Source: Candidatus Bathyarchaeota archaeon (GTDB taxonomy: Archaea > Thermoproteota > Bathyarchaeia > Bathyarchaeales > DTEX01). From it: 61,283 nt of DNA. The stretch is taken from the NCBI GenBank assembly GCA_018396975.1, contig JAGTQA010000014.1, positions 1 to 61,283 on the forward strand, written 5' to 3'. Positions within the stretch are counted from its first letter, which is position 1, and each line of letters starts with the position of its first letter. A model generated the notes under the pieces. It worked only from the letters and a program-made list of their open reading frames with translations, was not told where the DNA came from and ran no database searches. The position numbers and the translations under genes were made by a program. Below, one piece after another: positions 1 through 61,283 of this stretch.

Positions 1-332
1 TCGATCGATACGCATATGGAGTCAAAATATTTGAGAAGTTTTTCAATGTTAGACGGATTTAGTAGGGATCCATTCGTCGTCGTTGAAAACCTAATTCCCC
101 TCTCTCTTCCATACTCTAAAATCTCCCAAATATACTGGTTCATTAATGGCTCCCCTAAACCTTGCAGCTTGATGATTTTTAATGTGGGTATATTTTCCAG
201 GATTATACGGAAATCCTGAATTGTTAAATCCTTGTTTAGTCTTGATTTGGGCAAGGTCTTCCTCGTACATGTAATACAGCTAAAATTGCATTTAGTCGTT
301 GGCTCTAGCTGGATAGCCTTGGGGAGGGGCAT
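1..332 (-). CDS. Radical SAM protein, N-terminal part only (gene runs off the window start)
   Basis: Minus-strand translation from ATG at 332: MPLPKAIQLEPTTKCNFSCITC... (CX3CX2C motif), then LQGLGEPLMN and TTTNGSLL, both typical of radical SAM cores. No stop before position 1, so it is absent from the ORF track. Confidence 0.6.
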   Translation of the reverse strand, partial: MPLPKAIQLEPTTKCNFSCITCTRKTLPKSRLNKDLTIQDFRIILENIPTLKIIKLQGLGEPLMNQYIWEILEYGRERGIRFSTTTNGSLLNPSNIEKLLKYFDSICVSI

Positions 333-634
333 CCTCTCTCTTCTTAAGATATCTCCTCTCGCAAGTTCTAGGGCGTCCCATAAAGAGCATTTTATATCGA
401 AATATCTTAAGTGCTTAAGCCAATAGAAGATTTCCCTATAAAAATCTATTCTCACAGACAATTTTGCTCCATGGAAGATTAAAAGAGCCACTATTTAAGA
501 CTTTTTCTCTCTTAAATTGAGTATCTAATCGAGAGGACTAGAGGAAAATGTGGAAGTAAAAATAGCAACATTTTAATTTTGCAAAATGCCTTCTAATTAG
601 GAAATGTTAAAATATAGATATGTGAGTTGCGAGT

Positions 635-1273
635 ATGCGATACTGCCCTAGGTGTGGTTTGGGGGTTCGGGAGAAAGACGCAAGGTTCTGCCCAAATTGT
701 GGGGCAACGCTACCCCAACCTAAGTTTTGGGAGAGAAGAATCGCTTGGACTGGCACGCTGCTTGAGAGGATAATAGTCTTCGGAGTTATCTTCGCTCTCT
801 GCGTGCTCGCAACCACAGCTGGCGCCCTAACAAAGATAGACTTGCTAACAGCCCGGAATATAGTGGATAGAATGAATAAGATTGAAGAGGTTTTGAGAAC
901 CACAGATATAGGTGTTCAGCTAATCTTCGGCAATAACCTCATGTATGCGCTGGGAATGTTCGTTCCGGTAGCTGGGCCCTGGCTAGGATTCTATGTCCTA
1001 TATAATACGGGAGTTATTATCTCAGCCTTCGGCATTATTTACAATACTAACCCCTTACTTGTCTTCTTAATGCTATTCCTCTATCCACATACTTGGATGG
1101 AGTATACGGCCTATGCTCTAGCGATTTCAGAGAGCTTCTGGCTTATTTACGCCGCGGTTAAGCATAGATTCAAAGACGAATTGATCATCATGCTCATGAT
1201 GGTGGTTCTCTGCAATATACTTCTGCTGGCTGGCGCTGTAGTAGAAGTTGTGATGATAGAGATACTTTATTAG
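635..1273 (+). CDS. N-terminal double zinc-ribbon fused to a SpoIIM/DUF95-like multi-pass membrane domain
   Basis: CPRCG...FCPNCG at the N-terminus, followed by several hydrophobic helices. The family assignment is from memory of DUF95 topology. Confidence 0.45.
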   Translation: MRYCPRCGLGVREKDARFCPNCGATLPQPKFWERRIAWTGTLLERIIVFGVIFALCVLATTAGALTKIDLLTARNIVDRMNKIEEVLRTTDIGVQLIFGNNLMYALGMFVPVAGPWLGFYVLYNTGVIISAFGIIYNTNPLLVFLMLFLYPHTWMEYTAYALAISESFWLIYAAVKHRFKDELIIMLMMVVLCNILLLAGAVVEVVMIEILY

Positions 1274-1346
1274 TGTCGAAACAAATAAAATCATAGCCTT
1301 CATATACTTTCCTTATGGAAGATTATAGTTCGGAAGGGTGTTTAGG

Positions 1347-2318
1347 ATGAGCTATGAGATGTGGACTGAAAAGTATAGGCCTAAAACACTCGACGAAATA
1401 GTCGACCAGGAGGAGATAGTTAGCAGACTCAAGAGCTTTGTTAAGGCCAAGAATGTCCCCCACTGCATATTTGCCGGCCCACCCGGAACTGGAAAGACGA
1501 CGGCAGCCCTCTGCTTAGCACATGATCTTTATGGCGAAAACTATCGGGAGTATATTATGGAGCTTAATGCTAGCGATGAGAGGGGCATAAATGTTGTTAG
1601 GGAGACTGTTAAGACGTTTGCTAGGACGAAGCCTATGGGCGAGGTAACGTTTAAGCTGCTCATATTGGATGAGGCAGATAATATGACCGATGATGCACAA
1701 CAGGCTTTAAGGCGCACGATGGAGCGCTACACTGAGACGGCGCGCTTCATCTTAATAGCTAACTACAGCGGTAAAATAATTGAACCCATACAGTCTAGGT
1801 GTGCACCCTTCAGATTCACGTATCTCCCCCGAGAAGCCATAATTAAGAGAATCAAATATATTTGTGAGAGGGAGAATGTTGAGATTCTGGATGATGGTAT
1901 AGAGGCTATTCTGGAGATTAGTGAGGGTGACCTTAGGAGGACCGTAAATATCCTTCAGACAGCCGCCTCAGTTGGTAAACCAATAGACGCTGAGGTTGTA
2001 TATTCAGTTGTTGGCAGGGCTAATCCACATGATGTTAGGGAGATGATGCTCTCAGCCCTAAATGGCGACTTCATATCTGCGAGGAACAAGCTTAGGGAGC
2101 TCACGCAGAAGTATGGGCTCTCCGGAATCGACATAATAAAGCAGATTCACAGCGAAATATTTAGGCTGAATATTCCGGATAGGTGGAAGGTTAAGCTGGC
2201 CGATATAGCCGGCGAAATAGATTATAGGCTGATTCAGGGCGCAAGCGACGAGATACAGTTAAGCGCCCTACTCGCTAAGCTCGTTGAAGCCGGCTACGAG
2301 ATAAAGAAGGGCCTATAG
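1347..2318 (+). CDS. rfcS: Replication factor C small subunit
   Basis: WTEKYRPKTLDEIV, Walker A GPPGTGKTT, LILDEADNMT, SRC motif. Start moved to ATG 1347 (MSYEMW). Confidence 0.93.
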   Translation: MSYEMWTEKYRPKTLDEIVDQEEIVSRLKSFVKAKNVPHCIFAGPPGTGKTTAALCLAHDLYGENYREYIMELNASDERGINVVRETVKTFARTKPMGEVTFKLLILDEADNMTDDAQQALRRTMERYTETARFILIANYSGKIIEPIQSRCAPFRFTYLPREAIIKRIKYICERENVEILDDGIEAILEISEGDLRRTVNILQTAASVGKPIDAEVVYSVVGRANPHDVREMMLSALNGDFISARNKLRELTQKYGLSGIDIIKQIHSEIFRLNIPDRWKVKLADIAGEIDYRLIQGASDEIQLSALLAKLVEAGYEIKKGL

Positions 2319-2338
2319 ATCTAGAGAGTGATGTCTAG

Positions 2339-3577
2339 ATGTCTGCCAGCATAGCATATATTCCCTGGACTCAGAAGTATAGGCCTAGGTCGCTATCGGA
2401 GGTTATAGGGAACGAGGAGGCGAAGCGTAAGATTCTTGAGTGGATTCGATCATGGGATAGGGGCATACCGGAGAAGAGGGCCCTGTTCATTTATGGCCCA
2501 CCCGGCATCGGGAAGACCGTGACGGTTGAGGCCCTAGCAAACGATTTAAATATGGAGCTGATTGAGAGCGACGCCAGCAGCTATAGGACTGAGGAGGCTG
2601 TTAGGCGGCTGGCTGGTAGGGCCTCGCAGTTCGGCTCCATATTCGGTAGAAAGAAACTCATATTGTTTGATGAGCTGGATGGTATAACTGGCTCGGCCGA
2701 TGCTGGGGGATTGAGGGAGATAACTGAGGTGATAAAGACAACTAGAGTTCCAATAATATTGATTGCGAACGACGCCTTTGAGCCTAGATTCGCATCGCTG
2801 AGGAACCTCTGCCTACTAATAGAATTTAAGAAGCCCTCAAAAGTTGAGGTTGCGAGGCATCTGGCGAAGATATGCGCTAGGGAGGGGATAGACGCGGAGG
2901 AAGCGGCCCTAAAATTTATAGCTGAGAGGAGTGGGGGTGACGTTAGGTCAGCCATAAATGACCTACAGGCCCTGGCTCAGGGCAAGAGCAAATTAACCTA
3001 CGAGGATGTTTCTTGGCTGGCGTCTAGGGATCGGAAGGAGGAGATATTTAATGTCTTAAGGATGATCCTTTATGCTAGGGATGCATCCGCCGCCAAGGCA
3101 GCCATAAACATGGCCGATGTAGACCTAGACATGCTCCTCGAGTGGATATATGAGAATATCCCATACCACATTAAGAATCCTCATGAGCTGGCGGCGGCGA
3201 TGGATGCCCTATCAAAGGCGGATATATACCGTGGGAGGATTAAGGAGACTCAGGACTGGTCCTTAATCCGATATGTTATAGACTTGATGACCGCCGGGGT
3301 TGCATCCTCATGGAGTAGGAAGAGCAGTGGGTGGGTGCCATTCAAGTTCCCGGAGCGCATAAAGATGGCCTCAACCTCTAAGGAGGAGAGGGACTTACTC
3401 TCAGAGATTGGCAGAAGGATTGGGAGGAAGTGCCATTTATCGTCCTCACGTGCGATAAAGGAGGTTCTACCATATCTGCGCATAATATTCCAGAATAATC
3501 CGAAGATGGGGAAGGGCATAGCTAGGTGGCTGGATCTCAACGATGAGATGATAGCCTACATATCTGGTAAGGAGTAG
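2339..3577 (+). CDS. rfcL: Replication factor C large subunit
   Basis: WTQKYRPRSL, GPPGIGKT, LILFDELDG. Lies directly downstream of rfcS, the usual archaeal pairing. Confidence 0.9.
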   Translation: MSASIAYIPWTQKYRPRSLSEVIGNEEAKRKILEWIRSWDRGIPEKRALFIYGPPGIGKTVTVEALANDLNMELIESDASSYRTEEAVRRLAGRASQFGSIFGRKKLILFDELDGITGSADAGGLREITEVIKTTRVPIILIANDAFEPRFASLRNLCLLIEFKKPSKVEVARHLAKICAREGIDAEEAALKFIAERSGGDVRSAINDLQALAQGKSKLTYEDVSWLASRDRKEEIFNVLRMILYARDASAAKAAINMADVDLDMLLEWIYENIPYHIKNPHELAAAMDALSKADIYRGRIKETQDWSLIRYVIDLMTAGVASSWSRKSSGWVPFKFPERIKMASTSKEERDLLSEIGRRIGRKCHLSSSRAIKEVLPYLRIIFQNNPKMGKGIARWLDLNDEMIAYISGKE

Positions 3578-3597
3578 GGGTAGGTAAAGTATCCTCC

Positions 3598-4278
3598 TTA
3601 GGGTCTTTCATAAGCCCTATAAAGTCTCCTCTCATAAACGCTCTTGCCCCCACGCCTCCCAGCACCCTTAGAGCGCTCAATATTCTTTAGTCGAGCCTGT
3701 AAAAGCGCAATCTTAGTCTTAGAGGGTTTTCTAGATCTCTTCAGGGCCAGCTTAGCCTTTGTTGCTAGGGCCCTGAGATTCACACTGGACTTTGTATTCC
3801 GGCTCCTGCGCCTTCTAGCACCCTCACTCTCCCCTATTTTAGTTTTCTCCTCCCTAATGAATGTGACAGTTTTAGCTTCCAAGTTTACCTCCTTCACCCT
3901 CCATCCAACTGTTAGCCAAGCCTCAGATTGTGGGTGGCCCCAAACATTATTCCACCAGCCCCTATTCTCATATGCTGATTTGGGCAGCCTATCGCCGATT
4001 ACATCCTCAATCTCGGCGAATGATAATGTTGCTTCATCCCGCAGCCTAAATCTTTTGGCGAGTAAAATGCTTAAATTGGCGTATTTGCTCCTCCCGCGGC
4101 TCTGTGGGAGCAGACTCTTTACGGCGCACTCCAAACAAATAATCTCACCGTTATCCTTCTGGATTATGCAGTTTCCGCAGCATCTCCTCTTACAGTATTG
4201 GCATGTATAGAGGATACTGCTGGGATAGGTCTCCTCACAGATGGTGCATGTGTTCCCAATAGGGAATATTCTTCTCAA
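3598..4278 (-). CDS. Cys-rich zinc-finger protein with a central WW/GW-rich domain and a polybasic C-terminal tail
   Basis: N-terminus CTICEE...CQYCKRRCCGNC...CLEC. Central LPKSAYENRGWWNNVWGHPQSEAWLTVGW. C-terminal ~70 aa are rich in R/K. Confidence 0.55.
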   Translation of the reverse strand: MRRIFPIGNTCTICEETYPSSILYTCQYCKRRCCGNCIIQKDNGEIICLECAVKSLLPQSRGRSKYANLSILLAKRFRLRDEATLSFAEIEDVIGDRLPKSAYENRGWWNNVWGHPQSEAWLTVGWRVKEVNLEAKTVTFIREEKTKIGESEGARRRRSRNTKSSVNLRALATKAKLALKRSRKPSKTKIALLQARLKNIERSKGAGRRGGKSVYERRLYRAYERP

Positions 4279-4346
4279 AATGCACCTACTTCCTAAGAGA
4301 GTTCTAGCCGAAAATTATTAAAGTTTTTCGGAGACTAAAGATTATT

Positions 4347-5861
4347 TTGCTGGAGGATGAACATGTGAGGAGCACACCCATAGGTATAGCCATAATTAAT
4401 GATGAGAGGGAGCATGTTTGGAGGGCTAATAGGGAGGAGTGCATGGAGGTTGCCTATAAGTGGGCTGAGATCATTAGGAGAGGTGCTAAGAACGTTGATG
4501 GAACATCACCCGAGGTAGTTGTGGGCTCTGATACAATAACATCTGTTAGGGTTGCTCAGAGGATTGGTGAGGAGCTTGCTAGGGCAAACTGCAAGCAGAT
4601 AATATTGTGCTTTTACGTCTGGGACTTCCCCTATCTCGTTTGGCCATTCATAAACAGCGTTGGTAGGGATAAGCCCATCCTATGCCTATCAAATAATAGC
4701 GGAAAATATCCCGGAAATGTTGGGCTACTCGCCACGGACGGAGCCCTAAGGCAGGTTGGAATAAGAACCCACCGAATAATTGGGGACATGAATGACCCTG
4801 AGGTTCAGGCTAAGGTTATAGATTGGGTTAGGGCCGCCCAAGCATATACAACAATCCAGAATGAGGTTTACGGCATGTATGGTGGGCACTCGATGGGCAT
4901 GGAGACGGGCTATTTCCATCTAGTCCCAATAATAAAGACTTTTGGCGTAACGGTCTGTCAAATAGACCAGCTCCTCCTAGTTGAGAGGATGAAGGAGGTT
5001 GATGAGCGGGAGGTTGATAAAGCGATGAAGTGGTTTACCGAGATGCTTGGTGATAGAATAAGGTATGATGGGAAGATGCTTACGCCTGAAACCCTAAAGA
5101 GGCAGATACGCCTATACTTAGCCATGAGAGCGGTTAATGAGGAGATGGGTTTCGACTTCTGTGGAATAAAGGGGCAGAGGGAGCTATCGGAGCATGTCTG
5201 CATAACGGATGTTGCCGAGATGCTCATGAACGACCCATACGACTGGAATGGGCCTAAGGAGCCAACCGTCTGCGCGACGGAAGCCGACTCCCTAGCGGCC
5301 GTAACAATGCAGCTGCTTAAATACGTTAGCGGCGGCCTACCCGTCCTGTTCATGGATGTCCGCCTATACCACCCGGATAAAGACTTATGGGACTTCTGCA
5401 ACTCGGGAAACCATGCGAGCTGGTATGCCTCCAGAAGCATGGATCCGAGGGAAAACCTCAAGAAGGTGACATTCCACCCGGCCCTAGAATACTACTTTAA
5501 GGCTGGGGGCGCATCTGTTGAGTTCGATGCTGCACCCGGTCCCATAACATTCGCCCGCCTAGGCCTCTGGGACGACAAGCTATATATGGTTATTGTGCTC
5601 GGTGAGGCTGTTGAGCTGCCGCCGGAGGAGCGTAAGGCAATAAATGAGCAGACGAACCCAACATGGCCTCATGTGCACGCTAGGCTACACTGTAGTTTCG
5701 ATGAGTTCATTGAGGTCTTCCCATGCAATCATATACTTGGTGTTGCCGGGAACCATGTTAGGGCACTGAAATATTTATGTGAGATAGCTGGCATAGAGCC
5801 CATAATACTCGGTCCAGAAGCGCAGAAATATGCTGAGCCAATATGGAAGCGCATTTCTTAG
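4347..5861 (+). CDS. L-fucose/L-arabinose isomerase family protein
   Basis: ~500 aa. CATEADSLAAVTMQLL, FMDVRLY and FCNSGNH resemble the FucI-family catalytic region. TTG start is uncertain. Confidence 0.55.
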   Translation: MLEDEHVRSTPIGIAIINDEREHVWRANREECMEVAYKWAEIIRRGAKNVDGTSPEVVVGSDTITSVRVAQRIGEELARANCKQIILCFYVWDFPYLVWPFINSVGRDKPILCLSNNSGKYPGNVGLLATDGALRQVGIRTHRIIGDMNDPEVQAKVIDWVRAAQAYTTIQNEVYGMYGGHSMGMETGYFHLVPIIKTFGVTVCQIDQLLLVERMKEVDEREVDKAMKWFTEMLGDRIRYDGKMLTPETLKRQIRLYLAMRAVNEEMGFDFCGIKGQRELSEHVCITDVAEMLMNDPYDWNGPKEPTVCATEADSLAAVTMQLLKYVSGGLPVLFMDVRLYHPDKDLWDFCNSGNHASWYASRSMDPRENLKKVTFHPALEYYFKAGGASVEFDAAPGPITFARLGLWDDKLYMVIVLGEAVELPPEERKAINEQTNPTWPHVHARLHCSFDEFIEVFPCNHILGVAGNHVRALKYLCEIAGIEPIILGPEAQKYAEPIWKRIS

Positions 5862-5872
5862 GAGTTGAAAGC

Positions 5873-6607
5873 CTAGCGCCACATCACATTTTCCTCTAAT
5901 ATTTTCTCGATTTCCTTCGCGAAGTCGGTTTTTAGGAGCGCATCTACATCCCCGAGGGCATTCTCAACCCTCCCATCGAAGTGTATTTCGCCTAGGAACC
6001 TCTCGCCTAGGGCCTCAACCTCACGCCTGATGTGGGCTGAATCTTCCATCTTCATATTCTCTATGACGCCAATTATCTCCGCTCCCAGATCCCTAAGTAA
6101 TGTTAGGAGCTTCCTCACGGTCTCAAAAGCCATCCTTGATGGTGATGTTATAATTAGGAATCTGGCCCCCCTAATATACTTCAGCACATCGAGCATTAGG
6201 TCGCCTATGCCGGGCGGCATATCAATTATTAGCATGTCTAGGCTGCCCCATCGGGTCACCGCCAGCATCTCTATGAAGGCATTGGATATCTCCGGTCCCC
6301 TAAGTGGGGATGTTCTGTCGCCGAGGTAAAATATGAGCGACATATATTTTATGCCATGAACCTCTGGCGGAACCACACCCTTATCCTCGCTCGGCTGAAG
6401 GCCTCTAACTCCTAGGGTAACATGAGTTGTTGGGCTCGTGAAGTCTAGGTCTAAGAGGCCGACTCTGAATCCCTTACGTGCTAGGATCAGCGCCAGCGTG
6501 GAAGCTATTAGGCTCTTTCCAACCCCACCCTTACCGCTCGAAACAACTATTATCTGCCCTATACTCTTAAGCCTCTCCCCTATAATAGTGAGTCTTGGAT
6601 CGAGCAT
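5873..6607 (-). CDS. hypB: Mrp/MinD-family P-loop ATPase, probable HypB-type nickel-insertion partner
   Basis: SSGKGGVGKS deviant Walker A. Starts 4 nt after the hypA stop on the same strand. Thermococcales use an Mrp/MinD-type HypB. Confidence 0.65.
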   Translation of the reverse strand: MLDPRLTIIGERLKSIGQIIVVSSGKGGVGKSLIASTLALILARKGFRVGLLDLDFTSPTTHVTLGVRGLQPSEDKGVVPPEVHGIKYMSLIFYLGDRTSPLRGPEISNAFIEMLAVTRWGSLDMLIIDMPPGIGDLMLDVLKYIRGARFLIITSPSRMAFETVRKLLTLLRDLGAEIIGVIENMKMEDSAHIRREVEALGERFLGEIHFDGRVENALGDVDALLKTDFAKEIEKILEENVMWR

Positions 6608-6611
6608 AGGC

Positions 6612-7010
6612 CTATTTTACGCCCCTAACACTCGATATCCAAACGCCCCTACCGCTGGATATATCAAAGTCTGGGCTCCCACACCTTGGACATCTAAAGT
6701 ATGCGTGTGCAACCTCCGGAATAAAATGTATCGACTCCTTAACATCTTCGGATACCTTAGCCTCCCTAAAGAGCCATTTATTCCCACATACCCTACACTT
6801 AAACCTCGCCCTAACAGTCCTCATAGTGAACTTGGCATTGGAGAGCTTCCCGGACTTCAGTTGGGAGAGGGCGAAGCCAAGAACCTCCCTATCAACCTGC
6901 TGTAGCTCCCCGATCCTCAGCCCTACCTCCCTAACCTCCTTCAGCCCCTCCCTCTCAGCGATCTGGGAGACCGCCGATATTATGGCTTCGGCCAGAGCCC
7001 ATTCATGCAT
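6612..7010 (-). CDS. hypA: Hydrogenase nickel incorporation protein HypA
   Basis: MHEWALAEAII N-terminus (MHE motif) and two CxxC pairs (CRVCG, CPRCG). Confidence 0.88.
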   Translation of the reverse strand: MHEWALAEAIISAVSQIAEREGLKEVREVGLRIGELQQVDREVLGFALSQLKSGKLSNAKFTMRTVRARFKCRVCGNKWLFREAKVSEDVKESIHFIPEVAHAYFRCPRCGSPDFDISSGRGVWISSVRGVK

Positions 7011-7078
7011 AGGAAAGTTTAGATTGAACCACGAATTTAAGAGTATCTGTAGAGCTTAAAATTCTGGGTGTTATAATC

Positions 7079-8152
7079 ATGGCGGCCGATAGCGGATATA
7101 TAACCATGCTGTATGGTGCTGGCGGCTCAGTCATGCATGAGTTCATCAAAAAATATATTCTGAGGTTCTTTGGAGATTTGGAGTCTGGGAACTTTGAGGT
7201 TCCGCTTAAGGCCCTAGACGATGCAGCGGTTTTCGGGAACATAGTCTTGAAGAGCGACTCGCACGTTGTTAAGCCTATATTCTTTCCGGGAGGGGATATT
7301 GGCCGCCTAGCTGTCTCTGGAACAGTTAATGATATCGCGGTTATGGGCGCCGAACCAGTAGCCCTCACATGTGGGCTAATACTTGAGGAGGGGCTGCCCC
7401 TATCGGATCTAGAGCGCATACTCGAGAGCATGCGTGCGACATGTCTAGAGGCGAATGTCCCAGTAATCACAGGAGACACCAAGGTTGTTGAGAGGAGCGG
7501 CTTAGGCGGATGCGTAATAAACACCTCTGGAATAGGTATTAGAACAGAGGCCTTAGAGAGGAACATTGGTGTGGTAAGGAGGTTTAGGGCGGATTTTAGG
7601 GGCAGATGGCTCCTCGACTCAAACCTTAGGACTGGTGACAAAATAATATTGTCTGGAACAGTAGGCGACCATGGGATTGCCATCCTATCGGCGCAGGAGG
7701 GGCTAATGTTTAGTGGAGAGATAAAGTCTGATGTTAGACCGCTTAACCGCCTAATACAGCGTCTGCTCGGCGAAGTCGGTGGGGTGGTCTCCATGAAGGA
7801 TCCAACTCGGGGTGGACTGGCCGACGCCCTAAACGAGTTTAGTGAGAAGTCCGGTGTTGGCATACTCATCTATGAGGATAGGATTCCAGTTAGGGAGCCG
7901 GTTAGGGCTGCCTGTGAGATGCTTGGTTTAGACCCCCTAGAAATTGGTAACGAGGGTAAGGTTGTTATGGGCGTTGTGAGGGAGAAGGCTGAGGAGGTGC
8001 TGGAGTTTCTTAGGGGGACCCCTGAGGGCAGAGACGCTGAGATAATTGGTGAGGTTACAGATAGATTTGTTGGGGTTGCGATGGAGACAGTAATAGGCGG
8101 AAGAAGAATAATTCCTAGACCGCTGGGAGATCCAATTCCAAGGATATGCTAG
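7079..8152 (+). CDS. hypE: Hydrogenase maturation protein HypE
   Basis: PurM-like fold motifs and the canonical C-terminal PRIC. Confidence 0.88.
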   Translation: MAADSGYITMLYGAGGSVMHEFIKKYILRFFGDLESGNFEVPLKALDDAAVFGNIVLKSDSHVVKPIFFPGGDIGRLAVSGTVNDIAVMGAEPVALTCGLILEEGLPLSDLERILESMRATCLEANVPVITGDTKVVERSGLGGCVINTSGIGIRTEALERNIGVVRRFRADFRGRWLLDSNLRTGDKIILSGTVGDHGIAILSAQEGLMFSGEIKSDVRPLNRLIQRLLGEVGGVVSMKDPTRGGLADALNEFSEKSGVGILIYEDRIPVREPVRAACEMLGLDPLEIGNEGKVVMGVVREKAEEVLEFLRGTPEGRDAEIIGEVTDRFVGVAMETVIGGRRIIPRPLGDPIPRIC

Positions 8153-8163
8153 CCTCGGCCCAA

Positions 8164-9921
8164 TTACTTCTCATACCAAGCCTTCCTAATAGTCTTCGGC
8201 CTTAGATCAGTTATGCTCTCTAGGGCCTCTAGGAGTATCTTAGTCTTCTCGAGCTTCGGTTCGGGCAGATTATTCCCATAATTATCGTATCCCACATAGA
8301 CTATCTCCGGCGAAATATTATATATCCAGTCTATGAACTCCTCATCAAAGTCTAAAATTGGCTCTATGACAACGGCCTTCCACATCCAACCCAACCTAAT
8401 CATGGCCTCATACCGCTCTCTGGGGGTTGGGGCCCTACTCAGCTTATAGTCCCTATTGGTCTCTAGGGTTACGCCCAAAACAACATTATCGCTCAATTTA
8501 TCCTCAAACTCAAGATACCTCTTCGGGTTCTTAGTTAGGAAGAGAAAATTAACTTTAGGCCTAGACCTAACATATCTCAAAACCTTCTCGATCCACTCTC
8601 CCGGAACCCAAGAGTTACCACACCAGACAGGCCTACCATTTCTTCTAACATAAATTATGTGAGTGGGGACTTCAAGGCAGTAGACGTAACCCTCATAATT
8701 CTCATATCCAATGTAACATTTGGTTCCATCACTCAGCTTATTGGCAACCCTTATGCTGCGGGCATAGTCGACCTCGGGCATTCTATTTCTCCCAGTAATT
8801 ACGACCTCATAGCAATCGCGCCCCTTTGCCGCATTCCCGCCAATGTATCCACTCCTTTCTTTACCTCCGGCTTTCACTATAGCCACATATCCACATTTTA
8901 GCGCTATCTCCTGAATGTCGTCGGCAAGCCTCTTGCTAGTCGTGTAGGCCCTTTTGCAGGTTCCTGATTCTCTTTGGCCGCTGCCACTAATATAGGCTTC
9001 AAGCATTATACTCAATAGTCTCTTCGAGAGGTTTTTAAATTCAGTGGGAATATATCTTCTGTCTTCATGATCCAGCTTTTGAAGGAATTCCGCAAGCTCC
9101 TGATCCCCATTAATCTCGATCCCATCTTCATGAACACAAATATTTTTTCCTCTATTTTCAGCAACCGTTCTCATGGCCTCAAGGGTGTCTTTGTAGTGGG
9201 GACTCGTATTCTTTTGGGAAACTCGTATTCGCGGCTCACCATCCACTAATAAGACTTTACCTCTAGCCAAGTAGTATCCAAGGAACTTCATAAAAGCGTC
9301 AATTGGCACACCTGCGAACTTATCTATCTCACAGCCCTCCCAGTTGGGAAAGTCCCTCCGAAACCTCAATCTCTTCTCAAGGCAATCCTCAGCTCTAACT
9401 AGGCTAAAGTCCCTGAACTCTAATCCCTGCCCCCACCCTTCACGTGATGCATCTTCCAACGCAACATAGAGATTGTGGTCTGGAGTCACCAGCAAATCTA
9501 TGGAGTTCGACTTTATTCTGATCATCCTACCCTCATACCAATATTTCACGATCCTAGCGGGCTTACAATAGATAACTCTATTATTAGATGGGTCTAGGCA
9601 AGCCACTAGGTCGTCATAAGTAACCTCACTAAACCTCTTCCATCCACCATAAGTCAATACTTCGGTCTCTTCATCATAACAACCCCACATATCACCCATG
9701 TCTGAAACGAAAACAAACCTTCCATCTGGAAACTTCTGCCTAAGTCTCCATTCGGCAAAAGCCGGATTAAAGGCATGGGTCTTATATGGTTCAACACCCA
9801 TGGAGGCGAGTCTCCTAGCATAATTTCTAGCCCAGCAGTAGGAGCACATATGTAGGCAGCCAGTTATAGGATTCCACGAATCCGTTATCTCACCAAACAC
9901 CCTTCTTCTCAATATACCCAT
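8164..9921 (-). CDS. DUF5131 / phage Gp37-Gp68-like three-Cys protein interrupted by an intein
   Basis: Exteins: WNPITGCLHMCSYCWA (CX3CX2C), FVFVSDMGDMWG | SWVPGEWIEKV...FLFLTKNPKRY. The 356-aa insert carries intein blocks. Confidence 0.75.
   Translation of the reverse strand: MGILRRRVFGEITDSWNPITGCLHMCSYCWARNYARRLASMGVEPYKTHAFNPAFAEWRLRQKFPDGRFVFVSDMGDMWGCYDEETEVLTYGGWKRFSEVTYDDLVACLDPSNNRVIYCKPARIVKYWYEGRMIRIKSNSIDLLVTPDHNLYVALEDASREGWGQGLEFRDFSLVRAEDCLEKRLRFRRDFPNWEGCEIDKFAGVPIDAFMKFLGYYLARGKVLLVDGEPRIRVSQKNTSPHYKDTLEAMRTVAENRGKNICVHEDGIEINGDQELAEFLQKLDHEDRRYIPTEFKNLSKRLLSIMLEAYISGSGQRESGTCKRAYTTSKRLADDIQEIALKCGYVAIVKAGGKERSGYIGGNAAKGRDCYEVVITGRNRMPEVDYARSIRVANKLSDGTKCYIGYENYEGYVYCLEVPTHIIYVRRNGRPVWCGNSWVPGEWIEKVLRYVRSRPKVNFLFLTKNPKRYLEFEDKLSDNVVLGVTLETNRDYKLSRAPTPRERYEAMIRLGWMWKAVVIEPILDFDEEFIDWIYNISPEIVYVGYDNYGNNLPEPKLEKTKILLEALESITDLRPKTIRKAWYEK
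8614..9681 (-). mobile_element. Full-size intein (356 aa) with LAGLIDADG-type homing endonuclease domain
   Basis: Cys1 (TGT at 9681-9679) in CYDEETEVLTYGGW (block A). TPDH (block B). LGYYLARGKV and LEAYISGSG (LAGLIDADG-like). C-terminal ...VWCGN with Asn (AAC at 8616-8614), followed by +1 Ser. Confidence 0.8.
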
Positions 9922-10040
9922 TACCCTTCAATATCTCTAAGGAAAATTAGTAGCTGAGTTTCTTTTTAATCTGCCGATCCCACCAATACCCATTTTCTAC
10001 GCCTGTTAACCTTAATATCGGTTTTCTAGGATCTTTCCGC

Positions 10041-10078
10041 CCTCCTAGAGAGGCTATCCCGAAAGATAGGGAGGTATC
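10041..10078 (+). repeat. Bipartite intergenic motif, copy A
   Basis: ...GAGAGGCTA-TCCCGAA-AGATAGGGAGGTATC. Both blocks are identical in copies B and C. Confidence 0.7.
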
Positions 10079-10103
10079 TTAGGCCTATTTTCCAGATATA
10101 TCC

Positions 10104-11579
10104 ATGCATATTTTTCCGGTGATAACTTTATTCCCCACGCCTCACCCATTTCTCTGGGGCTTGATTTCCGTGGCAGCGGAATTTAATCCCCTAGAGGAAT
10201 ACTATTCGAGTGAGACTGTCAGGAGTGAGATTGCGGAGTATTGTAGGGGTAGGTGGGTGGCCATTGAGGGTGGCGCCTTAGGCAGCAGAGTCTTCCTAAG
10301 GTATTGGAGGGATGGCAGACCGTTAAGCGTCAGCAGCCCACAGGATGTTTGGGAGCTCCTAAGGCACTTTAGGGGCTTAAGCCCAAGGGCCATTTATGGT
10401 TCAATCAACATATACAAGAGCATATCCAGCAGGACGAGCATAGAGGACCCATCGAATATAGCCTACGCCTCACCAATATGGGACATTGATGGTGAGCTAA
10501 ACCGGTGGAGGGAGGTCATTGAGGTCGCTAGGATAATAGTTGAGGAGATTGAGAGGCTGGGCATAGCTAAATCGGTATTTATTAAGTGGAGCGGTGAGGG
10601 CGCCCATATCCACATACATGAAAGATGCTTCTCAAGAGAGGTCTTAGCAAAATATAATCCGCTGGACATAGCATATTCCCTAGTAGATCTGGTTCTAGAG
10701 AGATGCAAGGAAAAGATACTGGATATAATTTCGAGGTCTAGTAGCATTAAGGTTGAGAATGAAATAGATCTTAAGAGGGTCTTCACGGCACCACTCTCGC
10801 TGCATAGGAGGAGAAACCTATGCTGCGTATGCTTCAAACCTAACGAGCTAGATATCTTCGAGATTGAGTGGGCAAATCCGAAAAACTTTAAGCATAACAG
10901 CGGGTGGAAAGCCTATGTTGAGGGTGAGGGGGACCAAGCAGCCATAGAAGCCATTAAGGCCGTGGGTGGATATAGGGGCTGGGTCAGCACATCAGCCAAC
11001 CAGATAAGAACTGTCATATCGGCCCAAGCAGCTGGCGTTGGAATGGAGACTAAAGATATGGGAGGGAGAATAGGGCGCTTCCAAGTAATGGGGCTACTAC
11101 AAGCGGCCAGATACTACCTATTAACGGGAGATATGGAGAGGGCAAAGTCCTTCGGACTGAATAGGGCAATCTTCTACGCATGGGCTAAGAGGCATGGCAG
11201 AGAAATATCCTCTAGATCCACTAGGAGGATGCTGGATATGGGGGATAAGGGCGAATTAAGAGCCGGCCTAGAGGGTGAGAAGCCAGTCCAAGTTGGAGAT
11301 GAAGTGGCATTCGCATCTAGGGATGGATGGTTCACGATAGGCGGCCAAATACAGAAGCCCGAAGACTATGATAGGCAGATAGCCGCTCCAATCGAGAGCA
11401 TAGTAGGCTATGAGAGAGCATGGCAGGCTGCAATAGAATATTTAAAGGGCTTCAGCAGGGAAACCCTACTCAACCAACAGAAATTCTTTAAGCAGGTTTA
11501 TGAGCCCATAAGAGATAGATTCATGGAGATAATTCTAAACCCGAGGGGTCTAAGAAGAGACCTAACGAGATGGTTCTAG
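10104..11579 (+). CDS. Archaeo-eukaryotic primase (PriS-like) catalytic subunit with C-terminal extension
   Basis: AEP motifs: I IWDIDGE (D127/D129), II WSGEGAHIHIH, III EIDLKRVFTAPLSLH. N-terminus is PriS-like (EEYYSSE...RWVAIEG). True start may be internal, since the first ~25 aa look non-native. Confidence 0.7.
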   Translation: MHIFPVITLFPTPHPFLWGLISVAAEFNPLEEYYSSETVRSEIAEYCRGRWVAIEGGALGSRVFLRYWRDGRPLSVSSPQDVWELLRHFRGLSPRAIYGSINIYKSISSRTSIEDPSNIAYASPIWDIDGELNRWREVIEVARIIVEEIERLGIAKSVFIKWSGEGAHIHIHERCFSREVLAKYNPLDIAYSLVDLVLERCKEKILDIISRSSSIKVENEIDLKRVFTAPLSLHRRRNLCCVCFKPNELDIFEIEWANPKNFKHNSGWKAYVEGEGDQAAIEAIKAVGGYRGWVSTSANQIRTVISAQAAGVGMETKDMGGRIGRFQVMGLLQAARYYLLTGDMERAKSFGLNRAIFYAWAKRHGREISSRSTRRMLDMGDKGELRAGLEGEKPVQVGDEVAFASRDGWFTIGGQIQKPEDYDRQIAAPIESIVGYERAWQAAIEYLKGFSRETLLNQQKFFKQVYEPIRDRFMEIILNPRGLRRDLTRWF

Positions 11580-11603
11580 CATAGGGCGAATATCTCATGC
11601 CAG

Positions 11604-12710
11604 TTAGGGCTTAGGCTGAACCCTCCCATAATGCTGCCTAGTCATAGCCCATATCCTACATGTCCCCTCTACACTAACCATGCATGAGCCGATAGGCTTC
11701 TGCGGCGTGCAAGCCTTCATGAAGAGCGGGCACTCTATAGGCTTAATCTTACCTATTATGACGAGGTGGCATTGGCATCCGGGCGGAATATCCCTCCCAG
11801 ATCTAATCCTAACATTATGTCTCTCATGGGCATCATGCCTTAAATACTCGTCCCTAAGCGCTAGCTTCGAGTCCGGTATCCTCCCAAGCCCACGCCAATC
11901 TCCACTAACAACATTAAACGCCCTCTTCATGAGATCTTTAGCCTTGGGATTCCCATCCCGCCTAACGGCCCTCCCATACTCATTCTCTAGAGCCGCCACT
12001 CGATCCTTAATCTGCCTTAAGGCCATATATATTGCTAGGAGAACATCTATGGGCTCGAAGCCGGCAACTATCGTCGGCATCCTATAGATCCTAGGAAAAA
12101 TCTCGTAGGGTTCTAAGCCTATAATTGTGCTCACGTGGCCGGGAGCAATAAAGGCATCTATTTGAAGGTCCCCTATACCCAGCATAAGCTCCATCGCTGG
12201 TGGAATAAGCCTATGCGAGACCAGAAAGCTGAGGTTTCTAGGGGGCCCCTTAATTATTTCGGCCGCTGTCGAGGGCGCCGTTGTCTCAAAACCTATCGCG
12301 AAGAAGACAAACTCCCTATCCGGCTCCCTCTCAGCCATCCTAACAGCATCCATAACACTATAGACCACTCTGACATCGGCACCCCTAGCCCTAGCATGTA
12401 AAGGTGACATGCTTGAGCCGGGAACGCGAACTACATCACCGAAGCATGTGAGCACCGCACCCTTAAGTGCAACATCAACGGCCTCATCAACCTCAGCTGC
12501 TGGCACAATACAGACTGGGCATCCCGGGCCAGCTATAACATCAACGTTCTCCGGAAGTAGGCTTCTTATCCCATAATGTGATATGGTCCACTCATGGGTC
12601 CCGCAGACATGACAAATCTTTACGCTATCCCGTTTGGGTGCAGTCTCCTGAATCTTCTCAACGATTCTCTTGGCGAGTTTAGGATCCCTAAATGTTTCAT
12701 ACAAGTTCAT
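11604..12710 (-). CDS. hypD: Hydrogenase maturation protein HypD
   Basis: CHVCGTHEW, GPGCPVC, GFETT and PGHVS motifs. Confidence 0.9.
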   Translation of the reverse strand: MNLYETFRDPKLAKRIVEKIQETAPKRDSVKICHVCGTHEWTISHYGIRSLLPENVDVIAGPGCPVCIVPAAEVDEAVDVALKGAVLTCFGDVVRVPGSSMSPLHARARGADVRVVYSVMDAVRMAEREPDREFVFFAIGFETTAPSTAAEIIKGPPRNLSFLVSHRLIPPAMELMLGIGDLQIDAFIAPGHVSTIIGLEPYEIFPRIYRMPTIVAGFEPIDVLLAIYMALRQIKDRVAALENEYGRAVRRDGNPKAKDLMKRAFNVVSGDWRGLGRIPDSKLALRDEYLRHDAHERHNVRIRSGRDIPPGCQCHLVIIGKIKPIECPLFMKACTPQKPIGSCMVSVEGTCRIWAMTRQHYGRVQPKP

Positions 12711-12784
12711 GCATCATCCTTCAATAATCTTCGCTAACTTCAATAAAAAGAAAGTGGGGTACTGTTTGCATGTGAACTTTTAGG

Positions 12785-13015
12785 CTACATTAGTCTATCT
12801 AGGATATAGTAAAATGCTGTTGAGAAAGCCTCTATTAAAAGCACGGCAATTATTGACCCTGAGAGTTCACCCGTCAAAACGTATGTTACAAGTAGGGCAA
12901 CTGGATCCACGACTAAGCGGTATATTATCGTCTTCTTTATGCTCGTCCTCCGTGAACGGGAAATTGGCTGGGCATCCCACGCACACCCTACACAGATTGA
13001 TAAGAATTTATATGG
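12785..13015 (-). CDS. Possible small DUF2061-like membrane protein lacking an ATG/GTG/TTG start
   Basis: Open frame ...RRTSIKKTIIYRLVVDPVALLVTYVLTGELSGSIIAVLLIEAFSTAFYYILDRLM* resembles the DUF2061 pattern (R..K...R....T...Y..TG.....Yy..dR). No canonical start lies upstream of the conserved part. Confidence 0.25.
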   Translation of the reverse strand, partial: PYKFLSICVGCAWDAQPISRSRRTSIKKTIIYRLVVDPVALLVTYVLTGELSGSIIAVLLIEAFSTAFYYILDRLM

Positions 13016-13076
13016 CTAATATTTAAGCCTTAAGGAAAAAGTGAATGCGCCACCTTGAAGGCCCTTTGCCACCGCC

Positions 13077-14762
13077 CTAGAGATCTATGTTTACTCTAGC
13101 TTTTCTTCTGAATTGGCTCTCATATATCTTGCGCACTGTCTCTATTGTATCCGCCTCCTCCGGACTCTTGTCATCGCGTATCCTAGTTATTCTGGCGAAT
13201 CTCAGCGCCATTCCAGACTCATATTTTGGGCTCATTTGGATCTCGTTGTAGGCGACCTCGACAACTATCTTTGGCTGAACTATCACCATGCTACCCTCCT
13301 CCCTAATCGCTATCTTCTTTAGGCGCTCCGTCATCTCGGCTATCTCATCATCGGTTAAACCTTTAAATGTCTTCCCGATAACCGTGAATTTTTCCCCATC
13401 CCTAGCGGCCAAGTAATAGTCTGAGAGCCAATTATGCCTCCTTCCATAACCATATTCTGCGGCGACGATGACGAGATCTAAGGGCTCTAAAACCTCCTTT
13501 ATCTTAAACCAGTGCTTACCCCTAATCCCCGGAGTATATGGGCTATCCAGCCTCTTGGCCATCAAGCCCTCATGCCCCTCACTAACAGCAGCCCTCAGGA
13601 AAGATTCGGCCTCCTCCATACTACTGGCCACCATCTGCTTGGTTAAAGGTATGCTGCCAGCAACCTCTCCGAGCCTCCTGCGCCGCTCAACATATGGGGT
13701 TTTAATTAGGCTCTCCCCATCAACATAGAGGAGGTCGAATAGGTATAGTTCGACTGGAATCTCTTCAACTGCCTCATCGACACTATGAATCCTCTTGAAT
13801 CTACGCATTAGGTGCTGGAATGGCATGGGCTTACCATCCTCACCAACGGCTATCACCTCACCCTCCAGAATCGCCTCCCTAGCCCTAACCTCACCCCGAA
13901 TCAGGCTGACGACTTCTGGGAGGCTTCTCGTAACATCTGTGAGTCTGCGACTATATATTTTTACATCCCCATTTGATACGTGAATCTGTATTCTGGCGCC
14001 ATCAAGCTTATACTCTAGCGCGGTTCTACCACCATGCTCCTCAAAAACCTCCCTCAGATCCGTAGCCATCTGGGCGAGCATGGGCTTGATAGGCCTAAAG
14101 ACCCTAAAGCCCAGATTTAGAATTCCATCCCTACCATACTTCTTGCATAAGTATGCCACCTCACCCACATCACCAGTCAACATGGACGCGAGCTGAACGT
14201 CCTTAAGTGGAATAGAGAAGGCCCTTGAGACTGCTGCCTCCATCAAACCCTCCTGGAATCCAGTTCTCATCTCGCCAATAATTATCTTAACTAGGTATTT
14301 GGCCTCTAGGGGTGAGGCGCGGCTGAGTAATGTTTCTATGAGCCTCTCCTTCCTATCCCTAGAGCCCTGTCCCTTAGACTCGGCTATATGCTCAAACATC
14401 CTCCTAACCTCAAGTATTGTGAGGGGTCTCTCAATTAGAGTGGACTGCCTGCCCGGGGAGCGCCTCTCAAAGACTATTTTTGTGGCAGCCCCAACATCAC
14501 CAGTGCTCCTGAAGGCTGAATAAAAATCCCTCCAATCGATCCCTGAGAGGCGCCTAATTACATTGCTTAGGGTTGCCCAGCTGACATCCAAGGTTCTAGG
14601 GTCATATTTTGGGAATGCTCTGCCAAGAATCATCGATGTAGCCGGTTCAATCTCGTTCTCATCTAGACCCCTCAGAAAATCCGCAACAGCCTCAATCATT
14701 AAGTTACGCTTTGTTGTCTTCTCAAGCCTCTCACAGAGCTCAACAAGCGATTTAAATTCCAC
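13077..14762 (-). CDS. lig: ATP-dependent DNA ligase (paralog A)
   Basis: Motif I EYKLDGARIQIH. EGLMAKRLDSPYTPG.RGKHWFKIK. LDLVIVAAEYGYGRR. C-terminal OB motif VI LRFARITRIRDDKSPEEADT. Confidence 0.9.
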   Translation of the reverse strand: MEFKSLVELCERLEKTTKRNLMIEAVADFLRGLDENEIEPATSMILGRAFPKYDPRTLDVSWATLSNVIRRLSGIDWRDFYSAFRSTGDVGAATKIVFERRSPGRQSTLIERPLTILEVRRMFEHIAESKGQGSRDRKERLIETLLSRASPLEAKYLVKIIIGEMRTGFQEGLMEAAVSRAFSIPLKDVQLASMLTGDVGEVAYLCKKYGRDGILNLGFRVFRPIKPMLAQMATDLREVFEEHGGRTALEYKLDGARIQIHVSNGDVKIYSRRLTDVTRSLPEVVSLIRGEVRAREAILEGEVIAVGEDGKPMPFQHLMRRFKRIHSVDEAVEEIPVELYLFDLLYVDGESLIKTPYVERRRRLGEVAGSIPLTKQMVASSMEEAESFLRAAVSEGHEGLMAKRLDSPYTPGIRGKHWFKIKEVLEPLDLVIVAAEYGYGRRHNWLSDYYLAARDGEKFTVIGKTFKGLTDDEIAEMTERLKKIAIREEGSMVIVQPKIVVEVAYNEIQMSPKYESGMALRFARITRIRDDKSPEEADTIETVRKIYESQFRRKARVNIDL

Positions 14763-14824
14763 CCTACAATCCTCTCGCAGATCGCCGCTAGACTACTTAG
14801 TTCGCCCGTCCTTCAATCTGCCAC

Positions 14825-15736
14825 CTAGGACCAGACCTTACCTATCTCTTCCTGAATCTCTTTCTTCCTTCTCTCATACTCTTCAATTGTTATCTCGCCA
14901 ATCTTATATCTGGCCTGTAGGGCCTCAAGATCCTCCCTCAGAAGCCTCTCCCTCTCCTTCCTGTCCCTAATAAGCGAGTCTAGGAAGGCTAATGTCTCCT
15001 CTACGTCCACCCTCACGCTCTCCAGCACACCGCTTGAGATCTTCCCATCCTCAACCATCTTCCTTATGGCCTCATATGCCCCCCGCAAGCCATCCTCCAT
15101 ACTCTTAATCTCGCTGGGCGGCTTGTCCCCAAGCATCTTCTCAAGACGATCTAGGCTGCTCCTAATGCTCTTAGCCATATTTTCAAGCTCTCTCTGCTCA
15201 ACCTTCAACCTCTCAGACTTCTGTGAGAAGGTGTTGAGATCAATCTCGCCAATCTTGTAGCGGACGCTTAACTCCTCAATGTTAAGAGCAACTTCACTCA
15301 GCCGCCTATTAACCTCCTCCAGCCTCCTCCTAAGATCCTCAAGCCTACGGACTCTAGTATTAAGGAGCTCACTCAACTTACCACTATATTCATTATAGAG
15401 TTTCATAAATACGCTCTCTGAGACCTCACCCGACTGGAAGAGCCTAAATAACGCAACCTTCCTAGAATAAAGCGCCGATATATTAGACATTAAAGCTGCA
15501 ATCTCACCCTCAAGCCCAACTGGTGGGGGAGCAGCTGGACTCGGCTGAGCCGCTTGGGTTGGTGGTGGAACCAATGGTGGAACCGGGGGAGGCGCCTCTA
15601 TCGGCTGGGGCCTCTCTAGGCGCGGTGGTTGGACGGCTGTGGGTAGCTGGGCACCACAATATATACAGTATTTCATAGCAGGGACTCTTTTACCACAGTT
15701 TGGGCATCTAATTCGAATCTCATCTGAACCCGACAA
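14825..15736 (-). CDS. Zinc-ribbon / proline-rich linker / coiled-coil protein
   Basis: CPNCG...CIYCG, then a PPxP-rich ~50 aa stretch, then heptad-like E/R/L-rich sequence with two RYKIGEI(D/T) repeats. Confidence 0.55.
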   Translation of the reverse strand: MSGSDEIRIRCPNCGKRVPAMKYCIYCGAQLPTAVQPPRLERPQPIEAPPPVPPLVPPPTQAAQPSPAAPPPVGLEGEIAALMSNISALYSRKVALFRLFQSGEVSESVFMKLYNEYSGKLSELLNTRVRRLEDLRRRLEEVNRRLSEVALNIEELSVRYKIGEIDLNTFSQKSERLKVEQRELENMAKSIRSSLDRLEKMLGDKPPSEIKSMEDGLRGAYEAIRKMVEDGKISSGVLESVRVDVEETLAFLDSLIRDRKERERLLREDLEALQARYKIGEITIEEYERRKKEIQEEIGKVWS

Positions 15737-15848
15737 TGTAACACAGCTCCTTAAAGGTTGGCTCTTAGCGAGCCAAATATACTTTAGCAGCCGATCTTAT
15801 AAAAATTAATCAACACAAACCTGTATATCTATATATTATGATGCTGAT

Positions 15849-16217
15849 ATGAGCGGGGAAGATTATATACCGCTAAGAAGGGTTCTAAAAGACTATTTGA
15901 GGGAGCATGGAATAACACTGAAAGATCTACTCAGCGTGATGGATGAAGACAAGGAGGGCATAATGGAGGCTTTAAGCAAGAGAGTTTATATGACGAGAGC
16001 CCAGCGTATGGCCCTTGAGCGTCACCTATCAAGCAGGGACCTAAACCTCCTCCTATTCGTTATACAAGCATTCTATATACTGAATCCCTCAGGGCTCTAT
16101 AAGGGGCTAATAATCGAGCCGGTGAGGGAGGATGTCATGGTGGGGGACAAGGTAACATTCGAAGGGTGCAAGATGATATTAAAGGCTCTAGGCATATCTA
16201 GCAACATAGAAATTTAA
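15849..16217 (+). CDS. Hypothetical protein
   Basis: ORF only, in an otherwise unoccupied interval. No motif recognised. Confidence 0.4.
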   Translation: MSGEDYIPLRRVLKDYLREHGITLKDLLSVMDEDKEGIMEALSKRVYMTRAQRMALERHLSSRDLNLLLFVIQAFYILNPSGLYKGLIIEPVREDVMVGDKVTFEGCKMILKALGISSNIEI

Positions 16218-16221
16218 TTTC

Positions 16222-17394
16222 TCAGTAGTGAATTTCCACAACATCTCCATCAATCAGTATGTGGCTTGGACCGACCTTCTCTCCCGGATATTTTGCGCTC
16301 GGCCCCCAGATACGGGCATACTTGAAACCCTTATACATCTCGCTATGCAGTCTCCTAGCAACCTCGATCACACTGGTCCCCTCCCTAACTATAAGCGGCT
16401 TCTCAGAAGGCTCCTTGGATGATGGCTCCTTAGTGTAAACCCTCACGATCCTAAGCATCCGGAATATGCTCTCACCCAAACCTTCAAGGCCCCTACCGCT
16501 CAAGCATGAAGCTGCGAAGAGGGGTATTCCATGCCCCCTCAGCTCATTCTTTAGTAGGGCGAGGTTTTCCTCGGCATTTGGCATATCAAGTTTGTTGGCG
16601 ACCAATATTGTTGGCTTATAAACATTATTTGAGAACAATGCATCCTCAACATCCTCCAAACTCACCCTCCCACTTATCTTGACTATAGCTGACGTAATCC
16701 TATAGCTGTTCAGTAGGCTCTTCACATCCTCAGAGGTGCATCCAACAAAGGTTCCACAACCTATGAACTGTATGCCCACCCCATGGCTCCGCCTAACAAT
16801 CTCAACCTCGCCTTCTGGCTTCTCAATTAATATTCCAGCCTTCTCAAGCTCGGAAGACAGCATAGCGAACTGTCCAACCGGATCACTGGATAAATCAACC
16901 ATTAGGATTAAGCCGTCCGCATTGCGCGCTAGGCTAAGAATTTGTGTACCTTCCATTCTCCCCTCAGCCGCGCCCTCAACTATGGCCGGGGCCTCAACAA
17001 GCTGGAACTGCACATCCTCATACTGGAGCATGCCGGGGATCGGCCTTTGGGTTGTGAATGGAATCGGGCTTATCTCGGGCTTTGCATTTGTCACCGAGGC
17101 TAGTAGACTACTCTTACCTACATTAGGTGGGCCGAGAATAACTATCTGGCCAGCCCCCTCCTTCGGTATTGCGAAACCAACCCCACCACCCCTCCTATGA
17201 GATTTCGCCCTCTCGAGCTCACGCTCCAGCTCAGCGATTCTACGCTTGACATTGGCTACAAGCTTACTAGTCCCCTTATGTTTTGGAACCAGCGAGAGGA
17301 ACTCGCGCATCAGCTTTATCTTTTCAGGGATTGAGCGGCAGGCTACAACCTCAGCCCACTTGGCCTTAGCCTCTGCAGGAAGGTTTGTAACCAT
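16222..17394 (-). CDS. DRG/Rbg-type OBG-family GTPase with C-terminal TGS domain
   Basis: G1 GPPNVGKSSLL, FTT (G2), NKLD (G4), and a TGS-like C-terminus ending GDVVEIHY. Confidence 0.85.
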   Translation of the reverse strand: MVTNLPAEAKAKWAEVVACRSIPEKIKLMREFLSLVPKHKGTSKLVANVKRRIAELERELERAKSHRRGGGVGFAIPKEGAGQIVILGPPNVGKSSLLASVTNAKPEISPIPFTTQRPIPGMLQYEDVQFQLVEAPAIVEGAAEGRMEGTQILSLARNADGLILMVDLSSDPVGQFAMLSSELEKAGILIEKPEGEVEIVRRSHGVGIQFIGCGTFVGCTSEDVKSLLNSYRITSAIVKISGRVSLEDVEDALFSNNVYKPTILVANKLDMPNAEENLALLKNELRGHGIPLFAASCLSGRGLEGLGESIFRMLRIVRVYTKEPSSKEPSEKPLIVREGTSVIEVARRLHSEMYKGFKYARIWGPSAKYPGEKVGPSHILIDGDVVEIHY

Positions 17395-17428
17395 CTTCCC
17401 TCATAAATGAGTATGAATGGATGCGGCC

Positions 17429-18661
17429 CTATATCTTTGTTGTCTTCTCAATCCTCACGCCCTCACCAACCTCAGAGACCCAGCCGCCCCTAGCGCCTTC
17501 AGATAAGCACGCATCAATAACCCTCTCCCCAATCTCCCTATTCTTGACTAGCGCTATTATGCTCCCACCCATCCCGGCTCCAGACAACTTGGCGCCATAT
17601 GCACCAGCGTTTAAAGCAGCATCACATATGTGATCGATCTCTGGGAGGCTCACATCATAGAGGTCCCTTAACAGAGCGTGCTGGGCATTCATTATCTCGC
17701 CTAAAATCCTATAGCTAAACTCTTCCGATGGACCCTTCTGAACTCTCCTCCATGATTCTTCACCAAGGTTTGAGATTAAATCCTCTGCAGTGACTCCCTC
17801 AAACCTCAGCACCCTCAAAGCCACCATGGTTAGCCTATGCATTCTAAGAGTGAACAGAATTCTCTTCCTTGAGGGCTCGCTCAAAATCGATAGATAATCT
17901 TGGATTTCCTCCTCGCCTATATCCTCCCACCTCGGCTGATCGAATCTATATCCAAGCTTAGCCTTTAACTCTCTAGGGACTGCGTTGCTTTTCATTAGGG
18001 TCTCTAGGCCAGCGTTTATCTCCATCTGTCTTCTCGGGTGGATCTCGCCGGTCGAATGCCTAATCCCAGAATCTATTATTGCAAATGTTAAATCTCTAAA
18101 TGGGAGCGGCTCAACATCGTATGGTGGTCTGCAATCGAGTTTTATTATGCCTCCAAAAGCCGAGCCATACTGGTCTAGCCTACCGCATGGTATCCCAACC
18201 TCAACGTTTTCCGCGGCAAAAGATATCTCAGCAACATCTTTCCTGCTCAGTCCGAGATTAAATGCGTGGTTCAGAAGCTCTGTGAAGGCAACCTCGAGCG
18301 CGGCGCTACTGGCAAGTCCTGAGCCGATCGGTATCTCGCTCCTAACCGTTAAGTCCATGCCCCTAATCTTATCCCCAAAGCCCTTCTTAACAAGAACATT
18401 CACAACCCCGCGAAGGTAGTTGCCGAAAAATCTCCCCCCAAGCATATCATTAACGCCAACATCAAAGGAGTCCATGCATGGTTCCCCAAGCCTCTCAAGA
18501 TCAACCGACCTAACATTAAAGGTCTTATCGCCGGAGAGTTTAGCCGAAATATAAAGTCTTAGATTTATGGCCACCGGAACAACTGGAAGTCCCTTATAAT
18601 CCTGATGCGTATTTAGGAAGTCCGCCCTCCCAGGCGATGAAACAATAAATTGCGCCTCCAA
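17429..18661 (-). CDS. galK: Galactokinase (GHMP kinase)
   Basis: SPGRADFLNTHQDY, GHMP motif PIGSGLASSAALEVA, GAKLSGAGMGGS. Lies directly downstream of galT. Confidence 0.75.
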   Translation of the reverse strand: MEAQFIVSSPGRADFLNTHQDYKGLPVVPVAINLRLYISAKLSGDKTFNVRSVDLERLGEPCMDSFDVGVNDMLGGRFFGNYLRGVVNVLVKKGFGDKIRGMDLTVRSEIPIGSGLASSAALEVAFTELLNHAFNLGLSRKDVAEISFAAENVEVGIPCGRLDQYGSAFGGIIKLDCRPPYDVEPLPFRDLTFAIIDSGIRHSTGEIHPRRQMEINAGLETLMKSNAVPRELKAKLGYRFDQPRWEDIGEEEIQDYLSILSEPSRKRILFTLRMHRLTMVALRVLRFEGVTAEDLISNLGEESWRRVQKGPSEEFSYRILGEIMNAQHALLRDLYDVSLPEIDHICDAALNAGAYGAKLSGAGMGGSIIALVKNREIGERVIDACLSEGARGGWVSEVGEGVRIEKTTKI

Positions 18662-18688
18662 AGTGTAACCCCCAATAAGCCTATTTCT

Positions 18689-19642
18689 TTATGTCTCCGG
18701 GCTCTCCCTTAACTCCTTTGCCTTATCCTCAGGTGTATAGTCAAATGTGACCGTACCAGCACCAGTCTCAACGCTGGCGAAATACTTTACCTTGTTTCTT
18801 TCTCTGTAAGGTGGATAAAATTCGATGTGGAAGTGATAATATGGATATGGCTTATTATCCGTAGGTCTCTGATGGAGAACCATCATGTATGGGAAACTCA
18901 TGTTAAAGAGATTATCAAACTTTCTTAAGACCCGCTTAAGTATTGAGGCGAGGGAATCCCTCTCCTCACCAGTTAGGTCCGTTAGATCACCCAGGTGCCT
19001 CTTCGGATATATATGAACCCCATATGGCCAGTGCGCGAAGAATGGTAAGAAGCAGATGAAATGATCATTCTCACAGACAATACGCACGCCATCATGCTTT
19101 TCCTTCTCTATTATTGTGCAGAATAGACACTTACCATTTCTCTTCCAGTAGAGCCTGCTCGACTCAAGCTCGCGCTTGATTAGAGGAGGTATGAATGGGA
19201 AGGCATATATTTGGCCGTGTGGGTGATCTAGGGTAACACCTATTATTCGACCCTTATTTTCAAAAATAAAAACGTATTTCACGTATTCCCTCCCGCCTAA
19301 ATCCTTAAATCGCTCAGTCCACAAGTCTATTACGGCTCTAATATTCTCGACGCTTAAATCTGCTAGAGTAGTATCATGCTTAGGCGTATAAATTACAACT
19401 TCACATACCCCCCTAGACCTCCTACAACGATAAAGCCTATCAGACTTAACATTTGGCTTTGGTGGATCTGGGCGTAGGGATGGAAACTTATTTGGTATAC
19501 TGAGGGCGGTCCATCCATATTCTGGGACCTCCTCGGAGCCCGGGCAGAATGGACAGAAGCCTTCGGGCAGTAGGGGGCGTTTACCCCTCTCATCCGAGAC
19601 AATGATCCATTCTCTTAGTATCGGGTCCCATCTAAGCTCCAT
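18689..19642 (-). CDS. galT: Galactose-1-phosphate uridylyltransferase
   Basis: CPFCPG zinc site and HPHGQIYAF (HxHxQ). Start moved to MELRWDP. Confidence 0.85.
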   Translation of the reverse strand: MELRWDPILREWIIVSDERGKRPLLPEGFCPFCPGSEEVPEYGWTALSIPNKFPSLRPDPPKPNVKSDRLYRCRRSRGVCEVVIYTPKHDTTLADLSVENIRAVIDLWTERFKDLGGREYVKYVFIFENKGRIIGVTLDHPHGQIYAFPFIPPLIKRELESSRLYWKRNGKCLFCTIIEKEKHDGVRIVCENDHFICFLPFFAHWPYGVHIYPKRHLGDLTDLTGEERDSLASILKRVLRKFDNLFNMSFPYMMVLHQRPTDNKPYPYYHFHIEFYPPYRERNKVKYFASVETGAGTVTFDYTPEDKAKELRESPET

Positions 19643-19703
19643 AGCACATCCCAATAGATCCGAATTGCCAGAGATTAATATTAGTTGCGAATGCTATATG
19701 AGT

Positions 19704-20492
19704 TTAGGGCCATAAAATTTGGGTTATGGAGGGTATTTTAATGAACAGCCAAACATATACTGATGCGGCAACCATCAAGATAGAGACTATAATTAGGCAA
19801 TAATCTCTACTCCCCATTTTGAGCACATAGAGATTTGTGCGCTTCTTCGATGCACCCCAAGCCCTTGATTCCATGGCCTCCGCGAGCTCAAGACTCCTCC
19901 TTATGGCGTTAACAATTAATGGTATGAGGATGGGTATGTAGTTTCTTATTCTCCTCATGATGTTCCCACCCTCAAGCTCTAGCCCACGTGACCTCTGCGC
20001 GTCTATTATGGTCTGGGCTTCCTCGGCTAGGACTGGGACGAAACGTATGGCTGTGGTGAACGCGAAGCAGAACTCGTAGGGGACACCTATCTGCTCTAAT
20101 GATAATCCAAACATGTCTGGTGAAGTCGTGAGAAAGAATATTGAGAAGGACTCAACTAGAACTATAAACCTAACTGTCATTGCTAGGGCATGCTCAATAA
20201 TCGATGCTAGCGATGGATATCCTCCATAAAAATATAATGATATAACATTCATGATGAAAATTATTGCTGCAAAGAAGGATGCGCCCCTGATTAAGCGGAG
20301 CCACTCCCTGACAACTTTGGCCATTACTACTAGGGGGATCTGTATCAGCAGAAGGATTAGGAGCGGTATTAGTTGGTTGAAGAGGACCGCGGCAACAAAC
20401 AATGCGCATACATATATGAATTTGGCTCTAGGGTCAATCCTATGTATGGGCGAAGACACATTTCTAAATCTTAGACCATCAAACATGCTCAT
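19704..20492 (-). CDS. ecfT: ECF transporter transmembrane (T) component
   Basis: CbiQ-like multi-pass protein with the AxxxRxxG-type coupling helix region (AIRFVPVL...QRSRG). Follows two ECF ATPases. Confidence 0.75.
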   Translation of the reverse strand: MSMFDGLRFRNVSSPIHRIDPRAKFIYVCALFVAAVLFNQLIPLLILLLIQIPLVVMAKVVREWLRLIRGASFFAAIIFIMNVISLYFYGGYPSLASIIEHALAMTVRFIVLVESFSIFFLTTSPDMFGLSLEQIGVPYEFCFAFTTAIRFVPVLAEEAQTIIDAQRSRGLELEGGNIMRRIRNYIPILIPLIVNAIRRSLELAEAMESRAWGASKKRTNLYVLKMGSRDYCLIIVSILMVAASVYVWLFIKIPSITQILWP

Positions 20493-20495
20493 ATA

Positions 20496-21335
20496 CTAGC
20501 GCCTCCAAAATAGCCTCTCTAAAATCAGCTGCTTCGCCTCATACACGCTTATCACGTTTCTTGGGAAGCCAAAATCATTAAGTCTCACAAAAATCTGCGT
20601 TATTTCAGGTAATATTAACGATGCCTCGCTAACCAACTTTAAATCCGTTAGTACTTCTCTGGCATCTCCATCAGCAATTACCTTCCCATCCTTCATCAGA
20701 ATTATTCTAGGCTCGCACTCTACGACGAATTCGATGTCATGCGTCACTATTATAACTGTCTTACCCTGCTGGTTCAACTGGACTATGAATTGCCGAAGTC
20801 TCTCCTTCTGATAGCTGTCTTGACCTATTGTTGGCTCATCAAGAATTAATATTTTTGGATCCCATGCCAACACTGATGCTAGGGCAACCCTCTTTCTCTC
20901 CCCACCGCTGAGCATGAAGGGTGAGACCTTGCGGTACTGGATTAGATCTAGGAGATTTAAAACCTTCTCAACCCTCTCATTGATGGCTCCCTCATCGAAG
21001 CCAAAGTTCTTCAGTGCGAAGGAGACTTCATCCTCAACAGTCTCGCTGAAGAGCTGGTGATCCGGGTTCTGGAAAACTAGACCAACTTTTCTAGATAATG
21101 TTGCTACACTTACATGTCTCGTATCAACCCCATCTATGAGGACTCTACCCTTAGTTGGTTTCAGTAAGCCATTAAAGTGCTTAACTAGCGTGGTCTTGCC
21201 CGCGCCATTCTGCCCCATTATTGCAACGAACTCACCATCGGATATTGATAGAGAGATCCCCTTAAGGGCCTCAACACCATTTGGGTAGGTGAAGTGGAGA
21301 TCTTCAACTTCTATCAGACGTGAGCACCTCCACAA
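20496..21335 (-). CDS. ecfA: ECF transporter ATPase component
   Basis: GQNGAGKTT, LSGGERKR, ILILDEPT. Confidence 0.85.
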   Translation of the reverse strand: MWRCSRLIEVEDLHFTYPNGVEALKGISLSISDGEFVAIMGQNGAGKTTLVKHFNGLLKPTKGRVLIDGVDTRHVSVATLSRKVGLVFQNPDHQLFSETVEDEVSFALKNFGFDEGAINERVEKVLNLLDLIQYRKVSPFMLSGGERKRVALASVLAWDPKILILDEPTIGQDSYQKERLRQFIVQLNQQGKTVIIVTHDIEFVVECEPRIILMKDGKVIADGDAREVLTDLKLVSEASLILPEITQIFVRLNDFGFPRNVISVYEAKQLILERLFWRR

Positions 21336-22158
21336 TTGATTCTGAGATCTCCTCGGGGCTTAGTGGCACCCTACCCAAATCGATGCCGTCCCCCATCAGC
21401 ATAAGATATAGCCTAACGACTTTTGGTATTCCAACACCTATCAGCCTAGCCCTCTCATCCAAGAAAACCCTTCTAGGCTCACCATCCAAAATAATCTGGC
21501 CCCTATCCATAATTATGACGCGATCAGCATATCTGGCCGCCAAATCCAGCCTATGCTCAACAAGGATGACGGTTATTTCCAAATCTCTGTTTAATCTGTG
21601 AATAATCTCGAGAATGCTCTTTGCGCTCAGCGGGTCGAGAAATGAAGTTGGCTCGTCGAGAACTATTATCTCGGGCTGCATTGCTAGAACTGATGCTATT
21701 GCAACGCGCTGCTGCTGTCCGCCTGAGAGCTCGAATGGAGCCCTATCCTTCAAGTCATATATGCCTGTAACCTTAAGGGCCCAGTCAACCCTCCTACGTA
21801 TCTCATCCCTAGGAAGGCCGATATTCTCTAGTCCAAAGGCCACATCTTTCTCGACTGTTAGGGCGAAGAGCTGGTTCTCCGGATTCTGGAATACTAGACC
21901 AACATGGCGCGCCATCTCATAGATTGGATGCTCTGTCGGCTTTAAGCCAGCAACAACTATTTCTCCCTCAAGGTTACCGCCATAAAAGTGTGGTATGAGA
22001 CCGTTAAAGCATCTACATAGGGTGGTTTTTCCACATCCACTTGGGCCAGTTAAAAGGACGAATTCACCCCTCTCTATCTTGAGATTCACATCTTTGAAAG
22101 CTGGCTTCTCAGCGAAGGGGTAGGTATATGTCAGATTGCTGGTCTCGATTACTGCCAA
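21304..22158 (-). CDS. ecfA: ECF transporter ATPase component
   Basis: GPSGCGKTT, LSGGQQQR, IIVLDEPT. Overlaps the next ATPase gene by 32 nt. Confidence 0.85.
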   Translation of the reverse strand: MAVIETSNLTYTYPFAEKPAFKDVNLKIERGEFVLLTGPSGCGKTTLCRCFNGLIPHFYGGNLEGEIVVAGLKPTEHPIYEMARHVGLVFQNPENQLFALTVEKDVAFGLENIGLPRDEIRRRVDWALKVTGIYDLKDRAPFELSGGQQQRVAIASVLAMQPEIIVLDEPTSFLDPLSAKSILEIIHRLNRDLEITVILVEHRLDLAARYADRVIIMDRGQIILDGEPRRVFLDERARLIGVGIPKVVRLYLMLMGDGIDLGRVPLSPEEISESIVEVLTSDRS

Positions 22159-22326
22159 AGTCTAGTTACACCTTAGCTAATTCTTCATCTAGAGGGTTAT
22201 ACTTAAGAGTAACGTGTAATTTAAATCGAACGTTTAAACATTTAGAACTGTTTATATTGCGGATCATATGCGGAGGCTATAGAAAACACTTTTTAGGCCC
22301 TTGTAAGCATATAAGTGGGATGGTAG

Positions 22327-23340
22327 TTGTCCTTGAGGATAAAGTGGGAGAGCGGCGTACTAATAGAGCATAAGGATACCAAAATCATTCTAGACCCATA
22401 CTCCCGAAGCCTGAATCATAGGGCCGCCCTAGTAACACACGCCCACCTAGACCACTCACATGCCTTTAAGGTCAACCATATTTTGAAATTCTCTTCCGAG
22501 GAGACTGGGGAGCTTGTGGCTTTGGATGGCATTAGTAGGATAGATAGGTGGCGGCCTATAAGGGAGGGAGAGAGAATAACCATAGATGATATTGAAGTGA
22601 CTCCGCACTCATCCGGCCATGTTCTAGGCTCCTACGAGTTTGAAATAATTACACCGGAGGGGACTATTCTGTTCACTGGAGACTTAAACACGAGAGAGCA
22701 CAGAACCGTTAGGCCAGCCGAGCCGGTTCAATGTGATGTACTCATTATAGAGTCAACTTTCGGCTCACCAGACTTCGTCTTCCCACCAGATGAGACTATT
22801 GCTAAAGATATAGTTGATTGGGCGAGTAAGGTTTTGAGCGCCGGTAAGATTCCAGTCTTTCAGGCCGATTCGCTCGGCAATGCTCAGGAAGTAATACGGG
22901 TCTTTAATGAGAACACCACTATACCGATCGTCTCGCACCGGAGGATTTCAAGAGTTAATAGAGTTTATGAGATGCATGGCTATCGAATGGAGTATATTGA
23001 TATGGAGGATGAACGCGCTCATGAATTAATCTCAAACCGAAACGCTGTGATCGTTGCGCCCAAGAGATTAGACCTATCTTTCAGAACGGACTACGTTTCA
23101 GCGCTGGTCTCCGGATGGGCTTTAAAATTTAGGCGTAAATCCTTTCCTCTAAGCGATCACGCGGACTTCCCGAACCTTATGGAATTTATTGGTAGATGTA
23201 GGCCTAAGATAGTCTTAACCTATCATGGTGGGAGACATAATAGTATTCTGGCAAAGTATGTTGAGAAGAAACTTAAGATAAGAGCCTATCCAATCGACCT
23301 AATCCCAACCAGATTTCAATCCAAGATATCCTATTTCTAG
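22327..23340 (+). CDS. Metallo-beta-lactamase fold (beta-CASP-like) hydrolase
   Basis: THAHLDHS motif, later SGH and ESTFG, and a C-terminal SDHAD-type motif (LSDHADF). Confidence 0.6.
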   Translation: MSLRIKWESGVLIEHKDTKIILDPYSRSLNHRAALVTHAHLDHSHAFKVNHILKFSSEETGELVALDGISRIDRWRPIREGERITIDDIEVTPHSSGHVLGSYEFEIITPEGTILFTGDLNTREHRTVRPAEPVQCDVLIIESTFGSPDFVFPPDETIAKDIVDWASKVLSAGKIPVFQADSLGNAQEVIRVFNENTTIPIVSHRRISRVNRVYEMHGYRMEYIDMEDERAHELISNRNAVIVAPKRLDLSFRTDYVSALVSGWALKFRRKSFPLSDHADFPNLMEFIGRCRPKIVLTYHGGRHNSILAKYVEKKLKIRAYPIDLIPTRFQSKISYF

Positions 23341-23399
23341 GGAAAATTTTTATTCCTAGATAGTAAAGTGTAGATTCATTTAAAAGGAGGTGCTTAGAC

Positions 23400-24191
23400 T
23401 TGATTAGGCCGGTAACATTTAGGAACATGAATCAGCAGATTATTGGAATACTCCATACACCAGATAATATTAGGCTGAATGAGAAGGTCCCTGGAATACT
23501 TATGTTTCATGGCTTTACTGGAAACAAGACTGAGGCCCATAGACTATTTGTTCATGTAGCAAGGAGCCTATCCGAACATGGCTTCATAGTTCTCCGATTC
23601 GACTTCAGGGGTTCTGGGGATAGTGATGGTGAATTTGAAGATATGACGCTGCCGGGGGAGGTCAGCGACGCTGAGAGAGCGCTAACTTTCCTCTTAAGGC
23701 AGAGGAACGTTGATAAGAACAGGATTGGTGTTATAGGGCTTAGTATGGGCGGGAGGGTTGCGGCCATACTTGCCTCAAAAGATAGGAGAGTTAAGTTTGC
23801 AGTCCTATATTCACCAGCTCTAGGGCCCCTAAGGGATAGGTCGCTTTCATTTATGAGTAAGGAGAAGATTGAGAGGCTCAATTCTGGAGAGGCCGTTGAG
23901 TTCTTCGCTGAAGGCTGGTATATAAAGAAGGCGTTCTTCGAAACCGTCGACTATATTGTTCCACTAGATATTATGGACAGCATTAAAGTGCCAGTTTTAA
24001 TTGTGCATGGCGATAAAGATCCACTTATACCAGTGGGAGAAGCCATAAGAGCCTATGAAAAGATTAAGGGTGTAAACGAGAAAAATGAGCTTTACATAGT
24101 TAGAGGTGGAGACCACACATTCTCTAAGAAGGAGCACACCCTGGAGGTTATAAAGAAGACACTAGACTGGATAAGATCACTCGGCATCTGA
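23400..24191 (+). CDS. Alpha/beta hydrolase
   Basis: Nucleophile elbow GLSMGG, later GDKD and GGDH. Confidence 0.7.
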   Translation: MIRPVTFRNMNQQIIGILHTPDNIRLNEKVPGILMFHGFTGNKTEAHRLFVHVARSLSEHGFIVLRFDFRGSGDSDGEFEDMTLPGEVSDAERALTFLLRQRNVDKNRIGVIGLSMGGRVAAILASKDRRVKFAVLYSPALGPLRDRSLSFMSKEKIERLNSGEAVEFFAEGWYIKKAFFETVDYIVPLDIMDSIKVPVLIVHGDKDPLIPVGEAIRAYEKIKGVNEKNELYIVRGGDHTFSKKEHTLEVIKKTLDWIRSLGI

Positions 24192-24263
24192 AGGCTTAAT
24201 GGAGCCCACATCTCCACAATACTTATTTCCCCATACACTCTAGAAACGGGGGAGGAGACAGAC

Positions 24264-25664
24264 TTGAATAGAACTAAAAAACTCTTGAAAAGATTAATTA
24301 GGAACCCCTACTTTCTGGGATTTATAAGTCTTTTATGGCTTCTTTTTAGGTCCGGAACCAAGCCCTCACGCATCACCTATCCATGTCAGAGGGCCTCTGC
24401 AACCATAAGCTTCTACTTCCTAATATATCCTATCTTTGCACCAATATTTATCATTCTAAAGAGATTTCTGAGACTGTCAACTCATGCCCGAAAGATCTCT
24501 GGCAGAAAAATCTTATCCATTTCTCTAGCATCCCTATCGGTGATAGTCACTATCCTAACAGTCTATGCAAACATTGTTATTAATCCTAAGATGGTGTTAA
24601 GCGGGCGGACAGCCTTAATTGATAGGAAGGCCACGGTCTCAGTGGTGCGTGTTGGTGGACGCCCCCTTGAGGAAGCATTAAAAGAGGCCATTAATCTCGT
24701 AGGTGGAATAGACCATTATATACCACCGCAATCGAAGGTTCTCATTAAACCAAACATAGTCAGTAATCGAAGACCACCATGCACAACTGATCCAGCCATA
24801 GTTGAAGCGCTGATTAACATTATAAAGCGCAAAAATCCATCCGTAATCTGGATAGCAGATGGGAGTGGTGACGGCAACACCTATGTAAACTTTGCGTCCC
24901 TAGGCTACCTGCCGGTTGCCGAGAGGACAGGGGCCATACTTGTTGACTTGAATTATGGAGACATGATTAATGTATCGGTTCCGGGGGGAGGAGTTGTCTT
25001 CGATAGCTTCTTGTTTAACCGCATAGTTGCTGAGGCAGATGTCTTCATATCTTTAGCATGCATGAAAACTCATTATCAAGCTGTTGTAACATTATCGATG
25101 AAGAATCTTGTAGGTATAGCTCCCGGCTCAGTATATGGATATCAACCTAGCACAACAAAGTGGATTCTGCATGATGAAGCGGAGAGAAAGGGTGATCCTT
25201 ACATGGCGGGCGTAATAACCGACCTTTGCAGGGCTAGAAGAATCGATCTAGCCATAATCGATGGCAGAGTCGCCATGGAGGGCGAGGGGCCGCTTGACGG
25301 CGACCCCGTAAAACTCGACCTATTAATAGTTGGGGCGGATCCCGTTGCAGTGGATACTGTGGCTTCTGCAATAATGGGATTTGATCCGGAGAAGGTGCCA
25401 ACGCTACGCCTAGCCAGCCAACTCGGGCTTGGAACAAACAACCTACATGAGATTGAGATTAAGGGTGAGAGGATTGAGGATGTCTGTTACCCCTTTAAGC
25501 CAGCTAGAGGACATGAAATCTTTCAGATGTTCTCGAGTGTCGAACGTGAGTTATATAAATGGAGGGCGAGTCTAACTTATACTGCCGCCGCCCTCTGGAT
25601 TATAACAATATCAACTTTAATTGCGGGAAGGATGGGGGCGAGACGGCATTTTACAAGATTCTAA
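24264..25664 (+). CDS. DUF362 domain membrane-anchored protein
   Basis: N-terminal TM helices, then KVLIKPNIV... and CMKTH, typical of DUF362. Confidence 0.55.
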   Translation: MNRTKKLLKRLIRNPYFLGFISLLWLLFRSGTKPSRITYPCQRASATISFYFLIYPIFAPIFIILKRFLRLSTHARKISGRKILSISLASLSVIVTILTVYANIVINPKMVLSGRTALIDRKATVSVVRVGGRPLEEALKEAINLVGGIDHYIPPQSKVLIKPNIVSNRRPPCTTDPAIVEALINIIKRKNPSVIWIADGSGDGNTYVNFASLGYLPVAERTGAILVDLNYGDMINVSVPGGGVVFDSFLFNRIVAEADVFISLACMKTHYQAVVTLSMKNLVGIAPGSVYGYQPSTTKWILHDEAERKGDPYMAGVITDLCRARRIDLAIIDGRVAMEGEGPLDGDPVKLDLLIVGADPVAVDTVASAIMGFDPEKVPTLRLASQLGLGTNNLHEIEIKGERIEDVCYPFKPARGHEIFQMFSSVERELYKWRASLTYTAAALWIITISTLIAGRMGARRHFTRF

Positions 25665-25745
25665 GTTCACTTAAGCCTAAAGATTGCTTAAAGGGCTGAG
25701 GAGGAAGAGTATTTATGTTCATTGGCTCCATAATGCTGGGCATCT

Positions 25746-26756
25746 CTATTCTCGCGGGCAGTTTTTGAGCTTTTCCCTAAGAATTTTTGCCGTATATTTG
25801 AAGGCGGACTCTAAATCTCCGGTTCCATTCACGCCAGCCGATGTGGAGTGCCCGCCGCCCATTCCATGAAGAAGCTCACCTAGCCTACTCGCTAAATCCC
25901 TGCCTAAGTGTATCCCAGTTTTGCTGTAGAATTCATTATCGGATCTCATGCTAATGGAGATCTCACCCTTATCCTCTGAGCCTACAATTGCCAGATTCGC
26001 CCCAACATCAATTAGCGCCCTTGCAGCAGAGGCTTGAAAAGACCCAACATGAGAGAAGACGACGAGCCATCCATATATCCTCATAAGCTTCATTCTACTG
26101 CATGCCTTAAGCCGGGCTATACGCTCCGATATATCCATTGGTATGGATAAAAGCTGCAGCATCTCCTGAACGTCAACGCCCAAATCCACTAGGTCTGCGA
26201 TTGCCTTAAATGTTGAGGCACCAGCTAAAGTAAAATGCTTAGTGTCATATGCTATGCCCAGGAATAGGGCTTCGGCAACGTCTTTCGAGGGTCTTATTTC
26301 AGCCTCCCTAAATAAATCATATATGATTTCGCATGTGGATGAGGCGTCCTCCCGATATATGTATAGTGTTGCAATTTTTCTTGTTTCCGGATGCGGTGCA
26401 TGATGATCAATAACAATTATTGGCAAGCGTAGTTCAGATATCTGCTTTCCCCATTCATCTAGCTGCTGCGTTGTGTTTGTATCAAGCATAAATATTACAT
26501 CAGCCTTCTCAAAATCCGGTCTCTCGTTCATCACGCTCGCATGTAAATGCTCCAAAATTACTTTTGATACTCTACTGACACTTTCTGGTGATGCAACCTC
26601 AATCTTAAGGGTTGGTTTAAACTGTTTCAGTAGCTTAGAGAGGGCGTAAGATGAACATACCGCGTCTGGATCAGCATTATGATGGCATAGTATAAGCGCA
26701 GTCCCCGCGTTCTTCTCCTCAAGAATACTAGTTATCTCATGTAACATGCCATTCAT
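25746..26756 (-). CDS. DHH/DHHA1 phosphoesterase (NrnA-like)
   Basis: HHNADPDAVCS, VIDHHAP and GGGHSTSAG motifs. Confidence 0.8.
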   Translation of the reverse strand: MNGMLHEITSILEEKNAGTALILCHHNADPDAVCSSYALSKLLKQFKPTLKIEVASPESVSRVSKVILEHLHASVMNERPDFEKADVIFMLDTNTTQQLDEWGKQISELRLPIIVIDHHAPHPETRKIATLYIYREDASSTCEIIYDLFREAEIRPSKDVAEALFLGIAYDTKHFTLAGASTFKAIADLVDLGVDVQEMLQLLSIPMDISERIARLKACSRMKLMRIYGWLVVFSHVGSFQASAARALIDVGANLAIVGSEDKGEISISMRSDNEFYSKTGIHLGRDLASRLGELLHGMGGGHSTSAGVNGTGDLESAFKYTAKILREKLKNCPRE

Positions 26757-26780
26757 CCCGATCCCTTACAGCATTATGGG

Positions 26781-27083
26781 CTAGGATCGAATCTTTCTTA
26801 AATACTCCTCAATCGCGTCAAAGGCCGCCTTAACCGAGCCGTTAGCGAGCTCCTCGGCACTTGCACCTTTATAAAATGGTGAGAGACTCAACTCAACTTC
26901 AATATCAATGTTAAGGGTTTCCGAGCCCTCCAGATCAACCGATATTGATAGGTCGGATATATACTCCCTTGGAACCCTAGACATAACATATTTTCTGGCA
27001 GCTTCCTCAGCTATGTCACAAATCTTCTCTAGCTCTTCATATGGGAGGGTTGATATTGGCTGCTTACTCAAGAGTGGCACCAT
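26781..27083 (-). CDS. Small conserved archaeal protein downstream of prefoldin beta (DUF3194-like?)
   Basis: 100-aa acidic protein, 11 nt after the pfdB stop on the same strand. Family name is recalled, not verified. Confidence 0.35.
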   Translation of the reverse strand: MVPLLSKQPISTLPYEELEKICDIAEEAARKYVMSRVPREYISDLSISVDLEGSETLNIDIEVELSLSPFYKGASAEELANGSVKAAFDAIEEYLRKIRS

Positions 27084-27094
27084 TTAATCGAATT

Positions 27095-27466
27095 TTAATC
27101 TTGCGCCTGCGAGATTGGGCGCAAATCTTTCTGGAGTTTTTCTTGGAGCTCTTTTATCTGGCTCCTAAGTCTCTCCTCCTGCTTTGTCAGAACTGAGACT
27201 CTCATGTTGGCAAGCTCTCTTCTCTCAGATAGCTCGCTTGTAACCTTAGCCTTATCAGTTCTAATGAGTAGAGAACCTATTGATTTATATATTACGACGT
27301 CATCTGAAACCTTTTCAAGCTCGCTTAATGCCCTATCAATCTCTATAAGCTCTAGGTCAAGCTGCTGCTTCTGTGCTAAAACTGTTTGGAGAGTCTCCTG
27401 TAGCTGCTGAAGCCTGAGCAGCCTCTCCTGAACTGCTGGCGGAAGCTTGGTGATCTCCCCGCTCAT
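27095..27466 (-). CDS. pfdB: Prefoldin beta subunit
   Basis: ~120 aa two-helix coiled coil with a central beta hairpin region (VVIYKSIGSLLI). Confidence 0.8.
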   Translation of the reverse strand: MSGEITKLPPAVQERLLRLQQLQETLQTVLAQKQQLDLELIEIDRALSELEKVSDDVVIYKSIGSLLIRTDKAKVTSELSERRELANMRVSVLTKQEERLRSQIKELQEKLQKDLRPISQAQD

Positions 27467-27546
27467 ATCACACCATCACCATTACACTTACAAACTAAAT
27501 AAGATTGCTGCAATTAAAGGTTTCCGAGGATATTAAACAGCCCATT

Positions 27547-28890
27547 TTACGCAAGATTTGAGAAGAGACTATAGGGTATTACTTCATCGAACATTTGCGG
27601 CGGCCCACTCTTTTCTAGACCGTATCTTGAAAGCGGCTTAGTTAAATGTCTCTCAGATCTTGGCGGCGTGATGTATAATCCTGGCTTCAAAGATCTTTCA
27701 ATTCTGACCGCTATCTTTGTGAGGTTTGCACCGTGGAAGCCGCATTTATAGCACTCAAAGCCCTTGTCTCTCCCCATGGACTTCATCCTCTTACCGCAGA
27801 CTGGGCAGAGGGGATTCTGAAAAATTATCTTCTCAGCTAGATCGATAATCATAATTTTCTCGACATTTATTGTTTTAGGATTCTTCCTTGAGGGTGGGCG
27901 AACGCCGCCATAAACCTCCACTAGGTCTCCCTCAATAAGCATACTGACTATTTTACGCATGTTCCCACTCTGCTCATAGGCTGCGCAGTCTATTACGCCA
28001 GTTTCATCCCCAACCTGAAATATTATGTGCCCGCCGGGGATAACTCTGGGGCTTCCAATAACCCTGCCTCGAACTACAACTGGATTATAGGGTTTTACAT
28101 CTTTTATTGAGGGGGCCCTTTTTAGGTGGGCGTCGGTCCCATGGTTTGTCCTAAAGATGACCCAGCGGTCCAGCGGCTCATATGACCGTATCATTTCATG
28201 TGCGAGTTTAACTGCCTCGGGACTCTCACCCCTAATCCCATAAAGTATTGGGTCTGGGCCCCTAGGTGTTATCAGTATTCTGCCAGTTTCCGGGTCAATA
28301 TTATTAAATGTTAGGTTACCCATTTTCCTATCCATCTCTATGACCGATGACTCATCAATCCTCCTTATGGTCCCCCAGTTCTCGCGCCTCCTGTAAGCTA
28401 TCAGCTCAAAGGTGTGGTCTCCATTCAAAGTTTCACCTATCGCAGCCAAACCACCAATTATTCCACGCCTCATTTTGTAGCCTATGGCCTCGGCCCTAAA
28501 CCTCCTAATTAGTTTTAGCGCATCAACCATCCTAACGATTCCCTGAATCGCATCCCTAGCAAATTGCCTAATCTCCTCCGGCACATCCCCAATAAGGAAG
28601 ACCGCGCCTGGATCTGTCCCCCCATAATCTAGGTCGGAGTTCTCCTCAATTGTCTCAATCACGCACTCCCTAATATCCTCGTATAGCTCCTCTCTACACT
28701 TAATTCTCAGACAAAGCGCCCCATTCCCGCGGGTTTTCCATGGAACATTTGGATTTAACCGGATCAGGTTTGGGTAGTCTATGAATTGAACGCCCATCTT
28801 ATAAAACTTCTCGATTATTAATGCTGCAATATATGTTGTGCAGCCAGTTCTAGGCGAATCGGTATCATCAAATCCTATATGGAGTTTCAT
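27547..28890 (-). CDS. tiaS: tRNA(Ile2) 2-agmatinylcytidine synthetase TiaS
   Basis: MKLHIGFDDTDSPRTGCTTY N-terminus. C-terminal zinc ribbon CPVCG...CYKCG. Start set at M33 of the track ORF. Confidence 0.85.
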   Translation of the reverse strand: MKLHIGFDDTDSPRTGCTTYIAALIIEKFYKMGVQFIDYPNLIRLNPNVPWKTRGNGALCLRIKCREELYEDIRECVIETIEENSDLDYGGTDPGAVFLIGDVPEEIRQFARDAIQGIVRMVDALKLIRRFRAEAIGYKMRRGIIGGLAAIGETLNGDHTFELIAYRRRENWGTIRRIDESSVIEMDRKMGNLTFNNIDPETGRILITPRGPDPILYGIRGESPEAVKLAHEMIRSYEPLDRWVIFRTNHGTDAHLKRAPSIKDVKPYNPVVVRGRVIGSPRVIPGGHIIFQVGDETGVIDCAAYEQSGNMRKIVSMLIEGDLVEVYGGVRPPSRKNPKTINVEKIMIIDLAEKIIFQNPLCPVCGKRMKSMGRDKGFECYKCGFHGANLTKIAVRIERSLKPGLYITPPRSERHLTKPLSRYGLEKSGPPQMFDEVIPYSLFSNLA

Positions 28891-29160
28891 GCCGCAGCTT
28901 CCAATAATAAATTTTATTCGGAGATTTAAGGATGATTGACCTACTCTCGCCTTTGAAGCGCTAGGCAGATAAACATAAATTGTCACGCCGGAGAGAAAGG
29001 CAACATTAATATCTTCGCTCCAATAAATTGTATTTTGCCGGATGAAGAGAAGGCATTTGATTGAGTGATGATAGGTCAGAGTTAAACTGACGGCAACTCA
29101 AACTTTTATGGCCAAGAATATGATTTTGGCTAGAGACCAGAAGAGAATTGGAAAGCCATA

Positions 29161-29200
29161 GGAGGGAGGGAGAGGCTAGCTGAAAAGATAGGGAGGTATC
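29161..29200 (+). repeat. Bipartite intergenic motif, copy B
   Basis: GGAGGGAGG-GAGAGGCTA-GCTGAAA-AGATAGGGAGGTATC. Confidence 0.7.
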
Positions 29201-29258
29201 ATGATGAAAATCTAGATAGATGGAGGAAACATACGGATGGATTCTCTGAGAAAGCCAG

Positions 29259-29504
29259 CTATTCCCGCTTCATCTCCTCAATAACAATCATAGTTAATGT
29301 TGACCTAACCTTATTCAATCTACGTATCCGCCAAGTAACTATATCTTTAAGCTTCTCCATCGATTCGGCTCTCACCTTAGCCACTATATCATAGACCCCA
29401 TAGACGCTATATGCCTCTTCAACACCCTCAACCTTCCTAAGTTCGTTTAGAACTTCCCCCTCCGAGCCTATCTCCGCATTTATTAACACGAATGCTATGG
29501 GCAT
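29259..29504 (-). CDS. Stand-alone Lrp/AsnC ligand-binding (RAM) domain protein
   Basis: IAFVLINAE...V.EAYSVYGVYDIVAKV pattern typical of RAM domains. No HTH. Confidence 0.7.
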   Translation of the reverse strand: MPIAFVLINAEIGSEGEVLNELRKVEGVEEAYSVYGVYDIVAKVRAESMEKLKDIVTWRIRRLNKVRSTLTMIVIEEMKRE

Positions 29505-29584
29505 TACACTCCCTCAACAATCAATAATAATTTAAATGCTTAAAAATCTTTTTAAATTCTTGTCAAGTCAGACCGGTGGATTAG

Positions 29585-31114
29585 ATGGCTGAGAAGATTA
29601 TAACGACTAGGGAGATGCGCGCCCTAGATGTAAATGCCGAATATTTCGGAATATCTAGATTGCAGCTCATGGAGAACGCTGGAAGAAGCGTCGCCATGGA
29701 GATAGCGTCCAGATTTAAGCCCCAAGAGGCAAGGGTTGCCATATTCTGCGGTTTAGGCGGGAATGGCGGCGATGGGCTTGTCGCAGCTAGACACCTAATA
29801 TGTTTAGGTTTTAGGGTCGATGTCATACTAGCCGGGAAATCATCTGACATAGTTAACGAGGAGACCAGAAGGAATTGGGAGGCTTTAAAATCGCTGCGTA
29901 GATCGCTAACCCTCTATGAGATTTATGATTCATCAATAATTCCGGAAAGTATTAAGGCCGAGGTTATAGTGGACGCCCTCCTCGGGATAGGGCTCAAAGC
30001 TCCCCCACGCCCGCCAATAGCACAGCTCATAAGAAAAATTAATGAGACCGATGCCTACAAGGTCTCCGTTGATGTCCCCAGTGGGCTAGACTCGGATACA
30101 GGTGCGGTTCTAGGCGAGGCTGTAAGGGCAAATTTAACGGTTACATTCCATAAAGCCAAGCCCGGGCTTCTCAAAGCCAGAGAATATGTTGGCGAACTAA
30201 TTGTTAAGCCGATAGGGATACCTGAGGAGGTGGAATGCTTCGCAGGGCCGGGAGATGTCATGATAGTCATAAGACCTAGGCCCCCAGAAGCTCATAAGGG
30301 CGATTTCGGCAGGCTGCTAATTGTTGGTGGAAGCGAGACCTTTAGTGGCGCACCCACACTAACAGCCCTAGCTGCACTAAGAACGGGCATAGACCTAGTT
30401 TATATTGCCGCCCCACGTGAGACCGCCTATGCCATCTCCTCAATATCACCAGATCTCATAACACTTAAGCTCGAGGGCGACCACTTGAGCATGCGAAATA
30501 TGCCGATAATAAGGAGCTATATGGAAAGGGCGACCGCTGTCGCCATAGGACCGGGCCTCGGCCTTCATAGGGAGACCGTAGAGGCTGTCGGTGAGATAAT
30601 AAGATTAGCTGAGGAGCGGAAGCTTCCAATACTATTAGACGCCGATGGACTAAAAGCCTTTTCCGGCTTTAAACGTAGGCTTGAGAGCCCAGCGGTCTTA
30701 ACGCCACACCCGGGTGAATATGCGATTTTGACCGGCGAGAAGCTTCCAGATAGCCTAGATGAGAGAGTTGAGCACGTAAAAAGAACGGCGGAGAAACTTA
30801 ATGCAATTATACTCCTAAAGTCTAACATAGACATAATCTCTGATGGCTTAAGGATTAAACTTAACTTTACTGGGAATCCGGGTATGACTGTCGGCGGAAC
30901 GGGTGATGTCCTATCTGGCATAGTTGCCGCCCTACTATCCCAAGGAATAGATCCATTTGAGGCTGCGGTGGCAGGGGCCTTCATTAATGGTGCTGCAGGA
31001 GATTTTGTGAGGGCTGAGAAGGGCTATCATATGGTTGCCACCGACCTAATTGAGTGGATCCCGAAGGTCATGGATAATCCAATGAGTCACGCCAAACTAA
31101 GAAGGGAATTCTAG
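29585..31114 (+). CDS. nnr: Bifunctional NAD(P)H-hydrate repair enzyme (epimerase/ADP-dependent dehydratase)
   Basis: YjeF-N (GLGGNGGDGLV) fused to a carbohydrate-kinase-like YjeF-C (GGTGDVLSG). Confidence 0.88.
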   Translation: MAEKIITTREMRALDVNAEYFGISRLQLMENAGRSVAMEIASRFKPQEARVAIFCGLGGNGGDGLVAARHLICLGFRVDVILAGKSSDIVNEETRRNWEALKSLRRSLTLYEIYDSSIIPESIKAEVIVDALLGIGLKAPPRPPIAQLIRKINETDAYKVSVDVPSGLDSDTGAVLGEAVRANLTVTFHKAKPGLLKAREYVGELIVKPIGIPEEVECFAGPGDVMIVIRPRPPEAHKGDFGRLLIVGGSETFSGAPTLTALAALRTGIDLVYIAAPRETAYAISSISPDLITLKLEGDHLSMRNMPIIRSYMERATAVAIGPGLGLHRETVEAVGEIIRLAEERKLPILLDADGLKAFSGFKRRLESPAVLTPHPGEYAILTGEKLPDSLDERVEHVKRTAEKLNAIILLKSNIDIISDGLRIKLNFTGNPGMTVGGTGDVLSGIVAALLSQGIDPFEAAVAGAFINGAAGDFVRAEKGYHMVATDLIEWIPKVMDNPMSHAKLRREF

Positions 31115-31139
31115 AAGCGCATATATGGAGACCTAAGTT

Positions 31140-31913
31140 ATGATCGTGGATTTTTTGATGCCTTCAATCCTACTCATAATAGTTGCATTAGCCCTCCTAC
31201 TCCACAAGAGAGTTGAGAGCAAAATGAGGAGGATATTGGAAGACAGGAAGCTTAGCGTCCGCGAGATAATTCTGATGGTTACGCTTATGGGCATAATGGT
31301 TAGTGTTGCCACCCTAATACCAGAATATGCGATCCAAATACTATTTATTGCAGCCTACTCCTACATGCTACTGGTATTCACATATATATTTTCAGGCAGA
31401 TTAGCCCTATCAATTCTTCCACCATCAATCTTTATAATAACCTACCTAATGACGGATAGCATTCTCGTCACGAATATCTTTGCAGCCATCTTTGCAATTA
31501 TGATCATAACATACCTCAACTCCCTATTCTCACTGAGGGTAGCCCTAATCTTCTCCGCGCTACTAATAGTTATGGACATAGTTCAAGTATTCTTTACAGG
31601 CCATATGGTTGGAGCCGCCATTAAAATGCTTTCTTTAAGGCTGCCGGTAGCCATAGTCCTTCCCGGAATTTCAGTGTTAGGTCTAGGCGATATATTTCTC
31701 TCCGGTCTCCTATCAACTCAGGCAGCATCAAGATATGGGCGTAAAGTGGGTCTCCTTACAGCGGCAACTATAAGCCTCGCATTCTTCATCTTCGAATTTT
31801 TAATGCTTAATTTTGGGCTTGGGGCCGGAGGTTTCCCTGCGACAGTAATAGTTCTCTTAGGCTGGCTGCTTGGCATAGGAATCTATACTCTTCAAAGAAG
31901 AGGGAGCAAATAA
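31140..31913 (+). CDS. Presenilin/signal-peptide-peptidase-like intramembrane aspartyl protease (DUF1119-like)
   Basis: Polytopic. GLGD motif (VLGLGDIFLSG), an upstream TM Asp (LIVMDIVQ), and a PAL-like PAT near the C-terminus. Confidence 0.55.
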   Translation: MIVDFLMPSILLIIVALALLLHKRVESKMRRILEDRKLSVREIILMVTLMGIMVSVATLIPEYAIQILFIAAYSYMLLVFTYIFSGRLALSILPPSIFIITYLMTDSILVTNIFAAIFAIMIITYLNSLFSLRVALIFSALLIVMDIVQVFFTGHMVGAAIKMLSLRLPVAIVLPGISVLGLGDIFLSGLLSTQAASRYGRKVGLLTAATISLAFFIFEFLMLNFGLGAGGFPATVIVLLGWLLGIGIYTLQRRGSK

Positions 31914-31945
31914 TGAGAAATCATGAAAAATAGAAATTGAGGATT

Positions 31946-33148
31946 TTAGATTCTGTTTTCTTCTATAAAGGCTTTTATCCTTCTCAGCCCTTCTTTGATA
32001 GTCTCTTCGGAGGCGGCGTATGAGAACCTTACGTGTTCACCCTCACCCTCATTCCTATGCCCAAAGTGTATATCTGATAGGACTGCTACACCAGCCTCAT
32101 AGAGTAGCCGTATTCTAAACTCCTCCGAGTCTTTGGCACCAACGATCTTGCATGCTTCGGTAACATTCGGCCAGACATAGAAGGCCCCTCCGGGCTTTAG
32201 GCATCTAATGCCCTCAATCGAATTTAGCCCATCGACAATTAGGTCCCTTCTCCTCCTGAAGCTCTCAACCATCCTCTTTGTGTCGTCTTGCGGACCTGTT
32301 AGAGCCGTTAGTGCCGCATACTGGTTGGGATGTGGCGCACATGACTCAGTATTTGTTACCCAGCGGGCTATATGCTCGGCGAGTAATGGGTTTGCGGCAA
32401 AGCCTATCCTCCAACCCGTCATAGCATATGTTTTTGAGACTCCATCAACGATTATTGTTCTCTCCTGCATTCCATCTATTGAGGCTATGCTAACAAATTC
32501 GCCCTCATAAACCATTCTAGAATAGACCTCGTCCGAGAAGACCCATAAATTATCGTATCGCTTAACTATATCCGCGATCTGCTCCAGAGTCTCCCTATCT
32601 AGGACCCCGCCAGTTGGGTTGTGTGGCGAATTCAATATTATGAGCCTAGTCCTCTCATTAACTAGCTTCTCAAGGTAATCAACGTCTATGCCAAATCCTT
32701 TCCTTTCAAGTAGTGGTATTGGAACTGGAACTGCCCCGTAAGCTCTTATCAGCGACTCATATATTGGGAAGCCCGGGTTCGGGTAGATTACCTCATGCCC
32801 CCTACCATAGTCCGTGACCGATAGTATCGTGTAGCCTATGAAAGGCTTAGCCCCACATGCTACCACAACCCACTCGGGTTTAACGTCTATCCCCCTAGTC
32901 TCCGAGAAGTACTCGGCTACTGCCTCCCTAAGCTCCGGTATTCCGGGCGATGGCGTATATCCAGTCTTGCCCTCCCTTATAGCCTTTATCGCACCCTCCT
33001 TTATGTATTCCGGCGTGTCAAAGTCCGGCTGGCCTATGCAGAAGTTCATTATGCTCTTGCCACTTCTAACTAGATCATTAACTTCCTTTAGAACTACAAA
33101 GGCATTCTCAGTCCCAAGATTCTTTGTTCTTTCCGATATCTCCAACAT
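31946..33148 (-). CDS. Class I PLP-dependent aminotransferase (aspartate aminotransferase-like)
   Basis: GQPDFDTP, NSPHNPTG, SKTYAMTGWRIG (PLP lysine). Start set at MLEISERT. Confidence 0.85.
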   Translation of the reverse strand: MLEISERTKNLGTENAFVVLKEVNDLVRSGKSIMNFCIGQPDFDTPEYIKEGAIKAIREGKTGYTPSPGIPELREAVAEYFSETRGIDVKPEWVVVACGAKPFIGYTILSVTDYGRGHEVIYPNPGFPIYESLIRAYGAVPVPIPLLERKGFGIDVDYLEKLVNERTRLIILNSPHNPTGGVLDRETLEQIADIVKRYDNLWVFSDEVYSRMVYEGEFVSIASIDGMQERTIIVDGVSKTYAMTGWRIGFAANPLLAEHIARWVTNTESCAPHPNQYAALTALTGPQDDTKRMVESFRRRRDLIVDGLNSIEGIRCLKPGGAFYVWPNVTEACKIVGAKDSEEFRIRLLYEAGVAVLSDIHFGHRNEGEGEHVRFSYAASEETIKEGLRRIKAFIEENRI

Positions 33149-33290
33149 TATACATCCTTCCCCTAATTTTTGCATCCAGTCCTTCAAACACTTCCAGTTT
33201 CTATGGACAAAACCTACTCAAAAATTTTTCTATTAGCGAAAACTCCAAAAGCATTAAATTGACCAATATATTATTTAGACAGTTTTTGAG

Positions 33291-33587
33291 GTGTATATGC
33301 TCGTGCTCAAAGCCGAATATAAGGTTGAGGGGGGTAAACTCATTAAGGTTCAGCTTGAGAGGGAGGATAATAAAATAAAGGCCATAAAAATTACCGGTGA
33401 CTTCTTTATGCATCCAGAGGAGCTAATTGACGAGCTTGAGAAATCCCTTATAGGATGCTCCATAGAAGAGTCAGCAATAACCGAAATAATAAAGCGTTTC
33501 ATTGAGGAGAAGGGAGTAATATTATTGGGTGTGGCCCCGGAGGACTTTGCAAAGTGTATTGTTAGGGCTGGTGGTAGTAGTGGCTGA
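33291..33587 (+). CDS. lplB: Lipoate-protein ligase accessory C-terminal domain protein
   Basis: KAEYKVEGGKLIKV...ITGDFFMHPEE pattern of the LplA C-terminal domain, encoded separately as in Thermoplasma. Confidence 0.7.
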   Translation: MYMLVLKAEYKVEGGKLIKVQLEREDNKIKAIKITGDFFMHPEELIDELEKSLIGCSIEESAITEIIKRFIEEKGVILLGVAPEDFAKCIVRAGGSSG

Positions 33588-34350
33588 GAAGTGGCGCCTA
33601 CTAGACACGGGTCTCAAAGATGCATTCTATAATATGGCTTTGGACGAGGCTATAGTCATAGCTAGGTCTAAAAATTTGGTGCCGAATACATTGCGCTTCT
33701 TTAGATGGGAGCCGTCAGCAGTTTCCATAGGATACTTCCAGAGCATGGAGGAGGAAGTGGATGTGGAAGCATGCAATAGATTGGGTATCGATTATGTTAG
33801 GAGGAGGACTGGCGGTGGAGCCGTATACCATGACCGTGATGGTGAATTAACATATAGTATTGTAATAAGTGAGAATCACCCATTAATCTCAAGGGACTTC
33901 CAGAAAACCTATGAGATATTGTGTTCTGGACTGGTTAGGGGCTTAAGGCTTCTAGGAATTCCAGCGGAGTTTAAGCCAATAAACGACATAGTTATTGGGG
34001 GAAAGAAGATATCTGGAAACGCCCAGACCAGAGGAATGGGCATTGTGCACCAGCATGGCACAATATTACGTGATGTTAATCCTAAGCTAATGTTCACGGT
34101 TCTCAAGGTTCCAAGCGAAAAAATCCGTGACAAAATGATAAAGTCTGTTGAGGAGAGGGTGACGTCAATAAAAAGTTATTTGGGGAGGGAAGTGACCTTT
34201 GAGGAGCTGAAGAATGCCTTGATTAGTGGTTTTGAGGAGGCATTAAATATTGAACTGGTCCCTGGGGAAATAACAGATTTTGAGGAGCGAATGGCTATGA
34301 AATTGAAGATGGAAAAATACTCCACTAGAGAATGGAATTTCAGGAGATAA
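33580..34350 (+). CDS. lplA: Lipoate-protein ligase A catalytic domain
   Basis: WRLLDTG...NMALDEAI, RRRTGGGAVYHD, KISGNAQ. GTG start at 33580 (or 33571) overlaps the lplB stop. The track ATG at 33529 is probably too far upstream. Confidence 0.8.
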   Translation: MAEKWRLLDTGLKDAFYNMALDEAIVIARSKNLVPNTLRFFRWEPSAVSIGYFQSMEEEVDVEACNRLGIDYVRRRTGGGAVYHDRDGELTYSIVISENHPLISRDFQKTYEILCSGLVRGLRLLGIPAEFKPINDIVIGGKKISGNAQTRGMGIVHQHGTILRDVNPKLMFTVLKVPSEKIRDKMIKSVEERVTSIKSYLGREVTFEELKNALISGFEEALNIELVPGEITDFEERMAMKLKMEKYSTREWNFRR

Positions 34351-34507
34351 GAACCGTATTCTTTTTTCTAGATAGTGAAATCTATCCTTTCTCACATATA
34401 CTGGAACTATGTTTTTTCCCTATTACTTTGAGATTCATAACTTATATTTTTAGGGCTTCTCTACAAAGCTAGCAAGCGCGGACACTTATGCTTGAGGGGG
34501 CATTAAA

Positions 34508-34765
34508 TTGTCGAAGAAAAGGTCAAGACTCGAAATTTACCTCGAAGTTTTGGAAACAATTATGTCTGGATACAGCAAGCCAACAAATATAATGTATAAG
34601 TGTAATCTCTCATGGATATCCCTCAAGGAGATCCTAGACTCGCTCGTCGAGAAGGGATTGGTCAAGGTGGTTGAGAAGAATAAGAGGCGGCTATACTTGA
34701 TAACGGAGAGGGGACGGGGAGTCGTAAATCGACTAGAGGAAACCTACAATCTGCTCTCAGCATAA
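34508..34765 (+). CDS. Small winged-helix DNA-binding protein (HTH_45-like)
   Basis: RLEIYLEVLETI...KPTNIMYKCNLSW..LKEILDSLVEKGLV pattern. Confidence 0.6.
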   Translation: MSKKRSRLEIYLEVLETIMSGYSKPTNIMYKCNLSWISLKEILDSLVEKGLVKVVEKNKRRLYLITERGRGVVNRLEETYNLLSA

Positions 34766-34861
34766 ACAACAATAATCTTCCCACTTTTATGCCATTGTTC
34801 TAAACACTAGAACAATTGTTCCAATAATTAGCATTAAGGATGCCATTGCATATTTCTAATA

Positions 34862-36796
34862 TTGGTGTTTAAGATGATGACCCGAATCTTTGGAAAAGTT
34901 ACTTTATCACTCCTCCTGACATCTCTGCTGGCAGCATTCCTGCCCCTAACATTCCTTGCTCTTACTACATTAGCCCCACCACGAAATAACCAGGGCATAA
35001 TTGCATCCGGCCGCGCAACTCTACTAAAATTTTCATCCTACGAGGAGCTAAGAACATTCCTGAACAGAAGTTGGAGTTCTTCGCGGAAGGTAATTATCAC
35101 ATCTAAAGATCCATTTCTCGCCCAGCGAGTCTCAACTTACTCTGAGGCCACTATGCACACCGCTTTTGACGTGGGATATTCGAAGACAAACGTTCAGGTT
35201 GAGGGCGTGGATGAAGCCGACATCGTAAAGACTGATGGCAGATGTATATATTTGGCTCTAGGCGAAAGGGTTCTGATAGTTAGAGCATACCCGCCCGAGG
35301 ATGCTTATGTAACCTCCGAGATCCGCTTAAACGGGACCATCTTAGGGCTCTTCATAAGTAATGGTAGTCTGGTCGTAATCTCCATTAACGATCACATTTA
35401 TTATGCCAAGATTGAGGAGGAAGAGGGCTATAGGGAATATAGGAAGGTATGGTCCATAGGTCCGCAGACATCAGTACTCGTTTATGATGTTGAAGATAGC
35501 GAAGCACCCAACCTCATTAGGAATGTCACTTTAAGTGGAGTATACTTTAACTCTAGGATGATTGGAGATTACGTCTATGTTCTAGCGTCTTCGCCAGCAT
35601 ATCTAGTGAATAGTGAGCCCATTCTACCAGAGATTCTTGATGGAACTCGAATTATGAGGGTTGATCCAGCGCAGATTTACTATTCTAATAGCTCAGATTT
35701 TTATAATGCATTTACAGTTATCGCCGCCATAAACATTCGGGATCCAAATGAGACCATCGCCTACGAGACATTTCTATTCGGCTATGCGAGCTGCATCTAC
35801 GTCTCCTTAAACAATATATATGTTGCGGTGCCGAAATATTTTGAGAGCCCCAGCACCGAGATTCATAGAATCCGCATCGAAGGCGGTAAGATAACTTATG
35901 AGGCTAGTGGCGTTGTTCCCGGAACAGTTCTAAATCAATTCTCAATGGACGAGTATAATGGTTACTTCAGAATAGCCACAATGGCTAATCAAGAGATAAT
36001 GGCTGGAGATTTACGTGATCAGGCGATGATCACAGTAGGTACCAACGTTTACGTACTAAACATGAGTTTAACAGTTATTGGCAAGCTTGAGGGGTTGGCT
36101 CCGGGCGAGCACATGTATTCAGCTAGGTTTATGGGTGACCGCTGCTACCTAGTAACATTCAAGAAGGTTGACCCGCTCTTCGTGGTAAGTCTCGAGGACC
36201 CATCTAATCCTAGGGTTCTTGGCAAACTCAAAATACCGGGATACTCCAATTACCTCCACCCATATAACGAGCGCCACTTAATTGGCATAGGTAAGTGGAC
36301 TGTTGAGGATGAGGAGGGCGACTTCGCTTGGTATCAGGGCGTAAAGATAGCGCTCTTCGATGTGAGTGATGTTGAGCACCCTAAGGAGAGAGATAGCTTC
36401 GTGATAGGTGATAGGGGGACTGAGTCGCCAGTTCTATACGATCATAAGGCTTTATTGTTTAATAGGGACCTTGACCTCCTTGCAATACCAGTTCTAGTTG
36501 CCGAGATAGATGAATCCAAGTATCCTGATGGAGTCCCACCATATATTTACGGGGACTATGTTTGGCAGGGTCTCTACGTCTTCAATATTACGGAGAGCAG
36601 TATAGTTTTGAGGGGTAGGATAACGCATATAAGCGACCAAGAAGAGTTCCTTAAAAGCGGATACTGGTTCTACTCAGAGTATAGTATTAAGCGGGCACTC
36701 TACATAGACAGCATACTGTACACAATCTCAAATAAAATGATAAAAATGAATGATCTTGTAAGCCTTGAGGAGATAGGAACTATAAATCTTCTATAG
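34862..36796 (+). CDS. Secreted beta-propeller domain protein (PF09826-like)
   Basis: N-terminal signal/TM, then TNVQVEGVDEADIVKTDG.YIY, characteristic of this family. Confidence 0.65.
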   Translation: MVFKMMTRIFGKVTLSLLLTSLLAAFLPLTFLALTTLAPPRNNQGIIASGRATLLKFSSYEELRTFLNRSWSSSRKVIITSKDPFLAQRVSTYSEATMHTAFDVGYSKTNVQVEGVDEADIVKTDGRCIYLALGERVLIVRAYPPEDAYVTSEIRLNGTILGLFISNGSLVVISINDHIYYAKIEEEEGYREYRKVWSIGPQTSVLVYDVEDSEAPNLIRNVTLSGVYFNSRMIGDYVYVLASSPAYLVNSEPILPEILDGTRIMRVDPAQIYYSNSSDFYNAFTVIAAINIRDPNETIAYETFLFGYASCIYVSLNNIYVAVPKYFESPSTEIHRIRIEGGKITYEASGVVPGTVLNQFSMDEYNGYFRIATMANQEIMAGDLRDQAMITVGTNVYVLNMSLTVIGKLEGLAPGEHMYSARFMGDRCYLVTFKKVDPLFVVSLEDPSNPRVLGKLKIPGYSNYLHPYNERHLIGIGKWTVEDEEGDFAWYQGVKIALFDVSDVEHPKERDSFVIGDRGTESPVLYDHKALLFNRDLDLLAIPVLVAEIDESKYPDGVPPYIYGDYVWQGLYVFNITESSIVLRGRITHISDQEEFLKSGYWFYSEYSIKRALYIDSILYTISNKMIKMNDLVSLEEIGTINLL

Positions 36797-36816
36797 GTGA
36801 GGAGTGCACCCCTTGC

Positions 36817-37470
36817 CTATTTTTGGCCCCTTATTATTTTCAGTATCTCATTTACTATGACATCTGGCGGGGTCATTAAATCGTTGCAGTATACGTCTTT
36901 CAGGAGACCTCTCTTCCGGTAGTAGTCTATTAGGGGCTCTGTGCTTCTCCTATAGACTTTCAGTCTCTCACTTATGACCTCAGGTTTATCATCCTCCCTT
37001 TGATAGAGTTCGCCGCCGCATATGTCACAGATCTCGTCGACTTTAGGCTTTAGAGTGAGACGGTTATATATGGCCCCGCATCTTCTGCATGTAAGCCTGT
37101 TAGATAGACGCTGAATTATTATCTCGTCTGGAACATTAAGATTTATGACGACATCGATGCTTGTAATTTCCTCTAGGGCTTCGGCCTGCCCTATAGTTCT
37201 TGGGAAACCATCCAATATGAAGCCTTTCTGAGCATCCGGTTTCTTTAATCTCTCAATTAGCAATCCAATTATTATCTCGTCTGGAACAAGCTCGCCCCTA
37301 TCACTATATTCCCTAATCTTTCTTCCAATCTCCGTCTGCGCCCTTATCTCCTCACGAACCATGTCGCCAGTGGATATGTGTGGTATCCCAAGGATATTGG
37401 TTAGCCTAGAGGCATATGTTCCCTTCCCAGAGCCCGGCGGACCAAGAATAACTATCCTCAATTTCGCCAC
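36817..37470 (-). CDS. adk: Adenylate kinase, long type with zinc-binding lid
   Basis: LRIVILGPPGSGKGT P-loop. Lid CRRCG...CDICGG. Start set at GTG 37470 (TTG 37461 is also possible). The upstream 40 aa of the track ORF look non-native. Confidence 0.85.
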   Translation of the reverse strand: MAKLRIVILGPPGSGKGTYASRLTNILGIPHISTGDMVREEIRAQTEIGRKIREYSDRGELVPDEIIIGLLIERLKKPDAQKGFILDGFPRTIGQAEALEEITSIDVVINLNVPDEIIIQRLSNRLTCRRCGAIYNRLTLKPKVDEICDICGGELYQREDDKPEVISERLKVYRRSTEPLIDYYRKRGLLKDVYCNDLMTPPDVIVNEILKIIRGQK

Positions 37471-37641
37471 CAGCACATGAATTTTTGTCAGAGTATCATA
37501 TGCATATTTCTCGGTTAACATTTTTCGATAAAAGTATTTTGGCAATGCGATTTTTCTCAAACCATTAAAATTTTCACTGCCAATGTGCAAAAGAAATACA
37601 TAAATATATAAAAATTGTGAATTTTAGTTTGATGATGCGAG

Positions 37642-37905
37642 ATGGCTCGGCGGGCTAAGAGTGAAGGTCAGAAGATGCTTAGGGCGGTCGTTGTTCTCCT
37701 TCGGAATACAACTTGGAAGTGCGGTAAGGTTGAGAGGCTTGTTATTCAGTATCTTCAGAGCCACCTCCTGAAGTATGGTTCTCCAAGATCGTCTGTTATG
37801 GAGATGGCGCAGTACTTTAATTTGAATGGTAAGCAGAAGAGCGAGTTCTTTGATGCCTTAAGGAGGCTGGAGAAGAGACACATAATAGAGATAAGGAGGC
37901 TTTAA
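37642..37905 (+). CDS. Hypothetical small basic protein (possible wHTH)
   Basis: ORF only. C-terminal ALRRLEKRHIIEIRR resembles a recognition wing. Confidence 0.35.
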   Translation: MARRAKSEGQKMLRAVVVLLRNTTWKCGKVERLVIQYLQSHLLKYGSPRSSVMEMAQYFNLNGKQKSEFFDALRRLEKRHIIEIRRL

Positions 37906-37973
37906 CCCAAACCACACCTTTATTCTTTTATTGCAAAATCAATCTTAGCATAAAATTCTTTTTCGGATCAGTT

Positions 37974-38011
37974 GATACCTCCCTATCTCTCGAATAGCCT
38001 CTCCCTCCTAG
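37974..38011 (-). repeat. Bipartite intergenic motif, copy C (reverse orientation)
   Basis: Reverse complement reads CTAGGAGG-GAGAGGCTA-TTCGAG-AGATAGGGAGGTATC. Confidence 0.7.
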
Positions 38012-38097
38012 AGGGCAGAGGCCTAATAAGATGGGGTTTCCAGATTCTCATTTTGGTGGGATTAAAAATAGGGTGGTTTGGCTCCTTGAATTTTAAG

Positions 38098-38586
38098 TTA
38101 TGTTCTCAAGGTCTCTTGGAAGAGCTTTTTCACAGCGGATATCCGTGATTTCTGCGCTAGAACATCCTTTGTTATGAAGTCTAGGGCCTTCTCAGGGCAC
38201 CATTCCACACACTTTGGGTTGCCATCGCATGTGTCGCATACAAATACAACCTTTTTATCTGGATGGAGCATTATGGCTCCGTAATCGCATGCTTCAATGC
38301 ACCATCCACAACCATTACACTTATCCTCATCAACCATTATTATGCCGGTTGTCTCAGACTGCTTCAGTGCATCGCGTGGACATGCTGCCACGCAGGGCGC
38401 ATCTTCACAGAGCCTGCATGAAAGGGACATATTTACGATGGTATCTAATCGGACAACTCTTATGCGTGATTTCAGCGGATTAAAAACTTTCTCTTTCTCG
38501 AATGAGCATATGTATTCGCAGACGCTGCATCCAACGCACTTCTCGGGGTCTGCTGAAACGAACTTTCTTGTATGTATATGCGACAT
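38098..38586 (-). CDS. 4Fe-4S dicluster ferredoxin-domain protein, AOR partner
   Basis: Several CxxCxxCxxxC(P) motifs. Lies immediately downstream of aor. Confidence 0.8.
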   Translation of the reverse strand: MSHIHTRKFVSADPEKCVGCSVCEYICSFEKEKVFNPLKSRIRVVRLDTIVNMSLSCRLCEDAPCVAACPRDALKQSETTGIIMVDEDKCNGCGWCIEACDYGAIMLHPDKKVVFVCDTCDGNPKCVEWCPEKALDFITKDVLAQKSRISAVKKLFQETLRT

Positions 38587-38633
38587 CTCATTTCTCCTCC
38601 ATTAACTTACCTTTCAGTTTGTTAACGCCGTTA

Positions 38634-40505
38634 TTAAAGTTTACCCTTAACTATGTGGGCTAAATCCTCTAACCCCAGCTCGGTGAGCTTCTCAATTGTT
38701 GGGACACCCTCCCTTGTCCAGCCCCTATGCGCATAGTAATCGTCGAGCATAAAGTCCAGCTCCTCCTGCGTTATATAGCTGCCTTTAGATACGGTCTCAT
38801 CTGGGATTGGTGTTGTCATAACCTTGATTGGTAGATGGTCATCCTTCCTCGTGAGGCCCTCCCTAATATTATATAGTCTTGCTAGGTTGCTCAGCCTCTC
38901 ACCAGTCTTCTTTAGTTCCTCAGCCGTCATCTCGATTCCAGTTACAAGCGTGTAGTATTTGGCTAGGTCCTCAAATCCCTTATAGTAAACGCCCCTAGAG
39001 AACTTGCATACGATTAGCGAGTCAATTATCATGTATAGGTCCTCTATCTCAATAACGAGCTTAGACCTTCCCTTCTCAAACTTGAACCTATCAACCTTCC
39101 CGGCTATATCTAGGGCGTATGCTCCATGCCTATTGTGGTCTGCTCCACGGAATGAGACCGCGTATCCTACGGCTGCAGTCTTAAGCCCCCTAATATCATA
39201 GCCGGTCATCTCAAGTCCCTTAATGTGGTTAGCGAACTTCTCAGCACCCTTCCCAATTATTTCAGCAGCCCTCTTAACACCCTCAGCCAATATGTTACCT
39301 AGCCCCTCACGCTTACCAATCATCTCGGTAAGCTTAACCATTGCCTCAGCATTACCGAACCTTAAATCTAAACCACCAGTATCCTCTTTAGTGAGGATTC
39401 CATGCTCATAACAGTCCATTGCAAAGCCAACAATATTACCGGCGGATATAGAATCCATGCCATAGTAATTGCATAAGTCTATAGCCTTAATTATGGCATC
39501 CATGCGGTCAACGCCACAGTGGGGTCCAAAAGCCCAAAGTGGCTCATACTCAACCCTAGCCATAGTCCCCTTATACGGTCCCTCAGGCACGACCGCTATG
39601 TGCTCACATCTCATGGCACATGATGAGCAGCCAATAATCTTCGTAACGAAGCGCATGTTAAGGTATTCGCCGCTAACCTTCTCAGCCCCTTCAAATACGG
39701 CGTTCGTGAAGTTTCTTGTTGGTAGGCAACCGAGTGAGTTATGGACTAAGACGTTCTGTGGGGTTCCAAGGGTTCTATATTTGACAGTTGCCGGGCCCTT
39801 CATCCTTTCATGCAGAATCTTAACGAATTCGAGGAATTCCTCTGGCTTAGCTACTGGAACATCTTTTGTTCCCCTAACGGCTATGGCCTTAAGGTTCTTT
39901 GAGCCCATAACAGCGCCCATGCCGCATCGTCCAGCGGCCCTAGTCTTATCATTAATTATGCATGCAATCCTCGAGAGCTTTTCACCAGCCAAACCTATTG
40001 CTGCAACACGTATGTAGTAGTCGCCAAGATCTTCCCTAATAATGTCTTCTGTCTCCTGCGGTGACTTCCCCCAGAGGTGCTTTGCATCCATGATCTGGAC
40101 GCTGTCATCATCTATCCAGACGTAAACGGGCTTCTCGGCTTTACCCTCAAATATTACAGCATCGTAGCCGGCCCTCTTAAGTTCAGCACCGAAGAAACCG
40201 TGCGACTTAGCCTCACCAACACCATTAGTAAGCGGAGATTTTGCGACAAAAGCATGCCCATTTCCACCTGTAGGCGCAACTGTTCCACTGAATGGGCCGG
40301 TTGTGAGGATTAGGGGGTTTTCTGGGCTAAGCGGGTCTATACCGGGCTCAGAATTGTCTATTAGTAAGCGTATGCCTAAGCCTATTCCCCCAATATACTT
40401 TTTCGCCATCTCCTCCTTTAGGGGCTCTGTTCTAGTTCTGCCGTTAGATAAATTCACCCTCAAAATCCTACCAGCATAACCAAACAATACTCTTATCCTC
40501 CCCAA
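38634..40505 (-). CDS. aor: Tungsten-containing aldehyde:ferredoxin oxidoreductase family enzyme
   Basis: GYAGRILRVNLS N-terminus, ~620 aa, and AOR-family Cys ligand region (CSSCAMRC). Confidence 0.88.
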   Translation of the reverse strand: MGRIRVLFGYAGRILRVNLSNGRTRTEPLKEEMAKKYIGGIGLGIRLLIDNSEPGIDPLSPENPLILTTGPFSGTVAPTGGNGHAFVAKSPLTNGVGEAKSHGFFGAELKRAGYDAVIFEGKAEKPVYVWIDDDSVQIMDAKHLWGKSPQETEDIIREDLGDYYIRVAAIGLAGEKLSRIACIINDKTRAAGRCGMGAVMGSKNLKAIAVRGTKDVPVAKPEEFLEFVKILHERMKGPATVKYRTLGTPQNVLVHNSLGCLPTRNFTNAVFEGAEKVSGEYLNMRFVTKIIGCSSCAMRCEHIAVVPEGPYKGTMARVEYEPLWAFGPHCGVDRMDAIIKAIDLCNYYGMDSISAGNIVGFAMDCYEHGILTKEDTGGLDLRFGNAEAMVKLTEMIGKREGLGNILAEGVKRAAEIIGKGAEKFANHIKGLEMTGYDIRGLKTAAVGYAVSFRGADHNRHGAYALDIAGKVDRFKFEKGRSKLVIEIEDLYMIIDSLIVCKFSRGVYYKGFEDLAKYYTLVTGIEMTAEELKKTGERLSNLARLYNIREGLTRKDDHLPIKVMTTPIPDETVSKGSYITQEELDFMLDDYYAHRGWTREGVPTIEKLTELGLEDLAHIVKGKL

Positions 40506-40631
40506 TTTAGGGAATTAGAGAAAAAATGTAAGAACTTGCTTATAATTTTTTGTTTTTCATAAGGCTATTAAGTAACTGCCTATCTTCTACTTTAATAATG
40601 TGGCTTCAAGAGCTAGGAAGAAGACGGCTTT

Positions 40632-41990
40632 TCAACAATAAATATGTTTTTTGAGAAGATTTTTGGCTACTTGGAAGGTGCGTTTTGCTAAATCGGAGAT
40701 TCTACTGTTATCGTAGCCTATAACGAAGCTCCTTAAGCGATCATTTAGTGGTTCTATCCATTTCTTTGGTAGTTTTTCTGCTCCGAGCATCACTCCTAGA
40801 ATTGACCCCACCGTGGCACCATTACAATCAGTATCCCAGCCACCCATCACGCTTATAGTTATGCCCTTCTCATAGTCTCCGCCACTATATAACAGTCCCA
40901 TAACCACCAATGCAGCATTGTTTATAGTGTGGACGAAGTGGTACTGCCCATACTTCTCGTTTATCTTATTCCACGTATCCCTCCAGTCGCTGAACTGCTT
41001 ACTCCATTCCATGACATTTTTTATAGCTTCGGTAAGCCTAGACTTCTTTGGGATCGCAGATAAACCTATCTCAATTACTTCCTCAATATTGACTGTTGCG
41101 AACGCCGCGCTTATCATAGCGCTAACAAACATCTCACCATATATGCCGTTCTTAACATGTGAGAGAGAAGCATCCTTATACGCTAATTCAGCGGCCAACT
41201 CCGGATCGCCCGGCGCAACATAACCCCAAGTATCGGCTCTAATCTGTGCGCCGATCCACTCCCTATAAGGATTCATATATGTGGCTGTCTCAGGAGGCTG
41301 TAAGCCATTAACTAAATTCCTGTAAGCCGCCCTTTCGGCGGTGTAAACCTGCAAATATGGTAGTAGGTGAAGCCATGTCTCACCAACGTTCATCGTAGTA
41401 AAGTTTAGACCATAATTTTCTAAGATGTGCAAGTTGATTATAGTGTAGTCTATGTCATCATCGCGGGCCATACAGCTTATCTGACCGCGTAAAACACCCA
41501 TTTTGGTTCTCCTAAACATATCTTCAATATAGGAAAGTCTGTCCCTTAACCATCTAGGAGCATCTTCCGGAAAGTTATGTATCGGTGGAAAATAGTCCTT
41601 CAGCGGATACTCGCCCGCAATATTCAGCCATGTTTCAATCTGCTCTTTAGTGAGCCCTTCAACGGGTTTTCCAAGCAAGCAGCCAGCGCAACGACCAAGC
41701 CAACCACCATAAATCCTGTCAAACAACTCTTCATCAGAAAGTTTAATCCCCATTCTCTCAAGTTTTCTTGGTCTCTCAGCAATTATTTCATGAAGATTAG
41801 ACGGTTCCTTATATGGAAAACTCGGCTTAAGCGGACACCGTTCTAGCTCCTCTAAGAAAACTTTTAACTCCGATATTGTCCTAATGTCAATTTTCAAAAG
41901 ATTCTCTGACACTTCTGTGACATCATATCCCTCTTCCTCTCTCTGCTTTACTTCATCTACTGCTATCTGTTTAAATTCCTTAAGGGACAT
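40632..41990 (-). CDS. ADP-ribosylglycohydrolase family protein with N-terminal extension
   Basis: DDDIDYT and GGWDTDCNGATVGSILG motifs. Confidence 0.8.
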   Translation of the reverse strand: MSLKEFKQIAVDEVKQREEEGYDVTEVSENLLKIDIRTISELKVFLEELERCPLKPSFPYKEPSNLHEIIAERPRKLERMGIKLSDEELFDRIYGGWLGRCAGCLLGKPVEGLTKEQIETWLNIAGEYPLKDYFPPIHNFPEDAPRWLRDRLSYIEDMFRRTKMGVLRGQISCMARDDDIDYTIINLHILENYGLNFTTMNVGETWLHLLPYLQVYTAERAAYRNLVNGLQPPETATYMNPYREWIGAQIRADTWGYVAPGDPELAAELAYKDASLSHVKNGIYGEMFVSAMISAAFATVNIEEVIEIGLSAIPKKSRLTEAIKNVMEWSKQFSDWRDTWNKINEKYGQYHFVHTINNAALVVMGLLYSGGDYEKGITISVMGGWDTDCNGATVGSILGVMLGAEKLPKKWIEPLNDRLRSFVIGYDNSRISDLAKRTFQVAKNLLKKHIYC

Positions 41991-42159
41991 TTGACCACCA
42001 AAATACGAGGTGTATTGTGATATTATTGATTAAAGTAATTCATATGTTTTCAGCCGAACCCTCAAAAAAGGATATCTTAAGGATTTAGACTTATACATGG
42101 CTGCAAAAGGTTATATGAACTTATGGGACTCCACTCTGAAGTACTAAAATATGCTATCT

Positions 42160-42618
42160 CTATGGAGCAGCTTGATCGCCTCTAATTATACCTGTCTCAG
42201 TCTTCACCTCAGGCCTAGCATGTTTCTTAAGCCACCTAGCAACCTCCGCTAAAACTGGATGCCCCGAGACATCTAGGACTGGTATCTCTAAGCCCCCAAC
42301 CCTAATAAATGGGGAGTATTTTGGCATCAAGGCGAAATTAACGGAGCTCCAGAAAATTCTGCCCTTAAGATAGTTTTCCATAAGCTCTTCTGTATCTGGC
42401 GCCAGTGAGAAGTAGACGAAGATTATACCCTCAGCCCACTGTGCCATTACCGGTAGGCCTGAATGTATGAGCCTAGCAAACATTTGATCTAGCGCATCCC
42501 TTGAAAATTGAAAGAAGTCGAGAATGACTATTTCCTTGGCTGGCTTATATATTATTTTAACCTTGCCCTTACTTCTCCTCGAACTCTCTTCGCCACCCAT
42601 AAAAATTCTATCCTCCAA
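42160..42618 (-). CDS. Hypothetical protein
   Basis: ORF only. No recognised motif. Confidence 0.35.
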   Translation of the reverse strand: MEDRIFMGGEESSRRSKGKVKIIYKPAKEIVILDFFQFSRDALDQMFARLIHSGLPVMAQWAEGIIFVYFSLAPDTEELMENYLKGRIFWSSVNFALMPKYSPFIRVGGLEIPVLDVSGHPVLAEVARWLKKHARPEVKTETGIIRGDQAAP

Positions 42619-42966
42619 CCTATCATATCTTATTCCGCTGCTTATAACCTAATTTCTGGATCAGGAATTTATTTAACCCTATCTCTCCCTTAATCCATCT
42701 CTAACATATCTTTAGGACATAGATCGTGAGAAGTGTCGAGCCGCTTTTATTTCCCCTAAAACGAAGATTAAATCGCGCAATTACCTGAAAACCCATTTCG
42801 AGATAAAATATGCCTTCTATTGAATTCTCCCGCCCATTTCTCCCTCCATTTTACAAGAACTTATCTCGAAGTATACAAAAAATTATGAAAAGTAAGATTA
42901 GTGCAATACGCAAATTTTATGTTACATTCATACCTCAAAAGTGAGGGCTCCCGGGGGTAAGGGTGT

Positions 42967-43722
42967 TTGTTGCCAGATATGATGTCGGATGAGATTAAGG
43001 TGTCAACCCACGCGGAGGATCTAAAGTTCCGCCTAGCAACAGTTGAACTTCTTAGAACTGCCAAGAAATATTATACTTATAGGGAGTTGGCTGCTAAAAC
43101 CGATCTCCCAGTAACAGTTTTGAGTAGATATGCTAAGGGGCATGTTCTCCCAAACCTTGAGAGGGCTCGTAAGCTCTGGGATGCACTCTCTAAGATGGTT
43201 GGGCTGGAAAATGAATTTAAAAGGAGGCTCAAATTTAATAGTGACGGATACTTTGATAACACGCTTATTGTTGGGGATATAATCCTCCTTAGACAGGCTG
43301 CAAACTATGCTATAGCGAGGTTCGCCGGTAAGAGAATAACGAAGGTCTTAACGGCCGCTGTTGATGGTATTCCGCTTGCAACAATGGTTGCCAATGCCTT
43401 AGGAGTTAACTTAGTCGTTGCTAAAACGACTAAGGAGGTTGGTGTCCCCTCATTCCTTGAGGAGACATATGTCTTAAGCGATTCAGGTTATACTCTAACT
43501 CTCTACATTCCAAGGGACTCCATCAAGAAGCGCGATAGCATCCTAATAGTTGATGATATCATAAAGAGTGGGGATACTCAGAGTGCACTCTTAAATCTCG
43601 CTTATAAGGCGAAGTCTGAGGTTGCTGGAATATTTGCGATGATAGCCATTGGAGATTCGTGGACAAAGAGAATTAAGATTCCACCGGACTGCCAAGTCGA
43701 GATAATCCTTAGACTAAACTAA
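42967..43722 (+). CDS. HTH domain fused to phosphoribosyltransferase domain (PurR/GfcR-like putative regulator)
   Basis: N-terminal HTH-like YRELAAKTDLPVTVLSRYAKGHVLP. C-terminal PRPP-binding loop ILIVDDIIKSGDT. Confidence 0.65.
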   Translation: MLPDMMSDEIKVSTHAEDLKFRLATVELLRTAKKYYTYRELAAKTDLPVTVLSRYAKGHVLPNLERARKLWDALSKMVGLENEFKRRLKFNSDGYFDNTLIVGDIILLRQAANYAIARFAGKRITKVLTAAVDGIPLATMVANALGVNLVVAKTTKEVGVPSFLEETYVLSDSGYTLTLYIPRDSIKKRDSILIVDDIIKSGDTQSALLNLAYKAKSEVAGIFAMIAIGDSWTKRIKIPPDCQVEIILRLN

Positions 43723-43772
43723 CATAATTCACCAAAATATTTATTGAGATGAGGCATTTTTAGAGTTGTAGA

Positions 43773-43934
43773 CTACCGTGTCTTCTCCCGTTTCTTCCAC
43801 CTTAGATTCCGGCTTCTACAATTTCGGCACTTCACAGCTGTAGGAGCATTTCTAGCCCCACAGGACCTACATATTTTCATGTAGAGTCTCTTCCTCTGCG
43901 CTATACTCCGCTTCAGTGGGTCGACTATTGGCAT
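43773..43934 (-). CDS. rpl40e: Ribosomal protein L40e (eL40)
   Basis: Hand translation: MPIVDPLKRSIAQRKRLYMKICRSCGARNAPTAVKCRNCRSRNLRWKKREKTR*. CxxC...CxxC zinc ribbon and the conserved KICR.CGARN. 53 aa, below the ORF-track cutoff. Confidence 0.85.
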   Translation of the reverse strand: MPIVDPLKRSIAQRKRLYMKICRSCGARNAPTAVKCRNCRSRNLRWKKREKTR

Positions 43935-43994
43935 CTTAAATCGGCCTCTAATATTGACAACAAGAAATATGGTGGGCTAAATATATTTTTTGGT

Positions 43995-44603
43995 TTATGG
44001 GCTGAATTGGTCCCTATACCATTTAGCAAATTCCCTTAAGGCTCTAGCCCTATGCGAAATTTTATTCTTCTCCTCAATTGTCATCTCTCCAAATGTCTTT
44101 CCAGGCTGCTCGTCCGGCTCAAATATTGGATCGAATCCGAATCCACCGTATCCCCTAGCTACCCTAGTAATTCTGCCCTCGACAAAACCGCGGAAGTATT
44201 TGACGCTTCCATCGGTATCTGAGAAGGCTACAACCGATTTGAACCTAGCCCTCCTATTCTCAATCCCCTCTAGGAGTTTGAGTATGCCATCCAATCCAAT
44301 CTTCCTATAGACGTATGAGGAGTATGGCCCCGGAAAGCCGTTAAGTGCATCTATGAACAGCCCGGCATCCTCAACTATAACTGGCAGATTTATCTTGCGC
44401 GCAGCATCGATTGCGCTTGCCTCCGCAATACTCTCTATGTCATCATCCTGAATCTCTATGGTTTTCACCCTGACCATGGCGACTGAAATATTGTATTCGG
44501 CTAGAACCCGCCTCGCCTCATTAAACTTGTGCATGTTCCCGGTTGCGAAGAATATTAGCTTACCATATGGGAAGGCTCTGCCCAGCGTCAAACTAGATTT
44601 CAC
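43995..44603 (-). CDS. Non-canonical purine NTP pyrophosphatase (HAM1/RdgB, ITPase)
   Basis: FATGNMHKFNEA, VEDAGLF and GFGFDPIF motifs. 4-nt overlap with bud32. Confidence 0.88.
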   Translation of the reverse strand: MKSSLTLGRAFPYGKLIFFATGNMHKFNEARRVLAEYNISVAMVRVKTIEIQDDDIESIAEASAIDAARKINLPVIVEDAGLFIDALNGFPGPYSSYVYRKIGLDGILKLLEGIENRRARFKSVVAFSDTDGSVKYFRGFVEGRITRVARGYGGFGFDPIFEPDEQPGKTFGEMTIEEKNKISHRARALREFAKWYRDQFSP

Positions 44604-45247
44604 CTCCCCACAATATATCTTCCTCTCCTCTCAATCTCCCTAATCTTGTTTATGACATCCTTAGTGATTTCATCCCCCATAATCTCCCTATAACCATCAA
44701 TAACAGCATTAAAGCACTCGTCAGCATATTTATAATGGGTGCTTGCCAGAGCCCTTCTCATCAGATGCAAATCTACACCCCTAGCCTCAAGATCAACGCT
44801 CTGCTCACTGAGGCCGAAATCCACAAAGACTATCCTTCCACTAGGCGTTAGGATCATGTTTGATGTAGTTAGGTCCCCATGTATTATGCCGGACTTATGG
44901 AGCTTTCCAACAAGCCTGCCAATCTCCCGACAGAGTCTAACCCTATCCTCACTTGGCAGATCATTAAGTATCTGCTTGATCTGCTTGCCCTCAACAAACT
45001 CCATGATTATTGTCGCCTCTTCAAGGTCGACTAGAAATATTATTGGTGTCGGAACCCCAGCCTCCTTAGCCTTATGAATCATTTGGGGTTCATGCTTAGT
45101 CCTCCTAATCTGAAGGGCTCTATCGAGCTCTGCCACCCTATACTTCTTTGGGTGTCTCCTCTTGAATATAACCTTCCTACCGCACCACTCCTCGAGGTAT
45201 ATGCTTGCCTCAGCCCCCCTCTTTATCAACACGCCCAAAATCTCCAC
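44600..45247 (-). CDS. bud32: KEOPS subunit Bud32 (Kae1-associated kinase)
   Basis: RIO-like small kinase, IIHGDLTTSNMIL, VDFGLS. Downstream of kae1. Confidence 0.88.
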   Translation of the reverse strand: MEILGVLIKRGAEASIYLEEWCGRKVIFKRRHPKKYRVAELDRALQIRRTKHEPQMIHKAKEAGVPTPIIFLVDLEEATIIMEFVEGKQIKQILNDLPSEDRVRLCREIGRLVGKLHKSGIIHGDLTTSNMILTPSGRIVFVDFGLSEQSVDLEARGVDLHLMRRALASTHYKYADECFNAVIDGYREIMGDEITKDVINKIREIERRGRYIVGR

Positions 45248-45269
45248 CGCCTAGCAGCATATGCCTACG

Positions 45270-46310
<1,041 letters not shown>

Positions 46311-46419
46311 TCATAAAGGTTAAGGGGTTGATGTAACCTAGTCATGTTCAATATATTTATGTGCTAGAATCGCACTAATAAAATTATAGTGAGGGATCGC
46401 GCAATAGTGGGAGAGGGAT

Positions 46420-46773
46420 ATGCCCAAACAGAATGATCTAGAGCAGAAGGCGCTTGATATAATAATGAGTAGGGGTGAGAAGGGCATACTCCAATCCGAA
46501 CTATGGCGCGAAATGAACGCTAGCAGCAGAGAGGGTTCGCGAATATCAATTAGACTCGAGAGTAAGGGGCTAATATACCGTGAGCCGGAGCTCTCCAAGG
46601 GGCGATGGACATATAGGATCTACTCTAAGCGCCACCCAATCTCCATAGACTCAATAATTGACTGCCCATGCTTCTCATGCGAGGAGAACTCGCGATGCGG
46701 GGCTGGTGGCAAAGTCTCCCCAAATGACTGCGAGAAGCTAACACAATGGATCCTTCAGGAGATGGAAAAGTAG
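46420..46773 (+). CDS. Winged-helix protein with C-terminal Cys cluster (TFE-beta/RPC34-like candidate)
   Basis: wH-like GILQSELWREMNASSREGSRISIRLESKGLIYRE, then CPCFSCEENSRC...C. Confidence 0.4.
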   Translation: MPKQNDLEQKALDIIMSRGEKGILQSELWREMNASSREGSRISIRLESKGLIYREPELSKGRWTYRIYSKRHPISIDSIIDCPCFSCEENSRCGAGGKVSPNDCEKLTQWILQEMEK

Positions 46774-46801
46774 GGGCATTTATCCCTCGGTGGATTAATA
46801 G

Positions 46802-47413
46802 TTGTCTGGGAGATGGCTTGAGAGGAGGAAAAGAGACTACTATTATAGGAGGGCTAAGGAGGAGAATTATAGGTCGCGGGCAGCCTACAAACTCCTCCAG
46901 GCGATAGAGAAGTATGGTTTCATGCGCCCCCATGATGTTGTTATCGATTTGGGTGCTGCACCAGGTGGATGGCTTCAAGTGGCAAGGCAGATTGTCGGTG
47001 ATAAAGGATTTGTTTTAGGCGTAGACATTAGGGATATTGAACCCCTTCAATATAGTAATGTTCACACAATTATTGGCGACGTAAGAGAGGAGGATACATT
47101 AAGGAGGATTAAGGCCATCTTACCCCGCCCAGCCGACGTAGTAATCTCTGACCTATCGCCCAATGTTTCAGGTGTTTGGGAGCTCGACCATGCTAGACAA
47201 ATAGAGCTCGCGGAGCAGGCCCTAAAAATAGCCCTTTCAACTCTCAGAAGGGGTGGGAACATTTTCATAAAAGTCTTTCACGGAGATCTATTCGATGAGT
47301 TTTTGAGAAGCGTAAAGAGATATTTTGGTCGGGTTGAGATTTTCAAGCCGAAAGCCAGTAGGAAGGAGAGTGCGGAAATCTACATAGTTGGGATGGATTT
47401 TAAGCCCCCTTAG
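46802..47413 (+). CDS. rlmE: 23S rRNA 2'-O-ribose methyltransferase RlmE/FtsJ
   Basis: YRSRAAYKL, DLGAAPGGW, DLSP. TTG start is uncertain. Confidence 0.88.
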   Translation: MSGRWLERRKRDYYYRRAKEENYRSRAAYKLLQAIEKYGFMRPHDVVIDLGAAPGGWLQVARQIVGDKGFVLGVDIRDIEPLQYSNVHTIIGDVREEDTLRRIKAILPRPADVVISDLSPNVSGVWELDHARQIELAEQALKIALSTLRRGGNIFIKVFHGDLFDEFLRSVKRYFGRVEIFKPKASRKESAEIYIVGMDFKPP

Positions 47414-48584
47414 CAACACTCACGATCGTTTCTACAATAGTTTTTAATCCGTTTACCCCTGCAACTTCCCTTCGAATCATCTCAATATTCCTCCTATATG
47501 AGTCATCTCTTAGAATTTTGTTTATGGCTTTGAGGAGCGTTTCCATATTCACATCGCTCTGCTCAATAACCTCCGCCACACCCATATCCCTAACCCTTAT
47601 AGCGTTATTCATCTGCTCAGTGTGGCTTGGTGTTGGTATGAGAACCATGGGCTTACCATAATAGATGCATTGCGATATTGTTCCATGACCAGCTCTGGAA
47701 ACAATAACGTCAGCTGCCTTCAAATACTCGAATCTGTTAGGAATCCAGTTATATACGGTTAAGTGCCCATGCTTAGACACCACTATTGGGTTGCTTGGAT
47801 CACCAGTAGACATAACAATCTGATAGTCTCCTGGGAAGTTTGCAAAGATTCTCCTTAAAACTTCAATTATGTAGGCCCGCTCCTTTAATGGGCCGCTTAT
47901 AGGGGCAAATATTAGCGGCTTATCAACATCTAAGCCCAGTCTCTCACGTATCTCCTCCTTGCTTGGTAGCTCATCTGGGCAAACTGGCAGTATTGGACCA
48001 ACGAACCTCACGCGCCTAAAGTATGCAATTGGCATCCTAAGATTTCCAGCTGATATCGTGTATGGTGGTGGGAAATCAGGGATTAGGAGTGGAAGTGTCC
48101 CACTAACCCATATTTTACCTATTATTGCTAACCCCCCAGTCTCTGTAAGCTTCGCAAGTCTAAGGAGCCTCTTCCTTCTGGGTATTATTATCTGGAACTG
48201 GTTTACTATGCAAAGGTTTGGGATGCCAAGAGCCCTAGCAGCTAGTAGGGGTGAGACTCGCGAGTCCGAAACGACAACATCGGGCTTAAATGCCCTCATA
48301 AACTTGATTTCAGATTCAATCTGCCTAGTAAGTATTAGGGCAGCTAGGAAAGGGCCGGGATTAGCAACTGTCTGCCTAAAATCTATTGTCCCATCCGGCT
48401 TAACCATAACCTCCATTGATGGTGGCTCAACCACTGGATAGCCTTCATTCTTAACGTACTTAACGGCGTCCTTATATGTTGAGAACAGTATTTCAGCACC
48501 CATCTCCCTAAGCTTATTAGCTATGGGTATGCAACGCCCAACATGCCCAAACCCTATACCACACACTCCCAAGTAAACTCTCAT
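47400..48584 (-). CDS. GT-B fold glycosyltransferase (MurG/GT28/GT1-like)
   Basis: N-terminal GIGFGHVGRC. C-terminal SRAGHGTISQ...GKPMVLIP nucleotide-sugar binding pattern. Confidence 0.7.
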   Translation of the reverse strand: MRVYLGVCGIGFGHVGRCIPIANKLREMGAEILFSTYKDAVKYVKNEGYPVVEPPSMEVMVKPDGTIDFRQTVANPGPFLAALILTRQIESEIKFMRAFKPDVVVSDSRVSPLLAARALGIPNLCIVNQFQIIIPRRKRLLRLAKLTETGGLAIIGKIWVSGTLPLLIPDFPPPYTISAGNLRMPIAYFRRVRFVGPILPVCPDELPSKEEIRERLGLDVDKPLIFAPISGPLKERAYIIEVLRRIFANFPGDYQIVMSTGDPSNPIVVSKHGHLTVYNWIPNRFEYLKAADVIVSRAGHGTISQCIYYGKPMVLIPTPSHTEQMNNAIRVRDMGVAEVIEQSDVNMETLLKAINKILRDDSYRRNIEMIRREVAGVNGLKTIVETIVSVAKGA

Positions 48585-48709
48585 AATGAACCCCTTTTAA
48601 TCTGCCCTTTTAACTTGGATCAGACTATAATTGTGATGGGTACATGATTCTAACTAGAAGATCATGGAATAAACACTCTTAACATTTTTGGAAAATCGGT
48701 TTACGTAGA

Positions 48710-49330
48710 TTATAATAGAAGCCCGAATATGATTATGTATAGGGTTAGTAGCGCGATTGCCATCAACAGATTTCTCTTCCACCTTCCACGACTCCAAGAT
48801 ATGCCCAGCGGAACGCCTACTAGGAAGCCTATGATATGCCCTAAATAGCCCACCTCAGGCTCACCGATTCCAGTATAGACTGCCAAAATATTGTAGATGA
48901 AGTATAATATGGCGACTAATCCCAAGGGCATTAGGAATAACCATGAAAATTTGAGGGGCTTAATGAGCATAACCATAGCAACCAGTGTGAATATAGCCGC
49001 TGACGCCCCAACCATAATAACATTAGGTTCATAGAAGAATAAGCTTAAAATAAATGAGAGAGAGCCACCAAGAAAGAAGGCTGCCAGCATCTTAGACGAT
49101 CCAATCTCCCTTTCGATCGCTCCTCCAAAAACATACAGGAATAACATGTTCCCGATTAAATGAGCTAAATTTGCGTGGATAAATATGGATGTTACTGGCG
49201 TCCAGAAGAAACCCCTCCTAAGGTTCTCGCCACTAAAGTATAGGGCGCTTATAAACGGATTATCTGTGAAGTATAGATGGGCTATTGTTGCAAGCACACA
49301 TAAAATGATCAGCAGGATGGTTTTCTTCAA
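48710..49330 (-). CDS. Rhomboid family intramembrane serine protease
   Basis: HANLAHLIGNMLFL, GASAAIF (GxSxxxF) and a downstream His (GHIIGF). Confidence 0.85.
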   Translation of the reverse strand: MKKTILLIILCVLATIAHLYFTDNPFISALYFSGENLRRGFFWTPVTSIFIHANLAHLIGNMLFLYVFGGAIEREIGSSKMLAAFFLGGSLSFILSLFFYEPNVIMVGASAAIFTLVAMVMLIKPLKFSWLFLMPLGLVAILYFIYNILAVYTGIGEPEVGYLGHIIGFLVGVPLGISWSRGRWKRNLLMAIALLTLYIIIFGLLL

Positions 49331-49339
49331 ACCCTCATC

Positions 49340-49993
49340 TCACCACTCACAAATTTCATACATTCTCTCCAGATAAGTATTTGGATCAGTCTCCCTAACT
49401 ACGCCCCTATCAACATCAATTATGTATATAGCGTGAAGTCTCGCGTTTTTTATTTCCTCAATACTTACTGGTGGATTACTATAATATAGGTCGCATAAGG
49501 CTTTTATCTCCCTTATTTCACTAGGAGTTCGATAGCGCGGAGGCTTAGCCAACGCTGACGGAAACCATAAAGTATAATATGGTGGGGTTGCCAAAGCAAA
49601 TTTTTCAGCGTAACCACTATATCTTGTTATTTTACTAGTAACTCTAGCCTTACAATATGTTATTGGATCAACAGCATGCTCCGGTGGAACATAACCAGTC
49701 TCAACCTCAACAATCAAGCTGCCTAGACCTTTCAGGGCATATATGTCGCATGACAGCCCATTCAAGGCATACTCTAAATCAACATAGTAACCACCTAAAA
49801 TAAGGTATTTTGCACACACAATTTCCATGATTGAGTGATTAATTTTGACGGCATTCCTCCTATATAAGAGAATTAGTTTATCCCTCAACCTAAAAATCTG
49901 CTGGCAAACCCTCTCACTCTCACCACTACACAACCTATTAACAATAAGATTCAAATCTTCCTCAAACCGCTCAACAGACCTCTCCAACACCAC
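49340..49993 (-). CDS. Hypothetical protein with PD-(D/E)XK nuclease-like core
   Basis: E...CDIYALKGLGSLIVEVETG...K arrangement resembles Hjc-type D-x(n)-E-x-(K/E) cores. GTG start. Confidence 0.4.
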   Translation of the reverse strand: MVLERSVERFEEDLNLIVNRLCSGESERVCQQIFRLRDKLILLYRRNAVKINHSIMEIVCAKYLILGGYYVDLEYALNGLSCDIYALKGLGSLIVEVETGYVPPEHAVDPITYCKARVTSKITRYSGYAEKFALATPPYYTLWFPSALAKPPRYRTPSEIREIKALCDLYYSNPPVSIEEIKNARLHAIYIIDVDRGVVRETDPNTYLERMYEICEW

Positions 49994-50064
49994 TCTCCAA
50001 AAAATATTAAATTTTTAGATTTAAAAATTTGTGCAAAAGATCTTATATACTGAGAGATTTAAAT

Positions 50065-50215
50065 AATTAAGTGCCAAGCCAGAAAGTAGGCTTTAAGCAC
50101 TGCGTTTAAGCAAAGAGCACGCCAGCCGAAACGGCTGAAGGCTGGTGTGCGATAAAGACTTTGCTTAAACGGGCCGGACAGTGCTTAAGGCTTAGATCTG
50201 GCTTGGCACTTAATT
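50065..50215 (+). ncRNA. Candidate structured RNA: 151-nt rod-like hairpin of unrecognised family
   Basis: Four nested helices paired by hand: 50065-83/50197-215 (19 bp perfect), 50087-102/50179-194 (16 bp, 2 G-U), 50103-115/50159-171 (13 bp perfect), 50117-127/50140-150 (11 bp, 1 G-U). AT-rich TATA-like boxes lie upstream and a TTTT run follows at 50214-50217. Confidence 0.4.
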
Positions 50216-50413
50216 TTGTTGAGTCAATATGCTTATTCGGTTTTCGTTCGATTATATGTGTAGTACAGCATCTATTTAAACTGTGCAGAGATTATGTTGA
50301 GTGACAAAGCTTGGTTATCTTCATTTAAGCGACCCATAGGTCATTTAGAAAGGCTCCAAGTTATTCTTAGTCACGTTCAAATTCATTACCACAATAGCTT
50401 GGTTATACTTTCC

Positions 50414-52195
50414 TCATTGTTCGGATTCTATCTTCTTTAGTTGTCTCCTATACATTTCTACTATTTCGTCCACTCTTGTCGCGTCTTCTGGAGATTTGTC
50501 CGTGCGGTATCTTCCTGTAAACCTTGGGAACCTTATTGCTAGCCCGCTCCCCTTCCTTATTAGGTCTCTTGCGCATGTGTGGATTGGGCTTAGGGTTATC
50601 TCCGCGCCAATAACTTCTATAACCATTTTGGGTAAGAACCATACATCTGCCTCAAGGTTTGAGTTCACTCTTGGATGCCTATGCCCTATCCTATATGGCT
50701 CAAGCATCTTTGGTAGGCTCTGCAGATCTTCATCCGTGAAGCCTGATCCACACTTACATATTGTTTCGAATGTGTCATTTTCATGGTTGTAGGCTGCTAG
50801 AAGTAGTGCACCATATGTTCCAGCCCTCCTACCCCTCCCATAGAATGCTCCAACAACAACTAGGTCAACTGTGTCAATCATCTCGCTCTTATAATCGCGC
50901 TTATATTTTATCCAGAGCCAGCCTCTCGCACCAGCCTGATAAACCGCATCGCCGCTTAATGATTTGCAGACAAGCCCCTCACATCCGGCCTCAACAGCCT
51001 CCTCAAAGAATCTCTCTAGATCTTCGACATTATCCACTATCAGATACTTCGCTAACTGAAATCTATCGCTCTGCTCGATTATTTTCTCAAGAATCTCGTG
51101 CCTAACTGGATAGGGATCCAGCGTCAGATCTCTTCCATCAACATAAAGGACGTCGAATGCGAACAGCGAGACTGGATACTCACTTGCCGCCTTAGCAATG
51201 TCATATTTGCGTCTCCTATGCATGAGCTCTTGGAAGGGCATCATCTCACCAGTATCTAGGTTTACGGCGACGCACTCGGCTTCTATAATCGCTTCCTTCG
51301 CCTTTACATGCGTCCTGATCAACTCAACAGCATCTGGATACTGGCTTGTTATATTCTCAAGCCTCCTAGAGAACAATATTATTTTATCCTTGTCCTTGTG
51401 AGCTTGTATTCGCTCCCCATCATACTTGTATTCGGCTATGCACTTTCCGCCCAACTTCTCGAGTATTTCGTTTGGCGAGGATAGTCTCTCAGCCAGCATT
51501 GGCCTAATAGGATTCCCAACTGATACTCTAAAGTTTTTGAGGGCTTCAATTCCACCCTCGGCAACGGCTTTCGCAACCTTACCTAGATCGGAGGATATGT
51601 TATATGCCCTCTCGATTATGTCCCTAGCGTTCTTTCCTCCACCGTAAGCTATCGCTAGGGCGTCTAGAACGGTCATGTCAGCTATTCCAAGGCGTAGCTT
51701 CCCGGTAACGGTTCTAATTATATATTTCGCATCCTTAGGCGATGCATCAGCCAGAAGCCCAGCCAAAAGATTCACCTTTAAGTCCACAGAGCCCTCTCCA
51801 GACGCCTTCGCTATTTTATCAAGCGTCTGATAAACCCTCTCAACAGTTAATGGCTTCCGGAAAAATGATACTTGACGCCTCTTCTCAAGAAAATTCTGCG
51901 CGGTCTCTCCTAAATCTCCAGTCCTTGCAAGATCCTCATCTATCTCGCTCTCTTTACGCCCAGATGCCTTGGCAAGAGCCTTTATCGCAAGTCTCTCCGC
52001 AACACCAATCTCTATACCCATAAAGTCGGGATAAAGCTTCCCCTGAGTTAAATAAACGACTTTATCAATGATCTCCTTAGGTGTTTTCCTGAAGAAGTCA
52101 ACTAGGTAATCGGTCATTTCAAGCCTCTTAGTTGTGCTCTCAATCCTCTCATATGCTTCAGTGACCAGCGAGTAGTCCACCATGAAATCCCCCAA
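50414..52195 (-). CDS. lig: ATP-dependent DNA ligase (paralog B)
   Basis: Motif I EYKYDGERIQAH. EGLVCKSL...WLWIKYK. VDLVVVGAFYGRGRR. Motif VI AIRFPRFTGRYRTDKSPEDAT. Confidence 0.92.
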   Translation of the reverse strand: MGDFMVDYSLVTEAYERIESTTKRLEMTDYLVDFFRKTPKEIIDKVVYLTQGKLYPDFMGIEIGVAERLAIKALAKASGRKESEIDEDLARTGDLGETAQNFLEKRRQVSFFRKPLTVERVYQTLDKIAKASGEGSVDLKVNLLAGLLADASPKDAKYIIRTVTGKLRLGIADMTVLDALAIAYGGGKNARDIIERAYNISSDLGKVAKAVAEGGIEALKNFRVSVGNPIRPMLAERLSSPNEILEKLGGKCIAEYKYDGERIQAHKDKDKIILFSRRLENITSQYPDAVELIRTHVKAKEAIIEAECVAVNLDTGEMMPFQELMHRRRKYDIAKAASEYPVSLFAFDVLYVDGRDLTLDPYPVRHEILEKIIEQSDRFQLAKYLIVDNVEDLERFFEEAVEAGCEGLVCKSLSGDAVYQAGARGWLWIKYKRDYKSEMIDTVDLVVVGAFYGRGRRAGTYGALLLAAYNHENDTFETICKCGSGFTDEDLQSLPKMLEPYRIGHRHPRVNSNLEADVWFLPKMVIEVIGAEITLSPIHTCARDLIRKGSGLAIRFPRFTGRYRTDKSPEDATRVDEIVEMYRRQLKKIESEQ

Positions 52196-52315
52196 ATCAA
52201 GATATTTTAGTTAAAGCGAGCATTTAACCTTAGCTTTAGAGCAATATAGTAGAGTATATTGGGGCATGTTAATCAATAGAAAAACTTATTTAGAGTATAA
52301 CAGAACCCTAATCTT

Positions 52316-52397
52316 GGGATGGGGCGGAGGGCATCTCAGGTAGATAGTGGGAGAAAATTGGTCTCGGAGAAATCAAGAGGGATTTCCGCCCCATCCC
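52316..52397. repeat. GC-rich 13-bp inverted repeat enclosing a 56-nt loop
   Basis: GGGATGGGGCGGA (52316-52328) is perfectly complementary to TCCGCCCCATCCC (52385-52397). Lies between the stop of the membrane/Zn-ribbon gene and the ligase B start. Confidence 0.6.
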
Positions 52398-52431
52398 TCC
52401 CAAATTACTGTGAGAGACAATTTTCCCCACT

Positions 52432-53325
52432 TTAAAGTCTCCTCCCACAGTTTGGGCAGTATAGGGCATCATAGGGCAGAAGCTGCCCGCAATAATAGCA
52501 AAATTTTGCTTCTTGTATAGGTAGATAACGCTCTTCATGTACTGAGGGAAGTGGACGCGCCATCCTTCGCCATCTCAATCCATAATATAAATGAGTTATG
52601 CTTATCGGATATAGGGGCTCAACTAGCGTGATAAGAAGTATCCTGATGACATGCCTTACCAAAATCTGCCGATAGTATCTGTAGAGAATTATGGAGAGGG
52701 CCTCAGCAACTAAGTAAGATAGGACGAACATTGCGAAGAGGGCTGCTAGGAGCAGGAATATCTTCCACCACATATTATCACTCATCTCTTTACTTCTCCT
52801 CAAGCTATCGAGAGCCCCTAGACGCTCAATCACCATGACTGGAGTAGATAGACTAAAGATTATGGCCATTATCAGCCCCGGAAATATTAGGAGAATAAAA
52901 CCTAACACCACTAGGGCTCCGACAACAAGACTTACCATTAGTAGGCGCCCAGAGAGATGGAAGGTCAGCTTCAAGTTTTTAGTGATCTCCACCCTCCTCC
53001 CCTCAAGAATTTCTGAAACACAGCCTATAACTATGCTATTACCAAAATTCGTTATTAACCAGATGATTAAAATGGAGATAGAAAAAGCCATTATCGCGGA
53101 AACTCCATAATTTACTAGCCAGGAAAGAACGCCGCCCGGCAGCTCAGAGGGCACACTGAGAGATGGTATAAAATCAGTAATAGCGTGCACCAAAACAGCA
53201 TTAATTATGTTTAGGATTAAGAAAATCGCATAGAACATTTCCATCTTGGCGAAATACACAGAAAATGATTTATCCAATATCTCCAACACTGAAATTTTGC
53301 GCGCAACAAAGTTTGTCGACGCCAT
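52432..53325 (-). CDS. Polytopic membrane protein with C-terminal double zinc ribbon
   Basis: Multiple hydrophobic helices. C-terminus CYYCG...CPNCGRRL. Confidence 0.55.
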   Translation of the reverse strand: MASTNFVARKISVLEILDKSFSVYFAKMEMFYAIFLILNIINAVLVHAITDFIPSLSVPSELPGGVLSWLVNYGVSAIMAFSISILIIWLITNFGNSIVIGCVSEILEGRRVEITKNLKLTFHLSGRLLMVSLVVGALVVLGFILLIFPGLIMAIIFSLSTPVMVIERLGALDSLRRSKEMSDNMWWKIFLLLAALFAMFVLSYLVAEALSIILYRYYRQILVRHVIRILLITLVEPLYPISITHLYYGLRWRRMARPLPSVHEERYLPIQEAKFCYYCGQLLPYDALYCPNCGRRL

Positions 53326-53398
53326 ATAAGTCCCACAAATTAAAAAATGGGAAGGTTGGTTAGAGTCTTACTCGCACATTGGAAGTGCTGTCTAACGC

Positions 53399-53527
53399 CT
53401 ACTTCTTTATATACTCACGGAATTTCTTGCCGCAACATTCATAGAGCTTTATGTGGACTCTAGGACCTAAATCCCACTCCTTCACGAGCTTCGCTTCTTG
53501 TCCGCAGACTGGACATTTCATCCTCAT
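53399..53527 (-). CDS. 42-aa zinc-ribbon micro-protein
   Basis: Hand translation: MRMKCPVCGQEAKLVKEWDLGPRVHIKLYECCGKKFREYIKK*. GGAGG lies 5 nt upstream of the first ATG. Occupies an otherwise empty gap. Confidence 0.5.
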   Translation of the reverse strand: MRMKCPVCGQEAKLVKEWDLGPRVHIKLYECCGKKFREYIKK

Positions 53528-53600
53528 TCAGCCTCCAACCCATACTATAACAGCCATGTATATTTAAGGCTTAAATGTCAATGTGATGTTCGAGGGATCA

Positions 53601-54521
53601 CTACCTTTTAACCCTCTTCACATATCTGTATGCCTGTAAAGCCGCCATAGCTCCCTCACCGACAGCCGTTGCTACCTGCATTCCACCACATGTGCAGTCG
53701 CCCGCTGCAAATACGCCCTCAATATTAGTTGATTGCATCCTATCAACCCTAATACATCCTCTCTCATCAACCATGATCCCAGCCTTTCTAACGATAGTTG
53801 TGGCTGGGACATTACCCAATACAATAAATACTCCGTCAACGCTAACTTCTTCAACACCCGCTTGACCTACTAGAGTTATAGATTTAACGTATATATCGCC
53901 ATTTATCGACTTTACATTAGCATCCCTAAACTCAATATTCATCTTCTCACTACACTTTCGGAGTAGATCTTCATCGACTTCGCCTCTCCCACCATGAGCC
54001 ACCACTATAACCTTCTTGGCGAAATTTGAGATATATAGCGCGTCCTCAAGGGCCTCATTATTAAAGCCGATTACCGCAACGGTCTTATCCTTAAAAAATG
54101 GGGCATCACAGATCGCACAGTATGACACTCCCCGACCTAGAAATTCACTTTCTCCCGGAACAGTAATCTTCTTCCTCTGCGTCCCAGTTGCAATTATAAC
54201 GCTATAACCATAGTATTTGCCGCTTCTGCAGGTTACAGATCTGGGAAAACCCTTAAGATCTATATCTAATACCTCCTCCGGAAACCTTATTTCAGCCCCA
54301 AAATTCTCAGCCTGCTTAATCATCCTCTCAATAAGCTCAACGCCGGATATCCCCTCTGGAAAGCCCGGAAAATTCTCTATTAATGGTGCCTCAGCAGCCC
54401 TACCACCGGGCAAGTTGGCCTCTAAGACCAATGTCTTCAGCCCCATTCTCGAGGCATATATGGCAGCTGTCAGCCCAGCTGGACCCGCACCGATAACTAT
54501 TACATCATAGATAACATTCAT
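53601..54521 (-). CDS. trxB: Thioredoxin reductase (FAD-dependent pyridine nucleotide-disulfide oxidoreductase)
   Basis: VIVIGAGPAGLTAA, redox-active CAICD, second dinucleotide fold AVIGFNNEA, GDC near the C-terminus. Start set at MNVIYD. Confidence 0.85.
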   Translation of the reverse strand: MNVIYDVIVIGAGPAGLTAAIYASRMGLKTLVLEANLPGGRAAEAPLIENFPGFPEGISGVELIERMIKQAENFGAEIRFPEEVLDIDLKGFPRSVTCRSGKYYGYSVIIATGTQRKKITVPGESEFLGRGVSYCAICDAPFFKDKTVAVIGFNNEALEDALYISNFAKKVIVVAHGGRGEVDEDLLRKCSEKMNIEFRDANVKSINGDIYVKSITLVGQAGVEEVSVDGVFIVLGNVPATTIVRKAGIMVDERGCIRVDRMQSTNIEGVFAAGDCTCGGMQVATAVGEGAMAALQAYRYVKRVKR

Positions 54522-54681
54522 CTTCACACCCCACAAATATATCTTCCATTGATTCTGAAATAAATAGTGTGTGGGTTGCAGTTTTGCAATTTTAAGGCTT
54601 AATCCATGGGGTTATCAGTATAAAAATATTTATGTAATTTTCCTATTTCTTTCATTTTAGGATCATTGAAGTGTGAGGCAT

Positions 54682-56508
54682 ATGTCAAGTTTAAGTCTTG
54701 AAGAGTATATAATGAACATGGCAAATATTCTGAGGTTACATAGCGTTAGATCCACAACAAAGGCTAAATCTGGTCATCCAACGAGCTGCCTCTCAAGCGC
54801 TGAGATCGTGGCAACACTATTCTTTGGCGTAATGAACTTTGATCCGAAGCACATTAATTACTTAGACAATGATGAATTTGTCCTATCAAAGGGGCATGCT
54901 GCTCCAGTTCTATATGCGGCTCTAGCCGAGGCCGGCGTAATCCCGAGAGAGAAGATCATGACATTAAGGCAGTTCGATTCCGAGCTTGAGGGCCACCCTG
55001 TTCCTAGAATTAATGGAATAAGGGTTGCAACTGGCTCACTCGGTCAGGGGCTCTCTATAGGCCTAGGCATGGCCTACGCTAAGAGACTCCTAGGAATCAA
55101 TAGGCGAGTCTATGTTCTCTTGGGGGATGGTGAGGTTGCGGAGGGGTCGGTTTGGGAGGCATTAAACCTAGCTGGAAAACTTAGGCTGTCAAATCTGGTT
55201 GCCATATTAGATATGAATAGGCTTGGCCAGAGCGAGCCAACAATGTTCCAGTGGGATTGGGAGGCCTATGCTAGAAGGGTTAGCGCCTTCGGCTGGAATG
55301 TTACAGTATGTGATGGGCATGATGTTAGGGATTTGATGAGAGCTTTTGAGGAGGCTAAGAAGTCTGATAAGCCATTCTTTATAATCGCTAAGACTGTTAA
55401 GGGAAAGGGGGTGAGCTTTCTAGAGAATATTGAGGGCAGGCATGGGACAGCCCTAAGTGATGAAGAGCTCAGCCGAGCTGAGAGGGAGATACTCCCAAAA
55501 ATAGTGGACACCAATATTCAGCCAATGAATCTCATAGAGGCTAAGATACCGATTGAGCCTAGAAGGAAATACTCAATTAAGACCGAGTATAAGATCGGCG
55601 ATATGATAGCTACTAGAGAAGCATTCGGAAGAGCACTTGTTAAGCTAGGTGAGCAAAACGAGAGAATGATTGTTCTAGATGGCGACGTGAAAAATTCGAC
55701 GTTCACAATATACTTCTTCAATAAGTTCCCGGAAAGAAGCCTACAATGTTATATTGCAGAGCAGAATATGGTTGGTGTAGCAGTTGGGCTCCAGACGCAA
55801 GGATTCGATGTATTCCTATCATCATTCGCATGCTTCCTCTCAAGGGCCTTTGACCAAATAAGGATGGCAGCCTATTCTAGGGCAAACCTCAAAATAGCTG
55901 GCTCACATGCGGGCGTATCAATAGGTGAGGATGGGCCCTCACAGATGGGCCTAGAGGATCTAGCTCTCTTCAGAGCAGTCTTCGGCAGCATAGTCCTATA
56001 TCCATGCGATGCTGTAAGCGCTGAGAAACTTACATGCGCTATGGCAAATTATGAGGGCATATCCTATATTAGAACGACTAGGCCTAAAACTCCGGTCATT
56101 TATAGTAATGATGAGGAGTTTTATATTGGGGGCTCGAAGACGCTTAGATACAGCAAGAGTGATGAGGCAACCGTTGTAGCTGCCGGAATAACGGTCCATG
56201 AGGCTCTAAAGGCCTATGAAAAGCTGAAGGCTGAGGGAATTAGCATCAGAGTTATAGACTGCTATTCGGTGAAACCCCTAGATGCAGAGACTTTAATTAA
56301 GGCTGCTGAGGAGACAAAGCATATAATAACTGTTGAAGACCATTATCCGGAGGGCGGACTCGGCGAGGCTGTAGCATCACTAGGGCTAAGACCACACATA
56401 TTGGCCGTCAGAAAGATGCCACACTCTGGAAAACCAGAGGAGCTTATGGCGGAGCAGGGAATAGATTCAGCTGGCATAGTAAGAAAGGTGAAGGAATTAA
56501 TCTCGTAA
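54682..56508 (+). CDS. tkt: Transketolase (fused N- and C-terminal halves)
   Basis: SGHPTSCLS, GSLGQGLS and GDGE (ThDP-binding), plus a C-terminal pyrimidine-binding/TK-C domain. ATG 54682 is preceded by GTGAGG. Confidence 0.88.
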   Translation: MSSLSLEEYIMNMANILRLHSVRSTTKAKSGHPTSCLSSAEIVATLFFGVMNFDPKHINYLDNDEFVLSKGHAAPVLYAALAEAGVIPREKIMTLRQFDSELEGHPVPRINGIRVATGSLGQGLSIGLGMAYAKRLLGINRRVYVLLGDGEVAEGSVWEALNLAGKLRLSNLVAILDMNRLGQSEPTMFQWDWEAYARRVSAFGWNVTVCDGHDVRDLMRAFEEAKKSDKPFFIIAKTVKGKGVSFLENIEGRHGTALSDEELSRAEREILPKIVDTNIQPMNLIEAKIPIEPRRKYSIKTEYKIGDMIATREAFGRALVKLGEQNERMIVLDGDVKNSTFTIYFFNKFPERSLQCYIAEQNMVGVAVGLQTQGFDVFLSSFACFLSRAFDQIRMAAYSRANLKIAGSHAGVSIGEDGPSQMGLEDLALFRAVFGSIVLYPCDAVSAEKLTCAMANYEGISYIRTTRPKTPVIYSNDEEFYIGGSKTLRYSKSDEATVVAAGITVHEALKAYEKLKAEGISIRVIDCYSVKPLDAETLIKAAEETKHIITVEDHYPEGGLGEAVASLGLRPHILAVRKMPHSGKPEELMAEQGIDSAGIVRKVKELIS

Positions 56509-56647
56509 CATCCATTTTTACTCGCTAAAATCGTAAAAATTTTTATTTAAAACTCAATTAAATGGTTTTAAAATGTTTATTTTAAGCCGATTTTCGTAGG
56601 TAACATTTATATGTCTTGTTCATACCAGTATTGTTGGTGAATTTTTT

Positions 56648-57310
56648 ATGGAAGAATATAAAATGCCATTAATAGGTGACAGATTTCCTCAGATGGAGGT
56701 TAGAACCACCAAGGGCATAATTAAGCTTCCAGACGATTATAGCGGTAAGTGGTTTATTCTGTTCAGCCACCCAGCGGACTTCACGCCAGTATGCACAACC
56801 GAGTTTGTCGCATTCCAGAAGAGATATGAGGAGTTTAAGAAATTAAACTGTGAGCTAATAGGGCTAAGCATAGACCAAGTCTTTGCGCATTTGAAGTGGG
56901 AGGAATGGATTAAAGAGAAGCTCGGCGTAGAGATAATGTTCCCAATAATTGCGGACAACACCGGCGAGATATCCGCGAGATTAGGTATGCGCCATAAGCA
57001 GGCTGCTGGAACACAAACCGTGAGAGCTGTCTTCATAGTTGACCCTAAAGGTATTGTTAGGGCGATACTTTATTATCCAATGGAGCTCGGCAGAAACATG
57101 GATGAGATACTCCGCATGGTGAGGGCGCTACAGATTGCCGATAAAGGCTATGCTATACCAGCCAACTGGCCTAATAATGAGATAATCGGCGACAATGTAA
57201 TTGTCCCACCAGCGAACACTGTGGAAATGATTCAGAAGAGAAGAGAGCAGGAGAAAGCTGGAGAAATAAAGTGTCTAGATTGGTGGCTATGCTACAAAAA
57301 GATAGAATGA
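56648..57310 (+). CDS. Peroxiredoxin (Prx6/archaeal 2-Cys type)
   Basis: [14 protein letters not shown] peroxidatic Cys motif, ~215 aa. An alternative start at the second ATG (MPLIGDRFP) is possible. Confidence 0.9.
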
Positions 57311-57349
57311 GAGGCCTTTCCACCACTCCCTAAAGCATCACCTCCACTA

Positions 57350-57377
57350 TTTTTTGGAGCAAGAATTTTTTTCTTTT
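57350..57377 (+). terminator. Oligo-T termination signals downstream of peroxiredoxin
   Basis: TTTTTT at 57350-57355 and TTTTTTTCTTTT at 57366-57377, within 70 nt of the stop codon. Confidence 0.4.
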
Positions 57378-57507
57378 AGGAAAGGTTGAAGGAACTATTA
57401 GTGTTTAAAATTAGACTAGCTAAATATCCTTTCACAACAGCTGTTACTATCAGTATCCACCACAATATATATATATTGACAGAAGTTAAGTATTTAGTGA
57501 GGAAGAT

Positions 57508-58683
57508 ATGAGAAAGAGTATTCTTTATGTCGCGTTTACACTATTGCTCCACCTTTCTATACTATGTTGTGGGTCCTTAGCCACATTAGGATATATGGAG
57601 TACATGTATGTTTCAGAGGATAAGCAGGTCGTAGATTTAAATGTAAGCGTTGTTGATGTTGAAGGTAAACCTAAGGATAAATATCTTGTGTTTATCTATC
57701 ACTTAACGGAGGACGGTCCCATTAAGTTATCTGAGGCATTTGTACTTAAAGGTGGGCTTCTGCAGGTAACTATTCCAAGAAAATATATAATGAGATATGG
57801 TGGTATAGGTGTTTTCGCATCAGTTAATCTGCTCATAGACGTATTTACCGAGGATTATTATGTGGGGGGACAGGTGCTTTCGCTCGATCCAACACTTCTT
57901 AAGTGGCCTAGGGATGCAAAATCAGTCCAAATTAAGCTATCTAAGATCGACTTATTTAGTAATTGTAGTGTGGCCCAAAGCCAGATTGAACAGCAGGGTT
58001 CCCCACCGCGACCCGGCTATACGACTGCAAACTATTCATTTACGCCAGTTCTAGAGTATGCTGTCTGGACGAACATTTATGCTAAGACTGAGTATCCAAT
58101 TGGCTCCAAAGTAAGGGTTGAATGTAAGAGGAGATATTACAATGCTGCAACGGGTGAGATAATAAGTCCTTGGTTCTCGCTGGGCGCTACAGAAGTTACC
58201 ATGGATAGAAGTGTTATTAGCGGGGAACATACGGGTGAGAAAAAATACAAGCTCTACTTTGAATTCAAGTATATTTATAGGACTGAGTGCGTAGTATCGG
58301 CGCCACCACTAGCATACGAGATAGTTTATGCCGCTGATACATCCCTAGATCCCAGAGATTATTGTCGGGTGCAAGAATCTTGGGGTGGGAATCTACCGGG
58401 CTACCAACATTACTATATCACTCATCAGGGCGACACGAGTGAAATACCTGTGAGTGGAGGTGTTAACTATGTTTGGTCGGTTGGTGCTGGCTTCTCTATA
58501 AGTGTGGGATATAATGTTTCGGTGGACTTAGGTGTAAGTGTTAGTGTTACACCAGCCCAGGCACCTAGAGCAAAGCTAATTATCAGGGCGGGCTCATGGC
58601 AGCAAGGATATGTCATTCGCACAGAAACACCAGATGAAACATTTAGAGTATCTTACTCTAATTGGGTCTTATGGGGAAGTTAA
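57508..58683 (+). CDS. Secreted hypothetical protein
   Basis: N-terminal signal-like hydrophobic segment (ILYVAFTLLLHLSILCCG). Tyr/Val/Ser-rich, beta-looking sequence. No motif recognised. Confidence 0.5.
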   Translation: MRKSILYVAFTLLLHLSILCCGSLATLGYMEYMYVSEDKQVVDLNVSVVDVEGKPKDKYLVFIYHLTEDGPIKLSEAFVLKGGLLQVTIPRKYIMRYGGIGVFASVNLLIDVFTEDYYVGGQVLSLDPTLLKWPRDAKSVQIKLSKIDLFSNCSVAQSQIEQQGSPPRPGYTTANYSFTPVLEYAVWTNIYAKTEYPIGSKVRVECKRRYYNAATGEIISPWFSLGATEVTMDRSVISGEHTGEKKYKLYFEFKYIYRTECVVSAPPLAYEIVYAADTSLDPRDYCRVQESWGGNLPGYQHYYITHQGDTSEIPVSGGVNYVWSVGAGFSISVGYNVSVDLGVSVSVTPAQAPRAKLIIRAGSWQQGYVIRTETPDETFRVSYSNWVLWGS

Positions 58684-59038
58684 AAATCTTTAGCGACTAG
58701 TAAGTCTTCTCATACTTCTATGTTTAGAAAGGTTCACACGAGGAAGCCTATGAGGAAAGTTAGGCATGCTATTCCAAGACTTATCATAATCATTTCTAGG
58801 AATCTTCTTTTAAAAGCAAATCCTTCATTATAGAAGGATATAAAGTGAATAGAAAGATGAGTATTACCGTTTGTTAATGTCAAGCTTATGCACATATAAT
58901 TTCGGCAAGAAATAGTAATATTAGAAAAGAAATAGAGCTTTCTCATGCGAATCCTCATTTCCCTATTTCTTCTAAAATTTTAGGTTCTTATCCGAGGGCA
59001 TCGGAAATAAATAATGCCATTCAACACTTTAGAACCGA

Positions 59039-59590
59039 TTAAAAATCATCACCAATAAAGAGTTTCTCCCAAATTTTATCACGTTTACTTACAAATATAA
59101 TTATGAGAATGGCGACTAATATTGTTTGAATTATTAGGGTTGCTCTCTCAGTTCCTCCTAGAAAATAGCATATTGGACTCGATGAAATTTTATTTGGTGT
59201 TGTAAGTGGCCAGAATAGCGGGTTATAATCGTGATTTGCATAATCTAACAGTATGTGGGAGATATTGCCGAGCAGACATGATATAGCAAGTGAAGATGAA
59301 AACTTACATTTCTCTTTAGCTTCAACTAACTTAACTGGGAAAAATGCGCTAATTAAAAGAGGATAGAAATAAATTGTTACTGCCAAAGAAGCCACTGTTC
59401 CTACAGTTACCGCCCCAACCAAACTATGAAGTATAAGTCTAGACCTTCCTTCAAATCCAAAAATAATTGATAGAATTGGGACTTCAATGTCTGGAAACAT
59501 TGAGCCTACAATTAAACCCGGCAAAACGAGTCTTCTATCAACCTTATAAATAAGGTAAGCTAAAGAGTAATGAAGCGGAGTTAGAGGCAA
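59039..59590 (-). CDS. Polytopic membrane protein (DUF4184/YdjM-like metal-dependent hydrolase?)
   Basis: MPLTPLHYSLAY N-terminus and a conserved-looking HILLDYANHD. Family name is recalled only. Confidence 0.35.
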   Translation of the reverse strand: MPLTPLHYSLAYLIYKVDRRLVLPGLIVGSMFPDIEVPILSIIFGFEGRSRLILHSLVGAVTVGTVASLAVTIYFYPLLISAFFPVKLVEAKEKCKFSSSLAISCLLGNISHILLDYANHDYNPLFWPLTTPNKISSSPICYFLGGTERATLIIQTILVAILIIIFVSKRDKIWEKLFIGDDF

Positions 59591-59836
59591 CTAGCCGTAG
59601 CCTCCAGAAATAAACCTTGCATCTCCTACTCTAAGTTGAAGTTTGTTCACCAATGGTGAAGCTCCCCAATCAATATATGTCTCAGAACAATCAGTTATTA
59701 GAATCTTTTACTAATTGAGCCAGCTTCCTATAAATATAGTTAGTGCTCGGTAATCTCATTCTTCTGGGCTGCTATTGCCCCCTTAACGTCTTCTAACATA
59801 TTAGCCTCACTCTTAAAAAAGAAAATGAGGGGGTAA

Positions 59837-60151
59837 TTATGGTGGGGTGATTTTTATTGCTTGTGTTGGGCATTGGGTCTCACATGCTAAGCACTGTATG
59901 CACTCAGACTCCCTAACCGGGTCCGACTTCTTCTCTGAGACCGGGTGGCCGGGTGTTTCAGCCCACTCATATAGGCCTACTGGACAGACGTCAATGCATG
60001 TTCCACAGCCTTCGCATACATCCCAATCAACGGCAACATTCGTTCCATGGATTCCAAGTTTTGTTGGAGGCTCAACTGGTCCCCAAACGGCATGCCCCTT
60101 ATGATCGCCAACTATCTTCCTATTCTTCTGAAAGTCTGGGTCTATCGGCAT
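59837..60151 (-). CDS. zfx: Zinc-containing 7Fe/8Fe ferredoxin (Sulfolobus Zfx type)
   Basis: N-terminal extension IDPDFQKNRKIVGDHKGHAVWGPVEPPTKLGIHGT, followed by C..C..C...CP and C..C..C...CP clusters and a ...KITPP end. Closely resembles the Sulfolobus zinc ferredoxin as I recall it. Confidence 0.85.
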   Translation of the reverse strand: MPIDPDFQKNRKIVGDHKGHAVWGPVEPPTKLGIHGTNVAVDWDVCEGCGTCIDVCPVGLYEWAETPGHPVSEKKSDPVRESECIQCLACETQCPTQAIKITPP

Positions 60152-60219
60152 AGGAGTCACCACCAAAATACTCTAAATGGACAGAGTATATTAGCGTTAT
60201 TCATTTATCTCCCACTTCT

Positions 60220-61146
60220 CTACGGTTCACTTTCTAACATAACCGTTAACCTAAGTCTTCTTAACCCCCTTAGGATCACTACATCACACTCACAGCCATG
60301 CCTCTTCTCAGCCAAAATCCTCTGAAGATCCTCCATACTATTAATCCGTTTTCCATCAAACTCAAGAATTATGTCGCCCCGCTCAATTCCAGCCTTATCA
60401 GCCGGACTTCCAGGCGTGACTCTAACAACTAGCGCTCCACGCTCAACTGGCAGTCCATAGTGTTCAGCAATCTGCCTATTCACGGTTACGCCAGCTATAC
60501 CAAGCCAAGGTTTCATATATGAACCATACATTATTATTTCTCTGGCAACCTCTTTGGCGGCATTTATCGGTATTGCGAAACCAATCCCCTGAGCGAATGG
60601 AATTATAGCCGTATTTATCGCGATAACTTCACCATCAATATTAATAAGTGGGCCGCCGGAGTTCCCGGGGTTTATGGCGGCATCTGTTTGGACAAGATCC
60701 CTAAAAATTCCTCTCTCGGAATGAATTGTTCTCCTTAGGGCGCTTATAACTCCGGATGTAACTGTGGGGCCGCCTGCCAATCCGAAGGGGTTCCCTATTG
60801 CAAAGACCCTTTGCCCAACCCTCAGCTTATCGGAGTCGCCGAGATTAGCGACGGCCAGATTCTCCGCATCTATCTTCAAGACTGCTATGTCCAGCCCCCT
60901 ATATGCCCCAATAAGTCTAGCCTCAAAAACTCGTCCATCAGCCAAGGTCACGACTATTTTCCCAGCGCCCTCAACAACATGATAATTTGTTAATATATAG
61001 CCCCTCTCATCAAATATAAAGCCGGAGCCAATGCCCTCAACCGGAACAACCTGATAGAAGAAGTCATAAAAGACTCTTAAAGTGTTAATGTTCACTACAC
61101 TTTTACTAGCCTTCTCAATAACCTCAACAATCTTATCCTCACTCAT
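60220..61146 (-). CDS. HtrA/DegP-family serine protease with PDZ domain
   Basis: TNYHVV (His), DIAVLK (Asp), GNSGGPL (Ser), C-terminal PDZ (GDIILEFDG). Start set at MSEDKIV. Confidence 0.88.
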   Translation of the reverse strand: MSEDKIVEVIEKASKSVVNINTLRVFYDFFYQVVPVEGIGSGFIFDERGYILTNYHVVEGAGKIVVTLADGRVFEARLIGAYRGLDIAVLKIDAENLAVANLGDSDKLRVGQRVFAIGNPFGLAGGPTVTSGVISALRRTIHSERGIFRDLVQTDAAINPGNSGGPLINIDGEVIAINTAIIPFAQGIGFAIPINAAKEVAREIIMYGSYMKPWLGIAGVTVNRQIAEHYGLPVERGALVVRVTPGSPADKAGIERGDIILEFDGKRINSMEDLQRILAEKRHGCECDVVILRGLRRLRLTVMLESEP

Positions 61147-61219
61147 GGCAACACCCCCAAACCTAATAATAAACCGCAAAATATAATTATCGCAAAGAAC
61201 CGAATAAAGTACTAGATGC

Positions 61220-61283
61220 GCGGGGGTGGCAGAGCTAGGTCAAACAAATAAGCTGGACTACATGCGCGGAGCATGCGAAATCA
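61220..61283 (+). tRNA. tRNA-like 5' portion (acceptor + D-loop consensus), non-canonical or interrupted, truncated by window end
   Basis: GCGGGGG-U-G-GCAG-AGCUAGGUCAAA matches a type-II-like tRNA 5' end. The expected D-stem 3' strand does not follow directly. An AT-rich box (61178-61188) lies ~30 nt upstream. Confidence 0.3.

Follow-up and report, generated by a model that had tools for sequence, protein, structure and literature searches.

The locus and its reading frame

The window analyzed here is a 61,283-nt stretch of a Candidatus Bathyarchaeota genome (GCA_018396975.1; contig JAGTQA010000014.1, positions 1 to 61,283), and the gene under study lies on its forward strand. As first read, from the ATG that gives the longest open frame, the gene spans 10104–11579 and comprises 491 codons plus the stop; its near-identical cluster representative (P0001, 98%) is likewise 491 aa long. 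Homologues measure 449 to 484 aa and their alignment starts at a GTG at position 10170, upstream of which the 22 remaining codons are hydrophobic and unconserved. Because the homologues begin there, the GTG is probably the real start, giving a coding sequence of 10170–11579 and a protein of 469 aa rather than 491. Residue numbers below follow the 491-codon frame.

The product consists of a catalytic AEP domain without a Zn stem (10170–10973), a variable linker (10974–11072), a C-terminal domain and a short terminal peptide, all encoded on the plus strand. A frameshift or gene-fusion artefact was considered and ruled out, as over 600 homologues, drawn from independent assemblies, align colinearly from end to end.

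A catalytic core without a Zn stem

The three AEP motifs listed in the first-pass annotation (DxD, sGxGxH and hD) are all present, in order, and conserved. Motif I (WDIDG, residues 126–130; 10479–10493) supplies the metal-binding DxD of D127 and D129; motif II (WSGEGAHIH, residues 162–170; 10587–10613) carries the sGxGxH signature with H168; and motif III with its nucleotide-binding strand (ENEIDLKRVFTAPLSLH, residues 218–234; 10755–10805) contributes D222, R225 and H234. Across a 19-sequence alignment D127, D129, H168, D222 and H234 are invariant, and a 60-sequence alignment keeps all of these invariant except D222, which is nearly so. The motif II residues S163, G164, G166 and H168 are invariant in the alignments. 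The reported lack of a Zn stem is equally clear: the spacer from D129 to S163 is 33 residues long, holds neither Cys nor His, and is modelled by AlphaFold as one helix plus one strand.

The AlphaFold model, Foldseek and profile alignment all support the assignment as an AEP domain. The full-length model has a pLDDT of 89.5, with the AEP domain mostly above 93, and at a pTM of 0.66 the arrangement of the domains relative to one another is uncertain. Foldseek matches the AEP fold to Prim-PolC, LigD-Pol, CAPP, PriS and human Pri1 with probability 1.0; the PDB search gave 177 matches, 45 of them at E ≤ 1e-3, and the best 50 listed are all AEPs with probabilities of 0.99–1.0. The Prim-PolC match reaches E 2.5e-6 and a target-normalised TM of 0.55, and the domain is about as near to Prim-PolC and LigD-Pol as to PriS. 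At the sequence level, the family profile finds its best PDB match in Pyrococcus PriS (E 0.015), to which motifs I–III align while the Pfu PriS Zn knuckle lands in a gap opposite the profile. The protein is a divergent, Zn-stem-free AEP in which the fold and every catalytic residue are retained.

The C-terminal domain is an autonomous module

The linker that joins the catalytic domain to the C-terminal domain is ~30 aa long, varies in length across the alignment, and is modelled with low confidence (pLDDT <50–67). It leads into a two-helix hairpin (GRFQVMxLLQAARYY...AKSFGLNRAIFYAWAKR; 11073–11240) that alignments and model identify as the best-conserved stretch of the protein; it is rich in Arg and Lys, extremely conserved, and kept in stand-alone copies of the domain too. 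A variable, low-confidence basic loop (11241–11276) is followed by a four-strand beta-meander and a bundle of six short helices (11277–11552; pLDDT 95–98), with the consensus GDExAF..GWFxIG..Q.P.DYDRQIA...YE.AW..A.EYL...LL.QQ.FF..VY.P.RD.F. The region had been described as a helical, Cys-free extension. It is Cys-free throughout, since residues 291–491 hold no Cys and one His, and it would therefore carry no Fe-S cluster or Zn; the helical description fits the hairpin and the six-helix bundle but not the linker, the loop or the beta-meander of the model.

That the region is an extra module is borne out by its confident model and by its stand-alone copies; modelled alone, the domain reaches a pLDDT of 86 and a pTM of 0.81. 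The proposal that it represents a PriX-like or PriL-NTD-like fusion did not survive Foldseek, profile and hhalign comparisons, which show no similarity, and a PriX-, PriL- or PriCT-like extension is rejected on that basis. With residues 324–483 as query, Foldseek returned no PDB chain at E<1 (best E 1.9) from a database that presumably includes the PriX, PriL and pRN1 helix-bundle structures, and no fold match in BFVD (best E 0.46). The domain profile retrieved nothing relevant from PDB sequences or Pfam, PHROGs gave no sequence match, and hhalign against PriL of the same genome yielded a probability of 0.2%.

The domain is autonomous: it is also encoded by a gene of its own, and other copies are fused to different AEPs. 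In some genomes the stand-alone domain is present although no AEP of the family is encoded, and its function may therefore not be confined to this enzyme.

A third AEP beside a canonical primase

PriS is usually present once per genome and is often operonic with priL. A canonical priL-priS operon is found on contig C55 of the same 1.1-Mb genome, where priL (367 aa) lies directly upstream of a 423-aa priS with Zn-stem cysteines; a 183-aa ORF downstream of this priS resembles a GINS subunit by eye. A search of the genome for a second, canonical priS and priL has thus located both, in agreement with the suggestion that the gene in the window is not the housekeeping one, and the only PF04104 match in the genome is that on contig C55, as expected from the earlier remark that no priL lies nearby. 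The canonical PriS spacer between motifs I and II is ~90 residues long with CxxH/CxxC/CxxC/CxxC. Against PF01896 the window protein scores 10.9 bits (threshold 26.8; canonical PriS of the genome, 44.6), and against TIGR00335 it scores 12.4 bits (threshold 143.5; canonical PriS, 172).

Contig C48 encodes a further PriS-like protein of 261 aa. We considered it as a short form of the family and rejected this, as the BLASTP likeness is at motif level only and Pfam places it as PriS-like. The gene in the window is a third AEP paralogue beside the canonical PriS–PriL primase. Relative to archaeal PriS (PF01896/TIGR00335), its product shares the AEP fold, the motif order I-II-III and an archaeal, chromosomal setting, but it has no Zn stem, is unpaired with PriL, co-exists with a canonical PriS, and bears, C-terminally, an unrelated domain of ~170 residues followed by a PIP-like tail. 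A housekeeping PriS is rejected in view of the canonical operon elsewhere and the patchy distribution of the family.

Distribution and phylogeny of the family

At E ≤ 1e-3 we recovered 613 homologues, every one full length and unnamed. The family comprises 254 representative clusters and has members in 422 species genomes, from TACK archaea and from some of the Asgard archaea; within Thermoproteota, 170 of 401 genomes match and about 86 carry the long form. This long subfamily, to which the window protein belongs, is defined by fusion of the catalytic domain to the C-terminal domain and comes out as a single clade in the tree of AEP domains (SH-aLRT 95). The long form is missing from some species of the same genus, and in many genomes one of the two parts, the AEP or the C-terminal domain, is kept while the other is missing. 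The gene tree mostly tracks taxonomy; Asgard copies are nested within TACK clades, which suggests some horizontal transfer.

The family has no match above thresholds in Pfam, NCBIfam or PHROGs. No description of it was found in the full-text literature covered, including PMC5862659, PMC3914693, PMC3984812, PMC4158269 and bioRxiv 10.1101/2025.10.19.683342 (Iyer et al. 2005 was outside this scope). Cultured carriers include Pyrodictium delaneyi (Pyrde_0798) and Staphylothermus hellenicus (Shell_0810), both annotated "hypothetical protein" in RefSeq.

A PIP-like C-terminal peptide

The protein ends in RRDLTRWF-COOH (11553–11576), which fits the PIP pattern [Q]xx[LIM]xx[FWY][FWYL] at the terminus, without the canonical Gln, and resembles the C-terminus of Fen1 (KRTLEAWF) and that of RFC-L (GIARWL) from the same genome. 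Relatives carry canonical tails such as QATLDELF. PIP-like tails occur on 27% of long forms versus 4.4% of control ORFs; they are absent from more than half of long forms, and are found too on short paralogues and some stand-alone domains. Judged from these sequence patterns, the PIP-box-like end RRDLTRWF is a putative PCNA-docking peptide.

Gene neighborhood and a second ligase

All-versus-all clustering of 2,083 ORFs from 80 related loci found no real neighbor common to more than 10 loci, and the AEP gene itself accounts for the clusters common to 32 and to 9 loci, as antisense shadow ORFs. A conserved operon partner was thus sought and rejected across the 80 loci, where the neighbors are ordinary chromosomal genes with core metabolic and informational functions. 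In the window, the divergently transcribed neighbor is a DUF5131/phage Gp37-like gene that contains an intein.

The window encodes two ATP-dependent DNA ligases. Ligase B (50414–52195) is a strong dnl1 match and the canonical Lig1-type ligase of the genome; ligase A (13077–14762, minus strand), the second, lies 1.5 kb from the AEP gene on the opposite strand, has PRK03180/LigA_Halo as its best NCBIfam match, and is a candidate partner. In Nezhaarchaeales the AEP gene is followed immediately by an orthologue of ligase A, and in one Korarchaeia-labelled MAG (Kor1) the ligase is found about 2.5 kb upstream of it. The ligase is missing from the AEP neighborhood in 75 of 80 loci; apart from scattered examples, adjacency is limited to a single order. 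Of 21 long-form genomes, 20 have a ligase-A-type gene, as do 12 of 20 genomes without the family; since the ligase is also common where the AEP is absent, the co-occurrence may be phylogenetic. Ku (PF02735) gave no match at E ≤ 1 in the genome, which is 92.8% complete, and classical NHEJ is rejected on that ground.

A proposed accessory primase-polymerase for repair or damage tolerance

On balance, and with modest confidence, we propose that the gene encodes a chromosomal, PCNA-recruited accessory primase-polymerase, catalytically intact, that would act in repair or damage tolerance and not as the replicative primase. A repair or damage-tolerance role appears most likely because the enzyme occurs beside a normal primase and combines an accessory domain, unmatched among the solved and viral structures searched, with a clamp-docking motif. 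The AEP domain would add NTPs or dNTPs in a template-directed manner, using two metals held by D127, D129 and D222. The C-terminal domain, carried on its flexible ~30-residue linker and displaying an invariant hairpin rich in Arg, Lys and aromatic residues, may be a helper in the manner of PriL-CTD, PriX or the pRN1 bundle that holds the template and/or the initiating nucleotide; alternatively, it could dock a partner. Through the RRDLTRWF peptide the enzyme would dock on PCNA where forks, gaps or nicks occur, and a ligase, probably ligase A, would seal the product, by analogy with the Ku-independent Prim-PolC/LigC gap-repair pair of mycobacteria. We know of no tethered helper domain in the repair-only AEPs LigD-Pol and Prim-PolC, and its presence here therefore argues for true priming over simple gap filling.

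The best structural neighbors of the catalytic domain are mycobacterial Prim-PolC (5op0/6sa0) and LigD-Pol, including the Methanocella NHEJ Pol (5dmu), which likewise have no Zn stem and are accessory, non-replicative AEPs. Short gaps are filled by Prim-PolC, whose gene shares an operon with LigC (PMC5663958), and the family AEP is in some lineages similarly placed directly upstream of a second ATP-dependent ligase. The differences are substantial: identity to the window protein is 11–14%, the window genome has no Ku, the ligase link is not general, and the profile scores are low (PF21686, 11.2 bits against a threshold of 27.4; TIGR02778, 11.3 against 214.7). Moreover, where the window protein has an autonomous domain of 170 residues, Prim-PolC itself ends in an extension of ~40 residues, a helix and a loop that pack against the core. 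Among helper modules, the PriL C-terminal Fe-S domain, PriX of Sulfolobus, the helix bundle of pRN1 ORF904 and PriCT-1/2 resemble the window domain in being flexibly attached or associated, largely helical, and either fused or separate; the window domain differs in having no fold or profile match to them, no Cys, a beta-meander, and occurrences in genomes without the cognate AEP. Eukaryotic PrimPol and the damage-tolerance Prim-Pols are likewise second cellular AEPs with a C-terminal accessory region and partner-docking peptides, and a role at stalled forks is plausible for the window protein as well. Unlike eukaryotic PrimPol, however, it has no UL52-type Zn finger, its docking motif is of PCNA rather than RPA type, and no sequence relationship is detectable beyond the AEP motifs.

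To our knowledge, archaeal gap and break repair is poorly understood, and Ku and LigD are absent from most archaea. The replicative primase of Sulfolobus was implicated in break repair only in 2025 (PMC12019639). A conserved third AEP in hundreds of TACK and Asgard genomes, cultured hyperthermophiles among them, offers a candidate that can be cloned for the missing polymerase of repair or damage tolerance, made concrete by its conservation, its clamp-docking tail, its ligase link and a helper domain without a structural match in PDB or BFVD. Current annotation misses the family; once it is defined, many archaeal genomes would be better annotated. The C-terminal domain, finally, provides a test of how an AEP may initiate or position its substrate without the known Fe-S or Zn modules.

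A broader extension of this proposal is that the long, short and stand-alone forms together make up an undescribed PCNA-coupled primase-polymerase system already present early in TACK, with the C-terminal module as a new "second site" and with Ku-independent repair through a second ligase; we regard this as tentative and, as a whole, rather doubtful. If true, the module would need neither Fe-S nor Zn to hold the initiating nucleotide and the template, whether acting in cis or in trans, and the dedicated second ligase would complete a Ku-independent archaeal pathway of gap or break repair.

Alternative explanations

The alternative that survives best is a bona fide second primase of PrimPol type, in which the C-terminal domain would provide the site for the initiating nucleotide and template, synthesis would restart past lesions, and no dedicated ligase would be involved. 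Helper domains are a feature of priming AEPs, as in PriL-CTD, PriX, the pRN1 helix bundle and the Zn finger of PrimPol, and a linker-tethered one is typical of these enzymes and absent from LigD-Pol and Prim-PolC. The extreme conservation of the Arg/Lys-rich hairpin, a PCNA-type tail that would put the enzyme at forks, and the rarity of ligase adjacency point in the same direction. Yet the domain is unlike any known initiating-nucleotide module, and many genomes have it without the AEP or the AEP without it; the top structural neighbors are repair polymerases, and the ligase co-occurs in 20 of 21 genomes. We consider a dedicated second primase possible but unlikely.

Quite improbable, in our estimate, is that the protein serves the replicative primase as an alternative or auxiliary catalytic subunit, working with PriL or with the C-terminal domain in its place. 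Such a subunit would accord with Pyrococcus PriS being the best PDB sequence match of the family profile (E 0.015), with an N-terminal "YY" segment that is loosely PriS-like, and with a broad and largely vertical inheritance; against it stand the complete canonical priL-priS operon of the same genome, the limited spread of the family (170 of the 401 genomes in the phylum, about 86 of them with the long form, which congeneric species can lack), scores far below the PriS thresholds, and the absence of a Zn stem and of any linkage to PriL.

The first-pass annotation had also raised a mobile-element prim-pol. Many divergent, Zn-less AEPs come from archaeal mobile elements (PMC5862659), and a domesticated or resident replication initiator of a plasmid or virus would suit the intein-bearing, phage Gp37-like (DUF5131) neighbor and the nesting of Asgard copies in TACK clades. 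The surveys went against this origin, however: no relative was found in 2.9 million IMG/VR contigs, 72,556 PLSDB plasmids, 50,697 INPHARED phage records or PHROGs. No tRNA lies within 25 kb of the gene, no helicase domain is fused to the protein, and the GC content is unremarkable. Among nine relatives sampled, the Pfam labels of the neighbors include no integrase, the surrounding genes are core chromosomal ones, and the tree largely follows taxonomy. On these data the family has no tie to viruses or plasmids, the database blanks and the tRNA check speak against a mobile element, and we rate a mobile ancestry as very improbable.

Equally improbable is a nucleotidyl-transferase with a role outside replication and repair, in hydrogenase maturation or other metabolism: hyp genes do lie within 10 kb in the window, in Pyrodictium delaneyi and, spread over about 6 lineages, at 10 of the 80 loci compared, but they are absent nearby from the other 70 loci and inconsistent in order, distance and strand, with no operon, while the motifs are of the polymerizing AEP type, a PCNA-type tail is difficult to reconcile with such a role, and we know of no precedent for it.

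Finally, a 40-nt motif upstream of the gene (10041–10078) was considered as the mark of a repair regulon and set aside, as its other two copies precede Nnr-like and adenylate kinase genes.

A probable accessory primase of a new family

We propose that the AEP (archaeo-eukaryotic primase) gene very probably encodes a cellular Prim-Pol with an accessory role, belonging to a new family. It is an uninterrupted ORF of 491 codons (10104-11579, +), and its translation carries all three AEP motifs in order: WDIDG (residues 126-130), WSGEGAHIH (residues 162-170) and ENEIDLKRVFTAPLSLH (residues 218-234). D127, D129, S163, G164, G166, H168, D222, R225 and H234 are invariant in an alignment of relatives (n = 19), and remain so in a 60-sequence alignment save for D222, which is nearly invariant. 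The first-pass annotation, which had called these motifs clear and the Zn stem missing from a short motif I-II gap, is borne out on both counts: 33 residues, none of them Cys or His, separate D129 from S163, and the corresponding gap in the canonical PriS of the same genome spans ~90 residues with CNKQH, CRVC, CPRC and CEIC. Because homologues (449-484 aa) begin at the alignment position of the GTG at 10170 and the 22 codons upstream of it (MHIFPVITLFPTPHPFLWGLIS) are unconserved among them, the true product is probably the 469-aa protein initiated there. Start assignment also varies for the Staphylothermus hellenicus orthologue (L095:1450-2931), whose conserved N-terminus has no ATG, GTG or TTG; GenBank (ADI31923, 478 aa) places the start at an ATA codon, and RefSeq (WP_245521894, 402 aa) cuts the protein back to an internal TTG, losing part of the catalytic domain.

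The assembly (1.10 Mb, 92.8% complete) encodes two further AEPs. Contig C55 carries priL (367 aa; PF04104, 129.6 bits), followed immediately by a canonical priS with a full Zn stem (423 aa; PF01896, 44.6 bits; TIGR00335, 172 bits) and then a 183-aa ORF taken by eye for a GINS subunit. Contig C48 carries a PriS-like gene (L002:1120-1905, 261 aa; PF01896, 29.3 bits; TIGR00335, 75 bits, below cut-off); the motif I-II gap of its product keeps just a vestige of a Cys/His segment, and the gene lies between S-adenosylhomocysteine-hydrolase-like and inositol-monophosphatase-like genes. The window protein falls far below thresholds (PF01896, 10.9 bits; TIGR00335, 12.4; LigD_Prim-Pol, 11.2) and matches the other two proteins by BLASTP in the motif cores alone; this small genome therefore has three AEPs, of which the window's is a very divergent one. 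The first-pass annotation had questioned whether it is the housekeeping PriS; with a canonical, Zn-stem-bearing PriS encoded beside priL, it is not, and a role as a replicative primase subunit is most improbable.

Predicted structure

An AlphaFold2 model of the whole protein (60-sequence alignment; mean pLDDT 89.5, pTM 0.66) has confidently predicted domains flanking two stretches of low confidence, 274-298 and 357-366 (469-aa numbering). The protein has an intact AEP active site on an AEP fold without a Zn stem, and its accessory domain is autonomous, extremely conserved and flexibly tethered. The 50 best Foldseek matches in the PDB are all AEPs, 45 of them at E<=1e-3, led by Mycobacterium smegmatis Prim-PolC (E 2.5e-6, target TM 0.55, rmsd 4.7, ~305 columns); next come LigD polymerase domains and the CRISPR-associated Prim-Pol, followed by the PriS of P. 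abyssi, P. furiosus and S. solfataricus and human Pri1. Lack of a Zn stem is a feature common to repair Prim-Pols and the window AEP. The family profile, searched against PDB sequences, matches Pyrococcus PriS best (E 0.015-0.02), aligning motifs I-III and placing the Pfu Zn knuckle opposite the family's gap. Since structure ranks Prim-PolC first and sequence ranks PriS best, the catalytic domain is roughly equidistant from PriS and repair Prim-Pols.

Modeled separately, the C-terminal domain (residues 314-491; 85 sequences; pLDDT 86.3, pTM 0.81) is predicted to comprise a long two-helix hairpin that is the protein's most conserved stretch (GRFQVMxLLQAARYY...AKSFGLNRAIFYAWAKR), a variable basic loop, a four-strand beta-meander (GDExAF..GWFxIG..Q.P.DYDRQIA) and a bundle of six short helices. 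The C-terminal extension had been described as Cys-free and apparently helical; residues 291-491 indeed contain no cysteine, and the beta-meander of the model contradicts an all-helical fold. It had also been suggested to be a PriX-like or PriL-like module, a reading left unsupported because nothing significant emerged from Foldseek (best E 1.9 in the PDB, 0.46 in BFVD), from its profile against PDB sequences (no relevant match) or from hhalign against the same genome's PriL (probability 0.2%). The domain belongs to no Pfam family or PHROG and, as far as these searches reach, no relative of it can be detected among solved structures or predicted viral ones.

Proposed role in clamp-directed repair

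The window protein ends in RRDLTRWF. Fen1 of the same genome ends in KRTLEAWF, and in archaeal FEN-1 the PCNA-interacting peptide sits at the C-terminal end; in RFC-L, whose gene lies in the window, GIARWL is found ten residues before the end. Tails of relatives include canonical or near-canonical PIP boxes (QATLDELF, QLTLDQLF, KTLLDFF, GLFKWF, GLDRWL), and [LIMF]xx[FW][FWLI] occurs in the last 16 residues of 21 of 78 long forms versus 33 of 747 ORFs taken as controls at those loci (Fisher p 1e-9, overstated because family members are not independent). From these sequences we infer that the tail may bind PCNA.

A ligase would be the second element. Ligase A (13077-14762, -), the genome's second ATP-dependent DNA ligase (best models PRK03180 and LigA_Halo), lies 1.5 kb from the AEP gene on the opposite strand with hypD between; ligase B (50414-52195) is of the canonical dnl1/Lig1 type (dnl1, 576 bits). 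Ligase A is orthologous to the Nezhaarchaeales ligase encoded directly downstream of the AEP on the same strand at three loci (L017, L021, L022) and further away at a fourth (L019); coordinates give gaps of 133-139 bp in three genus g95 genomes. A Korarchaeia-labelled MAG, Kor1 (L056), has a more distant ligase (33% identity) about 2.5 kb upstream. Ligase-A-type genes occur in 20 of 21 genomes with a long AEP versus 12 of 20 genomes of that order lacking the family, a co-occurrence that, with counts uncorrected for phylogeny, is suggestive; such genes are widespread in the order. No Ku was found in the genome (92.8% complete).

We propose that the tail would recruit the enzyme to PCNA, the catalytic domain would add (d)NMPs on a template, and ligase A would close the nick. 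The accessory domain would hold the template and/or the initiating nucleotide, the part played with other AEPs by PriL-CTD, PriX or the pRN1 helix bundle, or might instead dock a partner. The nearest worked example is mycobacterial Prim-PolC/LigC, a Ku-independent short-gap repair pair (PMC5663958) whose polymerase is also the top structural match. We lean, if only slightly, toward this full PCNA/repair account. The main rival, PrimPol-like re-priming without a dedicated ligase, is favored by the tethered helper domain; the structural neighbors and the ligase link favor gap repair. We consider a priming-centered role unlikely. The two roles are compatible rather than exclusive.

Distribution and genomic context

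A search of 5.8 billion proteins returned 613 matches at E<=1e-3; the best 120 are 47-98% identical and, one 332-aa fragment excepted, 447-491 aa long with query coverage of 90% or more. None of these 120 has a Pfam domain, and all are named "hypothetical protein" bar a single "DNA primase catalytic subunit" from JGI. HMMER, run exhaustively over 1.84 billion cluster representatives, yielded 254 matches, and with each prokaryotic species represented by one genome, 422 carriers were found. In the phylum to which the window belongs, a member (E<=1e-10) occurs in 170 of the 401 genomes sampled and in 77 of 158 genera, and about 86 genomes have the full-length form. Labels among the 422 carriers are Bathyarchaeia, Nezhaarchaeales, Methanomethylicia, Culexarchaeia, Korarchaeia, Thermofilaceae, Desulfurococcaceae, Brockarchaeota and Aig-/Geothermarchaeota, and for Asgard archaea Baldr-, Odin-, Njord- and Asgardarchaeum. 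Cultured carriers include Pyrodictium delaneyi (Pyrde_0798) and S. hellenicus (Shell_0810), both annotated "hypothetical protein". AEPs and Prim-Pols are a familiar kind of enzyme. Pfam, NCBIfam, PHROGs and RefSeq annotate neither the present family nor its division into subfamilies, its C-terminal domain or its PIP-like tails. A full-text literature search found no account of the family, and an earlier mention in Iyer et al. 2005 or arCOG notes is possible.

A tree of 80 full-length proteins, built by maximum likelihood, clusters by taxon (11 label changes versus 17.2 in shuffles; 0/200 as low), and the neighbors of the window protein are "Bathyarchaeota" bins from the Jinze hot spring, then Nezhaarchaeales. 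Asgard sequences nest within TACK clades; copies from Baldr-, Odin-, Njord- and Asgardarchaeum MAGs (L027, L029, L030, L036, L041) fall inside a Thermofilaceae and Culexarchaeia clade, not as its sister group, which suggests transfer among thermophiles or mis-binning.

The distribution is chromosomal, non-essential and beside canonical primase. The earlier suggestion of a mobile-element prim-pol is countered by the lack of relatives in 2.9 million IMG/VR contigs, 72,556 plasmids and 50,697 phage genomes, by the lack of a tRNA within 25 kb and by unremarkable GC content, and we give it very little credence. Sampled neighborhoods hold ordinary metabolic and informational genes, and among 2,083 ORFs clustered from 80 related loci (±10 kb) no genuine neighbor is common to more than 10. 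Hydrogenase-maturation genes (hypA, Mrp-type hypB, hypD, hypE, hypF) lie within 10 kb of the AEP in the window (5873-12710), at 10 of the 80 loci (L012, L014, L015, L038, L044, L052, L060, L070, L075, L076) and in P. delaneyi (L111), across about six or seven distant lineages. This proximity could reflect residual synteny or a weak functional link; we treat it as the former because order, distance and strand vary, and a hyp-related function seems highly doubtful.

Modular forms and other observations

AEP-only paralogues (~285-310 aa) often share a genome with the long form and end in a basic run then PLDxxIxx[WFY]L, an ending shared by some stand-alone C-terminal domains. The latter (150-290 aa) occur at unlinked loci; other forms include ~400-420-aa members with a different tail and fusions of the C-terminal domain to other AEP cores that are more like LigD-Pol. 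Because long forms constitute a single clade (SH-aLRT 95) on a tree of catalytic-domain columns only, these sequences indicate one origin for the fusion.

One cluster of stand-alone domains is labelled Nitrososphaerales. A 158-aa example (L104:6001-6477, on the 270-kb metagenome contig NODE_6) lies in an apparent defense island, with an AAA_15/AAA_21 ATPase on one side and, on the other, an N6_N4 methyltransferase of 835 aa, an AAA_13 ATPase, a HATPase_c_4 protein and a ResIII/SWI2_SNF2 helicase. A further copy (L107) adjoins EF-2. In P0186, a 401-aa metagenomic protein, an FkbM-type methyltransferase domain (PF05050, 50.9 bits) is fused to the family's AEP core (query residues 125-294). Finally, a 40-nt motif (GAGAGGCTA..GAAAGATAGGGAGGTATC) at 10041-10078, some 90 nt before the probable start of the AEP gene, has two more copies in the window, at 29161-29200 (+) and 37974-38011 (-), one ~385 nt ahead of an Nnr/YjeF-like gene and the other ~385 nt ahead of an adenylate kinase gene; the genes that follow the three copies have no obvious function in common.

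Follow-up and report, generated by a model that had tools for sequence, protein, structure and literature searches.

To our knowledge, few classes of structured non-coding RNA are described in archaea beyond the universal ones and the guide RNAs. The described systems that share traits with the RNA reported here come from several directions. In riboswitch aptamers of the SAM-I type, which combine a K-turn with a pseudoknot between the P2 loop and J3-4, an asymmetric internal loop bends a helix back on itself, so that a downstream unpaired segment pairs with an apical loop in a short pseudoknot surrounded by many invariant unpaired purines. Repeated structured units within one transcript are found in the tandem glycine riboswitch, in the ToxI repeats of type III antitoxins and in sponges of the CsrB/RsmZ type, and the ToxI units are pseudoknots as well. 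Archaeal H/ACA sRNAs have their own promoter and consist of one, two or three hairpin units. OLE, GOLLD, ROOL, raiA and HEARO combine strong covariation and a complex architecture with occurrence in a wide range of environments and a function that cannot be deduced from the genomic context. The rod-like 4.5S/SRP RNA and 6S RNA have paired 5' and 3' ends and an elongated secondary structure with conserved loops. At the level of DNA, foldback MITEs are intergenic palindromes with perfect ends.

The RNA described here is encoded on a contig of Candidatus Bathyarchaeota archaeon, of which a stretch of 61,283 nucleotides was analysed as a whole (the window). Bathyarchaeia are described as an abundant group of anoxic sediments, peat and hot springs of which hardly any member has been cultured. 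The RNA shares the above traits, the folded-back helix by prediction, and differs from each of these systems. Compared with the SAM-I-type aptamers it has no similarity in sequence or CM, no multi-helix junction and no canonical K-turn, and it is a stand-alone RNA, not a 5' leader. In contrast to the tandem-module RNAs its units are ~86 nt long and lie within one enclosing stem, there is no toxin or partner gene, and again it is not a leader. Unlike H/ACA sRNAs it has no two-sided guide pocket, its loops are invariant, it contains a loop-bulge pseudoknot and it has no match in Rfam. It differs from OLE, GOLLD, ROOL, raiA and HEARO in being archaeal, much smaller, modular and absent from Rfam 15, and from 4.5S/SRP and 6S RNA in having no match to their models, a pseudoknot-compacted shape and a variable number of modules. 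The likeness to foldback MITEs, an intergenic 151-nt palindrome with perfect ends, is confined to this one genome, whereas the RNA is single-copy in the window, orthologous, covarying and strand-asymmetric and has non-conserved ends. We consider it very likely that 50072-50208 is the gene of a genuine, conserved structured RNA from a family not described before; the more specific assignment, as to identity and structure, to a stand-alone one-module gene of an undescribed pseudoknotted archaeal RNA family is likely.

The preliminary description had reported a self-complementary sequence at 50065-50215 with four coaxial helices of 19, 16, 13 and 11 bp, separated by a 3x2 loop (AAG/GA), the 7-nt bulge GGCCGGA and a 1x8 loop (A opposite GATAAAGA). 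Folding reproduced these helices exactly, and the loops as well. The minimum free energy of the RNA is −91.5 kcal/mol, compared to −43.8 ± 3.7 kcal/mol for 200 dinucleotide shuffles (z = −12.8), none of which was as stable; the reverse strand folds more weakly (−79.2 kcal/mol). The three G-U pairs (50089-50192, 50092-50189 and 50121-50146) were placed correctly; of the complementary apical pentamers, the third, GGCTG, is found at 50140-50144 and not at 50141-50145. The hairpin occurs once in the 61-kb window.

Homologous loci were gathered by a protein search with the neighbouring ligase, which gave 33 archaeal loci. In 20 species-level genomes of Bathyarchaeia, MAGs obtained from hot springs in China, a homologue of 50072-50208 occupies the same site near the ligase, with 81-94% nucleotide identity; their ligases are 85-92% identical to that of the window, and the DNA 3' of the hairpin does not align between the window and these 20 genomes. 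All syntenic homologues adopt the same fold and in every one the plus strand is the more stable. In an alignment of 21 sequences, the window and the 20 syntenic genomes, 91.4% of the cells are paired and 36 pairs have changes on both sides, a level of pairing and covariation that was reached by none of 500 column shuffles. When the partner was slid by one to three columns, pairing fell to 26-47%. RNAalifold, run independently, recovered the same helices and left the conserved internal loop unpaired. The outer seven pairs (columns 1-7) are paired in only 33-67% of the cells of this alignment; since they are not conserved in the homologues, the conserved unit is 50072-50208, and the RNA is ~137 nt long instead of the 151 nt given before. 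The three basal pairs of the window's 16-bp helix are likewise not kept family-wide, and this region is a conserved 6x5 internal loop (Table 1).

Table 1 Features of the RNA locus and its two flanking genes (positions in the window)
Feature	Position	Strand	Basis or remark
217-aa neighbour protein, divergent, upstream	49340-49993	-	AF2 model, homologue search
Conserved upstream element TTTGTGCAAAAG	50028-50039	+	Near-palindromic TTTG..CAAA, then purine-rich BRE-like stretch, just 5' of TATA box
TATA box CTTATATA	50042-50049	+	Conserved in all homologues; 3' end 24 nt before first conserved stem pair
Outer extension of hairpin	50065-50071, pairs with 50209-50215	+	This genome only, not kept in homologues
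Conserved structured RNA, one-module form, 137 nt	50072-50208	+	CM match, synteny, covariation
H1, 5' strand (closing stem)	50072-50083, pairs with 50197-50208	+	Covariation across family scaffolds
Conserved internal loop, 5' side	50084-50089, opposite 50192-50196 (TTAGA)	+	AAGTAG here, family consensus GAGCAC
H2, 5' strand (conserved part)	50090-50102, pairs with 50179-50191	+	Covariation, RNAalifold
H3, 5' strand of module	50103-50115, pairs with 50159-50171	+	100% of cells paired, 21-sequence alignment
H4, 5' strand	50117-50127, pairs with 50140-50150	+	Double changes in all 11 pairs
Apical loop, 12 nt	50128-50139	+	
Pseudoknot, 5' strand CGGC	50132-50135, pairs with 50173-50176	+	Within apical loop
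One-sided internal loop, 8 nt, GATAAAGA	50151-50158, opposite A50116	+	AAGA(C) and opposite GAG nearly invariant
'Bulge' GGCCGGA, 7 nt	50172-50178	+	Pseudoknot 3' strand is 50173-50176
T-run, likely archaeal termination signal	50214-50217	+	T-rich tails in homologues
ATP-dependent DNA ligase	50414-52195	-	Pfam DNA_ligase_A_N, _M, _C

The strand on which selection acts can be read from the wobble pairs. On the plus strand, G-U cells outnumber A-C cells by 87 to 18 (in 30 and 6 pair columns, respectively) in the 21-sequence alignment and by 266 to 59 in 94 modules among the matches listed, which agrees with the earlier hint, drawn from three G-U pairs, of selection on a plus-strand transcript. 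CM R1 scores 160 bits at 50072-50208 on the plus strand and 38 bits on the minus strand. A foldback MITE or a palindrome acting as DNA, such as a recombination or replication site or a cruciform, would explain the perfect 19-bp terminal inverted repeat with its AT-rich ends in this genome. It has next to no probability in our judgement: the hairpin has one copy in 61 kb with no direct repeat flanking it, an exact match to its 19-nt terminal repeat is absent from 185,579 representative genomes (GTDB), and its conservation at an orthologous site in 20 species argues that it is not a MITE. In addition, the outer 7 bp are not conserved, G-U and A-C are distributed asymmetrically between the strands, the one-sided loops are conserved and a pseudoknot between loop and bulge is meaningless in duplex DNA. 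A 15-mer of the terminal repeat gave 72 single matches in viral contigs, all chance, and none of three matches of the module pattern in a viral scan was confirmed by the CM.

Upstream of the RNA lies a promoter of archaeal type, made up of a BRE-like element and a TATA box at about −30 to −24. Of the three TATA-like boxes noted before, the one at 50042-50050 is conserved; the other two are not the conserved box. In 69 family members among the matches listed, the AT content peaks at 97% at −29 and −27 from the first conserved stem pair and TATA-like motifs begin at −31 to −29, the normal archaeal distance to a start site. Transcription would thus start near 50070-50074. Just upstream of the TATA box, the TTTGTGCAAAAG element is kept in 20 of 20 syntenic homologues and in two-module relatives, with the family consensus tTTTt.g.cAAAa at about −45 to −34. 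It would act as BRE or as the site of a regulator. The near-palindrome TTTG-TG-CAAA is found at the same place in L073-L100, L109, L200 and L214, in a region shared with the divergent 217-aa gene, and may bind a regulator instead of being a BRE alone. At the 3' end, the T-run had been positioned correctly and presumably terminates transcription at 50214-50217; at least three T within 25 nt are found in 53 of 70 family members and at least four T within 15 nt in 37 of 70 (among the matches listed). From the conserved promoter at a fixed distance together with the T-rich tail we infer a discrete, stable transcript from about 50072 to about 50215. A scan for bacterial-type promoters and terminators was uninformative, as the genome is archaeal.

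The gap between the flanking genes, given as ~420 nt before, is 420 nt long (49994-50413), and both genes are on the minus strand. The gene 3' of the RNA had been called DNA ligase B; its Pfam domains (Table 1) identify it as an ATP-dependent DNA ligase instead. Since the start of the hairpin follows the ligase stop codon by about 20-45 nt in the 20 relatives, one may ask whether it is a cis element of the ligase gene, a 3'-UTR stabiliser, terminator or antisense regulator. This is highly improbable. Read on the ligase strand, the wobble pairs turn into A-C mismatches and the CM reaches 38 bits instead of 160. The promoter is oriented in the opposite direction, and in the window ~198 nt (50216-50413) lie between the RNA and the ligase. 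Moreover, linkage to the ligase is seen in one clade only: most members of the family are not beside a ligase, and 12 other ligase loci are without the RNA.

The other neighbour, a 217-aa protein, has no match in Pfam, NCBIfam or PDB sequences. A search retrieved 1465 homologues, and all named ones are from Bathyarchaeia. D83, E96 and E98 are invariant in this family. The best PDB fold matches of its AF2 model (pLDDT 92) are all PD-(D/E)XK nucleases (XisH, SfsA, FokI, R2 endonuclease and Can2); these matches are weak (E ≥ 2.6e-3, TM about 0.3). Judged by the model, the protein looks like a member of an uncharacterised, lineage-specific nuclease-like family. It was considered as a part of the RNA system and rejected, because outside the window clade and the two-module sister groups of this clade its gene does not adjoin the RNA.

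When neighbours were clustered across the family loci listed, no gene family was conserved outside the ligase clade. The downstream gene is convergent in 33 and co-directional in 24 of 57 loci among the matches listed, i.e. there is no orientation bias, and the co-directional ones have no function in common (ferritin-like, MFS, Cys/Met PLP enzyme, SSB-OB, ELP3, DUF523/1722). The lack of conserved gene neighbours across the family points to a stand-alone gene. The RNA has the generic characteristics of stand-alone ncRNAs: a covarying structure, its own promoter and terminator, and conservation independent of neighbours. A type III toxin-antitoxin RNA was rejected, since there is no conserved downstream gene and the only linked gene of the window clade is divergent and upstream.

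The family is considerably larger than the ligase-linked group. In a more distant genome (L091, ligase 74% identical) the same outer stem encloses two tandem copies of the inner part. A metagenome scan with a pattern of the invariant loop nucleotides matched at least 120 loci; among the matches listed, the module CM confirmed 94 (at least 94 loci) and the other 26 of 120 were chance matches. Altogether, at least 180 modules were found in at least 91 loci. Each module comprises ~86 nt, that is H3, the 1x8 loop, H4, the 12-nt apical loop and the 7-nt 3' segment. Of 71 distinct scaffolds among the matches listed, six (the window included) carry one module, 62 carry two and three carry three. Since relatives have two or three modules on the same scaffold, the RNA of the window is the minimal, one-module form.

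Promoter, H1, conserved internal loop and H2 are common to the family. H1 is a closing stem of 10-11 bp with heavy covariation, for example CCAAGCUGGG, GCAGGUUGGG or CCCGAGUUGGG, each with its complement, and its pairs 2-11 are canonical in 66-71 of the 71 distinct scaffolds (matches listed), with many compensatory types. The internal loop, GAGCAC opposite U(U/C)AGA, sits within the invariant GGCUUAGAC; its 3' side GGCTTAGA is invariant despite mismatches (C.A in 65 and C.U in 57 of 71 scaffolds). In 94 modules among the matches listed, H3 has double changes in 11 of 13 pairs and H4 in 11 of 11, with 93.7% of the H4 cells paired. About 20 unpaired nucleotides per module are conserved, grouped around a pseudoknot.

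This pseudoknot is formed by four nucleotides of the apical loop (CGGC) and four of the 'bulge' (GCCG). In 150 CM-aligned modules among the matches listed, the first pair is CG in 142, AU in seven and GU in one; the second is AU in 71, GC in 56 and GU in 23; the third is GC in 147 and GU in three; the fourth is CG in 114, UA in 22 and UG in 14. Non-canonical combinations account for 0 of these 600 cells and compensatory changes are present at three of the four pairs. For some of the modules the pattern used in the search had preset three of the four pairs; 63 of the 150 were found by the CM and do not match this pattern. Within the pattern-derived set, one pair was left free to combine R and Y, and A.C was observed not once compared to ~14 cases expected under independence. 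A fifth pair (U-G) is unsupported, with 33 of 94 cells unpaired (modules among the matches listed).

The preliminary description thus had the helices right; what its rod shape lacks is the pseudoknot, with covariation between the apical loop and the 7-nt bulge. The pseudoknot requires that H4 runs back along H3, which makes the RNA compact and not a rod: the 11 bp of H4 would be folded back alongside the 13 bp of H3. As this geometry requires a hinge, the conserved 1x8 loop probably forms the sharp bend of the modelled fold-back. K-turns were considered for both internal loops and are not proposed here: GA/GA tandems could form, but neither the lengths of the loops nor their register match the canonical motif. 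Nor is the second, 'switch-like' apical hairpin that had been proposed a conserved switch, since no more than 24 of 94 modules are able to form it and 46 of 94 have A-C at one of its pairs (matches listed).

In RNAs with several modules among the matches listed, the pairing of loop and bulge is canonical in 113 of 113 cases within the same module, and across modules it is fully canonical in 70 of 128. The commonest two-module arrangement has differing letters, CAGC/GCUG and CGGU/ACCG. At two-module loci such as L204 (5384-5556), L142 and L128, the first module has CAGC/GCUG and the second CGGU/ACCG or GCCG. It looks as if tandem modules were under selection against mispairing across modules. 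Covariation alone cannot tell whether identical modules pair within or between molecules, and the pairing is module-specific, so one might imagine that the loop-bulge pairs are intermolecular and that the RNA forms homo-oligomers by analogy to recently described RNA-only assemblies. We regard this as very improbable: the matched lengths of H3 and H4 and the conserved asymmetric loop suit a fold-back within the module, and the differing pseudoknot letters of most tandem modules are explained most simply as avoidance of mispairing in one molecule.

The family is not restricted to hot springs. In the large two-module group, the EndA encoded on a peat contig shares 88-92% identity with proteins from Bathyarchaeia MAGs, and the family occurs in peat and wetland Bathyarchaeia. 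On the divergent three-module contigs, the product of a neighbouring gene shares 87% identity with a protein from a MAG named "Methanomicrobiales archaeon", and the RNA is indeed present in two Methanomicrobiales MAGs from NCBI (GCA_013415565.1 and GCA_013415685.1). EndA orthologues on two Bathyarchaeia contigs of more than 2 Mb had no adjoining CM match, and neither had the DUF523/DUF1722 orthologue in Methanogenium sp. S4BF. Judged by these matches, the family is widespread in Bathyarchaeia and also found in some methanogen genomes, and thus in two archaeal phyla.

Known classes were tested with cmscan. Rfam 15 at gathering thresholds gave no match in the window, and in 25 homologous loci the only matches were tRNA genes elsewhere in those loci; at E ≤ 10 the one-, two- and three-module forms returned only noise. 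In the literature we found general RNA-discovery papers, whose titles and abstracts contain no description of this RNA. Altogether, the proposal of a novel structured RNA gene on the plus strand has held: it is single-copy in the window, syntenic in 20 species and covarying, has a promoter and a T-rich tail, and is without a match in Rfam.

A divergent SRP RNA, RNase P RNA, H/ACA or C/D sRNA that escapes the Rfam models would likewise have paired ends and a strong promoter, as housekeeping RNAs do, and H/ACA sRNAs, too, are built of one to three hairpin units. GAG and AAGA may pair as tandem G.A, and the bulge is frequently followed by 'ACA', which resembles the K-turn and ACA of an H/ACA sRNA; the bases of this 'ACA', however, are part of the paired H2, and the apical loop takes part in the pseudoknot. 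A two-sided pseudouridylation pocket is lacking, as the internal loop has 1 nt on one side and 8 nt on the other, and so is a RUGAUGA box. No UGAUGA is present in 50065-50215, and the sole CUGA is in the apical loop. Moreover, the sequence of the internal loop is the same in all modules and species listed, and invariant loops in every module and species are the opposite of what guide RNAs have. Together with the cmscan result, where nothing relevant appeared at E ≤ 10, this makes a known archaeal class highly unlikely.

What could such an RNA do? RNAs that are conserved this strongly usually carry out a defined biochemical task. The conserved unpaired nucleotides, the presence of one to three modules and the lack of a linked gene lead us to infer a binding RNA that acts in trans. 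Each of its modules would bind a protein or a small ligand autonomously and with high affinity, and the RNA would serve as an RNP scaffold, or as a titrating or sensing RNA, with a capacity that scales with module number. We put this forward tentatively, at somewhat less than an even chance, on the basis of the conservation pattern. It is possible, if doubtful, that the ~86-nt module represents a new functional RNA domain, which could be a ligand sensor specific to archaea, a catalytic core or the core of an RNP.

Alternatively, the modules may be aptamers for small molecules or ions that resemble riboswitches, working in trans or controlling read-through into the downstream gene. The dense invariant unpaired nucleotides around the pseudoknot would fit, and tandem homologous modules recall tandem aptamers. 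We know of few riboswitch classes in archaea, so that an archaeal-specific class is plausible. Control of a downstream gene is difficult to reconcile with convergent genes in 33 of 57 loci listed and unrelated genes in the co-directional ones, by which a riboswitch in a 5' leader was also rejected; the RNA of the window is oriented towards the 3' end of the ligase gene and has its own T-rich terminator. We therefore consider aptamers of this kind unlikely. That the module is a ribozyme, self-cleaving or with another activity, is very unlikely, even if its compact pseudoknotted fold, ~20 invariant positions per 86 nt and tandem units would be in keeping with one. It has no match to the ribozyme classes of Rfam and no association with mobile or rolling-circle elements, and since a single covarying closing stem encloses all modules, the RNA more probably stays intact than is cleaved into its units.

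If the module is indeed a new functional domain, the family, with at least 94 metagenome loci, 21 syntenic genomes and ~20 invariant unpaired positions per module, would be a new functional RNA class in abundant but poorly understood archaea of sediment and peat. A single module would then be reused one to three times per RNA and be common to Bathyarchaeia and a lineage of Methanomicrobiales. Since the module is small, autonomous and defined by covariation, this is directly testable, and the one-module form of the window is the simplest construct.

Some observations concern single groups of relatives. In three-module relatives (L133 11061-11347; L230/L231 5620-5905; L107, L138, L144 and L114), at least some of which belong to Methanomicrobiales MAGs, the closing stem differs and reads GCCUCAG.../...CUGGGGC and short GAAC...GUUC linkers separate the modules. 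All three modules share the pseudoknot letters CGGC/GCCG, unlike the two-module forms of Bathyarchaeia. L095 and L096 have two GGCTTAG motifs 252 nt apart upstream of the ligase (about 2076-2346, minus strand); they are matched by neither CM and are probably due to chance. Finally, the additional DNA of the window between the RNA and the ligase (50216-50413) contains direct repeats, one of 22 nt at 50213 and 50291 (77% identical) and AGCTTGGTTAT, which is repeated at 50308 and 50396. These repeats resemble the sequence that relatives have at the 3' end of the RNA together with its tail (GGCTTGGTTATC in L073), which suggests that this segment arose by a local tandem duplication of the 3' flank of the RNA.
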